Assembly (NCBI GenBank): GCA_965203315.1
Contig: CBDBCE010000005.1
Location: 1-64,000 of the forward strand
Direction of reading: 5' to 3'
Source: Nitrosopumilus sp.
GTDB lineage: Archaea; Thermoproteota; Nitrososphaeria; Nitrososphaerales; Nitrosopumilaceae
Length of the DNA: 64,000 bases
This document shows positions 1 through 64,000 of this stretch, in pieces; within the stretch, counting starts at the first letter, position 1; each line of letters starts with the position of its first letter. A model generated the notes under the pieces. It was not told where the DNA came from. It searched no databases and saw nothing but the letters and a program-made list of their open reading frames with translations. Both the position numbers and the translations under genes were made by a program.

Positions 1-733
1 AGAAGGTGATCCAATAAATATTCAGATTGGTCCAGATGGAACTACAACACATGATATCGATATTTCCAAATTAGATGATGGTATATACAATGCAGTGATC
101 AACAAAGGAGGCGTTCAGAGTACTGCCAGATTTACTGTTGGTTTAGAGATAGGCTCCGGTCAGATATCTGCAAGTCCCACCAAACTCCAGTACGTACCAG
201 GCGAATCGATCCTAATCTTGGGCAACTCGAAACCTGACATTCTGCTAAGCGCGTCTCTATTTGATCCTAATGGTACAGAGATCAAAAAGATCCACATGCC
301 TTCTGATAGCGAAGGAAATTTTCGTGGCGAGGGATTACGAATCCCATCTCATGGTATGGTCGGTCAATGGAAGGTAAAGATTGCGAGTGGCTCCAATTTT
401 GAGAGTGTTGACATAGACGTTGTATCGATAATTCCACAAGGCATTCGAGTTTCGATCAACGAGAGCAGTGAGTCTTACTCGTTCGGAAAACTCTTGAATA
501 TCGATATCGAAGGAGTGGCCCCAAAAACAATGGTTGGCGTAGTGATCACAAATATTGATGGAACAATAGTTGATGATTCGCTATCGTGCACTGCTACTGT
601 TGAGTCGCGTTGTACTGTTCATTGGAGAGTGGATGGTGAGATCGAAGTTGGATTGTACACCATCACAGTAACTAGCGGCTCTGATACCGCATCTGCTACA
701 TATGAAAAGTTAGATTCTGGATTCTTTGGCTAG
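1..733 (+). CDS. C-terminal part of large Ig-like repeat surface protein (thaumarchaeal biofilm-associated-like), begins before window
   Basis: Frame open from position 2 to TAG at 731-733; beta-rich Ig-like segments (YVPGESILILG, GQWKVKIASG, GLYTITVTSG). Confidence 0.6.
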   Translation, partial: EGDPINIQIGPDGTTTHDIDISKLDDGIYNAVINKGGVQSTARFTVGLEIGSGQISASPTKLQYVPGESILILGNSKPDILLSASLFDPNGTEIKKIHMPSDSEGNFRGEGLRIPSHGMVGQWKVKIASGSNFESVDIDVVSIIPQGIRVSINESSESYSFGKLLNIDIEGVAPKTMVGVVITNIDGTIVDDSLSCTATVESRCTVHWRVDGEIEVGLYTITVTSGSDTASATYEKLDSGFFG

Positions 734-1067
734 TTCATGACTGTTGGACATACAGTTCTACATTTGACTGAGATCGATATTATCTTGTAATGAACACAGA
801 TGAATACACTGGTACGCCGATCTAATCTATTATCACTATCAATCTACTCGAACATTTGCATACATGTACCTTGACACTCTATTTGTTATGTTCTTGTATT
901 CTGTATGCTGCCATGCAGATACATGATATCTATTCTGTATGTGAGACGAGTTTATCTGCCTGTACGTAGTGTATAACATATAGCATGCGTATAACATATA
1001 GCATGTAGTATATCTAGAGTACGTTGATATCAAGATTCATTTTTATTTTAGTGCAAACTATGGTTGA

Positions 1068-1580
1068 GTGTTGAATCTAAGAGACAAGATTGCAGAGTAT
1101 CCAAACTTTCCTAAAAAAGGTATTCTCTTTAGAGACTTTACTCCAATCTTGCTCGATCCATCTGCACTCTCTTTCATGGCCGACGAGTTTTCAAGACACT
1201 TTCATCCCAACGATATAGATATCTTTGCGGGAATCGAGTCTCGTGGATTCATACTGGCAACGATCCTTGCTTCAAGGTACAATAAAGGAATATTGATGAT
1301 ACGCAAGACTGGCAAACTTCCATCAAAGACATACAAAGAATCTTACAAGACCGAGTATGGTAAAGACACCCTTGAGATTCAAAGAGATGTAGACCCGAAT
1401 CAGCGTATTCTGATATGTGATGATCTACTTGCAACAGGTGGGACGGCAAAAGCAGCAGCAAAACTCATAGAAAAAGTTGGATGCAGTGTAACTGGGTTTG
1501 CATTCATAATCGAACTGACAGAACTCGATGGACTCAAGAGCATATCCAAATACAATTGCAAGTCTCTGGTGAGATACTAG
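1068..1580 (+). CDS. apt: adenine phosphoribosyltransferase
   Basis: [25 protein letters not shown] motif [13 protein letters not shown]. Confidence 0.95.
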
Positions 1581-2368
1581 TGGACACTGTAGAGATTGGA
1601 GTATTTGGCGGTACTGGAATCTATGACTCTGAACTACTTGAAGATACATGTGACGTTGATATCAATACGCCTTTTGGTGACCCATCTGACACAATAACTG
1701 TCGGAACCTTTAATGGCCGTAGAATCGCTTTTCTTCCGCGCCATGGACGAGAACATACAATTCCTCCTCACATGATAAACTATAAAGCAAATATCTGGGC
1801 GTTTAAAGAGCTAGGCATCACTAGAATTATAGCACCTTCTGCAGTTGGCAGTCTCCAAGAAGAACTAGCTCCAGGTCACTTTGCATTACCGTCTCAATTT
1901 CTAGACTTTACCAAAGGCAGAGACGGATCCTTCTCTGAGCGAGGTAGGGTCATCCACATATCTGTGGCAGATCCGTTCTGCCCACAACTCCAATGTACTA
2001 TATCCGATGTTGCAGAAACACATCAGATACCACTACATCAAAACTGTACATATGCGTGTATTGAAGGTCCTAGATTCTCAACAAAGGCAGAATCTATCCT
2101 GTATAAACAGATGAACGCTCATATTATTGGGATGACGCTAGTTCCAGAGTGTCAACTAGCTCGAGAAGCTCAAATATGTTACGCATCAATCTCTACTATC
2201 ACTGACTATGATGCATGGGCCGCAAAACCTGTTACCGCCAAAGAGGTTTTAGACACATTTGCAAAAAATGTAACAAAGACAAAAAAGATATTGATGGATA
2301 TTATCACAGACATTCCTAAAGATAGGACGTGTAATTGTTCACGCGCTTTAAAAGATGCCGAGTTCTAG
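1580..2368 (+). CDS. mtnP: 5'-methylthioadenosine phosphorylase
   Basis: [28 protein letters not shown] motifs; GTG start overlaps apt stop. Confidence 0.92.
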
Positions 2369-2649
2369 TCATCGATGAAAGATTCTCTCTTTAATCCTGA
2401 TGGGATAGTAAAATCGCCTTCAAGTAGTATGTCTTGCAGTAACAAGATTACTTGTTCGGTGTCGTATCCGAGACTGGATATCTCTTGTTCTATTGCATTG
2501 TCAAGTTTTACTCCGATGTTTTGACCTCCGATTCTACCAAATGCAATAGCTGTAAAATCAAATTCGTGCTCATCTAGATCAAACTTGCCGGTTATCTTTG
2601 CAGCCATCTGAGTACCTTCAACATTCTCTACATGTACTTTGATCTTCAT
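2365..2649 (-). CDS. conserved thaumarchaeal hypothetical protein
   Basis: Overlaps the next ORF in operon fashion; globular composition. Confidence 0.7.
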
Positions 2650-3065
2650 ATCTCTACAGCTTTGTTTATGTTGTCGTCAATTAAAAAGCTCCAATGCTGA
2701 TCATCTGACACTGCAAAGTCGTTTACATTCAATTCTATTACGCGTTCATCAATACATTCGTGTTTTATCTGACAATCTTTCTTTAACTTCACTAGTCGCC
2801 ACTTGTATCTGCCTTGCTGTAACTTGCAGACTAGTACTGCCCATCTCTCATCCTCAGATATCTCTGGCATTCCAACCAAATCGGCAAGCTCTTCGATTCC
2901 AAGTTGCTTCTCTTCACAGAATCGTTTCTTGCATACTCCACACCTCCATACGTCTACTGACCCTATTGTATGCTCATCTATGTTGATGTTTACGACCCCA
3001 AAATATACTGGTTGATGTTTACACACTGCGATCGAGTCCATGATTGAATCCATTGGATGTGACAT
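2646..3065 (-). CDS. hypothetical Cys-rich (Zn-binding) protein
   Basis: CxH...CxxC motif; tight overlaps with neighbours. Confidence 0.7.
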   Translation of the reverse strand: MSHPMDSIMDSIAVCKHQPVYFGVVNINIDEHTIGSVDVWRCGVCKKRFCEEKQLGIEELADLVGMPEISEDERWAVLVCKLQQGRYKWRLVKLKKDCQIKHECIDERVIELNVNDFAVSDDQHWSFLIDDNINKAVEI

Positions 3066-3418
3066 TATTTAGTCCTTGCATCGTCGTAGTGTGGTTCTAG
3101 AACAGTACCGATGTTGTCTACTATCTTGTTTTGCCCAAACGGTCTTCCTCGTCGTTCACACATTCTTCGATACATGTTGACTGCCGTAAATCTAGGATGC
3201 ATCGACTCAAACTTGTCTTCTGGCATATCTATGAATGCACCAGCATCAACTAGATCAAGCGCAACTCTTCTTGCATCTTTTACTGTAATGTCTAATCTAT
3301 CTGCAATCTCTGATACGGACATACTGCCACCACATACTATGAGTAGATATGCCTGTGCCTGTAACGGTTCGAGTTCGATCTCGCTTATCAATTGTTCTCT
3401 AATCTGATCAACGCTCAT
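3065..3418 (-). CDS. TrmB-like winged-HTH protein
   Basis: QAQAYLLIV..GSMSVSEIADRL...ALDLVDAG HTH pattern. Confidence 0.7.
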   Translation of the reverse strand: MSVDQIREQLISEIELEPLQAQAYLLIVCGGSMSVSEIADRLDITVKDARRVALDLVDAGAFIDMPEDKFESMHPRFTAVNMYRRMCERRGRPFGQNKIVDNIGTVLEPHYDDARTK

Positions 3419-3454
3419 ACATTATTTGACGTGTGTTCTTTAATCTATTTGTTG

Positions 3455-3631
3455 GGTTCTGTTCACTTGACGGAGGTTGACATCTTTTGCACAAAATTCT
3501 CGAAAAATTTTGCAAAATACGGAAACGGTCTCATATCGACCATCGTAAATTGTTGCTGTTTTGAGCCACATGTTGTGCATTTTTTGTGATAATGTCATAA
3601 CGATCCCAAACCCAGTCGATTGAACAGAACC
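3455..3631. mobile_element. MITE family F (177 bp, IS6-type TIR), copy 1
   Basis: TIR GGTTCTGTTCA...TGAACAGAACC; homologous 177-bp copy at 45923-46099. Confidence 0.75.
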
Positions 3632-3676
3632 GACATAAGGACTATTGCTATCTCGTAAACACTGATCTGTTCTATC

Positions 3677-3810
3677 TATAGTCACGAACGGAATTGTTTT
3701 CCGTTTACTCGAACATATGTGTGGTCAGAGACGGAATTTACCTCTGGCAGAACAGATAACGCCAAATTGTGATACCACCGACTAGGAAAATCATTATGTT
3801 CACGACTATA
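3677..3810. mobile_element. MITE family A (~134 bp, TA-flanked), copy 1
   Basis: TIR TATAGTCACGAAC...GTTCACGACTATA; inverted homolog at 43992-44126. Confidence 0.75.
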
Positions 3811-3845
3811 TATAAAATATATTGTCCAAAACATTGGTTGTGCAT

Positions 3846-4337
3846 ATGGACAAATCGAACACTCATACAAGAAATATAAACTATACTGCCTTAGACAAAA
3901 CACTAAGACGAATAGAGAAAAAAATAGCATCGACATTAAAATATTACATACCAAATACAGACAACAAAGAAGTAAGATCTGTTACAAAGTATTTGATGAA
4001 AGATATTGCAGATATAGTGGCAGAGAATATGGAAGAGAATAAAAAGATCATATACAGAAAATACACTACGCCAACAATTAACAAGATTGCAGAAGCGTTT
4101 CAAAATATTAAAATCGTAAAGCAAGTATGTTATAAAAGTCAATCAAAACCAGATCTTATGATGCTAATTGTGGTATATGATAGCAAAAATGAATATTATG
4201 CGGATAATAAGATTTATGATGTAGTTGAAAAGTTGAGTTTTAGCAACATGCGTATAGATTTGGATGTAGTGAGTGCTAGTCTAGTTGAAGAATATCCTGA
4301 CTACTTGAAAAACACCGTCACTATACTAAAACGATAG
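3846..4337 (+). CDS. hypothetical protein, paralog of the C-terminal domain of the AT-hook protein (possible degenerate nucleotidyltransferase fold)
   Basis: Aligns by eye with 33148-34503 C-terminus (KIA..LKYYI..TD.KE.RS.T.YLM.DI.DIV.ENM); ATG 3846 is ~30 nt after TATATATAAA. Confidence 0.75.
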   Translation: MDKSNTHTRNINYTALDKTLRRIEKKIASTLKYYIPNTDNKEVRSVTKYLMKDIADIVAENMEENKKIIYRKYTTPTINKIAEAFQNIKIVKQVCYKSQSKPDLMMLIVVYDSKNEYYADNKIYDVVEKLSFSNMRIDLDVVSASLVEEYPDYLKNTVTILKR

Positions 4338-4366
4338 GATCAAATGATTATGTAGTGTCCAAGTCA

Positions 4367-4481
4367 GAATCTTTTCGATTTATGTGGGATAGCGTTTCGC
4401 AAGAAGGTTTCCATAATCTTCCATTTTAGAATCTTGGTGTTTTCTATAATGGTTCACATCCCATGTAAACCGAAAAGATCC
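4367..4481. mobile_element. MITE family B (IS6-derived), copy 1
   Basis: Ends GAATCTTTTCGATTTATGT / ATGTAAACCGAAAAGATCC match TIRs of the IS at 38562-40063. Confidence 0.8.
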
Positions 4482-4544
4482 TTCTAATTGACTATACATA
4501 AATCATAAAGATTTGAGTTGAATTTACACTAACATAAAACAATC

Positions 4545-4826
4545 ATGTACCATAGACACGGACTACTTTTATTGTATCTCTATGTGAACCAAGTTATGTC
4601 TAGATTCACAACTGCGTGTATTGCCACATACACTGTATCTCGCGAGGTTTCTGTTACCATATATCTTGGTAATGAAAAGGTAACCATAGGACCAAAAATG
4701 GGGACTGGTAGTGTACTGTTACAAGGAAGCAAACCTATAGATGCTCCTTGTGGATGCGGTGGAACATATTCTATATTGGGGGCAGCAAACGCTTCAATTG
4801 AAACTTTATGTATTGATTTATCATGA
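4545..4826 (+). CDS. possible hypothetical protein or 5'-truncated remnant
   Basis: ATGA overlap with downstream ORF; beta-strand/Cys-containing C-terminus. Confidence 0.35.
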   Translation: MYHRHGLLLLYLYVNQVMSRFTTACIATYTVSREVSVTIYLGNEKVTIGPKMGTGSVLLQGSKPIDAPCGCGGTYSILGAANASIETLCIDLS

Positions 4827-5680
4827 AGCATAGAATTGCCACTATACTTGTAATAGTCATCGCACCGATTATTGTCGGCGTAATTACTGTGCCCGTATAC
4901 AACTATTACACATATACTATTCCGATGAAAGATCCACTAATCAACTATGTTTTAGCTGATTTTCATTACCCTCGTGTTGAATCGCTTGATTCTAACTTTC
5001 TTACTATGAAAAGCATCACACTTTTGGATGATGAATCAATCGATGTGGAGTTTAGTCCAGATTCCAGATACATAAACTCTGATGGATTAAATTTCACACA
5101 TGTTCAAAACATCAAGATAGGTCAAACCTTTGTTGTATCGTGTAATCAACATGATGATGCTGACAGAATACAGATAACGACTAGTTATGAGGAATTGTTA
5201 AAACAGATGAATAAAACTTTTCAAAGAGTTAAAGTAAATGTAAATGATGAATTTTTTAAGACATGTCAAAATAATTTTGATGTGCGTGTGTGTCAAGAGC
5301 TCTACACAATGTTTCTTGAATCAAATAAAACCAATTTTATGACAGAGATCCGAGTTGATACGAGACCGTATCTTGATAAAGAGTTTTATGACAAACCATT
5401 CGTTAATATTTTAAAGTATATGGGACTAGGCGAGATTGGTGGAGAGCAGGTTTATGTATTTCACCACGTGGATGGATATCTCAGAGATAGCGTCTCATGT
5501 GACTATCCACAAGTGATAAAATATTCTGTTGATCTAGTCGATCTAGACATACCAGATTGGCTTCTCTGTACATTTAAAGAAGATTATAGACCTAGTCTCA
5601 TTTTGTATGATTTCCAAGAATCAAGATGTGAATCATACCGAGATAGATCAGTTAACGCAAATGCGATCTATACAGAATAA
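4823..5680 (+). CDS. hypothetical membrane-anchored exported protein
   Basis: N-terminal hydrophobic helix (IATILVIVIAPIIVGVITVPV), 285-aa ORF. Confidence 0.7.
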   Translation: MKHRIATILVIVIAPIIVGVITVPVYNYYTYTIPMKDPLINYVLADFHYPRVESLDSNFLTMKSITLLDDESIDVEFSPDSRYINSDGLNFTHVQNIKIGQTFVVSCNQHDDADRIQITTSYEELLKQMNKTFQRVKVNVNDEFFKTCQNNFDVRVCQELYTMFLESNKTNFMTEIRVDTRPYLDKEFYDKPFVNILKYMGLGEIGGEQVYVFHHVDGYLRDSVSCDYPQVIKYSVDLVDLDIPDWLLCTFKEDYRPSLILYDFQESRCESYRDRSVNANAIYTE

Positions 5681-5929
5681 TAAAATCACAATGGCTGTTT
5701 TGTAAAAGGACTGATAACATTATCGATCTTTCTGGTTTGTTGTAACAATACTTGTTATGAACAGCACTTGATCGTATAATGTTCACAAAGCTTATTGATG
5801 ATTATCCCAATTGTCAGTCTTCCCAAATGTCTACTTGTCGAATCACTGCCGTCTCAGGCGGTGGTCGTGGCAAGATGAATGAACAGGTATACGCCAACAT
5901 ATTTGAAAATCTAATTGACTAATTTGATC

Positions 5930-6041
5930 AGTTCTTTTAGATTTATGTGGAATTGTATTTCACAAAGCTTTTTGCTAATTGTCTCTTGTGGAATCTTGTG
6001 GTGTTTTCTGTAACCATATTCCACGTAAGCCGAAAAGATCC
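5930..6041. mobile_element. MITE family B, copy 2
   Basis: AGTTCTTTTAGATTTATGT...ACGTAAGCCGAAAAGATCC. Confidence 0.75.
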
Positions 6042-6094
6042 ATTTGGTAACAATAGATAAATCACTGAATCAATTTGACTGTGATATTATCCAT

Positions 6095-6282
6095 GTGAAT
6101 AGCTTATAAAGATTTACTCTGATTCACGACTATTGTGCATAGCATACGCTAGGGATGTGTTCCCATGTAAAGGACTGCGAACATATATCCATTCGAGTGG
6201 TTAACTCACTATCATTCTTCGTCCATTCGTCAAAATCTGTACATTTAGGTCGCCGAGTGATATCTCAAATATCTTCCGTACG
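6095..6282 (-). ncRNA. putative bridge RNA / seekRNA of the IS1111 element
   Basis: Contains GACCUAA (target left), UGAUA (complement of target right), AUGGAUA (donor left), AUGG (complement of donor right) in that order; exact ends unknown. Confidence 0.65.
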
Positions 6283-7290
6283 TTAATGATTTCGACTACA
6301 ATGTGTGACATAATCATCCCTATCTATAAGCATATGGTACATCAATCGTAGTAGTTTGGAGGCAGTTGCAACAGTTGCTTTGCTTACCGCGCGTCTCTTT
6401 TTAATTCTGTTATGAAATTTTGTAATGTAACTATGGGGCTCACATTTTATGTGTACATGAACTGCTTCGGTCAATGCCCATCTAAGCATTTTATCACCTT
6501 TCCTCGTTATATGTCCATGATTTTGTTTACCAGCTGAATTACGAACAGATGGTACTATTCCTGCATACGAACATATCTTACGAACAGTTGGGAATCTCTT
6601 GACATCTCCAATACTAGATATTACAACAAGTGCAACAAAGTTTCCAACTCCGGGAATCGTCTTTAACAACTGTGCATCTTGTGATCTCTTTACCTCCTCA
6701 CGCATTTTAATATCCAATTGTCTAATCATTTCTTCATGGCAAGTTATCATATCTAGATAGTTGTCTATTCTATAATCCTCAAGTTTCTTCAATTCCTCTC
6801 TAAATGACTTGCTAAAACTTGAACCAGGTATTTTAATCCCATATTGCAGTAATATCCCATGTATGAGATTCTTGTATTTTGTTCTACTCTTTACAATTAC
6901 ATCCCTATGTCGAACCAACTGTTTTAATTTAACAGTGTATTCACTAGGAACAAAACAAGGCGAGATATAATTTCCTCTTAAAAGATCTGCCAGTGTCCAT
7001 GCATCCACCTTGTCTGTCTTTTTCTTTGATTCGGCAATAGCCTTTGTTTGATATGGATTCGATAGTACTACATCAAATCCCAATTCATCTGTCAAGTATC
7101 TATACAGCCAATACCATACTGACGATGACTCCATCACACAACGTGTATTGAGTGGTGTAAATTGTGCAAAGAATTTTTTGAGACTGTCATGATCTGTAGC
7201 AACACGCTCATTGAGTATACGCTTGCCATCCTGATCCATTGCTGCAATTTGCAGAAACCTCTTGTGTGCATCTATTCCGATATAGATCAT
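6283..7290 (-). CDS. IS110-family transposase/recombinase
   Basis: IGIDAHK, VMESS, KTDKVDA (DEDD); TIPGVG, YAGIVPSVRNSAG (catalytic Ser), RWALTEA; likely start MIYIGID. Confidence 0.95.
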   Translation of the reverse strand: MIYIGIDAHKRFLQIAAMDQDGKRILNERVATDHDSLKKFFAQFTPLNTRCVMESSSVWYWLYRYLTDELGFDVVLSNPYQTKAIAESKKKTDKVDAWTLADLLRGNYISPCFVPSEYTVKLKQLVRHRDVIVKSRTKYKNLIHGILLQYGIKIPGSSFSKSFREELKKLEDYRIDNYLDMITCHEEMIRQLDIKMREEVKRSQDAQLLKTIPGVGNFVALVVISSIGDVKRFPTVRKICSYAGIVPSVRNSAGKQNHGHITRKGDKMLRWALTEAVHVHIKCEPHSYITKFHNRIKKRRAVSKATVATASKLLRLMYHMLIDRDDYVTHCSRNH

Positions 7291-7425
7291 CTTGTTTTTC
7301 TTTTTTAGATGGGTAATCTGTTCGTTTGCATTTTCTCTTTTAGATCGCTTTACAGGTGATCGCTTGGATCGACTCACATACCTTCTATCATCTGAATGTA
7401 CTCTGATCGGCTTCTTCACATATGG

Positions 7426-7641
7426 TTAGGTCTTGCTGAGTCTCTTTGATATCTTTAGCGAAAAACCCATCGCGATAAAATGAACTATTGCACCTGCTAC
7501 TGCTGCAACTATTAGATCATCTATCAATACCCAGATCAAACCAAATATTACAAGAGACGGCACAGTGACGATCAGAGCAATAATTGTTCCACGTAACGCT
7601 ATCTCTCGTTTTGTCAGTCTAGATCTCTTATCCGACATCAA
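7426..7641 (-). CDS. small two-TM membrane protein
   Basis: Two hydrophobic helices; conserved-looking thaumarchaeal ORF. Confidence 0.7.
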   Translation of the reverse strand: MMSDKRSRLTKREIALRGTIIALIVTVPSLVIFGLIWVLIDDLIVAAVAGAIVHFIAMGFSLKISKRLSKT

Positions 7642-7708
7642 CCTTGAATGCTGTAACAGTAATAAAAATCAAAGATGCTTTATATTGGTCAAAGCCAAAT
7701 CAAAGATC

Positions 7709-8164
7709 GTGGCAAGCTACAAGGGAGCATACTCTAATGAACAATCGTTAAACTTTGTCGTTCCGATAATCGTGATACTGTTTCTAGGAATCATATATGT
7801 GATGGCGCAACGAACCGACTCTGGATTTGCTAGTTTCATCTTGATTGGATCAGCTGCAGTTGCAATGTTTTATTGGGTGCGAGTACTCAAGAATATGACA
7901 AAGGATAGAGCTCCTACATATACTCAAGCACGTGAAGAGAAGAAGAATTGGGTGTACGATCTGATCAAAGGGGAGACAGAGTTTGTCTTTGTGGCCGAAG
8001 TTCCTGGTCCTGAAGACAAGATTGCTGTACGTCTCATCGATGGAATCCTATACATACGTGGTACGTCTGGATTCTCAAAAGAGATTCCTATAGATGGCGC
8101 AACCGATATGCAGATATTCGACTTCAAGTATAGGAACGGCGTATTGACACTACGAATAAAGTGA
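7709..8164 (+). CDS. membrane-anchored Hsp20/alpha-crystallin-like protein
   Basis: Two TM helices then VFVAEVPGPED...YRNGVLTLRI. Confidence 0.75.
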   Translation: MASYKGAYSNEQSLNFVVPIIVILFLGIIYVMAQRTDSGFASFILIGSAAVAMFYWVRVLKNMTKDRAPTYTQAREEKKNWVYDLIKGETEFVFVAEVPGPEDKIAVRLIDGILYIRGTSGFSKEIPIDGATDMQIFDFKYRNGVLTLRIK

Positions 8165-9271
8165 TCAGAGACTCTTTGCAAGCTCGAGTTTTTGTGGAAG
8201 ATACTTTTCTGTAATGTTTGTTAGGCCATACTTTGAGAATGCTTCTAGCTCGGCCTTGCGTTTTATTCGCAAGAATACATCCAGCTCTTTCTTCCAGATG
8301 CCATCTTCATATCGAGGATCTCTCTTCAAGTCATGGCATCTCTTGATATCGGATTCAGTCATGGGTATAGTTGGAAGTTTATACTTTTCAATGTCTGTTG
8401 CCCACACGCCTACCCATTTTGCATCTGGGACAGTGAGCTCTCGTAGATGAGCTGCGTTGGCCGAACCAGACTTTATCACCATTGCAATATGTTCTCCATA
8501 TACGTCGCCGTCGGTCAGTACGATCACCGGTAGACCCATCTCGTCATGAAGGCGTTTGAGCAGTGTTCGTGTAGAACGAGGCGCTTGACCTCCTGTATTG
8601 ATGATTATCGATTTGAACTTTTTGTCCACCTGCTCTTCTACAAATCTTGTAAAGAGTCCACCCTTCTCTATGGCGATTACGATCTCGGCACTAGTATCAA
8701 TGAACTCTGCCGTTGTGAGGCTTGGACCTATAGAGTAACCATCTGGATGGTTCGATAGATTCATCGGCTTTCCTTCATATCCTGGTATTGTATATTCTAT
8801 ATTCAAGTCGCCAAATATCGAACTACGTTCTTCAGGAAATATGTGAAAGTCTTCTCTTGGTCTAGACGTCACTGCTTCTAGATCAACTATTATGTTGTCA
8901 GATTCTGACTGATCTTCAAACTCGATCGCAAATGCCTGCGATGAGTAGTATACATCTCGAAGTGTAGATGACTTTTTCTCTTGCGTCAGTCTGTTTGCAA
9001 AGAATGCAAGCCACATCAATTGGGTAAAAGATCGTAACTGTGACGAATTTCGAGAGCTCCTCAAAGCTGCATTCTCTCCTAGAATGTATTGGCGCAGTTT
9101 CTTGTCGTATACGATATTGTTTACCGATCTACTGGGAATTAAGAACTTGGGGAACTCGCCCTTGTCGAGTTCTTCATATATCTGCATACCTTGCTTTTTT
9201 AGTATCTCTAGTACATTCTTTTGCTTATTCTTTGCTTTCTGTTGCAACTCTTTTGTCTTACTTGTTTTCAA
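8165..9271 (-). CDS. top6A: DNA topoisomerase VI subunit A
   Basis: STLRDVYY, IEKGGLF, TGGQ, TDGDVYG, KAELEA motifs. Confidence 0.97.
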   Translation of the reverse strand: MKTSKTKELQQKAKNKQKNVLEILKKQGMQIYEELDKGEFPKFLIPSRSVNNIVYDKKLRQYILGENAALRSSRNSSQLRSFTQLMWLAFFANRLTQEKKSSTLRDVYYSSQAFAIEFEDQSESDNIIVDLEAVTSRPREDFHIFPEERSSIFGDLNIEYTIPGYEGKPMNLSNHPDGYSIGPSLTTAEFIDTSAEIVIAIEKGGLFTRFVEEQVDKKFKSIIINTGGQAPRSTRTLLKRLHDEMGLPVIVLTDGDVYGEHIAMVIKSGSANAAHLRELTVPDAKWVGVWATDIEKYKLPTIPMTESDIKRCHDLKRDPRYEDGIWKKELDVFLRIKRKAELEAFSKYGLTNITEKYLPQKLELAKSL

Positions 9272-11114
9272 TAGGCTTCTCCTCTATCTCTGATGGCATC
9301 GTATCTAAAATCTTTTGATACCTAGGTTCTTTGTTCTTGCCTGCAAGTTCTGTACAAAACTCTGCAACCATTGGAATATACTTTGCGTACAGATTTGCAC
9401 GTTTTTTTGCCATCTCTGCTTGGCCACGTTTTGACATGTATGCTGCAAGTTTTCGTGCTAGATACAACAATGCTAGACGTAACTCCCTTTCTATCTCTGG
9501 ACGATCAGCTACATTCTCTTTTCCTGCTGTCTTGTATGGTATTCTGGTAGAACAGATGTGGGAGACTATTATGAATGGAGGTTCACCTTTTACCTTGTAT
9601 CTGGTCCAGTCGATATCATTTACAACCTTTAGTACTACATCGCTTCCTTCGTCATATAACAACGGAATACGGTTTGCATATCTGTATGTGTGTGGACCGC
9701 CAGTCTTTACATCTCCTCCGTATGCTATACCCATCTCTACGATGAATGGAAATCCCGAGTACGCTGATGCTGGTCGTTGTACCACAGCAACAAAGTCTGG
9801 GTTGAAGAATTTCTTGATCCCTTTCTCCAGTGGGCTCTCTCCTAACGGGGCAAGACAACTCGAGTCTGGCGCAAGAAAGTCTTCAAATCTCTGTAGCGAG
9901 TCACTGAGTTTGACTAACTCTTGGTTTGTCATGGTTCCCATTCGCTTCTCTGGTTTAAATCCAGCAAACTTGGCAAACTTTGTTGCAGTAGATGTCCCGA
10001 TACGTTGGAATCTCTTTGTAAGAAATGTGTTCAGCGGTTCTCCCTGTACAGTATTTGCAAGCTGTTTATAGTATGGACTCTCTGGATCGATATCGACCGT
10101 CTTTGACTGTGAGTCACCAAAGTCCCAATAAGTCAACTTTTTGTTACGTATGTCTAAATCTTCAATCTTGATCTTACGTAGCTGATCCATATCGATCTTG
10201 AGAAATGATATCATCGATATGACTACTCGGATTTGTCTGGATAACGTCTTCCACTTTTTGTCGGCTCTCTTTATTATGTCACTGTATGTTAGACTCTTCT
10301 TTGGTAGTTTGAGATCATGATTGATCTTTGCGATCATAGCATCGTCTATGTTTGGTATCTCGAACTGGGATTCGACTATCATGCGTCGTATTCTCTCTAC
10401 ATCAATTCCATGCGGATGCGGTCTAATGATCGTCGGTGGTGGTGGAATCTCTTTGACGAATCTTGTATGTGTATATCTATCTCCTTTGGGATCATCAAAC
10501 GTTATGGATGCATACGGTGTAATCAGCGACGTCTCGTATACATAGTTTCGAATCTTGGTACCTGCCTTGGAATAGTCTCCTTCTAGACAGATACTTACCG
10601 ATAGACCTGTCTTGGTTGCAGACTTTGTATTGTGTTTTTGAATTATGGGTTTGTTCTTTTGAATATCTAGCAGAATCTCAAACTGATCCATAGTCTTGGC
10701 ATCAGTACAACTCTTGACCGTTACCGGTCTATTGGTAGTGATCTGCCCGTACAGTATGGCCATGGTTGCACCTAGACCGAACATTCCACGTGCTTGTTTG
10801 AGGCCAAACTTTGATCCATACAGTACAGTTCCAAATGCAAGTGGTACATGCTTTGCAGATACGCCTGGTCCGTTGTCCTTGACCGTCAAGATATAATGTC
10901 GCGGATCTGACTTTTCTGGATCGACTGGTTTTATACTCAGATGTATGTCTGGAAGTATTCCTTTCTGGTCACACGCATCTAGTGCATTCTCTACAAACTC
11001 TCGAACTGCTGTGTATAGAGAACGAGTTGGATTACTAAAGCCTGCAAGATCGCGATTGCTATAAAAGAACTCACTGGGTGAGATCTGATTGAACCTCTCT
11101 TTAATTGACGACAT
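9258..11114 (-). CDS. top6B: DNA topoisomerase VI subunit B
   Basis: GHKL motifs REFVENALDA, DNGPG, GSKF..QARGMFGLG; RYANRIPLLYD. Confidence 0.97.
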   Translation of the reverse strand: MSSIKERFNQISPSEFFYSNRDLAGFSNPTRSLYTAVREFVENALDACDQKGILPDIHLSIKPVDPEKSDPRHYILTVKDNGPGVSAKHVPLAFGTVLYGSKFGLKQARGMFGLGATMAILYGQITTNRPVTVKSCTDAKTMDQFEILLDIQKNKPIIQKHNTKSATKTGLSVSICLEGDYSKAGTKIRNYVYETSLITPYASITFDDPKGDRYTHTRFVKEIPPPPTIIRPHPHGIDVERIRRMIVESQFEIPNIDDAMIAKINHDLKLPKKSLTYSDIIKRADKKWKTLSRQIRVVISMISFLKIDMDQLRKIKIEDLDIRNKKLTYWDFGDSQSKTVDIDPESPYYKQLANTVQGEPLNTFLTKRFQRIGTSTATKFAKFAGFKPEKRMGTMTNQELVKLSDSLQRFEDFLAPDSSCLAPLGESPLEKGIKKFFNPDFVAVVQRPASAYSGFPFIVEMGIAYGGDVKTGGPHTYRYANRIPLLYDEGSDVVLKVVNDIDWTRYKVKGEPPFIIVSHICSTRIPYKTAGKENVADRPEIERELRLALLYLARKLAAYMSKRGQAEMAKKRANLYAKYIPMVAEFCTELAGKNKEPRYQKILDTMPSEIEEKPIENK

Positions 11115-11673
11115 CTCGTTCTTCCCATAATTTCATTCTCTCTTCTCGCCGTCTTCTATTTATTGCCTCTAGCTTGCTGTACACTGCGCCATGTACGCTG
11201 CCCTTTGATATAGATGATACTGCATCTATTGCCATTCGCAACTGACTTGGTTCACCTATTATCGATACAGTCTTGCCGTATACAGAGATGAGTGTGTTGG
11301 TCAAATTTTCCATATTTCTTCGAGACCTGCCCTTCTCTCCTATTATCCTCCCCTTTATTCTTTCAATATTTGAGCTAGACTTGCCTGCAAACTCACGAAT
11401 ATCTACAATATGTAATGTATTATCTACCTCTAGCAGTCTTAGTGCATTCTCTGGTGAAAATCCTCTACCAATAGCAGTCACTATCTCTACTGCCTTGAAT
11501 GGTTGAACTATATCTATATCGCCTTTTGCACGTATCTTGACTTGGCCTGTCTGGCCATCTATATCTAACTCTACGTGACACCTCTTCTCGATCTCTGCCT
11601 TTATGCTACCTGATCTACCAATGAGAACTGCTACTCGCTCTTCTGGTATCTTGACCGTCTTTACAAAATTCAT
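11101..11673 (-). CDS. KH-domain pre-rRNA processing protein (Dim2/Pno1)
   Basis: VLIGRSG, AIGRGFSPE, RIKGRIIGEKG. Confidence 0.9.
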   Translation of the reverse strand: MNFVKTVKIPEERVAVLIGRSGSIKAEIEKRCHVELDIDGQTGQVKIRAKGDIDIVQPFKAVEIVTAIGRGFSPENALRLLEVDNTLHIVDIREFAGKSSSNIERIKGRIIGEKGRSRRNMENLTNTLISVYGKTVSIIGEPSQLRMAIDAVSSISKGSVHGAVYSKLEAINRRRREERMKLWEERDVVN

Positions 11674-12440
11674 TCTGTAATCACCTTGAACAAAACTTTT
11701 GGTTCTTCCACCAAGACTCCTCTCTTACTAAAGAATCGATTAATATTATAAATATCTCTTTTTAGAAATTCGTCTGCACATGGATGACAAACATCTACTG
11801 CCGATCCTAGATCAAACACAACTAGACCCCTATCTGTCTTGAATATGTTATACTCTGAGAGATCTCCATGAACCAATCTGGCTCTCTTGTACATGTCTTT
11901 GATTATCTTGATCGTCTCTTCATAATCCTGCTGTTCTATCGCGGACTCTAGCAGTAGATTGGCTGGCACTCCATGTTCACCGATAAAGTCCATGGCAAGA
12001 ACGTTGTTTGATATGTGACGTGGTTTTGGAACAGCAATGCCTGCATTATAACACTGAGTCAAATTTCTAAACTCTTTTTGTGCCCACAAGTAGACTAGAT
12101 TTCTTGTACCTTTCTTTATCCGTCTAAATCTCGGATCGCCTAATATGTACGACTGTCTCTTTTTAAAATTTGATGTTGTTACTAGGTAGATCTTTAGTGC
12201 CACATCACAACCATTATCGTCTACTCCCCAAAAGAGAACCGACTCTTTTCCTGCATTTTGTACTCCATTGACATATGCTATGACGTGTCTCTTGATCATA
12301 TTGTATAACGTCATGACGGTCGACTTGTCTAAAACCTCGTTGATTACTTTGTTCTTCTTGAATCCATCATCTATCTGAAATTGTTTTTTAGCAAGCTTTT
12401 TGTCTATGGCTGACTCTATTTTTCTACTAATTTCAGACAT
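11670..12440 (-). CDS. rio1: RIO1-family Ser/Thr kinase
   Basis: GKESVLF, ALKIY, WAQKEFRNL, LVHGDLSEYNI, FDLG. Confidence 0.92.
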   Translation of the reverse strand: MSEISRKIESAIDKKLAKKQFQIDDGFKKNKVINEVLDKSTVMTLYNMIKRHVIAYVNGVQNAGKESVLFWGVDDNGCDVALKIYLVTTSNFKKRQSYILGDPRFRRIKKGTRNLVYLWAQKEFRNLTQCYNAGIAVPKPRHISNNVLAMDFIGEHGVPANLLLESAIEQQDYEETIKIIKDMYKRARLVHGDLSEYNIFKTDRGLVVFDLGSAVDVCHPCADEFLKRDIYNINRFFSKRGVLVEEPKVLFKVITE

Positions 12441-12476
12441 GCATTATCTCCAGTTTGTGAAATGACTCTTGCATAT

Positions 12477-12776
12477 CTACATCTTGAATACTATGAGAAA
12501 CGGAACTCCATCTATCTCTCTCACTCCTTTCTCGTTTCCTATCTTGAGATCTAGTGCAAGCGATATTGTATCTCTGCCTACCATGTTTATGATTGATGCA
12601 CCTTGCAACAGTTCTATCGCGTCTTCTTTGTGGACAAATCTCTCGCCATAGTACATCTCTGTTATGTGTATCTTTAAGTCGGATTCTGTTATCTCTCTCC
12701 CAAGTAATTGAGCATCACATATGTTGAGCATTGAGTTCTTTTGATATCTTGTTGTCTTGACTGAAAACTGCATCAT
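12477..12776 (-). CDS. DUF424 family protein
   Basis: NICDAQLLG, YYGE, ASIINMVG motifs; typical context next to aIF-2beta. Confidence 0.8.
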   Translation of the reverse strand: MMQFSVKTTRYQKNSMLNICDAQLLGREITESDLKIHITEMYYGERFVHKEDAIELLQGASIINMVGRDTISLALDLKIGNEKGVREIDGVPFLIVFKM

Positions 12777-13192
12777 GCATACTTGCCTTTCAATGTTGAT
12801 TTGGCTCCACACGCTTCACAGACTAGAAATGATATTCTGTTCTCTTTCTGAATTCTTGTGTCTGGACTCTTACATGTAGGACACTCTAGATAATCTTTAA
12901 CATATATCTGAAAAAGTCTGGCAAAGTCTTCTGGCGCTCGCTTGCCGATAAACATGGCCTTGTCTCCTAGTCTCTCTGCGGGTACTGCAAACTCTTTTGA
13001 TAGATACTGTAAAACTTTGTCTGAATCTCGTCGTAGTACCTTGGGAAATTCTGAAAAGTTACGCAAGAATGTCTTTTGACCTTCCCACATCACATCGACT
13101 ATTGGCAGCTCAAACCTCGATGTGGTGTCTAGTTTGGATTGTCCTAGTTGGTCATGTATACGTTCTAGTAAGTTCTCGTACGATAAAGCCAA
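12773..13192 (-). CDS. eif2b: translation initiation factor 2 subunit beta
   Basis: YENLLERI, RFELP, CPTCKSPDT, CEACGA zinc ribbon; TTG start inferred. Confidence 0.93.
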   Translation of the reverse strand: MALSYENLLERIHDQLGQSKLDTTSRFELPIVDVMWEGQKTFLRNFSEFPKVLRRDSDKVLQYLSKEFAVPAERLGDKAMFIGKRAPEDFARLFQIYVKDYLECPTCKSPDTRIQKENRISFLVCEACGAKSTLKGKYA

Positions 13193-13239
13193 TAAAAAAT
13201 AATAAAAAAATAACCTTATATTGGTTTTTGTAGGTGTAT

Positions 13240-13386
13240 CTAGTTCATCTTTCCTATACGGAATACGTTGGTACCACACTTTGAACAAGTACCTTTAACT
13301 GCCGGTCGCCCGTTCTTCAGTTCGGTCTCTTTGGGATCTTTGATCTCTGTCTTTGCTCGGCATTTTACGCAATACGCTTCAACCAT
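13240..13386 (-). CDS. small Zn-ribbon protein (DUF5679-like), 48 aa, not in ORF track
   Basis: MVEAYCVKCRAKTEIKDPKETELKNGRPAVKGTCSKCGTNVFRIGKMN; upstream TAAATA box. Confidence 0.85.
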   Translation of the reverse strand: MVEAYCVKCRAKTEIKDPKETELKNGRPAVKGTCSKCGTNVFRIGKMN

Positions 13387-13741
13387 TCTGAAACTGCTCA
13401 AACACGCCTATATTTAGACAGAGTTTGTAAAGATAATTAGATAATTAACGATATTTTTCTTTGGTAATCTGATAAGCGATCGGCTTTTGATAACACATGC
13501 ACAAAGGTATGATCTAGATCAGACTTTGTAATGTATCGTATAATCTTACACTACAAAATAATGATCGCTTGATATGAGTCTAGATGTTTGTCATGGCAGA
13601 TCACTAGATACATGGGTTGGCCAAAATGGACTAAAGTTTATGATTGGATCGTGTATCTGGATGTACAATATCTTTTGTATGATGTACTGAACTAGATCAT
13701 TGATCTCAAATTATAAACTAGTCGATAATGTGATAACATCA

Positions 13742-14236
13742 ATGGTCTCTAAGCGAGGTGTGGTGGTAACGGGTGTAGTGTTGGCTGCCATCACTTTTGC
13801 AAGCTTTATGGTTTGGTTTATTCCTCCTGATGCTGAACAGATATTTGTTGTGTCGGATTATGAACAGTATCTTGATGGAGTGAAGAGCATTAATGAGATT
13901 CTACTAGAGTCAACTCAATTAGAATATAACAAACTCTTACGCGGTGAGATATCTCCATCCGAGTATATCTCTAGTTCAGAGATAACAACATCGCAGCTGA
14001 CATCACAGATAGCCGAGTTTGTGACATCAAAACCTCCAGAGCCATGGCAATCTAGTTACATCAACTATATGGAGTCTATGAAAAAGTTTGATGAATATAT
14101 TACAGAGACTGTAGTATTTGCATCAATAATTGAGGATGGTTCAGAACAAGAGAAGAGAGATCTGAAAAACCAAATCGATGTTCTATTTGAACAATCTAAA
14201 GAACTTGCAAGAATGTCAGATGCCGCTAGACCCTGA
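13742..14236 (+). CDS. conserved membrane-anchored helical hypothetical protein
   Basis: N-terminal TM helix, KPPEPWQSSY motif. Confidence 0.75.
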   Translation: MVSKRGVVVTGVVLAAITFASFMVWFIPPDAEQIFVVSDYEQYLDGVKSINEILLESTQLEYNKLLRGEISPSEYISSSEITTSQLTSQIAEFVTSKPPEPWQSSYINYMESMKKFDEYITETVVFASIIEDGSEQEKRDLKNQIDVLFEQSKELARMSDAARP

Positions 14237-14489
14237 TCAGCGTGACATGTATCTTGTAGTTCAGAGACTAGTATGCGTTTCTTGGTACACGTGTTCTTGA
14301 TGATTTTTGAAGTAGAATATCTCCAATCTATCTGCTTTACACCAATTTGCAAAAATGTTGCCTAATCTATTTGCTCTGTATGATCAATACAAACATTACA
14401 CTAATGCATGGTGTTTCTATTCCTGGGACGATTTTGTATCTTGCAGCAGAGTGTTGTATCTTGCATACAGGTATCGCTAACTCTACAAT

Positions 14490-14631
14490 AGACTGTATGC
14501 GTATTATTAAGAGTGCCCATATCCAATCATCAAAAACGATAACAATGAATCAATTTGCCTCTAGAAATTACACAATGTGTTTTATTGTACCTTAAAATGT
14601 GCGTATGATGTAAGAAATACGCATACAGTCT
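14490..14631. mobile_element. MITE family C (~141 bp), copy 1
   Basis: TIR AGACTGTATGCGTATT / AATACGCATACAGTCT; AAT on both flanks; copies at 55475 and 59283. Confidence 0.85.
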
Positions 14632-14767
14632 AATATCGGATATGGTTAATGTCTCTCAAACTGCTATTGGTAGATTTGTAAAACAAAGATCAATACTACA
14701 TTGGCAGTGGAATCATGAATACACATTTCACCACAAATTATAAAACTAACGACACTCATTGTACAGT

Positions 14768-15031
14768 ATGAATGACCGAGCCGAAGAAGATAAACTATTG
14801 GGAGAACTGTTGGAAAAAGTAAAAGGCAAATTAATCACAGAGGTTCCAAAAGGTCCAAATAAGCATAAAAATCGTTTGATGGAAGCTAAAGCTACACTAC
14901 ACAACTATAATGTACTCTGGGATCACAAAAACGACAAACCATCACTAGCACTTGAACTCTTGAAGAAGAGATGGGAAGAAGATATGATAAGAAAACATGA
15001 GCCAAGACTAGACGTGAATAAACGAACTTGA
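14768..15031 (+). CDS. small hypothetical protein
   Basis: Charged helical ORF with upstream TTATAAA; lies between two MITEs. Confidence 0.5.
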   Translation: MNDRAEEDKLLGELLEKVKGKLITEVPKGPNKHKNRLMEAKATLHNYNVLWDHKNDKPSLALELLKKRWEEDMIRKHEPRLDVNKRT

Positions 15032-15182
15032 ATTGACAAAAAGTCATCTAGTCTGCACCCACATATTTCATGATCGGGTATTCTAGAGTTGGGTTAGTCT
15101 AGTATTTAGTCTAGTATTTGGTCTAGAACTCAATCAAGATGTCCAACATTGGTAGAACATACGAGCAGATTTCTCTGTTCTA

Positions 15183-15292
15183 GGATCTCTTTGATTTACC
15201 TGGGTGTGGTATTTTAGAAGATTTTACTAAAAATGCTCCTATAAAGTCTAGCACTTTTGTTAAAACCATGTCCCACAAAATCAGAGAGATTC
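15183..15292. mobile_element. MITE family B, copy 3 (degenerate)
   Basis: GGATCTCTTTGATTTACCT...AAATCAGAGAGATTC. Confidence 0.6.
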
Positions 15293-15417
15293 TGACTCTA
15301 GGTTGTCACTATTGTACATTTTGAACATGCGTTAAATGGATCTCTGTTCTGAGACATGTACAATCTTGATCTCTTGACTAGGAAATTCTTAAAAAACATG
15401 TCAATCCTAACAATTGT

Positions 15418-16557
15418 ATGTCAAATCAGTCATCTGAGCTCGAAGGCAAGGTTACTACTAAAGACAACCGTCTTGTCGTAATCTGTGTTGATCGAGACAA
15501 CGATGTTGGGGAAAAGGCAGGAATAACCACCCCTGTGATTGGTAGAGACAACTGTATCGAAGCAGCACAAAGACTGGCACTTGAAGATCCAGAAGATGCT
15601 GATGCCAACTCTATATTTTCTGCCATCAAAACCTATGAGGATTTGATCAGCAAAGGGTATCATGCCGAGGTCGCAACCGTTGCAGGTGTCAAAGAACGTG
15701 GCGTCGAGGCAGACGAGAAGATTCTGAATGAGACTAGGCAAATTTTGAGTATCTTCTCTGCAACTGGGGCTGTAATAGTCTCTGATGGCGAAGATGATGA
15801 AAGTGTAATACCTGTAATTCAAAACGTGGTTCCTGTAATATCGGTAAAACGTGTAGTCATGAAAGTGAGTCGAAGTGTCGAGTACTCGTATGCTGTGTTT
15901 GGCAAGTACCTAAAGATGATAGCGTATGACTCGAAATACTCTAAATTCTTTCTAGGTGTTCCAGGTATACTGTTGTTGATCGGTGGAATTGCTACAATAT
16001 TTGACTATACAGCTCAGATATTTGCCGTACTGGTGAGTATTCTTGGAGGAGCATTCGTAGTTAGGGCATTTGATATCGACAAAGCTTGGTCTAGTTGGTC
16101 AAAACCAACTCCGATGGGATTCATTAGGCTATTTACCGCTGTTACTGGCGTCTTGTTACTCTTATCATCAGTGCCGGCTGGGATTAGTTCGATCGACTCT
16201 GAACTCATCGAGTCTGATGTAGATATAACTGCCAAGATAACCGATCAAGTGATAATCGGACAGTTCATCGCTGGAGCACTACCGATCTTGTGGATAGGGA
16301 TGGCTGCAATATTTCTAGGTATATTGTTGAGTAACTGGATCGGTGGAGTTCCGAGACAGATAAGCGATATCTTGAGAATAATTGTCCTTGCTGCCCTATA
16401 TCCAACTATTGCACAATTCACTCGTATAATGATACATGATGAGAGTTCTTTTACTCTAGTTCCTCCACTTATAGCTGGTCTTGCAGTCACGTTGATATCG
16501 GCTACGATCTTGTTCAAAAAATATCGAAGAAAGAATCAAGAGATGGTATCTGATTAA
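15418..16557 (+). CDS. DUF373 family membrane protein
   Basis: LVVICVDRDND, DPEDADAN, VSDGEDDE and C-terminal TM helices. Confidence 0.88.
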   Translation: MSNQSSELEGKVTTKDNRLVVICVDRDNDVGEKAGITTPVIGRDNCIEAAQRLALEDPEDADANSIFSAIKTYEDLISKGYHAEVATVAGVKERGVEADEKILNETRQILSIFSATGAVIVSDGEDDESVIPVIQNVVPVISVKRVVMKVSRSVEYSYAVFGKYLKMIAYDSKYSKFFLGVPGILLLIGGIATIFDYTAQIFAVLVSILGGAFVVRAFDIDKAWSSWSKPTPMGFIRLFTAVTGVLLLLSSVPAGISSIDSELIESDVDITAKITDQVIIGQFIAGALPILWIGMAAIFLGILLSNWIGGVPRQISDILRIIVLAALYPTIAQFTRIMIHDESSFTLVPPLIAGLAVTLISATILFKKYRRKNQEMVSD

Positions 16558-16618
16558 TCTATATGTGGGATAATGATCTATAACCTCAAAATGTTTAACG
16601 TTGCTTGGGTGCTTTCAT

Positions 16619-17410
16619 ATGTCTAGAGTCAAAGATACTATTCTTCATCTATCGGGATTATACAAGATATACAGTAACCGTCTAAAGGGTGAGATAAAGG
16701 AAGGAGCAATACCGAATCATATCGCTCTCATCTTGGATGGTAACAGAAGATGGGCAAAACGACATTTGAGTATGCCTATCGATGGACATTGGCGCGGTGC
16801 AGATGCTGTTGAGAATCTACTAGATTGGTGTGACGAATTTGACATTAGAATAATCACTCTGTATGTATTATCTCTGGAGAATCTAGAACGCAACGATGAT
16901 GAACTAGATCACCTGTATGATCTGATTCGTATGCGACTAGAGAAACTGTACAACGATCCAAGAATTCATCATAACAAGATGCGAGTAAAGGCGATAGGCA
17001 GCATCGATCTCTTGCCCGACTCTATCAAAGCGATTCTTGCTAAATTAGACGTCGCCACCAAAGACTATGATAACAGATATCTAAACATCGCATTGGCGTA
17101 TGGGGGACAATACGAGATGGTCGATGCTGTAAAGCAGATATGTGAAAAGATCAAAGAAGGCAAGATAGATATCAAAGATATCGACAAGAGAGAGATCGAG
17201 TCAAATCTGTACACATCACATTTACCACAACCGTCTCCCGATATGATTCTGCGTACATCTGGTGAACAGAGGCTTAGTGGATTCCTGATGTGGCAGAGTG
17301 TCTATAGCGAACTTGTCTTTATGGATGTCTTTTGGCCAGAGTTCAGAAAGATTGATTTGATGCGAGCCATTAGGACATTTCAAGAACGGAAGCGACGATT
17401 AGGAAGATGA
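16619..17410 (+). CDS. uppS: polyprenyl (undecaprenyl-type) diphosphate synthase
   Basis: HIALILDGNRRWA, ILRTSGEQRLSGF, FWPEF. Confidence 0.95.
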   Translation: MSRVKDTILHLSGLYKIYSNRLKGEIKEGAIPNHIALILDGNRRWAKRHLSMPIDGHWRGADAVENLLDWCDEFDIRIITLYVLSLENLERNDDELDHLYDLIRMRLEKLYNDPRIHHNKMRVKAIGSIDLLPDSIKAILAKLDVATKDYDNRYLNIALAYGGQYEMVDAVKQICEKIKEGKIDIKDIDKREIESNLYTSHLPQPSPDMILRTSGEQRLSGFLMWQSVYSELVFMDVFWPEFRKIDLMRAIRTFQERKRRLGR

Positions 17411-17826
17411 TCAACGAGATATCAGCTGGTATTGTACTGTTTAGACGAGATGGAGACAAAAGTCTATTCTTGTTACTATGTTATCCTGCTGGACACTGGG
17501 ACTTTGTAAAAGGCAAGGTCGAGGGTAACGAGACACTACGTGAGACGGCAATACGCGAGACTAGAGAAGAGACTGGCATACTTGATATGCGCTTCTACGA
17601 TACTTTTGAAGAACGTATACGATACGAGTTCGAGTACGATGACACTCTTGTACACAAAGAGGTCGTGTTGTTTCTTGCTGAGACTAAGACGGAACAGATA
17701 CAACTGTCTCATGAGCACTTGGACTCTGTTTGGTTGGATTATGGGACTGCTATACAAACTATAACCTTTGATAACGCAAGAGACGTACTCGACAAAGCAT
17801 ATGGTGTATTGCACAGATCTATATAG
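17407..17826 (+). CDS. Nudix hydrolase (Ap4A hydrolase-like)
   Basis: KGKVEGNETLRETAIRETREETG Nudix box; LSHEH. Confidence 0.88.
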   Translation: MINEISAGIVLFRRDGDKSLFLLLCYPAGHWDFVKGKVEGNETLRETAIRETREETGILDMRFYDTFEERIRYEFEYDDTLVHKEVVLFLAETKTEQIQLSHEHLDSVWLDYGTAIQTITFDNARDVLDKAYGVLHRSI

Positions 17827-18541
17827 ATGACAACTCTTTGGCCACGTTTATGGGATTTGATGCGTTTAAGATGCTTCGTCCAGATATTAGATAGCGTGCT
17901 CCAGAGTCAACTGCATCTGCTGCACTGCCGCCCTGAACTCCTACTCCTGGTGTAAATATATCGATCTTGGAGTTTGTGGCACAATACTTTATGATATCTG
18001 GAAACGTTGCTCCCACTACTATGCCATCTACATCTGCTGCAATAGCCCACTCTAAAAAGAGCTGATAGATGTGTTTTGTAGACTCTAGTTGCATGTCATA
18101 TGATATTCTAGCTTCTGGTGAGCTCATATGACATAACGTGATAACACCTCGCTTGTTGTGATGAGCGTTCTCTACCAGCCGTTTCAGGCTCTCTGGACCC
18201 ATTATCGGATTTGCGATCACAGCATCAAAGCCCATCTCCCAAAGATGGTTAACTGCAACTTGATTTGTATTAACGATATCGTTTAGTTTGATATCGGCGA
18301 TACATTCTAGTCCATATCGATGTGCTGTATCTGTAATTCGTGTTATCTGCGTCTTTCCTAATGGGAGTAGCAGATGAAAGTTTAGTTTGATCCCACAGAT
18401 AAATCGATGTAGCTGCTCTATGTTCTGTATGGTCTTTGTTTCTATGTTGTCTGTATCGTGGCTGTAGTCATTTGCAAGAATGGTCCTTCCATTGACTCTA
18501 GATATCTCTTCTAGTCTAGTCTTAAAGGTGGTCATAATCAA
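17819..18541 (-). CDS. pyrF: orotidine 5'-phosphate decarboxylase
   Basis: ADIKLNDI, GIVVGAT, TPGVGVQGG, ISGRSI. Confidence 0.92.
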   Translation of the reverse strand: MIMTTFKTRLEEISRVNGRTILANDYSHDTDNIETKTIQNIEQLHRFICGIKLNFHLLLPLGKTQITRITDTAHRYGLECIADIKLNDIVNTNQVAVNHLWEMGFDAVIANPIMGPESLKRLVENAHHNKRGVITLCHMSSPEARISYDMQLESTKHIYQLFLEWAIAADVDGIVVGATFPDIIKYCATNSKIDIFTPGVGVQGGSAADAVDSGARYLISGRSILNASNPINVAKELSSI

Positions 18542-19196
18542 TCAAAGGATGTGTGTCTTTTAATTTTATAATCTTGACATAAGAGTAACCATGTTCAGTT
18601 GGACAGTTTACAAATACTGGTTCCGTATTGTTTGACGTAGAGAATTTTAGGAATGGTTTGTTTGGTTGTTCATCTAGTGTTACATGACAAAAGTATGATG
18701 TGCCTTCTTCCTGAAAGTTCATGAACACACCTAGCAGCCACTTGTGCTTGTGTGGAAACAGAAAGAGTGGAAATGGTATATCGTCAAATCCCCACGTGAG
18801 TTTTACGAGGCTGGACATGTCTTCAAGCTCGATGGGTTGATATCTATCTAGCGTGCCGTTTCCTGGTCTAAGCGTCTTGGGAAGTGTCTTTATTCTAACT
18901 ATTGGTGAATAGAGCTTGCTAGAGTCTGATGTAGAGTTTACTATTGTCGACTCTTCCTTGTCTCCACGTAATCCATAACAGAGATAGTCTCCTTTGTTCT
19001 CTAGTGGCGTATAGTATACTATTGGTTTCTCTTGAAGTACGTCCATTTGGACTGATAGTATCTTCTCACCATCATGATCGTGTAGAAATGATACTCTGGG
19101 AGCACGTTCTAACGCACATACAAGTCTAGAGAACTCGAGAGTAGAACTGACTTGTATATAGCGTGGCAGTCTGTCAACCATTTGTACCTTATCCAC
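18522..19196 (-). CDS. conserved thaumarchaeal hypothetical protein
   Basis: 224-aa ORF overlapping pyrF start. Confidence 0.75.
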   Translation of the reverse strand: MDKVQMVDRLPRYIQVSSTLEFSRLVCALERAPRVSFLHDHDGEKILSVQMDVLQEKPIVYYTPLENKGDYLCYGLRGDKEESTIVNSTSDSSKLYSPIVRIKTLPKTLRPGNGTLDRYQPIELEDMSSLVKLTWGFDDIPFPLFLFPHKHKWLLGVFMNFQEEGTSYFCHVTLDEQPNKPFLKFSTSNNTEPVFVNCPTEHGYSYVKIIKLKDTHPLIDYDHL

Positions 19197-19963
19197 GTGG
19201 TTTATTATTGATATGTTAAATTAAACATTTGCTCTAGACTGTATCTATGATGTATAGGCACGAGAGATGAGACACTTGTGCCTGAGATATTGTACTAGCT
19301 TGTGTTGATGTGCATGTTATGTACTCGTACGCTATTGTACAATACACTCGATTAGATGTCGAGTTGTATGTCTCTAGTACAAAACTGTATTGTACAAAAC
19401 CCATAAAACATAACAAGTTGAAAATAATCCAAAATTAAATCTGCGATATTCTAAACATGTGTTATTTGACAATACGTACAAAACACATCTCAAATGGTAT
19501 GTTTGGAAATCATCCGATTGAATATAGGTGACTGTTTTATGGTTCAATTGATCTAGTTTGAAAGTCTCATTCTATCTGATCTGATATTTTAGATCATTTG
19601 GACACTATGATGTGTTCCCCTCTTGATATTTGTAACACTGGTACTGACGCTTACCATCTAATCTCTGTTCTTGTGATATTGTGCATGAAGTTGCGATTTT
19701 CTATATCGTTGTCTCTTCACTAGTTTGTTGCCGATCCGTTCATGTAGAAACAAACTATGCTGTTGAACATCACGATTTAACTATGAAGCCAAAAAAAGAT
19801 TAGGATTGGCCATGTTGAATGAATGTCTCTAAATTAGACGACTAGAGAAATATTCAGATCAAATGCATACTAGTCGGAGTTGGATACGGAGGATCAAGAT
19901 TTGAAATATGATCTGATATCTGAATATGAAATCTAGACTATGTAGATTTGTTTAGATCACAAA

Positions 19964-20971
19964 CTAGACGGTTGTTCGTCTATCTATTGTGTCATTGATG
20001 TTTGGTCCTGTTCCTATGATCGTAACAGGCGTATTTAGTCTCGATTCTATATTGGCAATAAACGCCTGTGCGTCTTTTGATAACTCTTCAAACGTCTGTT
20101 TTCCTGCACAATCTGTAAACAGTACATCGAGTTTCGTTATTGCGATCTGTGTTGCTCCATTGAGCATGATTGCACGTCTGGCTAGATTGTAGTCAAAGTC
20201 AGCAGCACGCCTGGGACGACCTGTAACTGTTCCAAACTCTGTCCAACCACGACTTTCGATATCTTTTGTCGACAACTCGTTGTCTAAAGGTCCCTCACCC
20301 ACTCGTGTTACATATGCCTTGAATACTATCAAGACTTGATCGATCTTGGTAGGTCCAAGTCCCACATCTGCACATATTCCTGATGCGGTCACATCCTTTG
20401 AGGTTACAAAGGGATACGTTCCATGCCATAGAGAGAGAAATGTGCCTTGTGTTCCTTCGACAAGAATATTCGAACCACTCGAGATCGCTTCATTTAGCTG
20501 TGCTGGGACATCTATTACCAGAGAATTCAAGGATTCGATATCTTTGGCCATCGATAGACTGCGCATTGCTCTGTCAGCATTAGCAGGTCCTGTTCCTGAT
20601 CCTGTACTACCGATCTTTGCACTCAACTCCCCTTTGGAGTCTATGGATATATGCCTCTCGGTGATGACTCCGCAGTTTTTATCTATAAAGGCTCGGCCAT
20701 CTGCTTCAAAGTCTCTGATCTCTTCCTTCAAGATATCTGGATTGATGACCACGCCTGGCCCTATCATGACTTTGGCATCTTTATTCAAGAATCCACTAGG
20801 CAACATTCGAACCTTGTAAGTTCTGTTACCGTCGGTAATGGTATGCCCTGCATTTGGACCTGCGCCACCACGAACTATTATTTTAGGATCATCCTTTATT
20901 GAAAGGTATGATATGATCTTTCCTTTACCTTCATCGCCAAAAAATCCTCCGACAACTACTATTACTGTCAT
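19964..20971 (-). CDS. purA: adenylosuccinate synthetase
   Basis: GDEGKGK, NAGHT, EGTQG, GTVTGRPRR, TKLD. Confidence 0.97.
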   Translation of the reverse strand: MTVIVVVGGFFGDEGKGKIISYLSIKDDPKIIVRGGAGPNAGHTITDGNRTYKVRMLPSGFLNKDAKVMIGPGVVINPDILKEEIRDFEADGRAFIDKNCGVITERHISIDSKGELSAKIGSTGSGTGPANADRAMRSLSMAKDIESLNSLVIDVPAQLNEAISSGSNILVEGTQGTFLSLWHGTYPFVTSKDVTASGICADVGLGPTKIDQVLIVFKAYVTRVGEGPLDNELSTKDIESRGWTEFGTVTGRPRRAADFDYNLARRAIMLNGATQIAITKLDVLFTDCAGKQTFEELSKDAQAFIANIESRLNTPVTIIGTGPNINDTIDRRTTV

Positions 20972-21042
20972 GTTTTGCCTCCGCGCTTGAGATATAAAAT
21001 ATTGGCGATTGTATCGGTGTTGCTCAACAAAAAATATTACAG

Positions 21043-21420
21043 CTAGAGACTAATCGTGATCTTTTTGACCTTTGTGATCAATCTTAGCTTTGTATTGATC
21101 GGCATCTCTGGCTCCATTGTAAAATAGATGATGTTTCTCTTTGTGTATATGACCATCTGAGATACCTTTTCGCGTTCTACATGAACATATCTGACTTTAC
21201 CTAGCGATCTGTCAAACTCTTTCCTCATGGCCCTTCGCTGCGCAACTTGCTTGCAAAAGTGTTCCTCCTCTTTCTGAGATTTTAGACTAGTCTTTCCTGT
21301 CTTCATGATTCCCTCTCGAATATTTCCCTTGGGATCTATTACCGCCGCAAATCTCATCCTTGCATCCAAACTAAGTATCTCTTGGACAATCTCTAACAGA
21401 TCGGGAGTTTTCGTATCCAT
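21043..21420 (-). CDS. roadblock/profilin-like thaumarchaeal protein (DUF6659-like)
   Basis: ILSLDARMRFAAVID.KG, FDRSLGKVRYVHVERE; start MDTKTP. Confidence 0.7.
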   Translation of the reverse strand: MDTKTPDLLEIVQEILSLDARMRFAAVIDPKGNIREGIMKTGKTSLKSQKEEEHFCKQVAQRRAMRKEFDRSLGKVRYVHVEREKVSQMVIYTKRNIIYFTMEPEMPINTKLRLITKVKKITISL

Positions 21421-21541
21421 GTGTGTTCTAAAATTTTTTTTAGTAATATAAGCCATTGATAACATCAATAACATATGAACTAGGTGTTGACTAGGATCAA
21501 TCCAGAATATCTGGTCTTTTCTCAAATGTTGTACTATAACA

Positions 21542-22855
21542 TATACCGACGAAAATAAGTTTTGGCACAAATAATCCCTCAGATACCGCTTTGATCGTCT
21601 GTTTTACTGATTAAACGTGTCCAGAGATGGCTTTTTGTCAAAGTCTGCACAAAGACTTTGTAAATTTAGGAGAAACATGATAGTTGTTGATAGAGTACGA
21701 GCAAAGTGCAGATATTTGTATGTGGTGGATACGAATTCTATGAACCGATTTGTTTTTACTGATTATCTAGTACGTTTCTTTGCAAGTATTCAAAGATATC
21801 CAAGTCAAATTTTTGTCCAAGGAAGCTACGTATCTTTTTCTCCAGTTTAACGACATCTTCGTGAAACTGACCGTGTATGTGTTTACTTTTTAATAGATGC
21901 CAGATAGTCTCTATTACACTAAGCTCTGGTCGGCCTACGGGTAGAAATATCAAAAGTATTCCCATCTCGTCACAAAACTCTTTGACCATTTTTGCAGTGT
22001 GTGGTCTAGCATTGTCTAGAACTATAGCAAACCTACCATAGCGATCGTACATCTGTTGCAAGTATTTTACAAAAACTTTGGCTGTGAATCCTTTGGAGTA
22101 CTTTCTTACAAACATCTTTCCATCTAGACTGTACGCACCAAAGTATCTGAAACTCCAATATTTGTTCTCGTATGGAATACGTGCCGGCTTGCCTATGTAA
22201 TACCATACTTTGCCCCTACAGTTGTCATCAAAATGGACGTGAACCTCATCAGCTACGAATACCGGTATACCTCTCTTTGCCAGTGCCTTTAGTTGTTTTA
22301 CATTTTTCCTTTGCCACTCTTTGACTTTTTTACGACTTGCTTGATGTATGTAGTATGGCCTAGGTTTCTTCCAAGCAAATTTACATCTATGCAACCAAAT
22401 ACGAATTGCTGCTGCAGTGTATTTGACATTTGTCATTTTGTAGATTACTTGCTGCAGCTGTTCTACTTTTACTTGAGTTAACTCTGCTGCAGCTTTAAAG
22501 AATTGTTCTTCTTTTATCTTTCGTGGTCTACCAGATCTTGGTTTATCCTTTAAAACATCAACACGAGATGTGTCCAAATAGTCTCCTACCCATCTATGCA
22601 CAGATCTTGTTGAACATTTCATAAGTTTTGCTGTCTCTTTTACCGACAATCCATCCTCTATTACATGTAATACAGCATATGCTCTTTTTTGAAAACGCAC
22701 GCACTTAGTTTTCCTTAGTGAAATGTGGAGATTTCTTTTTTGCCTTCTAGTCGCTTTTTTCATCAAGAATACAAAAAAAGGTTTGATCCTTAAACGTTTC
22801 GATTCATATGAATTTGATCACATTATTTGTGCCAAAACTTATTTGTGGCGGTATA
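21542..22855 (-). mobile_element. IS630-family insertion sequence
   Basis: ~34-bp TIR TATACCG.C..AAATAAGTTTTGGCACAAATAAT at both ends, TA-bounded. Confidence 0.9.
21756..22766 (-). CDS. IS630-family transposase
   Basis: HTH + RSGRPRK, FVADE, VLDNARPH, PELSVIETIW (DDE_3). Confidence 0.95.
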   Translation of the reverse strand: MMKKATRRQKRNLHISLRKTKCVRFQKRAYAVLHVIEDGLSVKETAKLMKCSTRSVHRWVGDYLDTSRVDVLKDKPRSGRPRKIKEEQFFKAAAELTQVKVEQLQQVIYKMTNVKYTAAAIRIWLHRCKFAWKKPRPYYIHQASRKKVKEWQRKNVKQLKALAKRGIPVFVADEVHVHFDDNCRGKVWYYIGKPARIPYENKYWSFRYFGAYSLDGKMFVRKYSKGFTAKVFVKYLQQMYDRYGRFAIVLDNARPHTAKMVKEFCDEMGILLIFLPVGRPELSVIETIWHLLKSKHIHGQFHEDVVKLEKKIRSFLGQKFDLDIFEYLQRNVLDNQ

Positions 22856-23023
22856 GTATAATGCATATGCAAAGTACTATGTCACATTATCCGTCATTTT
22901 ATCTGCGCCAAATCTATCAATTGCTTAGATTCTCTCCAGTCATATTCTCCACACGAGTCTCCCACAAACTGGGATTCTCACAGAATACAAAGATTGATTT
23001 AGTTCCTTAAAAGACTCACATAT

Positions 23024-23320
23024 ATGACAGAAATTGATACTACGCAAAAGATCTATCTCTTCTTACATGGTAGGATGGATCTAAAAGAGAGATCAGTTGT
23101 TGCACTTGTGAACAAAGGATTCAAAGAGGATCAGATAGTCATGGCACAACCCAACGAAGTTGGTGTGGTCGGTAACTATATGGCCATGTTGTGGATGCCA
23201 CCAAATCCAGATCATATCAAACTTCAACAGATCACAAAGATCGATGATGTTGAACCAGAGGGTATGATTGGTCTGTGGAAGGGTGTCTCAAAGAATGATA
23301 TCGAATCTATAACCCTTTAG
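23024..23320 (+). CDS. conserved thaumarchaeal hypothetical protein
   Basis: 98-aa ORF, YMAMLWMPPNPDHI. Confidence 0.7.
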   Translation: MTEIDTTQKIYLFLHGRMDLKERSVVALVNKGFKEDQIVMAQPNEVGVVGNYMAMLWMPPNPDHIKLQQITKIDDVEPEGMIGLWKGVSKNDIESITL

Positions 23321-23463
23321 ATAAATTCCTGTATTTTTTCTCTAGTTTGGTGTTCCGAGTCATTCATTATACTAGACTCAAATACGTGAGATAGATTCGC
23401 TGTACAGACTCTTGGATTTGAGCAGAATGGTATTTTACAAGATTTTTCCCTAGAGTGTCTCTG

Positions 23464-23579
23464 GGTTCTTTTTGGTTTACCTGGGATGAATGGTTACAGA
23501 AAAAGCACTACGAGATTCTATGCGGGACAATTAGTAAAAAGCCTTGCGAAACACCATCTCACGTAAATCGAAGAGATAC
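23464..23579. mobile_element. MITE family B, copy 4 (opposite orientation to copy 1)
   Basis: GGTTCTTTTTGGTTTACCT...ACGTAAATCGAAGAGATAC. Confidence 0.7.
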
Positions 23580-23580
23580 A

Positions 23581-23690
23581 ATTCTGTTAGATATTTGCTA
23601 GACAAATTTAAAATTATAGAGTTTTCATTGCATTCCGAATTAATGTAGCCATTCATCGTATCACTTTACTATGATTCCGATATCGTCTAG
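23581..23690 (-). pseudogene. decayed 3' end of IS6 transposase
   Basis: ATTCTGTTAGA...CTAGACAAATTTAAAATTATA...GAGTTTTCA matches 38689-38790. Confidence 0.7.
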
Positions 23691-23740
23691 TGTCTTGTAG
23701 TTATCTAACATATTAAATATGTCGACTATAAAATCAATAC

Positions 23741-24133
23741 ATGTTTGAAGAGCAAATTCAGACTATTATGACAAAGACTTTGATCTCTGTTAACCGATCT
23801 ACAACAGTACATCAAATCGCAAAGATGATGGAACAGGGCGGAATAGGTGCAATAATCGTCAAAGATCAAAACCCTGTTGGAATCATCACTGATCGTGATT
23901 ATGCGATAAAGATCGTTGCCAACAACCTTGAACATAATACTTCTGTAGAGAGAGTCATGTCCTCGCCTCTGATTACCATCTCTGCAACAGAGTCTATTCT
24001 AGCTGCAGCCAAACTTATGACTGCAAAGAAGATTCGAAAACTTGCTGTAACTCAAAATGGTACAATAGTGGGTATAGTCACATCTACAGATATTGTAACC
24101 TTTTTGGCACAATGTTCTGATACAGATGACTAA
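23741..24133 (+). CDS. CBS-domain pair protein
   Basis: VGIITDRD, VMSSPLITI, VGIVTSTDI. Confidence 0.88.
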   Translation: MFEEQIQTIMTKTLISVNRSTTVHQIAKMMEQGGIGAIIVKDQNPVGIITDRDYAIKIVANNLEHNTSVERVMSSPLITISATESILAAAKLMTAKKIRKLAVTQNGTIVGIVTSTDIVTFLAQCSDTDD

Positions 24134-24160
24134 TATTTTATCAGATATCTGATATGTGTA

Positions 24161-24715
24161 ATGAAAAGATGTGTGTGGGCAAAGAATGAACCGGACATCA
24201 CATATCACGATGATGAGTGGGGTAGACCTGAACACAATGATCAACGTCTATATGAATTTCTGGTTTTAGAGGGTGCTCAAGCTGGACTATCGTGGTCTAC
24301 AATTCTAAAGCGGCGTAATGGATACAAGAAAGCGTTTACCAACTTTGATCCAAATATTGTCTCGCGTTATACTAAAAGTGATGTGTCTAGGCTACTCAAA
24401 GATCAGACAATAATTCGCAATCGACTAAAGATCATGTCTGCCATAAATAACGCAAAACAGTTTCTAAACATACAAAGAGAATTTGGTTCTTTTGATCAAT
24501 ATATTTGGGGGTTTGTTGATTACAAACCGATCAAGAATCATTTTAAAAGTCATAAAGATATTCCGGCACAAACTCCTCTCTCTGTACAGATTGGCCGTGA
24601 TCTAAAACAGCGTGGGTTTAGCTTTGTAGGACCAACAATCTGTTACGCACTGATGCAGGCTATTGGAATGGTCAATGATCACACTGCCCAATGCTATCTG
24701 TATGAATCTGCTTAA
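24161..24715 (+). CDS. tag: DNA-3-methyladenine glycosylase I
   Basis: RCVW, YHDDEWG, LEGAQAGLSW, FVGPTICYALMQAIGMVNDH. Confidence 0.95.
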   Translation: MKRCVWAKNEPDITYHDDEWGRPEHNDQRLYEFLVLEGAQAGLSWSTILKRRNGYKKAFTNFDPNIVSRYTKSDVSRLLKDQTIIRNRLKIMSAINNAKQFLNIQREFGSFDQYIWGFVDYKPIKNHFKSHKDIPAQTPLSVQIGRDLKQRGFSFVGPTICYALMQAIGMVNDHTAQCYLYESA

Positions 24716-24832
24716 ACGATATTTATGCGATATATTTAATTTGCCTATGATGAAACATGATGCTAGTTTGTTCTCATAATTGAACGTGCCTGATAGAACC
24801 CTCGCTTTTAGCGTCTATGAAAAGTATTGACT

Positions 24833-24948
24833 TGATCTTTTCGGTTTATGGGGGACGTGGACGTTTATAGAAACACTACAAGATTCTCTGAGGGAAAATT
24901 ATGGAAAAACTTTACGAAATATCCTCACACGTAAATCGAAAAGAATCC
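24833..24948. mobile_element. MITE family B, copy 5
   Basis: TGATCTTTTCGGTTTATG...ACGTAAATCGAAAAGAATCC. Confidence 0.75.
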
Positions 24949-25073
24949 TGTGTTGATTCTATACTGTGTAGGGTTAAGACCGTGTCGATACAGCATAGAT
25001 ACTAAAATTAAACAATCGATTAGATCGTACTCTGTCATCTTACAATCTTGGTATGAACGAATCATTCGCGGTC

Positions 25074-25096
25074 TTTATATGGCACGGGGGGGGGGG
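25074..25096 (+). promoter_or_regulatory. S-layer gene promoter: TATA box followed by G11 homopolymer
   Basis: TTTATATG at 25074-25081, 11 G at 25086-25096, ATG at 25110. Confidence 0.6.
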
Positions 25097-25509
25097 ATAA
25101 ATTAATAACATGAATAACGAAATAGGACGAAAAACAACTAGTTTAATACTAATGACAATAATGGTCGCAGGCGGACTGACCTTTGCTATACCAAGCATGG
25201 AGCCAGTATACGCCCGGTCGACACCAAACCTATACGTCTCAGCTGCTGATCCAAATGGATACGGAGCTAGATTCGACAACACCTTTGGTGGACTACAGAT
25301 AGTGCAAGTAATTGTGAGTGATCCTCTACGAGATGATGCTGATGACGCACCGCCTCGTGTAACCATTAATGATGATGAATTAACCATGAAATATCATAGT
25401 GGTAGTTGGTATGTATACTTTACAATAGTTGATGATCCTGATGGCAGTACACCTACTATTAACGATCTTGCTAATTTGTGGACTGATGCCGTTGGCATAA
25501 ATAAACTTG

Positions 25510-26412
25510 GGTGATTAGCCGCGTACAGCCCCTAACATCAATTTCACCAAAAAGTTGAACAAGTCACACACCCTAAAATTATATCTCCATTCCATCTCTT
25601 TTATGTATAGTAGAAATTTGTCTTGGCTTACACCATGATGTTTAGACAATTTTTGTTTTGCAAAACTCCAGAATCCTTCAATTCCGTTGGTATGCACTTC
25701 ATCTTGCCCAAACGTCTTGCTATGATCAACTGACTGGTGTTTGTAACCATGCGTGGTCAGTGGGTTGTATCCAGCCCACTTGTCTGTGTATATGGTGCTA
25801 CCTTTCTCTACTACCGCAGTTATGCTGGCAAGTAAAGTGTCTGCACTAGCATCAGGTATGATCTCAACATGTACGTTTCCACCTCTCTTCAACATACCTA
25901 AAACGATTATCTTGTTTTCTGCACCACGACCACGATTTCCTTTCCTTTTACCCCCAAAATACGCCTCATCTACCTCAATTTCGCCACGAAACATACGAAA
26001 TTCGTTGTTTGAGTGTTCCAGTATGAGGCGTCTAAATATGTCAAACGCTTGTAGCACTGTCTTGTAATTTAGCTGTGTCTGTTCTGCCGCAACCTTTGCA
26101 GAAGCGGATATCTCAAATAACTTGATTAGAATAAGCCACTTTGAATACGGTATGCAAAGTAGTGCAAAATGAATCTCTAAACGGCCTAAAATCACTCTTA
26201 CACGATTTGCAGCGTAACCTACTTTTATTCTTCATTGGATAGAATTGGTTGCTTGTACAAAATTTGCATCTGATTTCTTTAGCCGATACTGATTCCAGAT
26301 ATCGTATTGTGGATATCTCATCACATGTTATCTTGGATAATGACCACAGATCCATCAACTATGTGGTAAAAACACCCCCCTATTATTTAGGGGCTGTACG
26401 CGGCTAATCACC
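25510..26412 (-). mobile_element. IS1595-family insertion sequence (903 bp)
   Basis: Perfect TIR GGTGATTAGCCGCGTACAGCCCCTAA; 8-bp TSD TAAACTTG (25502-25509, 26413-26420). Confidence 0.95.
25515..26358 (-). pseudogene. IS1595 transposase, frameshifted (Zn ribbon 26113-26358; DDE part 25515-26195)
   Basis: CKFC/CKSC ribbon; EVDEAYFGG..GRG, YTDKWAGY, HTNGIEGFWS, EWRYN. Confidence 0.88.
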
Positions 26413-26440
26413 TAAACTTGTTAGGCAGCCAGGCATCACC

Positions 26441-29400
26441 ATGGATGTTCAGAATGAACTAAAACTACTTGAATCTGACGACACCTTTGATATAGTGTAT
26501 CACAAGGCAGGAGCACCACAAACAATATCTCTCACATATGACGACTCTGTAAACAATGATCTCAAACTAGACAGGACATCATATCCCAGAAATGCTCACG
26601 TACACGTAGAGATAACAGATCATATACTAAATCTCGATCCAACTACCAAAGATGTTTGGATATACGATACAGACACTACAGAAACTACAGACACTCAGAT
26701 AAGATATCTATATGATGATACTAGTAGTGACTCCCAACAAAGACCAAAAACCACTAATCTTGGTTGTCAAGATGACAAGTGTATGTTTAGCATAGATGGT
26801 ATTAGCGACAATTCGACTAATACTGTTAACAGGATTAAAGACGAAAATAACATACTTTATCTACATATGCCAGAGACTGTTGCTCCTCGATATATGTTTG
26901 AAGAGACAGGTCCAAACACTGGAGTCTTTAAACTAATCTCCTATCCTACTAGCAATAAAAACTACGATCTCGATGACAACGAATCTCCGATCCGGATTGA
27001 ATCTATGGCTCCCCGTGGACAAAACACACAAATTCTGTATAGTGACGAGACTGTCTCTGTAAACACACGACTTACTACTGCTACTGTAAACCTAGACGTA
27101 CAAGATGGCACATGGAACTCTGGCGAAAAGATTGATCTGACAATAGTAGATGCCGATCAAAATTTAAACAGTGATGCAGAGGATGATCAAAAGGTATCTA
27201 GTGCAAATGCAAGAATTCCCGTATTCGTTACAGGTGATCCACATACGTTAAAGGATGGTGAAACCGATACTATCAAACGTATATATCGCGATCTTCCCAC
27301 ACCTCTTCCTCATGAAGATACTTACATAGACAGCAGATCCCGCCTATTATCGTATGAAGTTGATGATAGCTATAGGGGCACATTTACTATAGATCATACA
27401 GGTGGTGGTGGCAGCGTAAGATATGACAAGCTTGTAATTCCACTAGGTACACTTGGAGATATTCACGAGTCGATCAACGGTAATGATACCAATAAAGGAA
27501 TCTTTACAGGACGTAATCTATTCAACTATGACTTTAGTAGTGTCGTTAGTGGCATTACTGTTCCTGCTGACCCTTTTACGACTGGGACAGATCAAGATAA
27601 AAACACCCAAATGAATGCTACTCTTATTGTAATGCCTGATAATGGGAGCAAGGCGGTTGTTGCTCTTTGGGGAACACTTGTCTCAACTAAGAGTATGGGC
27701 AATAGTGGATATATGGACATCACAGATTTCATGCTAGGTGAGGATGAAGACCTTAAAAACAAAAAACTATTGGCCGATCGTACAGCACTATATAGTGTCG
27801 CAAATGTCTCCAAAAGTAGTAAAGTCAACCTCGTACTACAGTTTACTAGCAATGACGATCTAACAAAGCCCACGATCGTAGATATGGATAAAGACAAAAA
27901 GTTCTCACTAGTCGCAGACTTTTTTTCATATGGATTCTACGATGATGGTGCACAAGCAGCCGAGAGGATTGCAAATCAAATCATACGAGTCGAGGTAGAA
28001 GAGACAGGTGAAAACACCAGTACCTTTACAGGAACACTAGAGTATGTGATGATAAACCAACTCAACGTTAACGATCCCAAGACATACACTGATATCATGC
28101 CAAGAGGCAATGAAGTAAAATTCATCGCCTTTGAGGATCTTACCGGCTCTGACGCGCGAGTAAACTATGCAGACATAGACTCGAACGGCAACATGGCTAC
28201 AGTCTCTGATCAACAAGATATTGCAACCGCTAGTGGTGTAGTATCTCTGAACGCAGAGACATACAGTGTAGGTAGTAATGTCGTAATCACACTAGAGGAC
28301 TCTGATCTGAATACAGATCCTGATCGTGCTGATACCTATACAGTAGTAACACGAAACATGACTGACGGAACCACGAACACTGGTAAGGACAAGGACCAGG
28401 TGGGTATTGATGTCATGCCCACGTATGAGGCTCTACTACCAGGTAAGAAATCACTAGGAATGCTACTAGAGGTAACCTTTGATGGTAAGAGATGGCAATC
28501 TGGCTGTACTCTGTCTGATGGAGTTCAGAATGGACTTGGTGCAACAGGATTCACTCTACAAGAGACCGGATCCAGTACAGGAGTCTTTACAGGTTCCTTT
28601 GCTATACCAAAAGAGGTATGCAACTTTAATGATGATGGCAGCGTAAACACGAACGAATCTAAAATAACTGTAAGCGGCAAAGACATTGGTGTAACATATC
28701 TAGACTTTAGAGATGCATCTGGTCAAATAGTCACAGCTGGTGACTCTGCATCGATTGGTGCAAGTACAGGCTCTGTATCTCTAGATAGAACTGTATATCC
28801 AGTTCCATATGGTGCTGGTACAGAGTCAGGTTCTTCAAGAGCCCTAGACATGGCCGGAGCAAATCTTGCAGGTGGTACAGTCAAAGTCTATGTTCAAGTA
28901 AACGACCCAGACTACAACTTGAATCCTACAGGTGAGGACAAGATCGAAGACGAGTCAGGGAACGGACCAGTCAAAGTAATAGTCTCTCGCAGTGGTGACG
29001 AGTGTGTAATAGGTAATGCAGGCGGTACGACATCAGTTCCAACCGACGAGATCAGTAGATTGTTACAAGATCGAAATACAAAGAAAGCTAGCTATGATCT
29101 AGACAAGACAAACACCGACAAACAGACAGCATATCTCTTGGCACAACTAAAGTATGATGCTGCCAGTGATACTGGTACATGTACTCCAAGGGAGTTAGGT
29201 GCTCTAACAGAGACATCTCCTGAATCAGGAGTCTTTGAGGTGAGCTTTAATCTATATCCCAAAGATGGACCAAGTGGCAGTGACTGTCCAAGTAGAACAA
29301 TAGCCGACGGTACAACAAGCCGTACATGTATCCTACAAGGTGACATACTCACCGTACAGTACAACGACACAACAGACGCTTCTGGTAATCCACGTACAGT

Positions 29401-30928
29401 CACAGACTCTGCTACCTTTGATCTACGAAACGGTGCTCTACAGACAGACAAGTCTGTATATGTGATAGGCTCGGACATGATCGTAACACTCATCGATCCA
29501 GACCTTGATCTAGACAGCGGTACACGCGAAACATACACACTTGATCTGATCAAGTGGGACTCGGACGCAGGTACCAAGAATCTGAGTGAAGGTATATTCG
29601 ATGCAGAACCAGGCTCTCTACGAGAGACTGGTCCTAGCACAGGTATCTTCCAAGTGGTCATATCTGTTCCCAAGGCCATAGACAACGACAGACTAGAACG
29701 AGGCGAAGAGATCAAGCTAGAATACACCGACTATGGACCATCAGGTGCAGACTTTGTAGGTGATAACACAGAAGATATCGACAGAACGGTATTCACATCA
29801 AACTTTGGTGCTACAATAGAACTAGATCAAAGTGTATACAGTTGGACCGACAAGGTATTCATTACTGTAACAGCTCCTGATCACAACCTAAACACAAACC
29901 AAGTAGACGAGATTGGTGCTAATCCATATCCAGTGCGTGTTGCTACAAGATCCGACGACATTAAAAACTACAAACTCGTAGAGACAGGTACAAACACTGG
30001 TATCTTTACAGGTGAAGTAATACTGACAGGATTCTCGTACGACGCAGACGGTGATCAAGATACAGGCGAAGATGGTAAAGACGTCACAGGTCGTACATGT
30101 GACACATGTAATGGACCAACCGATGGACTATTACCAACAGACAACGACGACGGACTCGAGGTATCATTCGAGTTCTCTGACGACGAGACTGTTCGCAAGT
30201 CTGCTCTAATCCGTTGGAACATTGGTGAAGTTCAGTGGCTAGAAGCAAGTTATCCTGCTACAGCTACAGGCGTACTACGTGTAATCGATCCCGACATGAA
30301 CTTGAATCCAGAATCTGCAGACAACTTTGAGGTCAAAGTATGGTCTTCTAGTGCACCTAGTGGAATAACCCTTACAGTAACAGAGACTCAACCAGCAAGT
30401 GGTATCTTTGAAGGTACTGTATTCTTTGGACTCTCTGTCCAATCAGGTGGTCACAAACTATCCACAGAAGAAGGAGACACAGTCACTGCAAAGTACAGCG
30501 ACAACACTCTACCTGCTCCATACAGTAAAGGCGACTCTGAAGAGATCACTGCAACCACCATAATAGGAACAATAGTACCTCCTCTAGAACGAGTAAAGAT
30601 CGAGTCGTTGAGAATAGTAGACTCTACAGGTACAACACTCAGTACAGTATCAATAGATCAACAAGTCCAGATCACTGCAGATTTGACAAACACACAAGAC
30701 AAAGACCAGCCATTTGCATACTTGGTACAAATTCAAGATAGCGATGGCGTAACGGTATCTCTGTCTTGGATTGATGGTTCACTAACACCATCTCAGTCGT
30801 TTAGTCCATCTCAGTCTTGGATACCAACAGCAGCCGGTGAATACACAATTACCGTATTTGCATGGGAGTCGTTGACTATACCAACTGCACTATCTCCACA
30901 ACAGACAACAACAATAACTGTAAACTAG
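26441..30928 (+). CDS. S-layer protein, C-terminal 1495-aa portion lacking signal peptide
   Basis: Intact ORF with Ig-like S-layer repeats. Confidence 0.8.
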   Translation: MDVQNELKLLESDDTFDIVYHKAGAPQTISLTYDDSVNNDLKLDRTSYPRNAHVHVEITDHILNLDPTTKDVWIYDTDTTETTDTQIRYLYDDTSSDSQQRPKTTNLGCQDDKCMFSIDGISDNSTNTVNRIKDENNILYLHMPETVAPRYMFEETGPNTGVFKLISYPTSNKNYDLDDNESPIRIESMAPRGQNTQILYSDETVSVNTRLTTATVNLDVQDGTWNSGEKIDLTIVDADQNLNSDAEDDQKVSSANARIPVFVTGDPHTLKDGETDTIKRIYRDLPTPLPHEDTYIDSRSRLLSYEVDDSYRGTFTIDHTGGGGSVRYDKLVIPLGTLGDIHESINGNDTNKGIFTGRNLFNYDFSSVVSGITVPADPFTTGTDQDKNTQMNATLIVMPDNGSKAVVALWGTLVSTKSMGNSGYMDITDFMLGEDEDLKNKKLLADRTALYSVANVSKSSKVNLVLQFTSNDDLTKPTIVDMDKDKKFSLVADFFSYGFYDDGAQAAERIANQIIRVEVEETGENTSTFTGTLEYVMINQLNVNDPKTYTDIMPRGNEVKFIAFEDLTGSDARVNYADIDSNGNMATVSDQQDIATASGVVSLNAETYSVGSNVVITLEDSDLNTDPDRADTYTVVTRNMTDGTTNTGKDKDQVGIDVMPTYEALLPGKKSLGMLLEVTFDGKRWQSGCTLSDGVQNGLGATGFTLQETGSSTGVFTGSFAIPKEVCNFNDDGSVNTNESKITVSGKDIGVTYLDFRDASGQIVTAGDSASIGASTGSVSLDRTVYPVPYGAGTESGSSRALDMAGANLAGGTVKVYVQVNDPDYNLNPTGEDKIEDESGNGPVKVIVSRSGDECVIGNAGGTTSVPTDEISRLLQDRNTKKASYDLDKTNTDKQTAYLLAQLKYDAASDTGTCTPRELGALTETSPESGVFEVSFNLYPKDGPSGSDCPSRTIADGTTSRTCILQGDILTVQYNDTTDASGNPRTVTDSATFDLRNGALQTDKSVYVIGSDMIVTLIDPDLDLDSGTRETYTLDLIKWDSDAGTKNLSEGIFDAEPGSLRETGPSTGIFQVVISVPKAIDNDRLERGEEIKLEYTDYGPSGADFVGDNTEDIDRTVFTSNFGATIELDQSVYSWTDKVFITVTAPDHNLNTNQVDEIGANPYPVRVATRSDDIKNYKLVETGTNTGIFTGEVILTGFSYDADGDQDTGEDGKDVTGRTCDTCNGPTDGLLPTDNDDGLEVSFEFSDDETVRKSALIRWNIGEVQWLEASYPATATGVLRVIDPDMNLNPESADNFEVKVWSSSAPSGITLTVTETQPASGIFEGTVFFGLSVQSGGHKLSTEEGDTVTAKYSDNTLPAPYSKGDSEEITATTIIGTIVPPLERVKIESLRIVDSTGTTLSTVSIDQQVQITADLTNTQDKDQPFAYLVQIQDSDGVTVSLSWIDGSLTPSQSFSPSQSWIPTAAGEYTITVFAWESLTIPTALSPQQTTTITVN

Positions 30929-30935
30929 TTCAAAC

Positions 30936-30957
30936 TTTCTCTTTTTTTCTTTTTTTA
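30936..30957 (+). terminator. oligo-T archaeal terminator of S-layer gene
   Basis: T-rich run with two long oligo-T tracts just after the stop codon. Confidence 0.65.
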
Positions 30958-31152
30958 TATTTACATAATACAATATACAATATACACAATGTAGCTTATG
31001 CATGGCGATAGCTGTATACAGTAACGGCTACAGCACACGATAGTATTCTGTACCTACGTCACGTTATGACCAGATGATCCCTGCTCTCTCATTCTCTATT
31101 CTCGCATCATACAATATTGATCATTCACAAGAATATTCTCTTAACTTATCTG

Positions 31153-31363
31153 GGACAGTTGGAATTTAGGAGTTCTTGGAATTATACTAGTGGTAAAAGT
31201 ACCATGATAAAAAACTAAAAAATTACATGATTCATGATTCCAATATCAAAAATTTACATAATTCAAGATGTATTGTTCAATAACATGTAAAATTTTTTGT
31301 GAATTGTTTACAGGATTGTCACTGCCTGCAAATTTCCAAGAACTCTCTTAATTTCCAACTGCC
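31153..31363. mobile_element. MITE-like element family D (single copy)
   Basis: ~30-bp imperfect TIR CAGTTGGAATTTAGGAGTTCTTGGAATT / AATTTCCAAGAACTCTCTTAATTTCCAACTG around an AT-rich core. Confidence 0.6.
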
Positions 31364-31574
31364 TTTCTATAAGAGAGCTGATGATTAATCAAGACTGACG
31401 TATTGTTTGGAGAATGTTTCTGAATCCGGTAAATTCTAGTAATTATTTCCTTTGCCTTCCACTTGTTACGTCACCTCATTCTATCTAAACACAACCCCTG
31501 CTGTCAGAATGAATGCTGTGTCTGATTCGAGACCATTCGTCTAACTTTTATCGTTGAGTGTTTCATGTATGATC

Positions 31575-32819
31575 ATGCGGTTAATGATCATAATTTTACT
31601 GATCTGTGTCATACCTGCATATGCTCAAGAGTATCCTGATCTCGGCGTATATGTGGAGCCTGTGCATCAAAACCTAGTTGTTCCATGGAGTGTAGATTGG
31701 TTACCTGATGGAACTATGATATTTACTGAACGTGGTGGCGATCTCTGGATTTCCGACAATGTACCACCAAGACTGATCCTGTCACTAGATACCGGTGGAA
31801 TTGAAGGAGGACTGTTAGGTCTTGCTGTCGATCCTGACTTTGAATCTAACAACTACATCTATCTGTACTATACATATTCAGATTTTTTCACTTTGATGAA
31901 CAAAGTTGTACGATATCAGTATGTTGACGGCAGTGTGTATGGTGAGACAACCCTTGTAGATCGAATTCCTGGTGGTCCTGTACATGACGGTGGACGAATA
32001 CAATTTGGACCTGATGAAAAGCTATACATCACGACTGGCGATGCTGGTGTACCTAGCCTCGCTCAAGATGTTGACTCACTAGCTGGCAAGATACTCAGAA
32101 TAAATCGTGACGGATCCATACCTAGCGATAATCCGTGGCCAAACTCTCCTGTGTATACTATGGGGCATAGAAATCCACAAGGAATTGATTGGGACAGATA
32201 TGGAAACTTGGTCGCATCCGAACACGGTCCATCAGGATTTTCATCTGGACATGATGAAATCAATATAATCATATCTGGCACAAATTATGGGTGGCCAAAT
32301 ATAGTTGGCGATGAGTCTACTTTTGGAATGTCGACTCCATTTTATCATACTGGTCAAGATACGTGGGCACCATCTGGTGTAGAGTTTTATGATGGTGGTA
32401 CTATACCTGCATGGACTGGAAAGTACTTTGTAGCTGCATTGTATAGCCAAAACTTACACATGTTTGATATCAATGCTACTGACGGTACTCTTTCGTCTCA
32501 CCAATCTTTGTTTCAGGATGAGTTTGGACGTCTACGTGACGTACAAACAGGTCCTGACGGTCATCTATACTTGTTGACTAGTAATCGTGATGGCCGAGGT
32601 AGTCCTTCACCAAACGATGATCAAATACTTCGAGTAATGCCTTTGGACAGCAAGTGCACAAATGATTCAAACACATGTTTGGCTGATTCACGTATTCCTC
32701 AATGGGTAAAGGAAATATTTGCTGCGTATTTGGACGATATGATAACCGAGGATGAACTGTTGAACGCATTACAATATCTCATAGAACAAAAGGTGATTCT
32801 AATCGACGCAGACAGATGA
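31575..32819 (+). CDS. PQQ-dependent glucose/sorbosone dehydrogenase-family exported protein
   Basis: Signal peptide; GLLGLAVDPDF, HDGGRIQFGPD, GHRNPQG, GRLRDV; C-terminal IPQWVK...LQYLI motif. Confidence 0.9.
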   Translation: MRLMIIILLICVIPAYAQEYPDLGVYVEPVHQNLVVPWSVDWLPDGTMIFTERGGDLWISDNVPPRLILSLDTGGIEGGLLGLAVDPDFESNNYIYLYYTYSDFFTLMNKVVRYQYVDGSVYGETTLVDRIPGGPVHDGGRIQFGPDEKLYITTGDAGVPSLAQDVDSLAGKILRINRDGSIPSDNPWPNSPVYTMGHRNPQGIDWDRYGNLVASEHGPSGFSSGHDEINIIISGTNYGWPNIVGDESTFGMSTPFYHTGQDTWAPSGVEFYDGGTIPAWTGKYFVAALYSQNLHMFDINATDGTLSSHQSLFQDEFGRLRDVQTGPDGHLYLLTSNRDGRGSPSPNDDQILRVMPLDSKCTNDSNTCLADSRIPQWVKEIFAAYLDDMITEDELLNALQYLIEQKVILIDADR

Positions 32820-33147
32820 CTTGGTGCTTTCACGTTGGTGTATTGAGTCAGACTTTTTTTAAATTGGCGATTAGGGATATCGAGCCTCCAAACCTACTGA
32901 TCGATAACACAGTAAAATAGATACGAAATTCGAACATATTGAGATAGAGTCGATTGACTTTCAATCAGTTTCTGATGTGTCTCTTCATTTTTTGATTGAT
33001 TTCTGACATTAAATTTGTATAGTCCAAGGGTCATTTAGAGCAATGGATGTTTAATCACCTAGATTTTAATCAAACATTTGTAGACTAGACATTACTAGCA
33101 TACAGAAATTAGGGTGTCTGAATAAATTATATGTTGTAAAGTTTCAC

Positions 33148-34503
33148 ATGATATTAGTGAAAAAATCAACAAATGTCTCTACGAGGACGATCAAACGACC
33201 ACGTGGCAGACCTAGAAAAACCGATACCAGCACAACAACTAAACGACCACGTGGCAGACCTAGAAAAACCGATACCAGCACAACAACTAAACGACCACGT
33301 GGCAGACCTAGAAAAACCGATACCAGCACAACAACTAAACGACCACGTGGCAGACCTAGAAAAACCGATACCAGCACAACAACTAAACGACCACGTGGCA
33401 GACCTAGAAAAACCGATACCAGCACAACAACTAAACGACCACGTGGCAGACCTAGAAAAACCGATACCAGCACAACAACTAAACGACCACGTGGCAGACC
33501 TAGAAAAACCGATACCAGCACAACAACTAAACGACCACGTGGCAGACCTAGAAAAACCGATACCAGCACAACAACTAAACGACCACGTGGCAGACCTAGA
33601 AAAACCGATACCAGCACAACAACTAAACGACCACGTGGCAGACCTAGAAAAACCGATACCAGCACAACAACTAAACGACCACGTGGCAGACCTAGAAAAA
33701 CCGATACCAGCACAACAACTAAACGACCACGTGGCAGACCTAGAAAAACCGATACCAGCACAACAACTAAACGACCACGTGGCAGACCTAGAAAAACCGA
33801 TACCAGCACAACAACTAAACGACCACGTGGCAGACCTAGAAAAACCGATACCAGCACAACAACTAAACGACCACGTGGCAGACCAAAAAAATCACTTCTT
33901 GACAGCTTGTCTGAGTTAGCTGCCGAAATTGAACAAGATAAGCTAAAAAAGGCAAGTGATGTGAACCAGCTGGAACAAACAAAAAATCAACCAACATTTC
34001 AAGCAAAACATATGGTGACAAACGACTCGGTCAAAATAGATAAAGCCGAATTAAACAAAACACTAAAACAGATAGATGAAAAAATAGCAAAGGTATTAAA
34101 ATATTATATAGTTGATACTGATGCGAAGGAGATCAGATCTATTACAGATTATTTAATGTCTGACATCAAAGACATAGTAGTCGAAAATATGAAGGCTAAT
34201 CAAAGAGTTGTGTACAAAAAGTTTTCTAAACAACTGGAAAGTAGAATTATTAGAGGGCTTAAAAATATTAACATTGTAAAGCATGTATGTTATGACAACA
34301 GTTCAACGCATGATTACATGAATCTGATTGTGATATATGATCACAAGAATAGTTCTCACGCATACGATATAATCTCTGACATAGTTCAGAGTGTTGAGGT
34401 TGATCGTCACAAGCTATATATCGACTTGAACATATTAAGTGTGTCTGAAGCTAATGCTAATCCTGAATTTCTAAAGCATACTACCACTCTACTTACACGA
34501 TAA
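33148..34503 (+). CDS. multi-AT-hook DNA-binding protein (15 KRPRGRP hooks) with C-terminal domain paralogous to 3846-4337
   Basis: In-frame 16-aa repeat KRPRGRPRKTDTSTTT x14 + KRPRGRPKK; upstream AATTATAT box. Confidence 0.8.
   Translation: MILVKKSTNVSTRTIKRPRGRPRKTDTSTTTKRPRGRPRKTDTSTTTKRPRGRPRKTDTSTTTKRPRGRPRKTDTSTTTKRPRGRPRKTDTSTTTKRPRGRPRKTDTSTTTKRPRGRPRKTDTSTTTKRPRGRPRKTDTSTTTKRPRGRPRKTDTSTTTKRPRGRPRKTDTSTTTKRPRGRPRKTDTSTTTKRPRGRPRKTDTSTTTKRPRGRPRKTDTSTTTKRPRGRPRKTDTSTTTKRPRGRPKKSLLDSLSELAAEIEQDKLKKASDVNQLEQTKNQPTFQAKHMVTNDSVKIDKAELNKTLKQIDEKIAKVLKYYIVDTDAKEIRSITDYLMSDIKDIVVENMKANQRVVYKKFSKQLESRIIRGLKNINIVKHVCYDNSSTHDYMNLIVIYDHKNSSHAYDIISDIVQSVEVDRHKLYIDLNILSVSEANANPEFLKHTTTLLTR
33193..33884 (+). 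repeat. perfect 48-bp tandem repeat, 14 full copies + partial
   Basis: Unit AAACGACCACGTGGCAGACCTAGAAAAACCGATACCAGCACAACAACT starts at 33193+48n through 33865. Confidence 0.98.
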
Positions 34504-34541
34504 ATTCACATGATGCTCAATTATGTATGATTAAGTTAATA

Positions 34542-34656
34542 GGATCTTTTCGATTTAAGTGGGATAAAATTTCGCAAGGCTTTTCCATAATTTTCCCTTA
34601 TGGGATTTCGCAGTGTTTTCTATAGCCCTTCTATCCCATGCAAATCGAAAAGATCT
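34542..34656. mobile_element. MITE family B, copy 6
   Basis: GGATCTTTTCGATTTAAGT...ATGCAAATCGAAAAGATCT. Confidence 0.8.
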
Positions 34657-34858
34657 AGTAGAGCACCTCAATCTACTCGCAAGACTCTGGTTTGTTAGTT
34701 GTCTTATGAATATGCGGTGTTGAGTCTTAACTCGTAGCTTGTCTAAACACAATACGTCTTGACCTCGGATTTTGATTTTATTCCCTTTCTAGCGACTCGG
34801 AGATCATATAAAATCTAACGAAAGAAACAGTTATCCATAAGGCTTGCGGATACTAGTT

Positions 34859-35266
34859 ATGTCAAATGCAGAATCGCCGTTTTGTGACCCCCTGGAGAAA
34901 CAAAACAAATTTGCAACATCGATCTCTTGTATGGATGGACGAATTCAGATTCCTCTATACAATTGGATCAAGACAACATATCGAGTCAACTATGTTGATG
35001 TGATAACAGAACCGGGAGTCGACAAAAAAATGTCTGAGGATGTAGGCATCGAGACTATTCGAGACAAGGTTTTGATATCGGTCAACGCTCATAAATCTCA
35101 AATAGTTGCAGTGTCTGGACACTATGACTGTGCAGCCAATCCTGTAGATGCTGAGAGACATATGTCTGAGATCAATAATGCAGTAGCGATCATAAAATCT
35201 TGGGATCTTGGAGTCAATGTAATAGGTCTCTGGGTAGATGACTCTTGGAATGTTAACCTGCTCTAA
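34859..35266 (+). CDS. putative beta-type carbonic anhydrase-like protein
   Basis: CMDGR, ITEPG, GHYDCAAN Zn-ligand pattern. Confidence 0.75.
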   Translation: MSNAESPFCDPLEKQNKFATSISCMDGRIQIPLYNWIKTTYRVNYVDVITEPGVDKKMSEDVGIETIRDKVLISVNAHKSQIVAVSGHYDCAANPVDAERHMSEINNAVAIIKSWDLGVNVIGLWVDDSWNVNLL

Positions 35267-35630
35267 TATTGATGTGTCATATGATCGGATACAAGACTGT
35301 GACTCAGTCTGCGTTCACAATGACTCTTCTTTGAGATAACTATAACTCACTCCTCGTATAAAGTGACGCTCATTTTTAATTGACTCTTAGGCGGCTGTTT
35401 TTTTGACATCTGTCTAATAAGCGTCTCAAATTGTGTCTCGTATCTGTCTTTTAGATACCTGTAACGTCGCTCATGTTTTAGATGTCGATGACCAAGTCTG
35501 TCGAATCACTTGTCATCCTATTGGAAATTATTCGATTTGTGTGAAATAGTAAGATTATTCATGATTTTAATTTTTTCAAAAAATTTGAAAATTCTAAGAT
35601 AATGTATGTTGTATGTTAGTCAAATTAACG

Positions 35631-35673
35631 ATATATCGGTAATACCAACACTATTTAAGGCATACCGATATAT
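35631..35673 (+). promoter_or_regulatory. inverted-repeat operator flanking TATA box
   Basis: ATATATCGGTA (35631-35641) / TACCGATATAT (35663-35673) around TATTTAA. Confidence 0.65.
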
Positions 35674-35682
35674 GTATCAAAG

Positions 35683-36306
35683 ATGCGCAAAAAGAGAGGT
35701 CTCATCCGAGAGAGGATAATTCGAATATTACTCAACAATCCTAGTGGCGATCTCACAAAATACAGGGTGGCGAAATTAGCAGACGCTGCATATTCTTGGG
35801 TACATGACTTTCTCAAGAATTTAGAAAGTAACAGTTTGATAAAAAAGACCAGTGTTGCAAACCATCAAGGCCTCTTCTCGCTTTGGAGGGAGTTTCAGAT
35901 TATTCCTGAGAAGAGAGAATACATGATTCAAGATCCGTTCAAGATCCTCAAATCCAATGCACTAAAATATGCTCTTACTACATATGTGGGAGAAAATTTA
36001 ATGCAAAAATATCTCATCCCTTCCCGTGTTGATTTTTACATAGATCCAAAAGACAAAGCAAAGTGGCATGACATTCTCTCTAATAGTGGTCTTGTCGGAA
36101 AAGGCAATGTTCGAGTGTTGATTGGTGACACCCATGTCTTTTACAACATGTTTGAAAGAGAAGGACTCAACACTGTCTCGATTCCCCAACTGATCGTAGA
36201 TCTCTTGAGAGAGGGAGGCCCGTGTGGAGAGGCAGCCGAGATGCTTATAGAAAAAGAGGAAGAACGGTTTGCATTAGACAATGAGAAAAGCCTAAGTCAA
36301 TTATAG
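35683..36306 (+). CDS. HTH protein, AbiEi-like (type IV TA antitoxin-like)
   Basis: N-terminal wHTH; YALT, RVDFYI, GNVRV, VSIPQLIVDLL..GG...EAAE.L. Confidence 0.7.
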   Translation: MRKKRGLIRERIIRILLNNPSGDLTKYRVAKLADAAYSWVHDFLKNLESNSLIKKTSVANHQGLFSLWREFQIIPEKREYMIQDPFKILKSNALKYALTTYVGENLMQKYLIPSRVDFYIDPKDKAKWHDILSNSGLVGKGNVRVLIGDTHVFYNMFEREGLNTVSIPQLIVDLLREGGPCGEAAEMLIEKEEERFALDNEKSLSQL

Positions 36307-36452
36307 CACTCTGTTTTACATCTGATGATGCGTGGATTGACATAGTAGATGCTAAATGCAGAATCTCTAACTTGTCTCGATCTCGATATCTAAAATGCTC
36401 GTTTACTAAAGTTTACACACGGTTTAAATTATGTGCGATGTATTGTCTAGTG

Positions 36453-36962
36453 ATGAAGATATCTGCCAAAATTAAAAAGGCACTAAACGATCAGATTGCA
36501 CTAGAAGCAGACGCATCTAACAAATATCTCTCAATGGCATCCTGGTGTGAAATTACTGGCTATGGTGGTGGATCTGCTTACTTTTATGCTCAGTCTGATG
36601 AAGAGCGTACTCATATGCTAAAGATCGTACATTATCTAAACGATATTGGAGTTTCAGCTATAATTCCTGCAATATCTGCACCTATGTCTTCTTACAAATC
36701 TCTTGAAGAGACGATAAAGATCGCATTAAAGAGTGAGCAAAATGTGACCCAAGCGATCAACAAGATAGTAGAGATTGCACAACGCGAGGGTGATCATGCT
36801 ACATATGTATTTCTAGAATGGTTTGTAACTGAACAACTTCATGAAGAGACAAAGTTCGAAACTCTATTGCAAAAGTTTGATCTAATTGGTCGAGACAAAC
36901 TCGCAATAAATGAGATAGATAAAATTATGGCTATTGAATCTACCTCTACAGATCAGCCCTAG
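36453..36962 (+). CDS. ftn: ferritin
   Basis: LNDQIALE, YLSMASW, QSDEERTH, FLEWFVTEQLHEE. Confidence 0.93.
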   Translation: MKISAKIKKALNDQIALEADASNKYLSMASWCEITGYGGGSAYFYAQSDEERTHMLKIVHYLNDIGVSAIIPAISAPMSSYKSLEETIKIALKSEQNVTQAINKIVEIAQREGDHATYVFLEWFVTEQLHEETKFETLLQKFDLIGRDKLAINEIDKIMAIESTSTDQP

Positions 36963-36968
36963 TATGAT

Positions 36969-37307
36969 GTGATGATGACAGTTATAGTCACACGCATGCC
37001 TGGAAATATAACACAACTGTTCAATACTGATACTGGCAGAATTACGTACAAGTGTAGATCAGACTCGGCGTATCTACTACTGGATGCATTTGGGGGAATT
37101 GTCAAATTTAACAAAAAAGGTGCGACAGCAACTGTTGCTGGACATATAACTGAACTTGATTTTTGTGACGTACTCAAAAAAGGCCATGTAGATTACCAGA
37201 TTGCACTTGAATCTATAGTTAAATCACATGTCGAGTTTGCACAACAGACATCTGATAAACAACAAGATTTTATTCATGAATTAGAACACAAGCTATCTGG
37301 CCTTTGA
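36969..37307 (+). CDS. hypothetical protein
   Basis: 112-aa ORF directly after ferritin. Confidence 0.5.
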   Translation: MMMTVIVTRMPGNITQLFNTDTGRITYKCRSDSAYLLLDAFGGIVKFNKKGATATVAGHITELDFCDVLKKGHVDYQIALESIVKSHVEFAQQTSDKQQDFIHELEHKLSGL

Positions 37308-37742
37308 TATCTCTATTACTATGTGTATGGTAGAACACAACATGAATCTCTTCTACAGTGGTTGCTGTGTTAGGAATGATTTGTGGAATTCGTTTTTCAT
37401 ATTTGAGTATTCTTGTCGAACTGAATCATGTCACAATTAATTCTGTTATGTTGGATAATGGTGTCTATCTGCAAAGATCGATAGGAAGCGATCGAGCATC
37501 TACAATTGATTAGAATGATTTGACGATCTTGACTTTGTAACCCATCTCGTAGACACTGATACTACATCTGAACTCGGTTGCGTTGTGGATCAAAGTTTGT
37601 AAGATATCTGGGATGTTGAACACAAAGTCAGTCTACTCATCACATCGTCTTTGGTAGATCTTGGTCGTTAAATTGATGTTCTGCCAATCTTGGTCGTAGA
37701 TTTCACGCTTTGTATAAATTAGAGTAGTATGTAAACCACTTT

Positions 37743-38123
37743 GTGAGGAAATCAGTAGAAAATTTAGCTACGAGTAAGACGACTGGTGGTCGAAGACACC
37801 CGTTGCGTACTAGACGCAAGTACGAGACTGATCGATATCCAAATGAAGCTACAAGCGGAGCCCAAGTTACAATAACGAGAAGAGTTAGGGGGAACAACCG
37901 AAAGACTGCATTAAAGTCGATCGATTTTGTAAATCTTGCAGATGGTTCAAAAACAACAAAGACCAAGATCATCAAGGTTTTAGAGAATGCAACAAATAAC
38001 GATTATCAGAGGCGTGGAATTATTACTAAAGGCGCAATACTGGAGACTCAAGAAGGCAAATGTAGAGTGATATCCAAACCCGGACAGCAAGGAATAGTCA
38101 ATGCGGTACTGATCAAGCAATGA
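37743..38123 (+). CDS. rps8e: 30S ribosomal protein S8e
   Basis: KTTGGRR, RVRGNN.K, IITKGAI, SKPGQQGIVNA. Confidence 0.95.
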   Translation: MRKSVENLATSKTTGGRRHPLRTRRKYETDRYPNEATSGAQVTITRRVRGNNRKTALKSIDFVNLADGSKTTKTKIIKVLENATNNDYQRRGIITKGAILETQEGKCRVISKPGQQGIVNAVLIKQ

Positions 38124-38419
38124 AAGACTATGAACACTTTGTAGTTTGGTTGGATTATTTTAACAAAAATTTGAAGAGATCCAAAGGTAGACGAATGAGT
38201 CTAGAAAATTGCATATATGATCCAACACTAAAAGAACTTATGGATGCTACAAAATCAGCTGGTTTTGAGATCACAGAATCGGCAGATAGAGTTAGATTTC
38301 CGCGAAGACCATTTGTTAGATCTGGCTATGTAGTATTACCAAAACAACTATCAAAGACCAAAGTCCTTACTAAAATATCAAAAAGCCTTGTTGCAAAGAG
38401 ACACAAGCACTCCAAATGA
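38120..38419 (+). CDS. srp19: signal recognition particle protein SRP19
   Basis: VVWLDYF....RSKGRR, FPRRP...SG.V. Confidence 0.9.
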   Translation: MKDYEHFVVWLDYFNKNLKRSKGRRMSLENCIYDPTLKELMDATKSAGFEITESADRVRFPRRPFVRSGYVVLPKQLSKTKVLTKISKSLVAKRHKHSK

Positions 38420-38561
38420 TATCTAGTAAATACTCGTTATATTGTTCAAACTCATTTTAGTATCCATAATTTGTTTATCACGTTGCTACTACGAACATAA
38501 TCTGATATGAAGTTTGTTTTTTTGTATAGCGTATTGCATAGATCAGTTATATTGACGTGTA

Positions 38562-40063
38562 GGATCTTTTCGATTTACGTTGGATGGATTTTTTTACAGA
38601 CGCATCATTGCAAGACTTGATGAAATTATTGAAGCGAAATATTCAAACTTTGTATTAAAATGTCAATTAAAAAAACACTTGTTATTTAATTCTGTTAGAA
38701 TTTACTAGACAAATTTAAAATTATACAGAGTTTTCACTGCGTTCAGTATTAATGTGCGCCATTTATTTGCTCCTTTTATGATAATTCCAGCTCTGTCGGC
38801 TGGTGTGTCACTGTTTAAACCCATATGTGGTCTAATGTAATTGTAATGTATTCTAATTCCACGAATAAGAAAAGCATTTTTGAAGCCTTTGATTTTTTGT
38901 TCAACATGTCTAAACTTTCCATTAAAACTCTCAATCTCATTGTTGTGTACATGATCACCTGCCATGTGAATTTCTCTAATGTGAATAGATGACTTGCCTG
39001 ATTTTGCTTTTGCAAATATCTTCTTAAACGATGCTTCATAACAAGCTGCGCCATCAGTTATCAGCACAGATGGTGTTTTTTGCGCAATCTTTTCTGCTTC
39101 TTTAAATAATTTATTGACTTGTGCTTTATTTTTCTTCTTGCCAACTTGACTGCCTAGCCAAAACCTTGTTTTACGATCCAGCATCGCAAAGAGATAATGC
39201 AGTTTGCCATTGATCTCGAACCACACTTCATCAGCATGATATATCTCACCAACTTGAGGTGCGAGTGTTGAAATGTACTCATCCATCAATTTGACGTATC
39301 TTACAGTCCAGTCGTGAATGGTGGTACACCCAACTTTGACACCTTTCTTTGCCAAAAATTGTACGACTTCACTCAAGCTAGATCCTGTAAGATGTAAATG
39401 TATTGCATCAGTTACATGCTCTGGTGACGCGGCTAGTCCCTCAAATCCCACATTTCCAGAAAACGATACCTCGCATATCTTGCAGTAATATTTTTGATTA
39501 TCATAATTTTTGTTAGGTCTGATGCCATTTTTTACAGTCTCTAGTGTGCCACAATGTTTACAACAAATCTTGCCATCATTTAGTGACTCTAGCGTAGTTT
39601 CTTTTGTTTTTGTCCCAACCTCCACTACGATATCAACCATTTTGACATGTTTGCATCTCTTTTTTCCAAACTTGTAGCCTTTACAAGTGCAAAACCAATT
39701 TCCTGGTTCACCCATAACATCGTATGTTTCATCTCCTGTTTGAATCTTGACTTTGTAGTGGTTATCTTGTACTTTTTTGACACACTTGCACATTTCCAAA
39801 TACTCTTTTGTAGCATCAGACATGCAGATTTGCTCTAGATTTTGCTTCACATGTGTAGTAGAAATATACTAGTATATACCACTTTTTTTAAAAAAAGTTA
39901 ATTTTTTAGTTAAAAATATTTTATTCATTTAAAGTTTTCTATCATATACTAAATTACAAATAGAAATCTAGTAAATATCACACAATTGTTTTATTTTTGA
40001 AGTGTTGGGTAGTTTTAGGAAAAAGTCGTCTAAAAAACCATCCAACGTAAATCGAAAACATCC
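38562..40063 (-). mobile_element. IS6-family insertion sequence (1502 bp), autonomous partner of MITE family B
   Basis: TIR GGATCTTTTCGATTTACGTTGGATGG; 8-bp TSD GACGTGTA (38554-38561, 40064-40071). Confidence 0.93.
38705..39850 (-). CDS. IS6-family DDE transposase with N-terminal SWIM and Zn-ribbon
   Basis: WFCTC...CKH, CKHC/CKIC, HADEVW, ITDG, NNEIESFN, YNYIRPH.GL..TPA. Confidence 0.92.
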   Translation of the reverse strand: MKQNLEQICMSDATKEYLEMCKCVKKVQDNHYKVKIQTGDETYDVMGEPGNWFCTCKGYKFGKKRCKHVKMVDIVVEVGTKTKETTLESLNDGKICCKHCGTLETVKNGIRPNKNYDNQKYYCKICEVSFSGNVGFEGLAASPEHVTDAIHLHLTGSSLSEVVQFLAKKGVKVGCTTIHDWTVRYVKLMDEYISTLAPQVGEIYHADEVWFEINGKLHYLFAMLDRKTRFWLGSQVGKKKNKAQVNKLFKEAEKIAQKTPSVLITDGAACYEASFKKIFAKAKSGKSSIHIREIHMAGDHVHNNEIESFNGKFRHVEQKIKGFKNAFLIRGIRIHYNYIRPHMGLNSDTPADRAGIIIKGANKWRTLILNAVKTLYNFKFV

Positions 40064-41207
40064 GACGTGTAAACTGTAGTATGTAGTTCTAGACCATGTT
40101 AATTGCGTACAAAAAAATCATTGACTAGTAGGTATTCTGAGAAACATGTTGGTTTAGAATTATTCTGCAAATCAGAATAAACTGATGATGTAATCTATGC
40201 CAAAGTGCAAAAGTATTTTCCAAGTAAATTATAGAATAGCACATGTGTAATTATGAATCCATCTTGCGGAAATCAAATGGACTTCATTTGAACGATTTTG
40301 CCTATAGAAATAACACATACACTGTTGTCATTACAAGATGAGTACGTCCATAAAAAGTACATATACGTTCTTTTGTCGTTGTCTTGGAAAATACTTTTGC
40401 ACCTTGTATATATCGGTATTTCTAAATGAGTCGTTATCAAATTGTGATTATGATCAGAAATCTTCAGTTTATGTACCTATTTTAAAACGTAATGTCTCAA
40501 CGCATCGCAAAATGTTACAAACAATTAAAAAACTTTAATCTCAAAACAATAAAATGACAAAAGAATGTAATAAATTAAAAAATAAAACAAAAAATTAAAT
40601 AAACATATTGGAAATCTTGAAAAAGCAATATAACTTAGAACGGAGATAAATAAATTAAATAAGATATTATATTCACAATTTGATTCTTTTCTGATACTCT
40701 CTATTGAAAACTCTGCACATAAATCAAACACACTCTTCCATTATTCCTGTCTCTCGTCTAGTTGAATATTGATTAAAGTTTTTGACAACACATTTGATAT
40801 CTTGGAGGTAAATCTGTCACATGCTGTAAATTTATGCATTTATGTAGATCTTTTCTAAAAATGTCCCTATGATGACTCGTGGCACTTGTATGATGTTATG
40901 TTATCATAGATGTCATGTGTGATCTTTGTGAAAAGTTTGTTTTTCGTGCATAAACAACATGTCGACCTAATGTCGTACTGGCACTTTCTGTAAGATTTTA
41001 TCCCATGTGGGTTGAAAGGTTCAGATATACGTCACCTCGATAGTACGCCCCGCTAGTTTTGGTTCATATCTTGGCTTTATACGCCATTCTGGTGGATCTG
41101 AGAGGCGATCAAGCGGATCTAGAGTCAAAATTAACTGAAATATAGCTATCTACTGAAATATTTTTGACATACATACATGTTAGTAAGTAGTACGTTATCA
41201 ACAATAA

Positions 41208-41462
41208 TTGCAGCAAGTAGGTAAGATAATGCATTTGGCCGGTAGTGGCAGAGTCATCATTCAGCTATCTGATCGACTAGAAGAAGGGCAGATACTATAT
41301 GATAAAAAACAGACCAAACTTGTCAAAATCGTCGAGCTGATAGGTCCTGTAAAGAGACCATTTGCTTCGGCGTTACCCTTGACAAACAACATCAAAAAGT
41401 ACATAGGCAATGCAGTGTATCTAACTAAACCTGCTACAAGAGATAGGAGAAAGAGACAATGA
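41208..41462 (+). CDS. gar1: H/ACA RNP protein Gar1
   Basis: VGKIMHLAGSGRVII, ELIGPVKRPF; conserved context before TFB. Confidence 0.82.
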   Translation: MQQVGKIMHLAGSGRVIIQLSDRLEEGQILYDKKQTKLVKIVELIGPVKRPFASALPLTNNIKKYIGNAVYLTKPATRDRRKRQ

Positions 41463-42415
41463 ATATACTAGAAACACAAAACTGTCCTGAATGTCAATCA
41501 TCGTTAATTGATGACATGCAGAATGGTGAGGTAATTTGTTCTGGTTGTGGCGTAGTAGTTGCAGATCAGATAGTCGATCACGGACCAGAGATATCGGGCT
41601 CTAATCTAGAAGACAAGATGAAGCTAGCAAGAGCTACGGGGGAAACCACTTATTCTCAACACGACTTGGGGATAACGACCGATATTTCTGCAACTGGAAG
41701 AGACTTTAGCGGTCGAGCCATTAATAGAGATGTCCGAAACCAAATGGATAATCTTCGCAGATGGCAACAACGTGTCAGAGTTTCAACACCACGAGATCGA
41801 CGCCTCACAAGTATCTTGAAAAAGATGAACGAGGTTTGTGATAGTCTTAATCTCTCAAAGAATGTCTTAGAGACTGCATCGATGATATATCGAGATATTG
41901 ATGGACGTATCGATGTAAAGGGTAAATCAGTAATCAGTATGACTACTGCAACAGTCTACATGGCATGCAAGCAATGTGATCTAGTAAGATCACTTGAAGA
42001 GATATGTCGTAGTATATGCCCACCAAAAGACGTAAAATCAAAGACAAAGCTTGCAGCAAAGTACTATAGAACGATGGTTATGGAGATTGGTCATATCACT
42101 CCACCTGTCGTGACTATGGACAAGTACATATCCAAAATAGCAAACATCACTCAAACAGAAGTCAGAGTTGAGAGACTTGCGCTTGAGATTGCAGCAAAGA
42201 CTCAAAACAACAACGTGACCGGCGGAAAGACTCCTAATGGTATTGCTGCAGCATACTTGTGTGTAGCATCGATCCTATTGGGTCAGAGTATCATGCAACG
42301 AGATGTCTCGAGCGTGGCAGGCGTGTCAGAAGTCACGATCAGAAATCGATGCAAAGAGATTCTATCGAACTACAAACTACGAATTAAACTAAGACCTTCT
42401 TTGGGAAACAACTAG
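41459..42415 (+). CDS. tfb: transcription initiation factor TFB
   Basis: CPEC...CSGCG ribbon, LRRWQ, GKTPNGIAAA, VSEVTIRNR. Confidence 0.95.
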   Translation: MNILETQNCPECQSSLIDDMQNGEVICSGCGVVVADQIVDHGPEISGSNLEDKMKLARATGETTYSQHDLGITTDISATGRDFSGRAINRDVRNQMDNLRRWQQRVRVSTPRDRRLTSILKKMNEVCDSLNLSKNVLETASMIYRDIDGRIDVKGKSVISMTTATVYMACKQCDLVRSLEEICRSICPPKDVKSKTKLAAKYYRTMVMEIGHITPPVVTMDKYISKIANITQTEVRVERLALEIAAKTQNNNVTGGKTPNGIAAAYLCVASILLGQSIMQRDVSSVAGVSEVTIRNRCKEILSNYKLRIKLRPSLGNN

Positions 42416-42494
42416 ACAAACCACATCTTTTTTTCTTTAATTAGGATTAACTAAAATTCGTTTGTATTATATAGAGAGATGAGAAAGTTGTGAT

Positions 42495-43265
42495 ATGGCT
42501 GTCTTGGAGATTCGAGATCTACATGTAGTGCGAGAAGGCAAAGAGATCCTTAAAGGAGTCAATCTAAAGACTGCTCCAGGCCAAGTTCATGCAATAATGG
42601 GACCAAACGGATCTGGCAAGAGTACACTTGCATACACACTGTTGGCACACCCCAAGTATGAAGTAACCAAAGGTGACATCTTGTTGGATGGTCAGAGCAT
42701 CTTGGAGATGACTGCAGATGAGCGCGCAAAGAAGGGACTATTTTTAGGATTCCAGTACCCTACCGAGGTTGCTGGTGTTGGCTTTTCACACTTTTTACGA
42801 ACAGCATACAATTCACTAAGTAAAGCACTAGCTGGTGATGATAGGGAGGTATTCATCACTGTTCGTGAGTTTCAAAAGTATCTAAAGGAGAACTTGGAGA
42901 AAGTTGGTTTACAAGAAGAGTTTTTGTCTCGATATTTGAACGAGGGATTCTCAGGGGGTGAGAAGAAACGCGCAGAGGTGTTACAGATGGCTGTTCTAAA
43001 ACCAAAGATATCCATATTGGACGAACCAGACTCTGGACTAGATATAGATGCTGTTCAGTCAGTTGCAAAGGCGATAAGTCAAGTATCAAGTAAAGATGCA
43101 ACTGTTATTGTGATAACACACTATGCTCGAATCTTAAAGTTTCTAGACAAGTTGGACTATGTCCACGTATTTGCAAATGGTCGAATTCTCAAGACTGGTG
43201 ATGCATCACTTGCAGACAAACTTGAGAGTGAAGGCTATGACTGGGTTATAGAACAGACTGTATGA
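42495..43265 (+). CDS. sufC: Fe-S cluster assembly ATPase SufC
   Basis: GPNGSGKS, FQYP, NEGFSGGEKKR, LDEPDSGLDID. Confidence 0.95.
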   Translation: MAVLEIRDLHVVREGKEILKGVNLKTAPGQVHAIMGPNGSGKSTLAYTLLAHPKYEVTKGDILLDGQSILEMTADERAKKGLFLGFQYPTEVAGVGFSHFLRTAYNSLSKALAGDDREVFITVREFQKYLKENLEKVGLQEEFLSRYLNEGFSGGEKKRAEVLQMAVLKPKISILDEPDSGLDIDAVQSVAKAISQVSSKDATVIVITHYARILKFLDKLDYVHVFANGRILKTGDASLADKLESEGYDWVIEQTV

Positions 43266-43304
43266 TTTGTAAATATAATATATGATAGTGATATATGACA
43301 AGAT

Positions 43305-43970
43305 ATGTCCGAACAGTACTATTTTGTATTTGCATTCTTTAAGGTGGATCCAAAATGGAGATGGATGGCCGATCTAGCAAAGACCGAGTCTGCAAACGAG
43401 GTTGCAAATATACTGAGAAACTTAAAGATACAGTATCGAGCATACTCTAATTTGGGTCTACGTGATGATGCGGATTTTATGCTATGGTTTGTATCCCAAT
43501 CCATAGACGAGATCCAGCTAGCCAATGAAAAGATGTATCAGAGCGTATTTGGCAAGTATGTTGTTCCATCACTTACATATCTATCATGCACGAGGCCATC
43601 CATATACGTACAAGAACAGAAACCACTAGGATTTGTTAGTGGTGAAGAACCAAAAAAGTATGTCATAGTATATCCATTCACAAAGACTAGAGAGTGGTAT
43701 CTATTGTCTAAAGATCAGCGACAAGATATAATGGATGAACATATTAGAGTCAGCAAAAAATATCCTCAAATCATACTAAACACGACATACTCTTTTGGGA
43801 TTCATGATCAAGACTTTATGCTAGCATTTGAGGTGGATGACATTAGAGATTTCCAAGATCTGATAATGGAGCTACGAGAGACACGTGTATCAAAATACGT
43901 AAAGAATGACGTACCCATGATAGTTGGTATTAAGAGAGATATTGTATCATTGATAACTAGCCTAGGATGA
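43305..43970 (+). CDS. chlorite dismutase family (heme-binding) protein
   Basis: YPFTKTREWY, MDEH, YSFGIHDQDF. Confidence 0.88.
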   Translation: MSEQYYFVFAFFKVDPKWRWMADLAKTESANEVANILRNLKIQYRAYSNLGLRDDADFMLWFVSQSIDEIQLANEKMYQSVFGKYVVPSLTYLSCTRPSIYVQEQKPLGFVSGEEPKKYVIVYPFTKTREWYLLSKDQRQDIMDEHIRVSKKYPQIILNTTYSFGIHDQDFMLAFEVDDIRDFQDLIMELRETRVSKYVKNDVPMIVGIKRDIVSLITSLG

Positions 43971-43991
43971 TATACTGGATTCCTACTCTTC

Positions 43992-44126
43992 TATAGTCGC
44001 GAACATAATAATTTTTCTAGTCTGTAGTATCACAATTTGGCGTTAGCTGTTCTGCCAGAGGTAAATTCCGTCTCTGACCACACATGTGCGGAAGTAAACA
44101 GGAAAACAATTCCATTCGTGACTATG
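43992..44126. mobile_element. MITE family A, copy 2 (inverted)
   Basis: Reverse complement of 3677-3810 (CTGCCAGAGGTAAATTCCGTCTCTGACCACACAT core). Confidence 0.75.
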
Positions 44127-44236
44127 GCACAAGATACTAGACGTATCTAGATTGTGACTATGACCGGCATGCTGCTGTACACCGTGATACATAATACAAC
44201 ATGGTTTTTTAATAGTATTGTTGTAGATTTATCTGT

Positions 44237-44360
44237 CCCAAGCTAGCTCAGCCTGGTAGAGCTTCCGGCTGTAGTTGTTGGCTTTAGATGGCTGACGAAG
44301 TAGCAGCATATCAGGCATACAGAAACCGGGTTGTCGAAGGTTCAATTCCTTCGCTTGGGA
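44237..44360 (+). tRNA. tRNA-Tyr(GTA) with ~50-nt intron at 37/38 (44275-44324)
   Basis: Acceptor CCCAAGC/GCTTGGG+A, D-arm, anticodon GTA 44271-44273, T-arm GAAGGTTCAATTCCTTC, TGTA/TACA BHB helix. Confidence 0.92.
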
Positions 44361-44741
44361 CTACACTAAAAATAGTATCTGTTTGCTAGGCCGATTCGAT
44401 TTTTTAATGGTTGCCCGGCCCTCCTACGATCAACATTTTATTCTCTAGATGTATTTTGTTTCTTGTATGTGAAATAGGTGATTATAATTACAAATATCTT
44501 GCAGTATGAGACAAAACAGGAATAGTACAAACTCTAACGTGTCAAAAGCAAGCTCGTACATATCTGTGGTTTCTTGTTGTGTCTAACAACTTTACTACTC
44601 TCATTAACGAGTTAGAAATCTATTGTTCAATAATATTCTTGATCGACAAATGTGTATATGAACTTGTTTCTGTTGGAGATTGTGTGTATTATGTGTATTA
44701 TAGTAATTCAAGACAAACCTAATAAGTAATCTTGACAGATA

Positions 44742-45080
44742 TTGGTTATGGATAACACACATGTAGCATATGGTTCAAAAGAATATCTGCAAGACTTACA
44801 AATTTATGTTTGTGCTATAGACAAGCAGAATTTCAAGTTAGCTAATACACTAGCTAACAGAATAATGCCTACTGAATGGGTTTTTGACAAGAAAAAAATA
44901 GGAATTTTGGGTTTTTGTCAAAAACAACTTGCTGTGATTGATGATCACGTTCTAGATACACAACAAAAAGCCAATATGGTTGATTGTATAGATTCTTTCA
45001 CGGCGATTATTTTAAACAACTCTGTTGACATGGAAAAGTCAATCATAAATCAAATAGATGAACAGGAGGTAGTTAATTAA
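44742..45080 (+). CDS. hypothetical protein (possibly decaying)
   Basis: Low-GC ORF overlapping the next start. Confidence 0.45.
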   Translation: MVMDNTHVAYGSKEYLQDLQIYVCAIDKQNFKLANTLANRIMPTEWVFDKKKIGILGFCQKQLAVIDDHVLDTQQKANMVDCIDSFTAIILNNSVDMEKSIINQIDEQEVVN

Positions 45081-45802
45081 TGAGTTTTCTTTACAATGAC
45101 ACGAAAAGAAACAGCTCGTCTACAACTATTCCTGACATAACTCTACGTCATATGTCTAGCAGTGACTCACTTTTTAGTTTTTTGAAAAAGGACATAACAC
45201 AAAATGGTTACAAAATTGACTATTTAGGAAATTCTAACACAAATATTAATTCTGATACTAGTTGTGAAAGCATTAATTCTAATCAAGTAATCAAATTCAC
45301 GATGTTATTGCTTGGAGCTAAAAATTATGAACCAGTTTCAAGTCCATATTTGGATATAGAAATGTACATGTTGAAAGATGTGTTTCAAAAATTAGCAAAC
45401 GAGTTAGACTATGTTGATCATACTCCGTATACCGACACAATTACTGAGACGCTAGTGGATTTAATAAATATGAAACTAGTTAGAAATGATGATAATTCGT
45501 TTAAACTTACACAACAAGGTCGAGAATGCTATGAACAAGCAAAAACAAATTCAACAACCGAAGAAATTTCTGCTGTAGAAGATTTTAAAGATTTGTTTAA
45601 TGATATGACTATCGACGAACTCTGGGCAATTACATATTTTTCTAACCCTGAACTAGATATTGATATAAACATACGTAACAAGATAATGAAAAATCGTAAA
45701 GACCTTGCTTATTCAATGTACAAGAAAGGCAAGTTAAGTATTTCGAAAACAGCTTATATGTCCGGTAAGTATTTGGAAGATGTTATGAATGAGTTAGCAT
45801 AA
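45080..45802 (+). CDS. antitoxin-like protein (wHTH/SocA-like region + C-terminal UPF0175-like HTH)
   Basis: PYTDTITETL..L...LV....FKLTQQG; YKKGKLSISKTAYMSG. Confidence 0.6.
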   Translation: MSFLYNDTKRNSSSTTIPDITLRHMSSSDSLFSFLKKDITQNGYKIDYLGNSNTNINSDTSCESINSNQVIKFTMLLLGAKNYEPVSSPYLDIEMYMLKDVFQKLANELDYVDHTPYTDTITETLVDLINMKLVRNDDNSFKLTQQGRECYEQAKTNSTTEEISAVEDFKDLFNDMTIDELWAITYFSNPELDIDINIRNKIMKNRKDLAYSMYKKGKLSISKTAYMSGKYLEDVMNELA

Positions 45803-45922
45803 ATAAATCAGAAATTAAAGTTTTAGATTCTACAATATTAATAAAATTTCTAAGCACTATGAACTATCGAGAGGGCATAATTAAATTATCACAATATTGT
45901 AAAATAATCATAGCTGAAGGAG
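45799..45922 (+). pseudogene. PIN-domain (VapC-like) toxin remnant
   Basis: Frame reads (I)NKSEIKVLDSTILIKF...KIIIAEG; ATA in place of overlapping ATG; cut by MITE F. Confidence 0.55.
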
Positions 45923-46099
45923 GGTTCCTTTAATTTGGCGAGAGTTGACGTTGTCTGCACAAGACTCTCTAAAACTTTTGCAAAATACAGAAATGATCTC
46001 ATATCGGATATTGTAAATCTCTGCTGTTTTGAATTGAATGCTGTGTGTTTCTTGTGATAACATTCTCTCTATCTTACCCACCATCAAATTGGCACAACC
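45923..46099. mobile_element. MITE family F, copy 2
   Basis: Same length and internal homology (TTTTGCAAAATAC.GAAA, CTCATATCG, GCTGTTTTGA, TTGTGATAA) as 3455-3631. Confidence 0.7.
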
Positions 46100-46199
46100 A
46101 TTCTATCTACCAACCATAAGGTAGAATCTTTAACAAGTATAAAATAATAAAAAGATAGACTGATTTAACAAGATGTAGATCTTTAATTAAAAATACTGC

Positions 46200-46391
46200 C
46201 TATTCTATTTTTTTGACTTTTTGGGCTGCAGGTCCTTTTTGACCCTCGCCTACCTCGAACTCGACTTTATCTCCGTCCCCGATCTGTCCTTCAACATCTG
46301 TCTTGTGAACAAACAGATCGTCTCCTGACTCACGTTCGATAAAACCGTAGCCCTTTATGCGATTGAACCACTTTACAGTGCCTTGTTCCAT
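46200..46391 (-). CDS. csp: cold-shock protein
   Basis: [26 protein letters not shown]. Confidence 0.93.
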
Positions 46392-46783
46392 GCACTCTAT
46401 GTGTAAATTATTGATTATATTAACGCAACAGTAAGGGTCTACATGTCTGATACTATCTGACAAAACTAGAAAGAGTTCTTGACTGTTTCTGCCCAATTTC
46501 ATTTATGTTGCAGACTCGTTTCGATCAGGATCGGTGGCGGATGCAGTTTTGTACCCGCTAGTGAGACAGTGCCACCGTCCACCAATCTCTATTATGTGGA
46601 TGCTGATACAGTCGTGGTTGATCTTTGAATGTTGTCAATATTGTGAGCATTCATGAATTACTGAATCTCTATACCGTTCTCACACAATTTGATTCAAACA
46701 CATCTTTTGATACCATGTGGTAGGCTTTGATTCAAAGAACCAAATTTGTGACATATACAAGCTACAAATTCGATTGACTGCGC

Positions 46784-48793
46784 TTATGATACATTTGCAG
46801 CTTTAAAGCGTTCGTCATACAAAGTATCTGGATATGTCTCTGGAACTTGGATCGTATATGGTCCCTGAGGTGCTTGAGGATTGAATGTCAGGCCGGTCTC
46901 TGCGGTAAATACGACTCGCCTGATCCGTTCATTCAGTGGAATGTCTGCATATTCATATCGTTCATTCCTAAATTTTGCCATCTTTGGAGTGGTCATAATA
47001 GTCCTGCCAGAAGAGTCACTGACATAGTTGAGTGCATCGGTATCATAATATGTGCTACTACGTCTAATCGCTATCTCTGAAGTAATGTCGGACTCTCTTA
47101 ATATTGGTAGTATGTAGTTGATGGTCTCTGGTGACATTCTATGAATAACTTGACCTGTAACTCTACTTGTGGTAATCTCAACTGGTGTTGTACTGTATAT
47201 GCCCTTGTATCTGATACTTGGAAATCCACAAAACATCTCTACTCGTTCCTCTTTAAATCCCCAAACACGCCTTCCAATCACAGACTCTGATTGTTCCTGA
47301 TCCGAGTCTGCAATACTCTGCAAGATATCGATCAAATTATCGTTCTGAACATACCACATCTTGCGTTTGGCATCGTACCAACAGTTGTTATAGATATGTT
47401 GCTGCTCTATGTAATCTGGTGCTACAAAGTTTGCAATTATTGTATGATTTCTGTCTCTGTTTGCCAATGTCTCTAACATGATTTTGTATTCTCTATTATT
47501 GTTGGCGTCAGAATCTGGTGTATAAACATCTGATTTTGAACTGTGATTTCTAAACCTGGCTCCACAGTCTTTGCAATAGTAAGGATTCAACTCTTTCACG
47601 AGATATTTGAACCATCCGTCGTTATACTCGTCAGTAAAGTCTTGTAGAGGATTTTTCTCGCACCATCTTTTGTACACCATCATAACTCGCTTATCATAAT
47701 ATCGTAATGATTCAGCTCTAATCCTGTTCACGTGTCTGATAATATCTCTGTCTGATTGTCTACTCTGCCGTCTGTGAAATTTGATTCTTGTGTCCTTCTT
47801 GTGATGTTCTATAGGTATGTGTAAATGTTTATGCATTCCAGTCTCGTGTATGATATTATCGTACAAACGTCCAAATCTTGTAGCAAATATCCTCTGTTGA
47901 ATCTCTTCATCTGTCATGGACGCAATCCATTCCGCATCATGGTCTCCTTCTAATACACATGCTAGCTCCAACCCTTTCTCTTTACCTGTAAACTCTGGAC
48001 ACAAATGCCCAAAATCCATTTTACACATGCATGAAAGATGATAATCTAGTTGCTCATGATATTCATCTTGGAGAAATATGTCGGAAACAACTGACTGTAC
48101 TGGGCTTTCATTCAAACTAAAGAATTTATCATCAAAGTCATACAATCTCGCAAATCCCATCGTAATCTCTAGATGCCCATCCTCTTGTTCCGTTTGGTCT
48201 GACATAATTAGATCGGATGAGAATATCGGATCATAAAGCGACGACACATCGTGCTCCCAGATTATTCTGATGGTTTTTCTACCCACCTCTTTGACGTGTT
48301 GTATCTGTTCATGATACATGTTCATCGATATTCCGTTCTCTGTCTCGTGAATGATTCTCAAATCTGTTATGTACAGTATTCCGTTGTTGTCGTTTAAAGA
48401 GACGTTGTGACGTACCTCTACGATCCTTTCATCTGATCTGATATATGCTAGACCTACCATATTGCTTTGTAATATCTCTAGATTTGTAAATTTATCAACT
48501 AGCGCGTGGCACAACTTTAAAGGTGTCATCTTGAGTCTGTCTAGTTTGTACACTAGTTTATTTGGTGTAAATGGATGTGGCTCTTTCTCTGTAATATAAT
48601 ATATGCATATACTAGTCTCCTCGATTGGCATAATTGCTAGAATATCATGTACAGGTATGGTGTGCAAGACTCTTTCAGAGTTGTATACTTTGACTCCTTT
48701 ATCACTGATCTCTATTTTTTCATCTACGTCTGATATATCTAAAATATATTTATCGTCCATCTTGCCCATTATGACAATTGTATTATATTGCAT
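46784..48793 (-). CDS. large hypothetical protein (N-terminal PH/GRAM-like segments, CxxC)
   Basis: 669-aa ORF; GILYITDLRII motif; start may be 48769. Confidence 0.7.
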   Translation of the reverse strand: MQYNTIVIMGKMDDKYILDISDVDEKIEISDKGVKVYNSERVLHTIPVHDILAIMPIEETSICIYYITEKEPHPFTPNKLVYKLDRLKMTPLKLCHALVDKFTNLEILQSNMVGLAYIRSDERIVEVRHNVSLNDNNGILYITDLRIIHETENGISMNMYHEQIQHVKEVGRKTIRIIWEHDVSSLYDPIFSSDLIMSDQTEQEDGHLEITMGFARLYDFDDKFFSLNESPVQSVVSDIFLQDEYHEQLDYHLSCMCKMDFGHLCPEFTGKEKGLELACVLEGDHDAEWIASMTDEEIQQRIFATRFGRLYDNIIHETGMHKHLHIPIEHHKKDTRIKFHRRQSRQSDRDIIRHVNRIRAESLRYYDKRVMMVYKRWCEKNPLQDFTDEYNDGWFKYLVKELNPYYCKDCGARFRNHSSKSDVYTPDSDANNNREYKIMLETLANRDRNHTIIANFVAPDYIEQQHIYNNCWYDAKRKMWYVQNDNLIDILQSIADSDQEQSESVIGRRVWGFKEERVEMFCGFPSIRYKGIYSTTPVEITTSRVTGQVIHRMSPETINYILPILRESDITSEIAIRRSSTYYDTDALNYVSDSSGRTIMTTPKMAKFRNERYEYADIPLNERIRRVVFTAETGLTFNPQAPQGPYTIQVPETYPDTLYDERFKAANVS

Positions 48794-48809
48794 TTTTAAA
48801 TATGCTGAT

Positions 48810-48917
48810 TGGGTTTTTCGATTTACCAGTGATGGTGTTTCGACAGGTTTTTCCTAAAATGTTATTCTCATGGTATTTTTCTGTAAAAATTTACTCTCAC
48901 GTAAATCGAAGATATCT
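48810..48917. mobile_element. MITE family B, copy 7
   Basis: GGGTTTTTCGATTTAC...ACGTAAATCGAAGATATCT. Confidence 0.7.
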
Positions 48918-48957
48918 TTGCACATATTGTGTATATGACAGATCATAATTGTGTAAC

Positions 48958-49269
48958 TCAAAAGTCTTTTGGAATATGTTTGTTCTCTTTTAACCACTCG
49001 ACTTGAGGTATCGTAAACCTCCAAACTATATCGCCTTGCTCTTTCTCGTTAAAGTCCCACGGTGCTATTATGACAATATCATTGTCACGGATCCATACTC
49101 GACGCTTCAACTTGCCACGTATGCGACCACGACGTGTGATGTTGTCTGCACATTTTATCAGCACATTCTCGCCCCCAAGTATCTTTATGACACGACCAAA
49201 CAGTTCACCCTCTTCTGGTAATCTGATCTCTTTTAATGCACTCTCACTCTTGACTTGACGTTTACCCAT
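48958..49269 (-). CDS. eif1a: translation initiation factor aIF-1A
   Basis: RGRIRGKLKRRVWIR.NDIVIIAPWDF, GDIVWR. Confidence 0.95.
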   Translation of the reverse strand: MGKRQVKSESALKEIRLPEEGELFGRVIKILGGENVLIKCADNITRRGRIRGKLKRRVWIRDNDIVIIAPWDFNEKEQGDIVWRFTIPQVEWLKENKHIPKDF

Positions 49270-49418
49270 GATGGCAGTTAGACGCTTTATCATATAACTT
49301 GTGGGTTTCTTGTTCTGAATTTGGTGTACTCACACCTTTGGGATTTGTACAAGAATGCATCTCTGCTGTATATTGGAACTTGCAGAATACATTTTAGAAC
49401 GATCTTGTTACAAGACAT

Positions 49419-49979
49419 ATGAAGTTTAAGTGTGTTGACGAGTGTGCCGAGTGTTGCATAGATAGGAGATACTATCCAGAGATTAGGTTTGGAAAGATAG
49501 GTGTGATCCTACTAGGTGACGAGAAGATCAAGATAGAACATCTTGCAAGAGAACATGGTATCGATGTCAATATCTTGCCCAGGATCGGTATATCTGATGA
49601 TATCGACAAGACTCCTGAGACTCTCGCATATCAACTGATGGGTAAAGACAAGGATGGAGATCTCTGCCCATTTCTCGATAAAGACAAGCGTTCGCCACAC
49701 GGTGGGTTCGCATGTACAATATACAATGACAGGCCACTCGCATGTCGTGCATATCCGTTGATAGAGTCTGATCCGATAGAGTTGGACCGAGAGTGCAAAT
49801 TTTGTAAAGAATGTGGTGTTCCAGATAGAGACCTAGATTCAGAGATCGAGTCGTTGTTAAAGATCAAGTCTGCGATGCACACTCATGCTCTATACATATG
49901 GCGTTTTGCTACAGGTATCGGTGAGGACAAGCATCGGGACCACTTTGAGCATGGTTGGATCCTAGATACTAGGGATTGA
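49419..49979 (+). CDS. YkgJ-family cysteine cluster protein
   Basis: C..C..CC, CPFL, CTIYNDRPLACRAYP. Confidence 0.88.
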   Translation: MKFKCVDECAECCIDRRYYPEIRFGKIGVILLGDEKIKIEHLAREHGIDVNILPRIGISDDIDKTPETLAYQLMGKDKDGDLCPFLDKDKRSPHGGFACTIYNDRPLACRAYPLIESDPIELDRECKFCKECGVPDRDLDSEIESLLKIKSAMHTHALYIWRFATGIGEDKHRDHFEHGWILDTRD

Positions 49980-51021
49980 TTACCGCACGACCTATGATTC
50001 GTCTCTCTTTGAGATCATTCAATGCAGTATTTGCATCATCTAACGAGTAGTGTTTAGATATCACGGGATTTATCGTTCCTTTTCTTGCAAGTGACATCAA
50101 CTCTACCATGTCATCATAGCTTCCAGTATATGCCCCTTGTACAACTAGGGACTTTAGCGGAATAGTAACCAATGATATATCTAGAGAGCCGCCAAAGAGT
50201 CCAACCAACGTTAGCACTCCTCTCTTACGCAGTATGGCAAGACCTAGTTTGGCTGTAGGCGGAGCATTGACAAAGTCGACCACACTATCGGCACCCTTTC
50301 CGTCACAAATATCTATGATCTTTTGTGCTGTGTCATCTTGTTTAGAGTTTACTGTGTGATCCGCTCCCATCTCTCTTGCTGTGTCTAGTTTCTTGTCGTC
50401 TAGATCAACACATACTATCTTGGCATCTGTTATAGCTCGTGCTATCTGTACTCCCATCAATCCAAGACCTCCTGCACCTATGATTATCAAGTATCTTGGA
50501 TTGTTGTTTATGGATCTCTTGATTGCGTTATATGCAGTAAGACCAGAACAAGCAAGCGATGTTGCAGCATCTGGATCAATTCCATCTAGCTTTACTACAT
50601 ATCTTGAATCCGGTATAATGACGTAATCTGAATATCCACCATCTGTAAAGACGCCCATGGAACGAGGAGAATCACACAGGTTCTCATTATTTGATATACA
50701 TGCAGGACAGTCTCTACAACCTATCCATGGATACACTAGAATCTTGTCTCCAATATTTACATCTGATACTAGTGGTCCCACAGCTGAGACTGTTCCAACT
50801 ATCTCATGTCCTGGTGTTATAGGATACTTTACCCCTCGATCTGTAACCTTCATGAATTGACCATCGCCTAGGTCATAGCCTCCCTCCCAGAGGTGTAGAT
50901 CACTATGACACACTCCTACAGACTCTACTTGTACGAGAACTTGGGTTGACTCTGGACTGGGAGTCTGTGTTTCGTGTATGACTAGTGGTTCTTTGGGATT
51001 TGCTATTTGCGCAGATCTCAT
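49969..51021 (-). CDS. Zn-dependent alcohol dehydrogenase
   Basis: GVCHSD, PGHE, C..C..C.......C, GAGGLG. Confidence 0.93.
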   Translation of the reverse strand: MRSAQIANPKEPLVIHETQTPSPESTQVLVQVESVGVCHSDLHLWEGGYDLGDGQFMKVTDRGVKYPITPGHEIVGTVSAVGPLVSDVNIGDKILVYPWIGCRDCPACISNNENLCDSPRSMGVFTDGGYSDYVIIPDSRYVVKLDGIDPDAATSLACSGLTAYNAIKRSINNNPRYLIIIGAGGLGLMGVQIARAITDAKIVCVDLDDKKLDTAREMGADHTVNSKQDDTAQKIIDICDGKGADSVVDFVNAPPTAKLGLAILRKRGVLTLVGLFGGSLDISLVTIPLKSLVVQGAYTGSYDDMVELMSLARKGTINPVISKHYSLDDANTALNDLKERRIIGRAVINP

Positions 51022-51095
51022 TTGGAATGATTCTGCATATTTAACAATATAAGAGTTGACTAAAAGTCGAAAAAGAGTAGAGTTATTAGATATTA

Positions 51096-51788
51096 TTGAG
51101 TAGAGTCCTAGCAAAAGCTATGGAATCTGCAAGAATATCTGACGAGCCGGTCAGTATTCTATTCAACACATCTGTAGTTGCTAAACGAGATGTCTGGAGT
51201 ATAGATCTGATAAAGATACTCGATCTCTTGATGGACATATTGGCCAAGACTGGACATACCGATCTAAAGGTTGCAGGAATGGCTGCACTCTCATCCTCGT
51301 TGATATATCATATGAAGGTTGAGAGCATCTTTGCACTACAACGAGCCGTGGCAGAAAAGAGACCCATACCACAACGTGTAGATGTTGATATTGATATTAT
51401 AGACATGCCGTATAGACACGAGTCGACCTTTCCTGTATCGCTTGATGATCTGTTGGAGATGCTGCAAGACCTGATAGGCATGATGGCTAATCCACGTTCA
51501 CACAGAAAGGCGATGATAGAGCCTGTCGAGAGCCCAAACTTTGACGAGTATTTTGTCAAAGTCGAGGATTTTATTGCAAAGTATCAAGATCTGATCATGA
51601 GCAAGATTGAAAGGTTGGGATCTGGAACTCTGCACGAGATCATTCAGGATCTCGATTCTATAGACTCTATTCGTTGTTTCTTTGCAATCTTGTTTCTTGC
51701 AAGGGATCAGCGTGTCGATCTAGAACAGGATGGCGATGATATAAAGATCATTATGGTAAAGGATGATGCACTTGGTACAGAAAGTTGA
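51096..51788 (+). CDS. scpA: segregation and condensation protein A
   Basis: DVWSIDL, FFAILFLA....VDLEQ; adjacent scpB. Confidence 0.85.
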   Translation: MSRVLAKAMESARISDEPVSILFNTSVVAKRDVWSIDLIKILDLLMDILAKTGHTDLKVAGMAALSSSLIYHMKVESIFALQRAVAEKRPIPQRVDVDIDIIDMPYRHESTFPVSLDDLLEMLQDLIGMMANPRSHRKAMIEPVESPNFDEYFVKVEDFIAKYQDLIMSKIERLGSGTLHEIIQDLDSIDSIRCFFAILFLARDQRVDLEQDGDDIKIIMVKDDALGTES

Positions 51789-52314
51789 AGATATGGCAGA
51801 TGCGAGAGGGAGGATAGAGGCTGCACTATACTCGTCTGGAAGACCACTAAGTATACAAGATCTGATAAAGGCATCTGGGACAGAGTCACGTCCAAAGACC
51901 CTCGAACTGATCGATACTGTAATAAAGAGAACCAAGACTGCTTTCAAAGCAATAGAGATTGTATCACTTCCTGATGGTTCGTACGTCTTTCAGTTAAAGC
52001 CCGAGTACAGCAATACGATAAAGCGATATGCATCAAAGCCTCTTCTATCGAAGGCTACACAAAAGACGCTATCGTATATTGCATATGAACAACCAATATC
52101 ATCAAAACGATTGGTCGAGACACGTGGTACAGGTGTGTATGCTCATCTCAAAGAGCTACGACAGCTAGACTATATCTCACATCAGAACGTTGGGCGACTA
52201 AAGATATACTCCACGACACCCAAATTTCAAAAGTACTTTGGAATTCAAGGTGATCCTGACGAGTTGAGAAAACAACTCTTTGCAAAGTTTAGACAAAAAA
52301 AGACCAAGCTTTAA
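51763..52314 (+). CDS. scpB: segregation and condensation protein B
   Basis: IEAALYSSGRPLS, TLSYIAYEQPI, TT.KF..YFG. Confidence 0.92.
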   Translation: MMHLVQKVEDMADARGRIEAALYSSGRPLSIQDLIKASGTESRPKTLELIDTVIKRTKTAFKAIEIVSLPDGSYVFQLKPEYSNTIKRYASKPLLSKATQKTLSYIAYEQPISSKRLVETRGTGVYAHLKELRQLDYISHQNVGRLKIYSTTPKFQKYFGIQGDPDELRKQLFAKFRQKKTKL

Positions 52315-52557
52315 AGCTGTGGCATCGTAGATGTAATGTTTGTTTGTTCATCTTGAATAATAGATATCATCTTGAACTATTTGGTTATTGTTTGGACATC
52401 CTATTGAGTGACAAAAAGCTATGCATTATATGTAAATCATACACTCTACTAGAATCAACATTTATACCTTTTTGGATCACTTTCTTTGATCTCACTAGTT
52501 GCAGCCTATTGCAAAACTGATCTTGATACTTTGATATTCTCTAGAGAAAAGTACGTT

Positions 52558-52603
52558 GTCTAGTTGTTGTGTCTAGTTGTTGTGTCTAGTTGTTGTGTCT
52601 AGT
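52558..52603. repeat. 13-bp tandem repeat GTCTAGTTGTTGT x3.5
   Basis: Read directly; followed by inverted AACAACTAG. Confidence 0.85.
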
Positions 52604-52659
52604 AACAACTAGTCACTGATCTAACATAATTATCATATACATCATATACGTCATATGGA

Positions 52660-53223
52660 TCATATGTTTTGCACTTTGATTGTACGATCTTGTGTTACGA
52701 TCCATCTTACTGGTATGTCGTCTGCTCTCTTTGGTATGTGTCTAATGATCTGTTTCTCAAGTACTAGTGATATCGTCTCTATGTTGTATTTAGCTAGATA
52801 TCTATCATAAAATCCATGACCGTATCCTAGTCTGATCCCTTTTGGAGATACTGCAACCGTTGGTACTAGTATGATATCTAGGTTATTGTCTGACAAGCAA
52901 CTATCTTTTGGTTCCATTATTCCAAATTGACCCATCTCTAAACTTGCAACGCCATCAATCTCTCTAAACTCTATCATGTCTGATACAATCTTTGGTAGAT
53001 AGACTTTTGATTCAGAACTAGAGATATTCTGGATGATATCCCTAGTTGGAATCTCACTTCCAATAGAATAGTACAGTCCAATCTTTTTAGCAGATGCAAA
53101 ACTATCTATCTTGCATAGTCGTTTATGAATCTCTCTAGCCGCTATCTCTAACATGTCGCCTGATGTATTGTCTCGTTGATTCAATAGACGTCTACGTAAC
53201 GACTCTCTCTCATGATTGTACAA
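52660..53223 (-). CDS. 5-formyltetrahydrofolate cyclo-ligase
   Basis: FGIMEP, RLGYGHGFYDRYL. Confidence 0.92.
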   Translation of the reverse strand: MYNHERESLRRRLLNQRDNTSGDMLEIAAREIHKRLCKIDSFASAKKIGLYYSIGSEIPTRDIIQNISSSESKVYLPKIVSDMIEFREIDGVASLEMGQFGIMEPKDSCLSDNNLDIILVPTVAVSPKGIRLGYGHGFYDRYLAKYNIETISLVLEKQIIRHIPKRADDIPVRWIVTQDRTIKVQNI

Positions 53224-54076
53224 TATGACTATTTAGTGATGCAGCTGTTATTGTATTTTTCAACAACATTGCAACTGTCATGGGTCCAACTCCGCCGGGA
53301 ACAGGTGTAACGAATCTTGCTTTTGTTATGATCTCTTCATAGTCTATATCGCCTATCAGTTTACCATCGTATCTTGATATTGCAACATCTATTACAACTG
53401 CATCTTTTTGTATCATGTTTGATTTTAAAACAAACTTTGATCTATTGCCTACAGCTGTGATAATGATATCAGCTGTCTTGCATATCATATCTAGGTCCCT
53501 TGTCTTGGAGTGGCAAATAGTAACTGTCGCATCTCTCTGTACTAGTAAGTGGTATAGCGGTATTCCTACCAGCCGACTTCTGTTGACGAGTACAACATGT
53601 CTGCCGGATAACTCTATACCATAATAGTCTAACATCTCGATCACCGCTAGTGGAGTACACGCAATCAATGCTGCCTTTCCTGCTGCAAGCAGACCTACAT
53701 TGTACGGAGTCAGTCCGTCAACATCCTTTAACGGTGATATCTTTAGTAGTGTGTTGTATTCATCTAGGTGATCCGGTAGAGGTAACTGCAACAAGATTCC
53801 ATGTACCAGAGTATTAGAGTTCAGTTCTTGGATCAGATCATCTATCTCACTCTGAGTTGTATTTGCAGCTAGAGTATGATCTTGGGTTGTTATGCCTACC
53901 TCTGCACAAGCCTTGTGTTTATTTCTGACATATGTGGCCGAAGCCTGATCGTCTCCTACTAGGATGGTAGCAAGACATGGTATGATGCCTTGTCTCCTCT
54001 GTTCCACCACTGCCATCTTTACTCTATCCTTTACAGATTGTGCAACCTTTACTCCATCCATCCTTGTACCTGTCAT
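53210..54076 (-). CDS. folD: methylene-THF dehydrogenase/cyclohydrolase
   Basis: YVRNK, QLPLP, KDVDG, ACTP, TPVPGGVGPMT. Confidence 0.96.
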   Translation of the reverse strand: MTGTRMDGVKVAQSVKDRVKMAVVEQRRQGIIPCLATILVGDDQASATYVRNKHKACAEVGITTQDHTLAANTTQSEIDDLIQELNSNTLVHGILLQLPLPDHLDEYNTLLKISPLKDVDGLTPYNVGLLAAGKAALIACTPLAVIEMLDYYGIELSGRHVVLVNRSRLVGIPLYHLLVQRDATVTICHSKTRDLDMICKTADIIITAVGNRSKFVLKSNMIQKDAVVIDVAISRYDGKLIGDIDYEEIITKARFVTPVPGGVGPMTVAMLLKNTITAASLNSHIVQS

Positions 54077-54152
54077 GTATCTCAGTCTGTATTTTGCTAT
54101 TTAATTCTTGGAGCAAGATCAGAGACAAGATATTGGACTCAGATATGATGTA

Positions 54153-55398
54153 CAGACATCGCAAATGTACGTGTAAATTTTGGCATCTAGGGTGCAATCG
54201 GCTCAGGCGGAGGCTCAGGTGGGATCTCGATCAATGTTTGCACTGTTTTAAGAAACAAGCTTTGGTACATCTTGTGAGATGTGATACCTTCAACCAACAA
54301 TACAAGATTGAATATAGTCCACAAGTTTAGCAACATTTGTGCAGACATGAACATGTATGTTCTACACGGTGTTGATCTACTGTGAGTTCTAACACGCATA
54401 TTTCGAGTAAATTTGAATCCATTCTCAATCTCCCAACGATCGCGATATTTCTCTAGATCAATATTTGGATCATTTGTTGCAAATGCTCTATACTCTTCTG
54501 GGTCATCTCTGTCACGAGTTATTATGATGTAACATCCTGCTTGATCCTTGTTGTTCTTTATTACATATTTTGACACTCTAACTCATTCTCCTCGTTTGTA
54601 TTCCTCTATTGCTTTTTTTATGCCAGAAGTGTTTACGCATGGCATCAGATATTTGTGTCTAGTTCCATTCAAGAATTTGATCATAGCAACTGAATAAAAC
54701 CCACGATCGGCAACAAACAGCGCTGGTCTTGTAGAGTTTATTTCGTAAAAATCTACAATTTTAGGCATAAAATCAGCATTTTTTTCCCCTTTTTTGACTG
54801 AAAATGTAGATAAAACAAGTCTTGTGCCGGGGTTGACCAGCTGTGCAGAGATGTGTGTCTCAAATACAGTCGTACCATCTTTCGCTCTACCCTTAATCAG
54901 ATCTGGATTATCTTTATCATATCTTGAAAAACTCGTTCTGTCTACTCCAATGATAGGATGTCGAGGAAAGCGACCAAGCCGTTTTAGCTCTGACAGGTGT
55001 TGCGTCACGGCATACTTGAATATCTCATCTATCGGTTTCTCACACGTCTCTTCGATCCTCTTCCTAATCCATTCGCCTGTAGGTGCATAACCATCACTAT
55101 CTCTGATCAATCTGGAACGATCAGCAGGAGATTTGTTTGCTACTGCCGCATCTATGATGATCTTGAGTCCGTCCCATTTTGTGTATTTGGCATTGTGATA
55201 ATTAGATACTTTGAATGGTATCTGATCCATAGCGTTTATGAAAATATATCTATAAGTAGAACGGTTTCTAGATACTGCTTGTCTCAGCGAGTCTGATTGT
55301 TTGCGCATTAGATTCCTGAGACATGCAATCCTTATTGACTTTGTTTGATCGATATTTTTGATCTTTTGGTTAAATTATAGTTACTTTTGCGATGTCTG
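54153..55398 (-). mobile_element. ISH3/IS4-like insertion sequence (1246 bp)
   Basis: TIR CAGACATCGCAAA(T/A)GTA; 6-bp direct repeat GATGTA (54147-54152, 55399-55404). Confidence 0.88.
54187..55308 (-). pseudogene. ISH3/IS4-like DDE transposase with one in-frame TGA (54583-54585)
   Basis: IGVDRT, ADRGFYS, YRDRWEIENGFK; both ORFs are in the same frame. Confidence 0.85.
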
Positions 55399-55474
55399 GA
55401 TGTAGAATATTCTGACATTTGTAGTATGTCGTATAGGAACTAGATCTTTTAACGAATTGAAAATCAACACCAAG

Positions 55475-55615
55475 AGACTATGTGCGTATTATTAAGAGTG
55501 CTCATGTCCGACCATCAAACATGACCACAACGAATCAATTTGCCTCTAGAAATCACATGTGTGTTTGACTATGTCTCAAAACATGCACAAGATCTAAGAA
55601 ATACGCACACAGTCT
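55475..55615. mobile_element. MITE family C, copy 2
   Basis: AGACTATGTGCGTATT...AATACGCACACAGTCT; AAG on both flanks. Confidence 0.85.
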
Positions 55616-55662
55616 AAGATTGCAAAATCATAAACAAATTCATCTGTTGGACAAACCAGACA

Positions 55663-56349
55663 TCAAGAGTTGAACATCTTTGATGTTATCTCTTCATGCG
55701 ACATTTGAATTATATCACACTGTGGAGCAAACTGCCACATCTCTGATATTGGTGTATCGATGTATGTATTTATGACATCTATGATGATATCTTTGGCGCT
55801 GTGGATCATCTCTTGTCCTTTAAAGTGATCAATCAGACCTAGTCGTAGTGCAGCTGATATCATTCCTGTAACTGCACTATACACCATACACGTCATACCT
55901 TGCTGTTTTGTCAGGCCCATTGCACATGCAGATACAGCAGACGCAACAACAAGAGTTCCACGTGTCGTATTGTCTGATATGTGCGTATGGTATAGTCGTA
56001 CATTATCGTTATCTACAAACCTTGATACACAACGAATCATTTGAGAGCCTGAACGTGTAGATGCATCTCTGATGGTCTTGGCAGTCTTTGTTGCATGTAT
56101 GATATGATCGATCCGTACAATCTCGTCTAGATCACTGCGTGTCATAGCGTCATATGCGTTACCAAATCCAACGCAGTCTGTTGGACCTATCTGTTGTGCT
56201 ATACAGGTACAGACGAACTCGTAAATGTCATTGTGATCTAGATGTTTTTGTGCAAGAGACTCTAATCCATTAGAGAAGGTAAATGAACCAATAGGAAATA
56301 ACGAGTCTGATATCTGTAACATTCCTAGAAATTGTTCACTAGTGTTCAT
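55663..56349 (-). CDS. ureF: urease accessory protein UreF
   Basis: LQISDSLFPIGSFTFSNGLE, SAALRLG, KMFNS. Confidence 0.93.
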   Translation of the reverse strand: MNTSEQFLGMLQISDSLFPIGSFTFSNGLESLAQKHLDHNDIYEFVCTCIAQQIGPTDCVGFGNAYDAMTRSDLDEIVRIDHIIHATKTAKTIRDASTRSGSQMIRCVSRFVDNDNVRLYHTHISDNTTRGTLVVASAVSACAMGLTKQQGMTCMVYSAVTGMISAALRLGLIDHFKGQEMIHSAKDIIIDVINTYIDTPISEMWQFAPQCDIIQMSHEEITSKMFNS

Positions 56350-56794
56350 GGACATCTGCTGCCTCTTCTGGAATAAAGACTTGTTTACGTATCTCTATGC
56401 TGCATATCGTGTCACCAAGTAATCTCGTAAACAACTCTAACTCTATGTCTGCATGTATCGGAAATATTATCTCGTTATCTAGAATCGCTATCGGTCTATG
56501 TCGATTTCCAATGATGTGTCCCAAGAGCGTCAGTGTCTGTAGTTTATGATCATGTGGTTTAACAACTGCAACCTTTTCAGGAGTCTGATATATCACAATA
56601 TTGGTATCATTGTCTTGCATGATATCACCATGTTTCAGTCTGATCCCTGAATCTAGATTCAGACCGACATCTGTACCTTTATCGGTTTGAAGTCGCATCA
56701 CACGTCGCTGCATCTCTGTTCTACTGATACTTACTTGCTCGTGAATACTGATATCATCGACAAATACATTTCCTATGCGTCTAGGTCGTATCAT
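56339..56794 (-). CDS. ureE: urease accessory protein UreE
   Basis: LKHGD, GHIIGNRH, C-terminal HEH. Confidence 0.9.
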   Translation of the reverse strand: MIRPRRIGNVFVDDISIHEQVSISRTEMQRRVMRLQTDKGTDVGLNLDSGIRLKHGDIMQDNDTNIVIYQTPEKVAVVKPHDHKLQTLTLLGHIIGNRHRPIAILDNEIIFPIHADIELELFTRLLGDTICSIEIRKQVFIPEEAADVHEH

Positions 56795-56861
56795 GTGTAT
56801 ACAAATCTAGTTATTCTTTTTAATTATTAAATAGCATCAACATCTAATACATTATACATTG

Positions 56862-57161
56862 ATGCTAACACCACGAGAGATAGATAAACTACAAATCTTT
56901 GTTACTGCAGAACTCGCTCGCAGAAGACAGGGTCGTGGTTTGAAACTTAATCATCCAGAGGCGATATCGATACTCGCTGATCATATTTTAGAAGGAGCTA
57001 GAGATGGCAAGACAGTTGCCGATCTGATGAGTTCTGGAAGACATGTCTTGACAAGAGATGATGTCTTGGAAGGAGTTCCAGAACTGATTCATAGCATTCA
57101 AGTCGAGGCAACGTTCAATGACGGGACCAAACTAGTGACGGTTCATGATCCAATTGTGTGA
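56862..57161 (+). CDS. ureA: urease gamma subunit
   Basis: [29 protein letters not shown]. Confidence 0.96.
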
Positions 57162-57167
57162 TGCGTT

Positions 57168-57530
57168 ATGATTCCGGGCCAATACTATATCTCTGATGAA
57201 CCGATAATAGCCAATCGTGGCCGGAACACCAAAGAGATATCTGTACAAAACACCGGTGATCGACCTATCCAAGTCGGTTCTCACACTCACTTTTTTGAAG
57301 CAAATAGAGCACTAGAGTTTGTGCGTAGAGAAGCGTATGGGTATCACTTGAATATTCCTTCGGGGACATCTGTACGATTCGAGCCAGGTGGTACAAAGAG
57401 AGTACAACTAGTAGAGTTTGGTGGCAAGCGGATAGTGTATGGTTTCTCTGGTCTAGTGAACGGTGAACTAGATGCCATGTATGACACAGCACTACAACGT
57501 GCCGCAGAGAGGGGGTTTAAAGGAGCATGA
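57168..57530 (+). CDS. ureB: urease beta subunit
   Basis: [25 protein letters not shown]. Confidence 0.96.
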
Positions 57531-59236
57531 CATTGCATATGCCTAGAAGCAGATATACAGATCTCTATGGGCCAACCGTAGGCGATCGAGTACGACTAGC
57601 TGACACAGATCTCATAATCGAGATAGAACGAGATCTCTTACGTTATGGTGATGAAGCGGTATTTGGTGGAGGAAAGAGTATTCGCGATGGACTCGGCCAA
57701 GCAAGTGGCATATCTGATGACAAGGGACTGGATCTAGTAATAACAAACGCTCTGGTGCTTGATCCTATACTAGGTATAGTAAAAGCAGACATTGGCATAA
57801 AGAACGGAGTCATAGTCGGTGTAGGGAACGCGGGAAATCCAAACATCATGGATGATATCGACATGATCATATCGTCAAATACAGAGGTCATTGCAGGTGA
57901 ACACACTATATGCACGCCAGGTACAATAGACTCTCACATACACTTTATCTCGCCACAACAAGCGATTCATGCAATATGTAACGGTACAACTAGTATGATC
58001 GGTGGCGGAACAGGCCCGGCAGATGGTACAAACGCCACGACATGTACACCAGGCAGATGGAATATTCACAGAATGATTGAGGCGGTAAATGACATGCCGC
58101 TCAACTTTGGCTTTCTTGCAAAGGGAAATGACTCTCAAGGTGTATCTTTGATGGAACAGATCGAGTCTGGAGCATGTGGACTCAAACTACATGAAGACTG
58201 GGGGACGACTCCTGCTACCATCGATATGGCGTTACGTATAGCCGATCAAACAGACACACAAGTTGCGATACACACAGATACATTGAACGAGTGTGGTTTT
58301 GTAGACGATACAATATCAGCTATAAACGGCAGAACCATTCATACATATCATACCGAAGGTGCAGGTGGTGGACACGCTCCTGATATTCTGAGAATCGCAG
58401 CTCATCAGAATGTATTACCATCGTCCACAAACCCGACACGTCCTTTTACTATAAACACGCTAGACGAACATCTGGATATGATGATGGTGTGTCATCACTT
58501 GAATCCTGGTGTACCTGAAGATGTTGCGTTTGCTGAGTCTAGGATTCGCGGAGAGACCATTGCTGCTGAGGATGTATTGCACGATATTGGTGTACTCAGT
58601 ATGATGTCATCCGATAGTCAAGCCATGGGACGTGTAGGTGAGGTAACTACACGAAATTGGCAGACAGCTGACAAGATGAAAAAGATGACTGGTCCACTTC
58701 CACAAGACACAACAAGAAACGACAACTTTAGAGTCAAACGCTACCTGGCCAAGATCACAATAAATCCTGCGATAACTCATGGCATATCATCTTATGTGGG
58801 TTCACTCCAACCTGGCAAGATAGCAGATATTGTGATGTGGTCACCACAGTTCTTTGGGGTCAAACCAAAGATGATCATAAAGGGAGGGTTCATTGCATAC
58901 TCGCTAATGGGTGATCCAAACGCATCTATTCCTACTACTGAGCCTGTGATGTATAGACCAATGTTTGGCGCACATGGCAAGGCAACTCAATCAACATCAG
59001 TCATATTTACATCAAAAGCCGCAATCGAGAAGGGCATCAGATCAGATATTCCGTACAGAAGACTAGTACCGGTTCAGAACTGTAGAAGTATAGGTAAACA
59101 TGACATGTTGTACAACGATCAAACTCCAGATATCCAGGTCAATCCCGAGACGTATGAGGTACGAATAGACGGCAAGATTGCATCGGTTGATCCAGTAGAT
59201 CGACTATCGATGGCACGACTCTACAATCTCTTTTGA
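57527..59236 (+). CDS. ureC: urease alpha subunit
   Basis: [38 protein letters not shown]. Confidence 0.98.
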
Positions 59237-59282
59237 TACTAGATCGTCAACACGACACTGTTCTTGACATGCCTAGAACAAT

Positions 59283-59422
59283 AGACTGTATGCGTATTAT
59301 TGAGAGTGCCCATGTCAACCATCAAACACGATAACAATGAATCAATTTGTCTCTAGAAATAACACGTGCGCTTTACAATGCCTCAAAATATACATGAGAC
59401 ATAAGAAATACGCATACAGTCT
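59283..59422. mobile_element. MITE family C, copy 3
   Basis: AGACTGTATGCGTATT...AATACGCATACAGTCT. Confidence 0.85.
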
Positions 59423-59659
59423 CTGATATCATCTATGTCGATACAAAATGTCCAATGTTGTACAGATTCCCACTGCCTGGTGTTATGTCGACTTGTCAGA
59501 TCTAGACTCTAAATGATACATTAAGATATCTGGTATTATATACAGTATGTCGTTATAGGTGCCTGCTGCGATATACAAATCTGTAGATGTCTACTAAATT
59601 GAGTAGATAAAGAATATTGTATCTTTAATTATTAAGTAGAATATTGATTCAGAGAAACT

Positions 59660-61642
59660 GTGTACACGCCAAAGTCTATCCCCTTGATGTCGATGATAAT
59701 TATAGCCAGTATTGTAATCGTATCGGGATCAATTCCATATGCATCTGCCGCAGGCGAGATCTCGCAAGGTTTTGCAATAGGTGAGGCTCTACCTGAGTGG
59801 ATTGGCTGGGCAGTCGTTGTAGGTCTAGGCGCAGTATTTGCTGTTATCATATCGATTGAGGTCAAGATCGAAGAAAAGTATCTTGGAGTGAACCAGACCT
59901 CTGAGATGTTCAACACTGCAGGAAGAACGATAAAGACTGGTCTCACAGCTGCAGCAATAGTCTCTGCATGGACGTGGGCTGCTACTCTTTTGCAGTCGTC
60001 TACAGTAGCATATCAGTATGGGATCAGCGGTCCGTTTTGGTACGCTGCTGGTGCATCGATTCAAGTCTTGCTCTTTGGAATACTGGCGATCGAACTAAAA
60101 CGCAAAGCACCAAACGCACACACGTTCCTAGAAATCATCCGTGCGAGATTTGGTAGTGGCTCACACCGAGTATTTTTGGTCTTTGCTCTGATGACAAACA
60201 TGATCGTTACTGCCATGCTACTGCTAGGAGGATCAGCTGTCGTGAATGGACTCACGGGGATGGACATATCACTTGCTGCGTTCCTAATCCCTATTGGCGT
60301 CATGATTTATACTTTGGTTGGCGGACTCAAAGCTACGTTTGTTGCTGATTATATGCATACTATAATCATCTTTGTTGTAATACTCACATTTGTTGCAGCT
60401 GTATACTTGAACTCTGATATCACTGGTGGCGTTCAAGGCATGTATGAGAAACTTGTTGCAGCTGCAGATATCAGACCGGTAGAAGGCAATGCAGCTGGAG
60501 CGTTCCTTACCATGGCATCTATAGGTGGTCTGATGTTTGGTATAATCAATATAGTTGGAAACTTTGGTACGGTCTTTGTAGATCAGGCATATTGGCAGAG
60601 AGCGATTGCGGCTAAACCCTCTTCTACAGTAAAGGGCTTTCTGTTGGGCGGTGCTTGCTGGTTTGCCATCCCGTTTACACTTGCAACTACTATGGGGCTT
60701 ACTGCGGTGGCGCTTGATGTAGATCTCACTCCTGAACAAGTACAGCTCGGTCTAGTCGTTCCAGCAGCTGCAACTGCACTGATGGGTGAGGTTGGTGCAA
60801 TAATGGTACTGACGATGTTGTTCATGGCAGTGACGTCTGCTGGTTCAGCAGAACTGATCGCGGTATCGTCGCTGATTACATATGATATCTATCGTACATA
60901 CAAGAATCCAAACGCTACTGGAAAACAGCTTGTACGTATATCTCGTATAACTATTGTAGGCTTTGGTTTAGGAATGGGTGGTCTAGCCGTGATACTGTTG
61001 TACATGGGTCTCAGTCTGGGCTTTGTATACTTGGCAATGGGAATAATCATAGGAGCTGCTGTGATTCCAATCGCTCTGACTATACTGTGGCGGCGAACCA
61101 ACAGAGTTGCCGCAACTTTGGGTGCAATAATAGGTCTGGGCGTAGCGGTATCTACATGGCTTGCAGTAGCCGCATCTCTACCAGAGTATGGTGGTGAGAT
61201 CACACTTGCTAGTCTAGGACACAACTATTCCATGCTGTTTGGTAATATTGCAGGAATCTTGACTGGTGGTGCGATAGCTATCTTTGGTAGTCTTGCAACC
61301 AAGACGAACTTTGATTGGAACGATCTACGCAAAAAGATAACTCTTGTAGAGCTCAGCGAGGCAGAAGCAGCTCAGGTCACCGAGAACGAAGAGACACTAA
61401 AGAGAGCATTCAAGTTCAGCCTCAAAGGTGGCGGACTGATGACTCTGATATTGATAATCGCTTGGCCTATGCCATTGTTCGCATCTGGATACGTATTTGA
61501 CATAATGTCGTATAGTATCTGGGTCGGCATATCTGTGGTCTGGGTGAGTATTGCATCATTCTTTATCATATTCTTGCCGATAATCGAAGCAAGACATGGT
61601 ATAGCGCAAGTAATAAGTAATAAGAAAACAGAGGTAAACTGA
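59660..61642 (+). CDS. dur3: urea active transporter (DUR3-like, SSS family)
   Basis: SAWTWAATLLQS, GNFGTVFVDQAYWQ, many TM helices, next to urease. Confidence 0.92.
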   Translation: MYTPKSIPLMSMIIIASIVIVSGSIPYASAAGEISQGFAIGEALPEWIGWAVVVGLGAVFAVIISIEVKIEEKYLGVNQTSEMFNTAGRTIKTGLTAAAIVSAWTWAATLLQSSTVAYQYGISGPFWYAAGASIQVLLFGILAIELKRKAPNAHTFLEIIRARFGSGSHRVFLVFALMTNMIVTAMLLLGGSAVVNGLTGMDISLAAFLIPIGVMIYTLVGGLKATFVADYMHTIIIFVVILTFVAAVYLNSDITGGVQGMYEKLVAAADIRPVEGNAAGAFLTMASIGGLMFGIINIVGNFGTVFVDQAYWQRAIAAKPSSTVKGFLLGGACWFAIPFTLATTMGLTAVALDVDLTPEQVQLGLVVPAAATALMGEVGAIMVLTMLFMAVTSAGSAELIAVSSLITYDIYRTYKNPNATGKQLVRISRITIVGFGLGMGGLAVILLYMGLSLGFVYLAMGIIIGAAVIPIALTILWRRTNRVAATLGAIIGLGVAVSTWLAVAASLPEYGGEITLASLGHNYSMLFGNIAGILTGGAIAIFGSLATKTNFDWNDLRKKITLVELSEAEAAQVTENEETLKRAFKFSLKGGGLMTLILIIAWPMPLFASGYVFDIMSYSIWVGISVVWVSIASFFIIFLPIIEARHGIAQVISNKKTEVN

Positions 61643-62145
61643 TGACATCTTGTGCAGGTTGTAATGCGACACTTGGATGGAAAAAGTACAACTTTCAAAA
61701 GCAGTGGCGAATACCTGGATACTTTTGCCGAGACTGCATGACAAAGATCGGTGGCGACTTTGACGCACACGGTCATGTCACTATGCCCAAACGTCAATGT
61801 GACTCTTGCCATGTCGAACTATACTTTTTAGAGTCTGTCTGGCATGAAAAGAAGCAGAAACACTGCTGCAAGATATGTAAAGAGACTGGCTTTGTTGAAT
61901 CGAACTTTGGTGGTCTACCTCCTGTTCCGCCACGTGTTCCTGCAATGATGGCGATATTTGCTGGATTTGGTATACTCTTGATGATTGCAGGTTTTGCTTA
62001 TGTTTTATTGGTTGCACCACAACAAGATGCTGGAATACTGCATGTTGTGATCGGTAGTTGCATGTCTGGAGCTGGATTCATGCTTGCACGCAAGATGGTA
62101 AAGGTTAGGAATCTTGTTCTGGGAAGACACAAAATAGCCCAGTGA
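61642..62145 (+). CDS. Zn-finger + two-TM hypothetical protein
   Basis: Four CxxC pairs then two hydrophobic helices; coupled to transporter stop. Confidence 0.75.
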   Translation: MTSCAGCNATLGWKKYNFQKQWRIPGYFCRDCMTKIGGDFDAHGHVTMPKRQCDSCHVELYFLESVWHEKKQKHCCKICKETGFVESNFGGLPPVPPRVPAMMAIFAGFGILLMIAGFAYVLLVAPQQDAGILHVVIGSCMSGAGFMLARKMVKVRNLVLGRHKIAQ

Positions 62146-62150
62146 TACAA

Positions 62151-62237
62151 ATGAGGGATGATCCTAGATATCGCAAACTAATGTTTGCACTAGTTGGTGT
62201 ATGCGCTGCTATACTTGTTGTAGTTAATTTGACTTGA
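62151..62237 (+). CDS. 28-aa single-TM microprotein (not in ORF track)
   Basis: MRDDPRYRKLMFALVGVCAAILVVVNLT, 5 nt after previous stop. Confidence 0.5.
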   Translation: MRDDPRYRKLMFALVGVCAAILVVVNLT

Positions 62238-62513
62238 GTTCATGATGCGTGTAATGTGTCGTGTTGTAATGTAATGTAATGTAATGGTTCCTAGACATCT
62301 AAAGTTTCATGACTTGCGACAAAGCAGATATTCTTAACAGCTGACGCAATGTCAGCACATTGGATCAGTTCGATATACATACAAATTCGTAATGTAACAC
62401 ATGAGTGTAGGGTGAATTTGCTAATATCGTGCTCATCTTAAATCTCCGACAGATTGAACAAACTTTGTAAAGTTTATTGCTGTCTCCAACTAGTACAATC
62501 AAGAATAGCAAAA

Positions 62514-62661
62514 GGTTCTGTTGCGTCTTCGGGAGCCGAAGAAATTCTTTGTAAATTCCATATCTTTCTGGTCGATTTCATGTATTTTTAGGCGTTTTTG
62601 AGTCCAAATTTACAATATTTCTGTACTGTGTATTACGTGCTCCTAAAGATGCCATAGAACC
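62514..62661. mobile_element. MITE family E (148 bp, IS6-type TIR)
   Basis: TIR GGTTCTGTTGCGTCTTCGGGAGC / GCTCCTAAAGATGCCATAGAACC; perfect 8-bp TSD TAGCAAAA. Confidence 0.85.
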
Positions 62662-62707
62662 TAGCAAAATAAAGGTTAAATACTCTTTGTTCGTATTATG
62701 AACAGCA

Positions 62708-62887
62708 ATGTCCCAATATGATGAAGCTATGAAATATTATGACGGTTCACACAATCCGAGTTCTTATGATGAACATGATGTATATTATAAAGAATATAAA
62801 TCCAAACTTTTCTCAAATTTAACAAAATCAGATATAGAGAAAATCGATCTAATGATAAAAAAAATTGATGATGTGCTAGAAAGATGA
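62708..62887 (+). CDS. 59-aa hypothetical protein (not in ORF track)
   Basis: MSQYDEAMKYYDG...; ATGA overlap with next ORF; TTAAATA upstream. Confidence 0.5.
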   Translation: MSQYDEAMKYYDGSHNPSSYDEHDVYYKEYKSKLFSNLTKSDIEKIDLMIKKIDDVLER

Positions 62888-63594
62888 GTCTCAAAGATAA
62901 TGAACAAATCGTTGAATCTATAAACTATTTTAATTCACTACCTGACGAGAGAAAGGTAGCGATTGTACGTAATCCGAGTAGTTTAGAAGCAGGTGATGCA
63001 AAGCTAGGCACTCTTATCTTGGCTATACTTGAAGAGGTCTCAGATCATAACAAGGATGTTATATCGACAACGTTGCATGAGTTGGGGTTAGACAAAACAT
63101 TTGCGACTTTGCTTGTTGACAATTTGGCACAAGTACACACAATAAAATACTTGCTAGGTCGTATCTCTGAGATTAGTGATGATGACTTTAAAATAAAATT
63201 TTCTGCACTAGTTAATGATTTGGTAATTGAGCGCAAACCACAAAATGATGTGCTCAAAGAACATGAAATTACGGCTGACCAAAGAACATTATTTTATGAA
63301 TTTATTGTAGGTTCTATGAATAATCTGTCTGCTGGTCATATAACAGAAAAGAGACTAGTCGCTAAATGTAAAGAGTGTAACGTATCTGATTTCAAAACAA
63401 ATTTAATTATCGAAGAATTTAAAACACATCTTCCATACTGGAGAAGCGTTGAACTTTTTAGCATTGTACGTCGTTTGAATGCTAGAGTGTCGAGTATAGA
63501 AGGTCAGAATGAAGTGATCTTAAAAAGCCTCAAAGATCTGTTAACCATAGTAAAAAGCCAAACCGACACAGGCAGTTTATCTCATTTTCAATAA
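62884..63594 (+). CDS. hypothetical helical protein
   Basis: 236-aa low-GC ORF with C-terminal coiled-coil-like segment. Confidence 0.65.
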   Translation: MSLKDNEQIVESINYFNSLPDERKVAIVRNPSSLEAGDAKLGTLILAILEEVSDHNKDVISTTLHELGLDKTFATLLVDNLAQVHTIKYLLGRISEISDDDFKIKFSALVNDLVIERKPQNDVLKEHEITADQRTLFYEFIVGSMNNLSAGHITEKRLVAKCKECNVSDFKTNLIIEEFKTHLPYWRSVELFSIVRRLNARVSSIEGQNEVILKSLKDLLTIVKSQTDTGSLSHFQ

Positions 63595-63691
63595 ACTATT
63601 CGTTGTGTGGTAAAAGATTTGATCCCAAGATTGCATTGTTGTGTAATCGGCCTGTCTATCTTTATAATGTCTAATACATCACACAGATAGA

Positions 63692-64000
63692 ATGGAGTTT
63701 GTAACAAAGTTTGATGCAAAACAGATCGAATCTCAAGTAAAGGCCGCAATAAAACAAGATGACATCTTGGCCAAGATTCGTACATCCGATCGTGACAAGA
63801 TCTGGTTTATAGAAGGACCGCCCACTATGAACGGCACACCACACGCAGGTCATCTCCGTGGCAGAATAATCAAAGACTTGTGGTATAGATTCACCACGCT
63901 TCGTGGTTATATGATAGAGTTTACTGGTGGGTGGGATACACAAGGGCTTCCGGTAGAGCTGCAGGTAGAGAGGGAACTTGGTATATCTGGTGGCAAGTCT
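63692..64000 (+). CDS. ileS: isoleucyl-tRNA synthetase, N-terminal part (runs off window)
   Basis: [10 protein letters not shown]...[14 protein letters not shown] (HIGH) ...[10 protein letters not shown]. Confidence 0.92.

Follow-up and report, generated by a model that had tools for sequence, protein, structure and literature searches.

An intact insertion sequence of the RNA-guided IS110/IS1111 kind, with a predicted two-loop bridge RNA, in Nitrosopumilus

RNA-guided recombinases of IS110/IS1111 elements are under development as programmable tools for genome rearrangement and, to our knowledge, nearly all of those characterised are bacterial. [quoted passage not shown] The inverted repeats of this group are 7–17 bp long according to PMC11208160 and PMC11187229, a range that includes those of the present element. 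IS621 and ISCro4 (PDB 8wt6 and 9t56), as described in PMC11208160 and PMC11208158, combine a DEDD plus Ser active site with a bridge RNA that has four guides, in which the core is included, and two loops, each of which reads both strands around a core dinucleotide, and this arrangement is likewise present here.

In the 64,000-nt stretch of Nitrosopumilus DNA that was analysed (referred to as the window), an IS110-family element was identified on the minus strand at 7428..6088. Its body spans 6090..7426 (1337 bp with the core excluded). Full-length copies number 11 across the genome, this one included, and six of them are 98–100% identical, which suggests recent movement. The element is best read as an active-looking, IS1111-type member of the IS110 family, consisting of a DEDD/Ser recombinase followed on the same strand by a downstream two-loop bridge (seek) RNA, and we place the probability of this reading at about 0.88. 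It draws on the observed anatomy and catalytic residues, on exact TA junctions for which empty sites exist, and on covariation of three forms (guide with flank, guide with element end, and between paired stem bases); these three also bear out the original prediction that an IS1111-type element in an archaeal host (itself supported) encodes guides for its target and its own ends in its 3′ non-coding end. The element adds a further member to a known kind and leaves the known mechanism unchanged.

Several features set this locus apart from both groups of described elements. Compared with the IS1111 seekRNA elements, its host is archaeal and the protein identity is only about 25–27%; the target and donor loops are both simple internal loops, the donor guides covary with the ends, and translation may begin at the very tip of the left end, giving an N-terminal extension of 34–78 aa. 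Compared with IS621 and ISCro4, the RNA is located downstream, in the right end, and its guide order is mirrored, so that neither the IS621-type placement nor the IS621-type order was found; in addition, TA takes the place of CT as the core, the element has longer inverted repeats, and the sequence likeness is weak.

The recombinase ORF (6283..7419, minus strand; stop codon at 6285–6283) encodes 378 aa from a GTG at 7419 or 335 aa from an ATG at 7290. Both Pfam domains expected of the family were detected, i.e. the N-terminal DEDD_Tnp_IS110 (PF01548, 2.7e-29) and the C-terminal Transposase_20 (PF02371, 9.2e-24), and the protein scored 264.7 bits against the NCBIfam model NF033542 (“IS110 family RNA-guided transposase”), for which the cut-off is 140. 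A phmmer alignment with IS621 (8wt6_A) placed residues D7, E54, D93, D96 and S252 (numbered from the ATG at 7290) opposite D11, E60, D102, D105 and S241, the residues named as catalytic in PMC11208158. The recombinase had been predicted to be intact with a DEDD motif and a catalytic Ser, and the uninterrupted ORF 7419..6283 with all five residues aligned agrees with this. The catalytic Ser is followed by A, not by G, whereas the catalytic loop of IS1111 elements reads S-G or T-G according to PMC11187229. Full-length alignments were obtained with the transposases of ISEc11 (26.9% identity, E 4e-18) and IS4321 (25.1%, E 1e-15); the alignments with IS621 (E 5.6e-10) and ISCro4 (E 7.9e-12) were weaker, the databases differing from that of the ISEc11/IS4321 search.

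Read on the minus strand, the left junction (7434..7415) is AAGACC-TAA-CCATATGTGAA and the right junction (6099..6081) is TTCACATGGA-TAA-TATCAC. All the junction and guide strings of the original prediction were located at their given positions, but the core is TA and not the proposed TAA. This is apparent from the three empty paralogous sites of copy L011 (TCAC-TA-GAATTAC) and from right-hand triplets that differ among copies (TAT in L010, TAG in L011 and L003). The element itself starts with the third A of the left TAA, and the right flank starts, at 6087, with the third A of the right TAA. The correction leaves the proposed circle-junction sequence as it was. The core occupies 7427..7428 on the left and 6088..6089 on the right; TA was likewise present in the empty sites and, wherever the left end of an element could be located, at its left junction. 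The L011 empty sites, together with the TA at both occupied L011 junctions, show insertion at a short common core without further target duplication. Just inside each end, by one base, lie sub-terminal inverted repeats, CCATATGTGAA on the left (7425–7415) and TTCACATGG on the right (6099–6091), which share 9 paired bases interrupted by a 2-nt bulge. In other lineages the outer bases of the two repeats covary (GTGG/CCAC, GTGTC/GACAC and GTGCC/GGCAC).

A host ORF of 71 aa terminates in the left target, AGACC (7429..7433), its TAA stop codon being supplied by the TA core and the first A of the element. The right target, ATATCAC, occupies 6081..6087. Empty sites for the family were found elsewhere in the genome: 45 fit the group B target, three that of L011 and, depending on the length of the motif used, one to three that of group A. 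An orthologous empty site was not demonstrable, as homology to the left flank ends at about 7438–7445 and the right flank was unmatched in 60 genomes of the genus.

A very improbable reading regards the copy in the window as a dead relic, rightly assigned to the family yet no longer mobile. Its right flank fits the guide-predicted ATATCTT at only 5/7 positions, the genome also carries degenerate fragments of the family (L012–L018), and the contigs of runs X1, X4, X5 and X6 showed neither the circle junction nor an unoccupied version of this site. However, the assembly contigs of four runs simply break at the edges of the element (6087/6088 and 7428/7429), and the contig result therefore says nothing about activity. 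Moreover, the window ORF is intact, its product is 100% identical to those of two other copies (C1:232068-233072 and C1:1216229-1217233), and both ends, the four guides and the stems are preserved.

A stretch of 193 nt, bounded by the stop codon (6283) on one side and the right end (6090) on the other, holds all four guides. The right target guide (RTG; AAGAUAU, 6269..6275, minus strand) covaries with the right flank, and the adjoining U6268 is able to pair with the core A. The left target guide (LTG; GACCUA, 6246..6251) reproduces the adjoining left flank together with its TA core, and is followed by A6245 and A6244; the left target AGACC agrees with the LTG positions at 4/5. The earlier placement of the LTG, at 6251–6245, was confirmed by covariation with the left flank. 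Group B copies carry the RTG GUUCUG and the right flank AAAGAACC, and the LTG AAGUUA with the flank AAGT-TA. Run X5 shows B-type letters at exactly 6270 and 6272–6275.

The correspondence between guides and flanks was examined over 49 distinct insertion sites from 24 guide lineages. Matches of the left flank to its own guide averaged 3.92/5, compared to 1.22 with a wrong partner, and those of the right flank 5.79/7, compared to 2.97. The observed total was reached by none of 200,000 permutations, a figure that overstates independence because the lineages are related, and for which the scoring registers were fixed after inspection of the data. Taking the tests of guides against flanks and against element ends together, the count was 0 of 100,000 to 200,000 permutations. 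A guide's own flank was the best or tied for best in 20/24 lineages, and 28 of the 49 sites combined at least 4 left-target matches with at least 5 right-target matches; poor one-sided fits occurred on the left in the L056 and L061 lineages (2/5) and on the right in L053 and L134 (3/7). Covariation of guides with flanks among other copies, which had been put forward as a check, was thus found, for the LTG and for the RTG at 6275–6269. Within a single genome there are five guide variants, each lying in flanks that fit its own guides. Group A and group B copies are 93% identical overall and their RNAs differ mainly at the two target guides, the retargeting from one to the other amounting to about eight base changes.

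These data bear on the possibility that the protein alone picks the target, in which case the non-coding end would be a 3′ UTR or have a regulatory structure, and its resemblance to the flanks would be a by-product, for example captured target sequence. The weak left-side match of several lineages would suit such a view. We consider it slightly less probable even than loss of mobility, since in 24 lineages each flank is tracked by a separate segment, the two segments doing so in opposite strand senses, copies as similar as those of groups A and B differ at just the target-guide segments and occupy different targets, and homologous elements require the RNA in the experiments reported in PMC11187229 and PMC11208160.

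Group B copies are situated in the terminal inverted repeat of another transposon family, an IS6-like element and its miniature derivatives. IS4321 and IS5075 reportedly insert into the terminal inverted repeats of a transposon family, and the group B copies resemble them in this respect; host, target and target transposon family all differ.

The RNA folds, according to covariation, into two guide-bearing internal loops. The target-binding module (6239..6281, minus strand) is formed by a basal stem (6281–6277/6243–6239) and an apical hairpin (6267–6254), with compensatory changes in 4/5 pairs of helix 1 and 3/4 pairs of helix 2. The donor-binding module (6169..6227) has a basal stem (6227–6221/6175–6169) and an apical hairpin (6208–6194), with such changes in 6/7 pairs of helix 3 and 3/5 pairs of helix 4. 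Two small hairpins, P3 (6163–6152) and P4 (6151–6140), provide helices 5 and 6 (6140..6163). Taken over all stems, 90.6% of cells were paired and 21/27 pairs showed compensatory changes, a result matched by none of 500 shuffles and reaching at most 47% in slid controls; the alignments used for these counts were fitted to our own structure model, defined by hand on four well-aligned copies from the genome plus a covariance model, and therefore favour that structure. An independent RNAalifold analysis of eight sequences aligned with MAFFT, in which distant members were misaligned at the target loop, recovered four helices (P4, the apical hairpin of the donor loop and parts of both basal stems) and failed to recover the target-loop apical hairpin and P3. 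The single-sequence fold of 6087–6290 was set aside: with z = 0.66 it was no better than shuffles, and its structure differed from the covariation-supported one. The proposed folding check was borne out by covariation as regards the two loops, a structure that the single-sequence fold does not give. A scan of 5800–7700 against Rfam (E up to 10) returned only a chance-level DUF805b match, and no curated family therefore covers the RNA of this element.

In the donor loop, the right donor guide (RDG; AUGAU, 6211..6215) is complementary at 4/5 positions to ACCAT, the first five bases of the left end, leaving the window copy with a single mismatch to its own end. Among 18 elements all reach 4 or 5 of 5, and guide and end covary (ACGGU/ACCGT, AUAGU/ACTAT, AUGAU/ATCAT). 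The left donor guide (LDG; AUGGAUA, 6186..6192) repeats the five bases with which the right end finishes, followed by the TA core; guide and core match at 7/7 in 20/21 distinct elements, and the variants ATAGATA, ATGGGTA and ATGGATG track the right end. The prediction of an LDG at 6192–6186 is confirmed by this covariation.

As the RTG (6275–6269) lies 5′ of the LTG (6251–6246), an arrangement common to 24/24 lineages, the order of the guides is RTG-LTG-RDG-LDG. The original prediction had given LTG-RTG-LDG-RDG as one order established for both IS621 and IS1111, and so merged two orders that are distinct according to PMC11187229. The segment it had taken for the RTG, UGAUA (6214–6210), overlaps the true RDG and is the same in group A, group B, L010 and L011; it cannot be the RTG because it is invariant across lineages whose right flanks are ATATCTT, AAAGAACC, TTTTCGA and GAATTAC. 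Its RDG, AUGG (6166–6163), adjoins P3 at a hairpin where the local sequence differs between lineages with identical donor ends. In 20,000 mononucleotide shuffles of 6095–6282, GACCTAA appeared with a frequency of 0.013, ATGGATA 0.020, TGATA 0.27 and ATGG 0.54, which places the last two, the same two that proved misassigned, no better than chance when taken singly. The exact IS621-order map (LTG 6251–6245, RTG 6214–6210, LDG 6192–6186, RDG 6166–6163) is accordingly the least probable of the alternatives: all four of its strings are present and the right flank of the window copy itself, TATCA, is the complement of TGATA, but other group A copies have TATCTT there, the right flank covaries with 6275–6269 instead, and the ATGG stretch varies while the donor ends stay constant.

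No consistent equivalent of the IS621-like handshake guides was found beside the RTG or after the LDG. The two bases that follow the LDG core equal the right flank in 1/15 cases. An extension of pairing into the cognate right flank by the two bases after the LTG core was rejected (also 1/15); these two bases equal the first two bases of the donor in 10/15.

In the two-loop bridge RNA reading, the recombinase would be followed on the same strand by an RNA of ~145 nt, which would be produced and would bind the recombinase. No RNA run was among the sequencing runs listed as containing the element. In the second loop, the RDG on the 5′ side (6215–6211) would pair with the bases that open the left end, and the LDG on the 3′ side (6192–6186) would match those that close the right end, together with the core. 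Excision, if it resembles that of IS621 and ISEc11, would yield a circle with the junction TTCACATGGA-TA-ACCATATGTGAA, and the RNA would then bring this junction and the target together, with recombination at TA. The archaeal clade would represent a compact and cleanly readable example of an RNA-guided recombinase, with five guide variants and 45 free group B target sites that would allow programmability to be tested on natural material and could supply orthogonal recombinase/RNA pairs. That such elements prey on other transposons in ammonia-oxidising archaea also bears on the enrichment of these genomes in insertion sequences.

Close to the right end lies a conserved, outward-pointing sequence, TTTATAAG (6103..6110, minus strand), which resembles an archaeal TATA box. 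It lies 21 nt before the end, and a TATA-like match was present at exactly this distance in 16/20 distinct elements; from its sequence, it may act as a promoter. At the opposite end, the left inverted repeat contains a GTG in frame with the recombinase. The frame is fully open in 19/20 distinct elements, with an intervening length of 102 to 234 nt, and in the circle the first T of the box would lie 30 nt upstream of this GTG. Tentatively, and with the odds somewhat against it, the recombinase and the downstream same-strand bridge RNA could be expressed only upon circularisation, from an archaeal junction promoter. In the literature searched, neither a Nitrosopumilus bridge RNA nor an archaeal junction TATA promoter was found; the Durrant and Siddiquee supplements may show archaeal or similar IS1111 structures. 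[quoted passage not shown]

Comparative analysis of the host genome (G000; 2.47 Mb, 7 contigs) revealed 11 full-length copies of the element as well as fragments. Most of these belong to group A (six copies, including that of the window, with 98–100% identity) or group B (three copies, 93% identity). Loci L010 and L011 show 71% and 67% identity, respectively, and one more copy shows 51% protein identity. The flanks vary by copy group: (T/A)(T/A)GACC-TA-ATATC(T/A)(T/C) in group A, GTTAAGT-TA-AAAGAACC in group B, CACAAAAA-TA-TTTTCGA at L010 and CATCAC-TA-GAATTAC at L011. In the window, the left junction (7434..7415, minus strand) reads AAGACC-TA-ACCATATGTGAA and the right junction (6099..6081, minus strand) TTCACATGGA-TA-ATATCAC. 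Three unoccupied paralogs of the L011 site (TCAC-TA-GAATTAC, with identical surroundings) indicate precise insertion and a shared core TA, and the right-hand triplets of L010 (TAT), L011 (TAG) and a further locus, L003 (TAG), agree with this. The core is therefore TA, not TAA as put forward in the original prediction. The unoccupied group B target occurs 45 times in the genome, the full group A motif once and its shorter form three times. No orthologous empty site of the window copy was found in 60 genomes of the genus, and neither a circle junction nor an empty allele was seen in assembly contigs of four runs, which break at the element ends.

In copy L005 (C1:1216119–1217436) the left end is missing its initial 28 bases, and the flank GACCTA runs straight into CATTCAGA, a sequence preceded in intact copies by an internal GTA. 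Copy L002 (C1:231865–233300) has 14 bases duplicated in tandem (CATTTCTTGACCTA) in its left flank. Aberrant recombination at TA could have left both as scars. The right flank of L003 (C1:673032–674386) reads TA-GC-ATATCTTAC, so that the expected ATATCTT lies two bases off relative to the core, which may reflect off-register insertion or a later indel.

Alignment of groups A and B showed that they are near-identical past the stop codon except for two short blocks. The first (6275–6270, minus strand; AAGATA in A versus GTTCTG in B) is the reverse complement of the right flank, and the second (6251–6248, minus strand; GACC versus AAGT) repeats the left flank and is followed by the core. The same rule relates blocks and flanks in L010, L011 and the 51% copy. 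The assembly contigs of one run, X5, carry B-type letters on the window at 6248, 6249, 6251, 6270 and 6272–6275, plus 6209.

The relationship between guides and flanks was examined with a covariance model built from four of the genome's own lineages and a hand-defined structure, which gave 39 hits in a first set of 81 loci and 46 hits in a second set of 38 loci taken from three more genomes, two of them copy-rich relatives. Scoring registers were fixed after viewing the data, and a one-base shift was allowed equally in controls. In the first set (27 insertion instances, 15 lineages) the left flank matched its own guide at 4.00 of 5 positions, compared to 1.25 for the flanks of other lineages, and the right flank at 5.73 of 7, compared to 2.99; in 14 of the 15 lineages no other flank did as well as the own one. 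In the pooled sets (49 distinct sites, 24 lineages) the corresponding values were 3.92 versus 1.22 (left) and 5.79 versus 2.97 (right), with the own flank ranking first in 20 lineages, in 16 of them without a tie. The observed total was reached by none of 200,000 permutations in either test, a figure that is generous because the lineages are related and the registers were chosen post hoc. Only 28 of the 49 sites combine a left match of at least 4/5 with a right match of at least 5/7; the left fit is weak (only 2/5) in the lineages of L056 and L061, and the right fit (only 3/7) in those of L053 and L134.

The two bases following the core of the left target guide (LTG; window 6244–6245, minus strand) equal the first two of the donor left end in 10 of 15 lineages, covarying as AC, AT or AA, and equal the cognate right flank in only one. 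The LTG thus has the sequence of the element's left junction in its integrated state, which may be relevant to excision or strand exchange.

The left donor guide (LDG), ATGGATA (6192–6186, minus strand), reproduces the final five bases of the right end together with the core. This match is complete (7/7) in 20 of 21 distinct elements, with variants (ATAGATA, ATGGGTA, ATGGATG) that track the right end. The right donor guide (RDG), ATGAT (6215–6211, minus strand), complements the initial five bases of the left end; it matches at 4 or 5 of 5 positions in 18 of 18 elements, with one mismatch in the window copy, and shows compensating changes (ACGGT with ACCGT, ATAGT with ACTAT, ATGAT with ATCAT). 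For either side, none of 100,000 permutations reached the observed value, and the guide diagonals exceeded controls by margins (4.44 versus 3.70, and 6.78 versus 6.20) that are small because the ends vary little.

The original prediction had correctly located the LTG, which tracks the left flank, and the LDG, which tracks the right end. The other two of its guides were misplaced. UGAUA (6214–6210), proposed as the right target guide (RTG), is invariant across lineages, including those whose right flanks differ, and overlaps the RDG; its fit to the flank TATCA of the window copy is a coincidence (chance of occurrence 0.27). AUGG (6166–6163), proposed as the RDG, has a chance of occurrence of 0.54 and lies where the sequence varies while the donor ends do not. 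The guide order is RTG-LTG-RDG-LDG, and not the IS621 order that had been quoted for IS621 and IS1111 alike. Since the abstract and sections 9 and 12 of Siddiquee et al. (PMC11187229) describe for IS1111-type seekRNAs an order opposite to that of IS621, the element follows the IS1111 rule.

One copy (L055:2535–2698) is inserted into a second copy of the same element, within the donor-loop segment (TATAGATAAATGTCC) of the latter, and nested or partial copies are also present at L052, in a named Nitrosopumilus assembly. This looks like self-targeting through a guide that mimics the donor end.

Single-sequence folding was uninformative (z = 0.66). In a model-fitted alignment of 33 distinct sequences, which itself leans toward the model, pairing holds for 90.6% of cells and compensatory changes are seen in 21 of 27 pairs. 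These values were not reached in any of 500 shuffles, and sliding the partners by 1–3 columns left at most 47% paired. When RNAalifold was applied to an independent MAFFT alignment, four of the helices were recovered, among them both basal stems, though these in part only. The model predicts that each guide pair occupies an internal loop, bounded by a basal stem on one side and an apical hairpin on the other (target loop: 6281–6277 with 6243–6239, and 6267–6254; donor loop: 6227–6221 with 6175–6169, and 6208–6194; all minus strand).

The recombinase ORF (7419..6283, minus strand) encodes 378 aa from GTG or 335 aa from ATG 7290. It contains the domains DEDD_Tnp_IS110 (2.7e-29) and Transposase_20 (9.2e-24), and scores 264.7 bits on NCBIfam NF033542, "IS110 family RNA-guided transposase" (cut-off 140). 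The protein aligns with the solved recombinases of IS621 (8wt6; E 5.6e-10) and ISCro4 (9t56; E 7.9e-12). Residues D7, E54, D93, D96 and S252 (ATG-7290 numbering) align with D11, E60, D102, D105 and S241 of IS621, given as catalytic in section 6 of PMC11208158; the aligned Ser is followed by Ala, not Gly. Full-length alignments were obtained with the transposases of ISEc11 (26.9%, E 4e-18) and IS4321 (25.1%, E 1e-15), and better ones (36–38%) with unnamed IS110-family genes on Rhizobiales and Sphingobium plasmids. Placement in the IS1111 group would agree with the sub-terminal inverted repeats, with a non-coding region located downstream and with the order of the guides. The element is a new member of a family already known, including in archaea: one survey counts 662 archaeal IS110-family recombinases (bioRxiv 10.1101/2024.06.21.599552), and section 12 of PMC11208160 reports bridge RNAs predicted by covariance models in 93% of ISfinder's IS1111 elements. 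Anatomy, covariation and experiments on homologs together suggest the function of the element and its putative RNA; a search for RNA sequencing runs containing the element found none.

In 16 of 20 distinct elements, the right end is preceded at a distance of exactly 21 nt by a TTTATAA-like box. Circularization would place the first T of this box 30 nt upstream of GTG 7419, a codon located inside the left inverted repeat. Such a GTG, in frame with the catalytic motif and in a frame open from the base after the junction TAA, is present in 19 of 20 distinct elements (20 of 21 by reading of peptides, the exception being L011), with 102 to 234 nt between GTG and recombinase. The open frame (window 7291–7419, minus strand) would add a basic N-terminal extension of 34–78 aa with recurring SDD/SDG and NKQIT-like motifs. 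In bacterial IS621, only six residues precede the first catalytic Asp. Since even a GC-rich lineage retains the nucleotides CAGATTACC, conservation may act at the nucleic-acid level. The box is possibly an archaeal junction promoter, a reading that draws on how archaeal TATA boxes are spaced and how common leaderless mRNAs are. Reconstitution of a promoter at the junction is described for bacterial relatives (PMC11187229, section 12; PMC11208158, section 4); a limited literature search found nothing relevant on an archaeal counterpart.

The archaeal nature of the element was borne out by the closest named relatives of its recombinase, found in Nitrosopumilus and Nitrosopumilaceae assemblies (45–52% identity), followed by those of Archaeoglobi, Thermoplasmata and Bathyarchaeia (30–41%). 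A neighboring 368-aa ORF (8165–9271, minus strand), which by sequence alone resembles DNA topoisomerase VI subunit A, would fit an archaeal host. Of 151 genomes sampled from the class, 8 (the own genome counted) gave covariance-model matches (E up to 1e-5); all eight belong to the host's family (7 of 80 besides the own genome) and span 4 genera, and two of these genomes carry 18 and 19 copies.

Another transposon family carries the group B target, AAGT-TA-AAAGAACC, within its terminal inverted repeat (GGGTTCTTTTAACTTA(A/T)CGGGGG), with 45 sites on contigs C1 and C5 (e.g. C1:124213(-)/124363(+) and C1:446447(-)/447889(+)). Larger members of this family (approx. 1.4 kb) encode a 365-aa DDE_Tnp_IS240 (IS6-like) transposase (6.6e-14; L098:275–1372, minus strand), and miniature derivatives are approx. 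150 bp long. For group B, one mobile element serves another as a landing pad. In a relative's genome, G179 (L124–L132, L135, L141), a guide type with the RTG loop TTTTCACATT has the target AACTA-TA-TGTGAAT, a sequence that forms the left end (inverted repeat) of another IS1111-like type within that genome; the two types occur in tandem, approx. 1.3 kb apart, at several loci (e.g. L126:382–537 and 1701–1866, both minus strand). The window copy itself is inserted exactly at the stop codon of a 71-aa hydrophobic ORF (7426–7641, minus strand) with a weak, below cut-off Oleosin match (E 2.8e-4), conserved in 54 of 60 genomes of the genus (the query, 1–660, also took in the upstream neighbor). The ORF is unchanged, because the core and the first base of the element re-create TAA.
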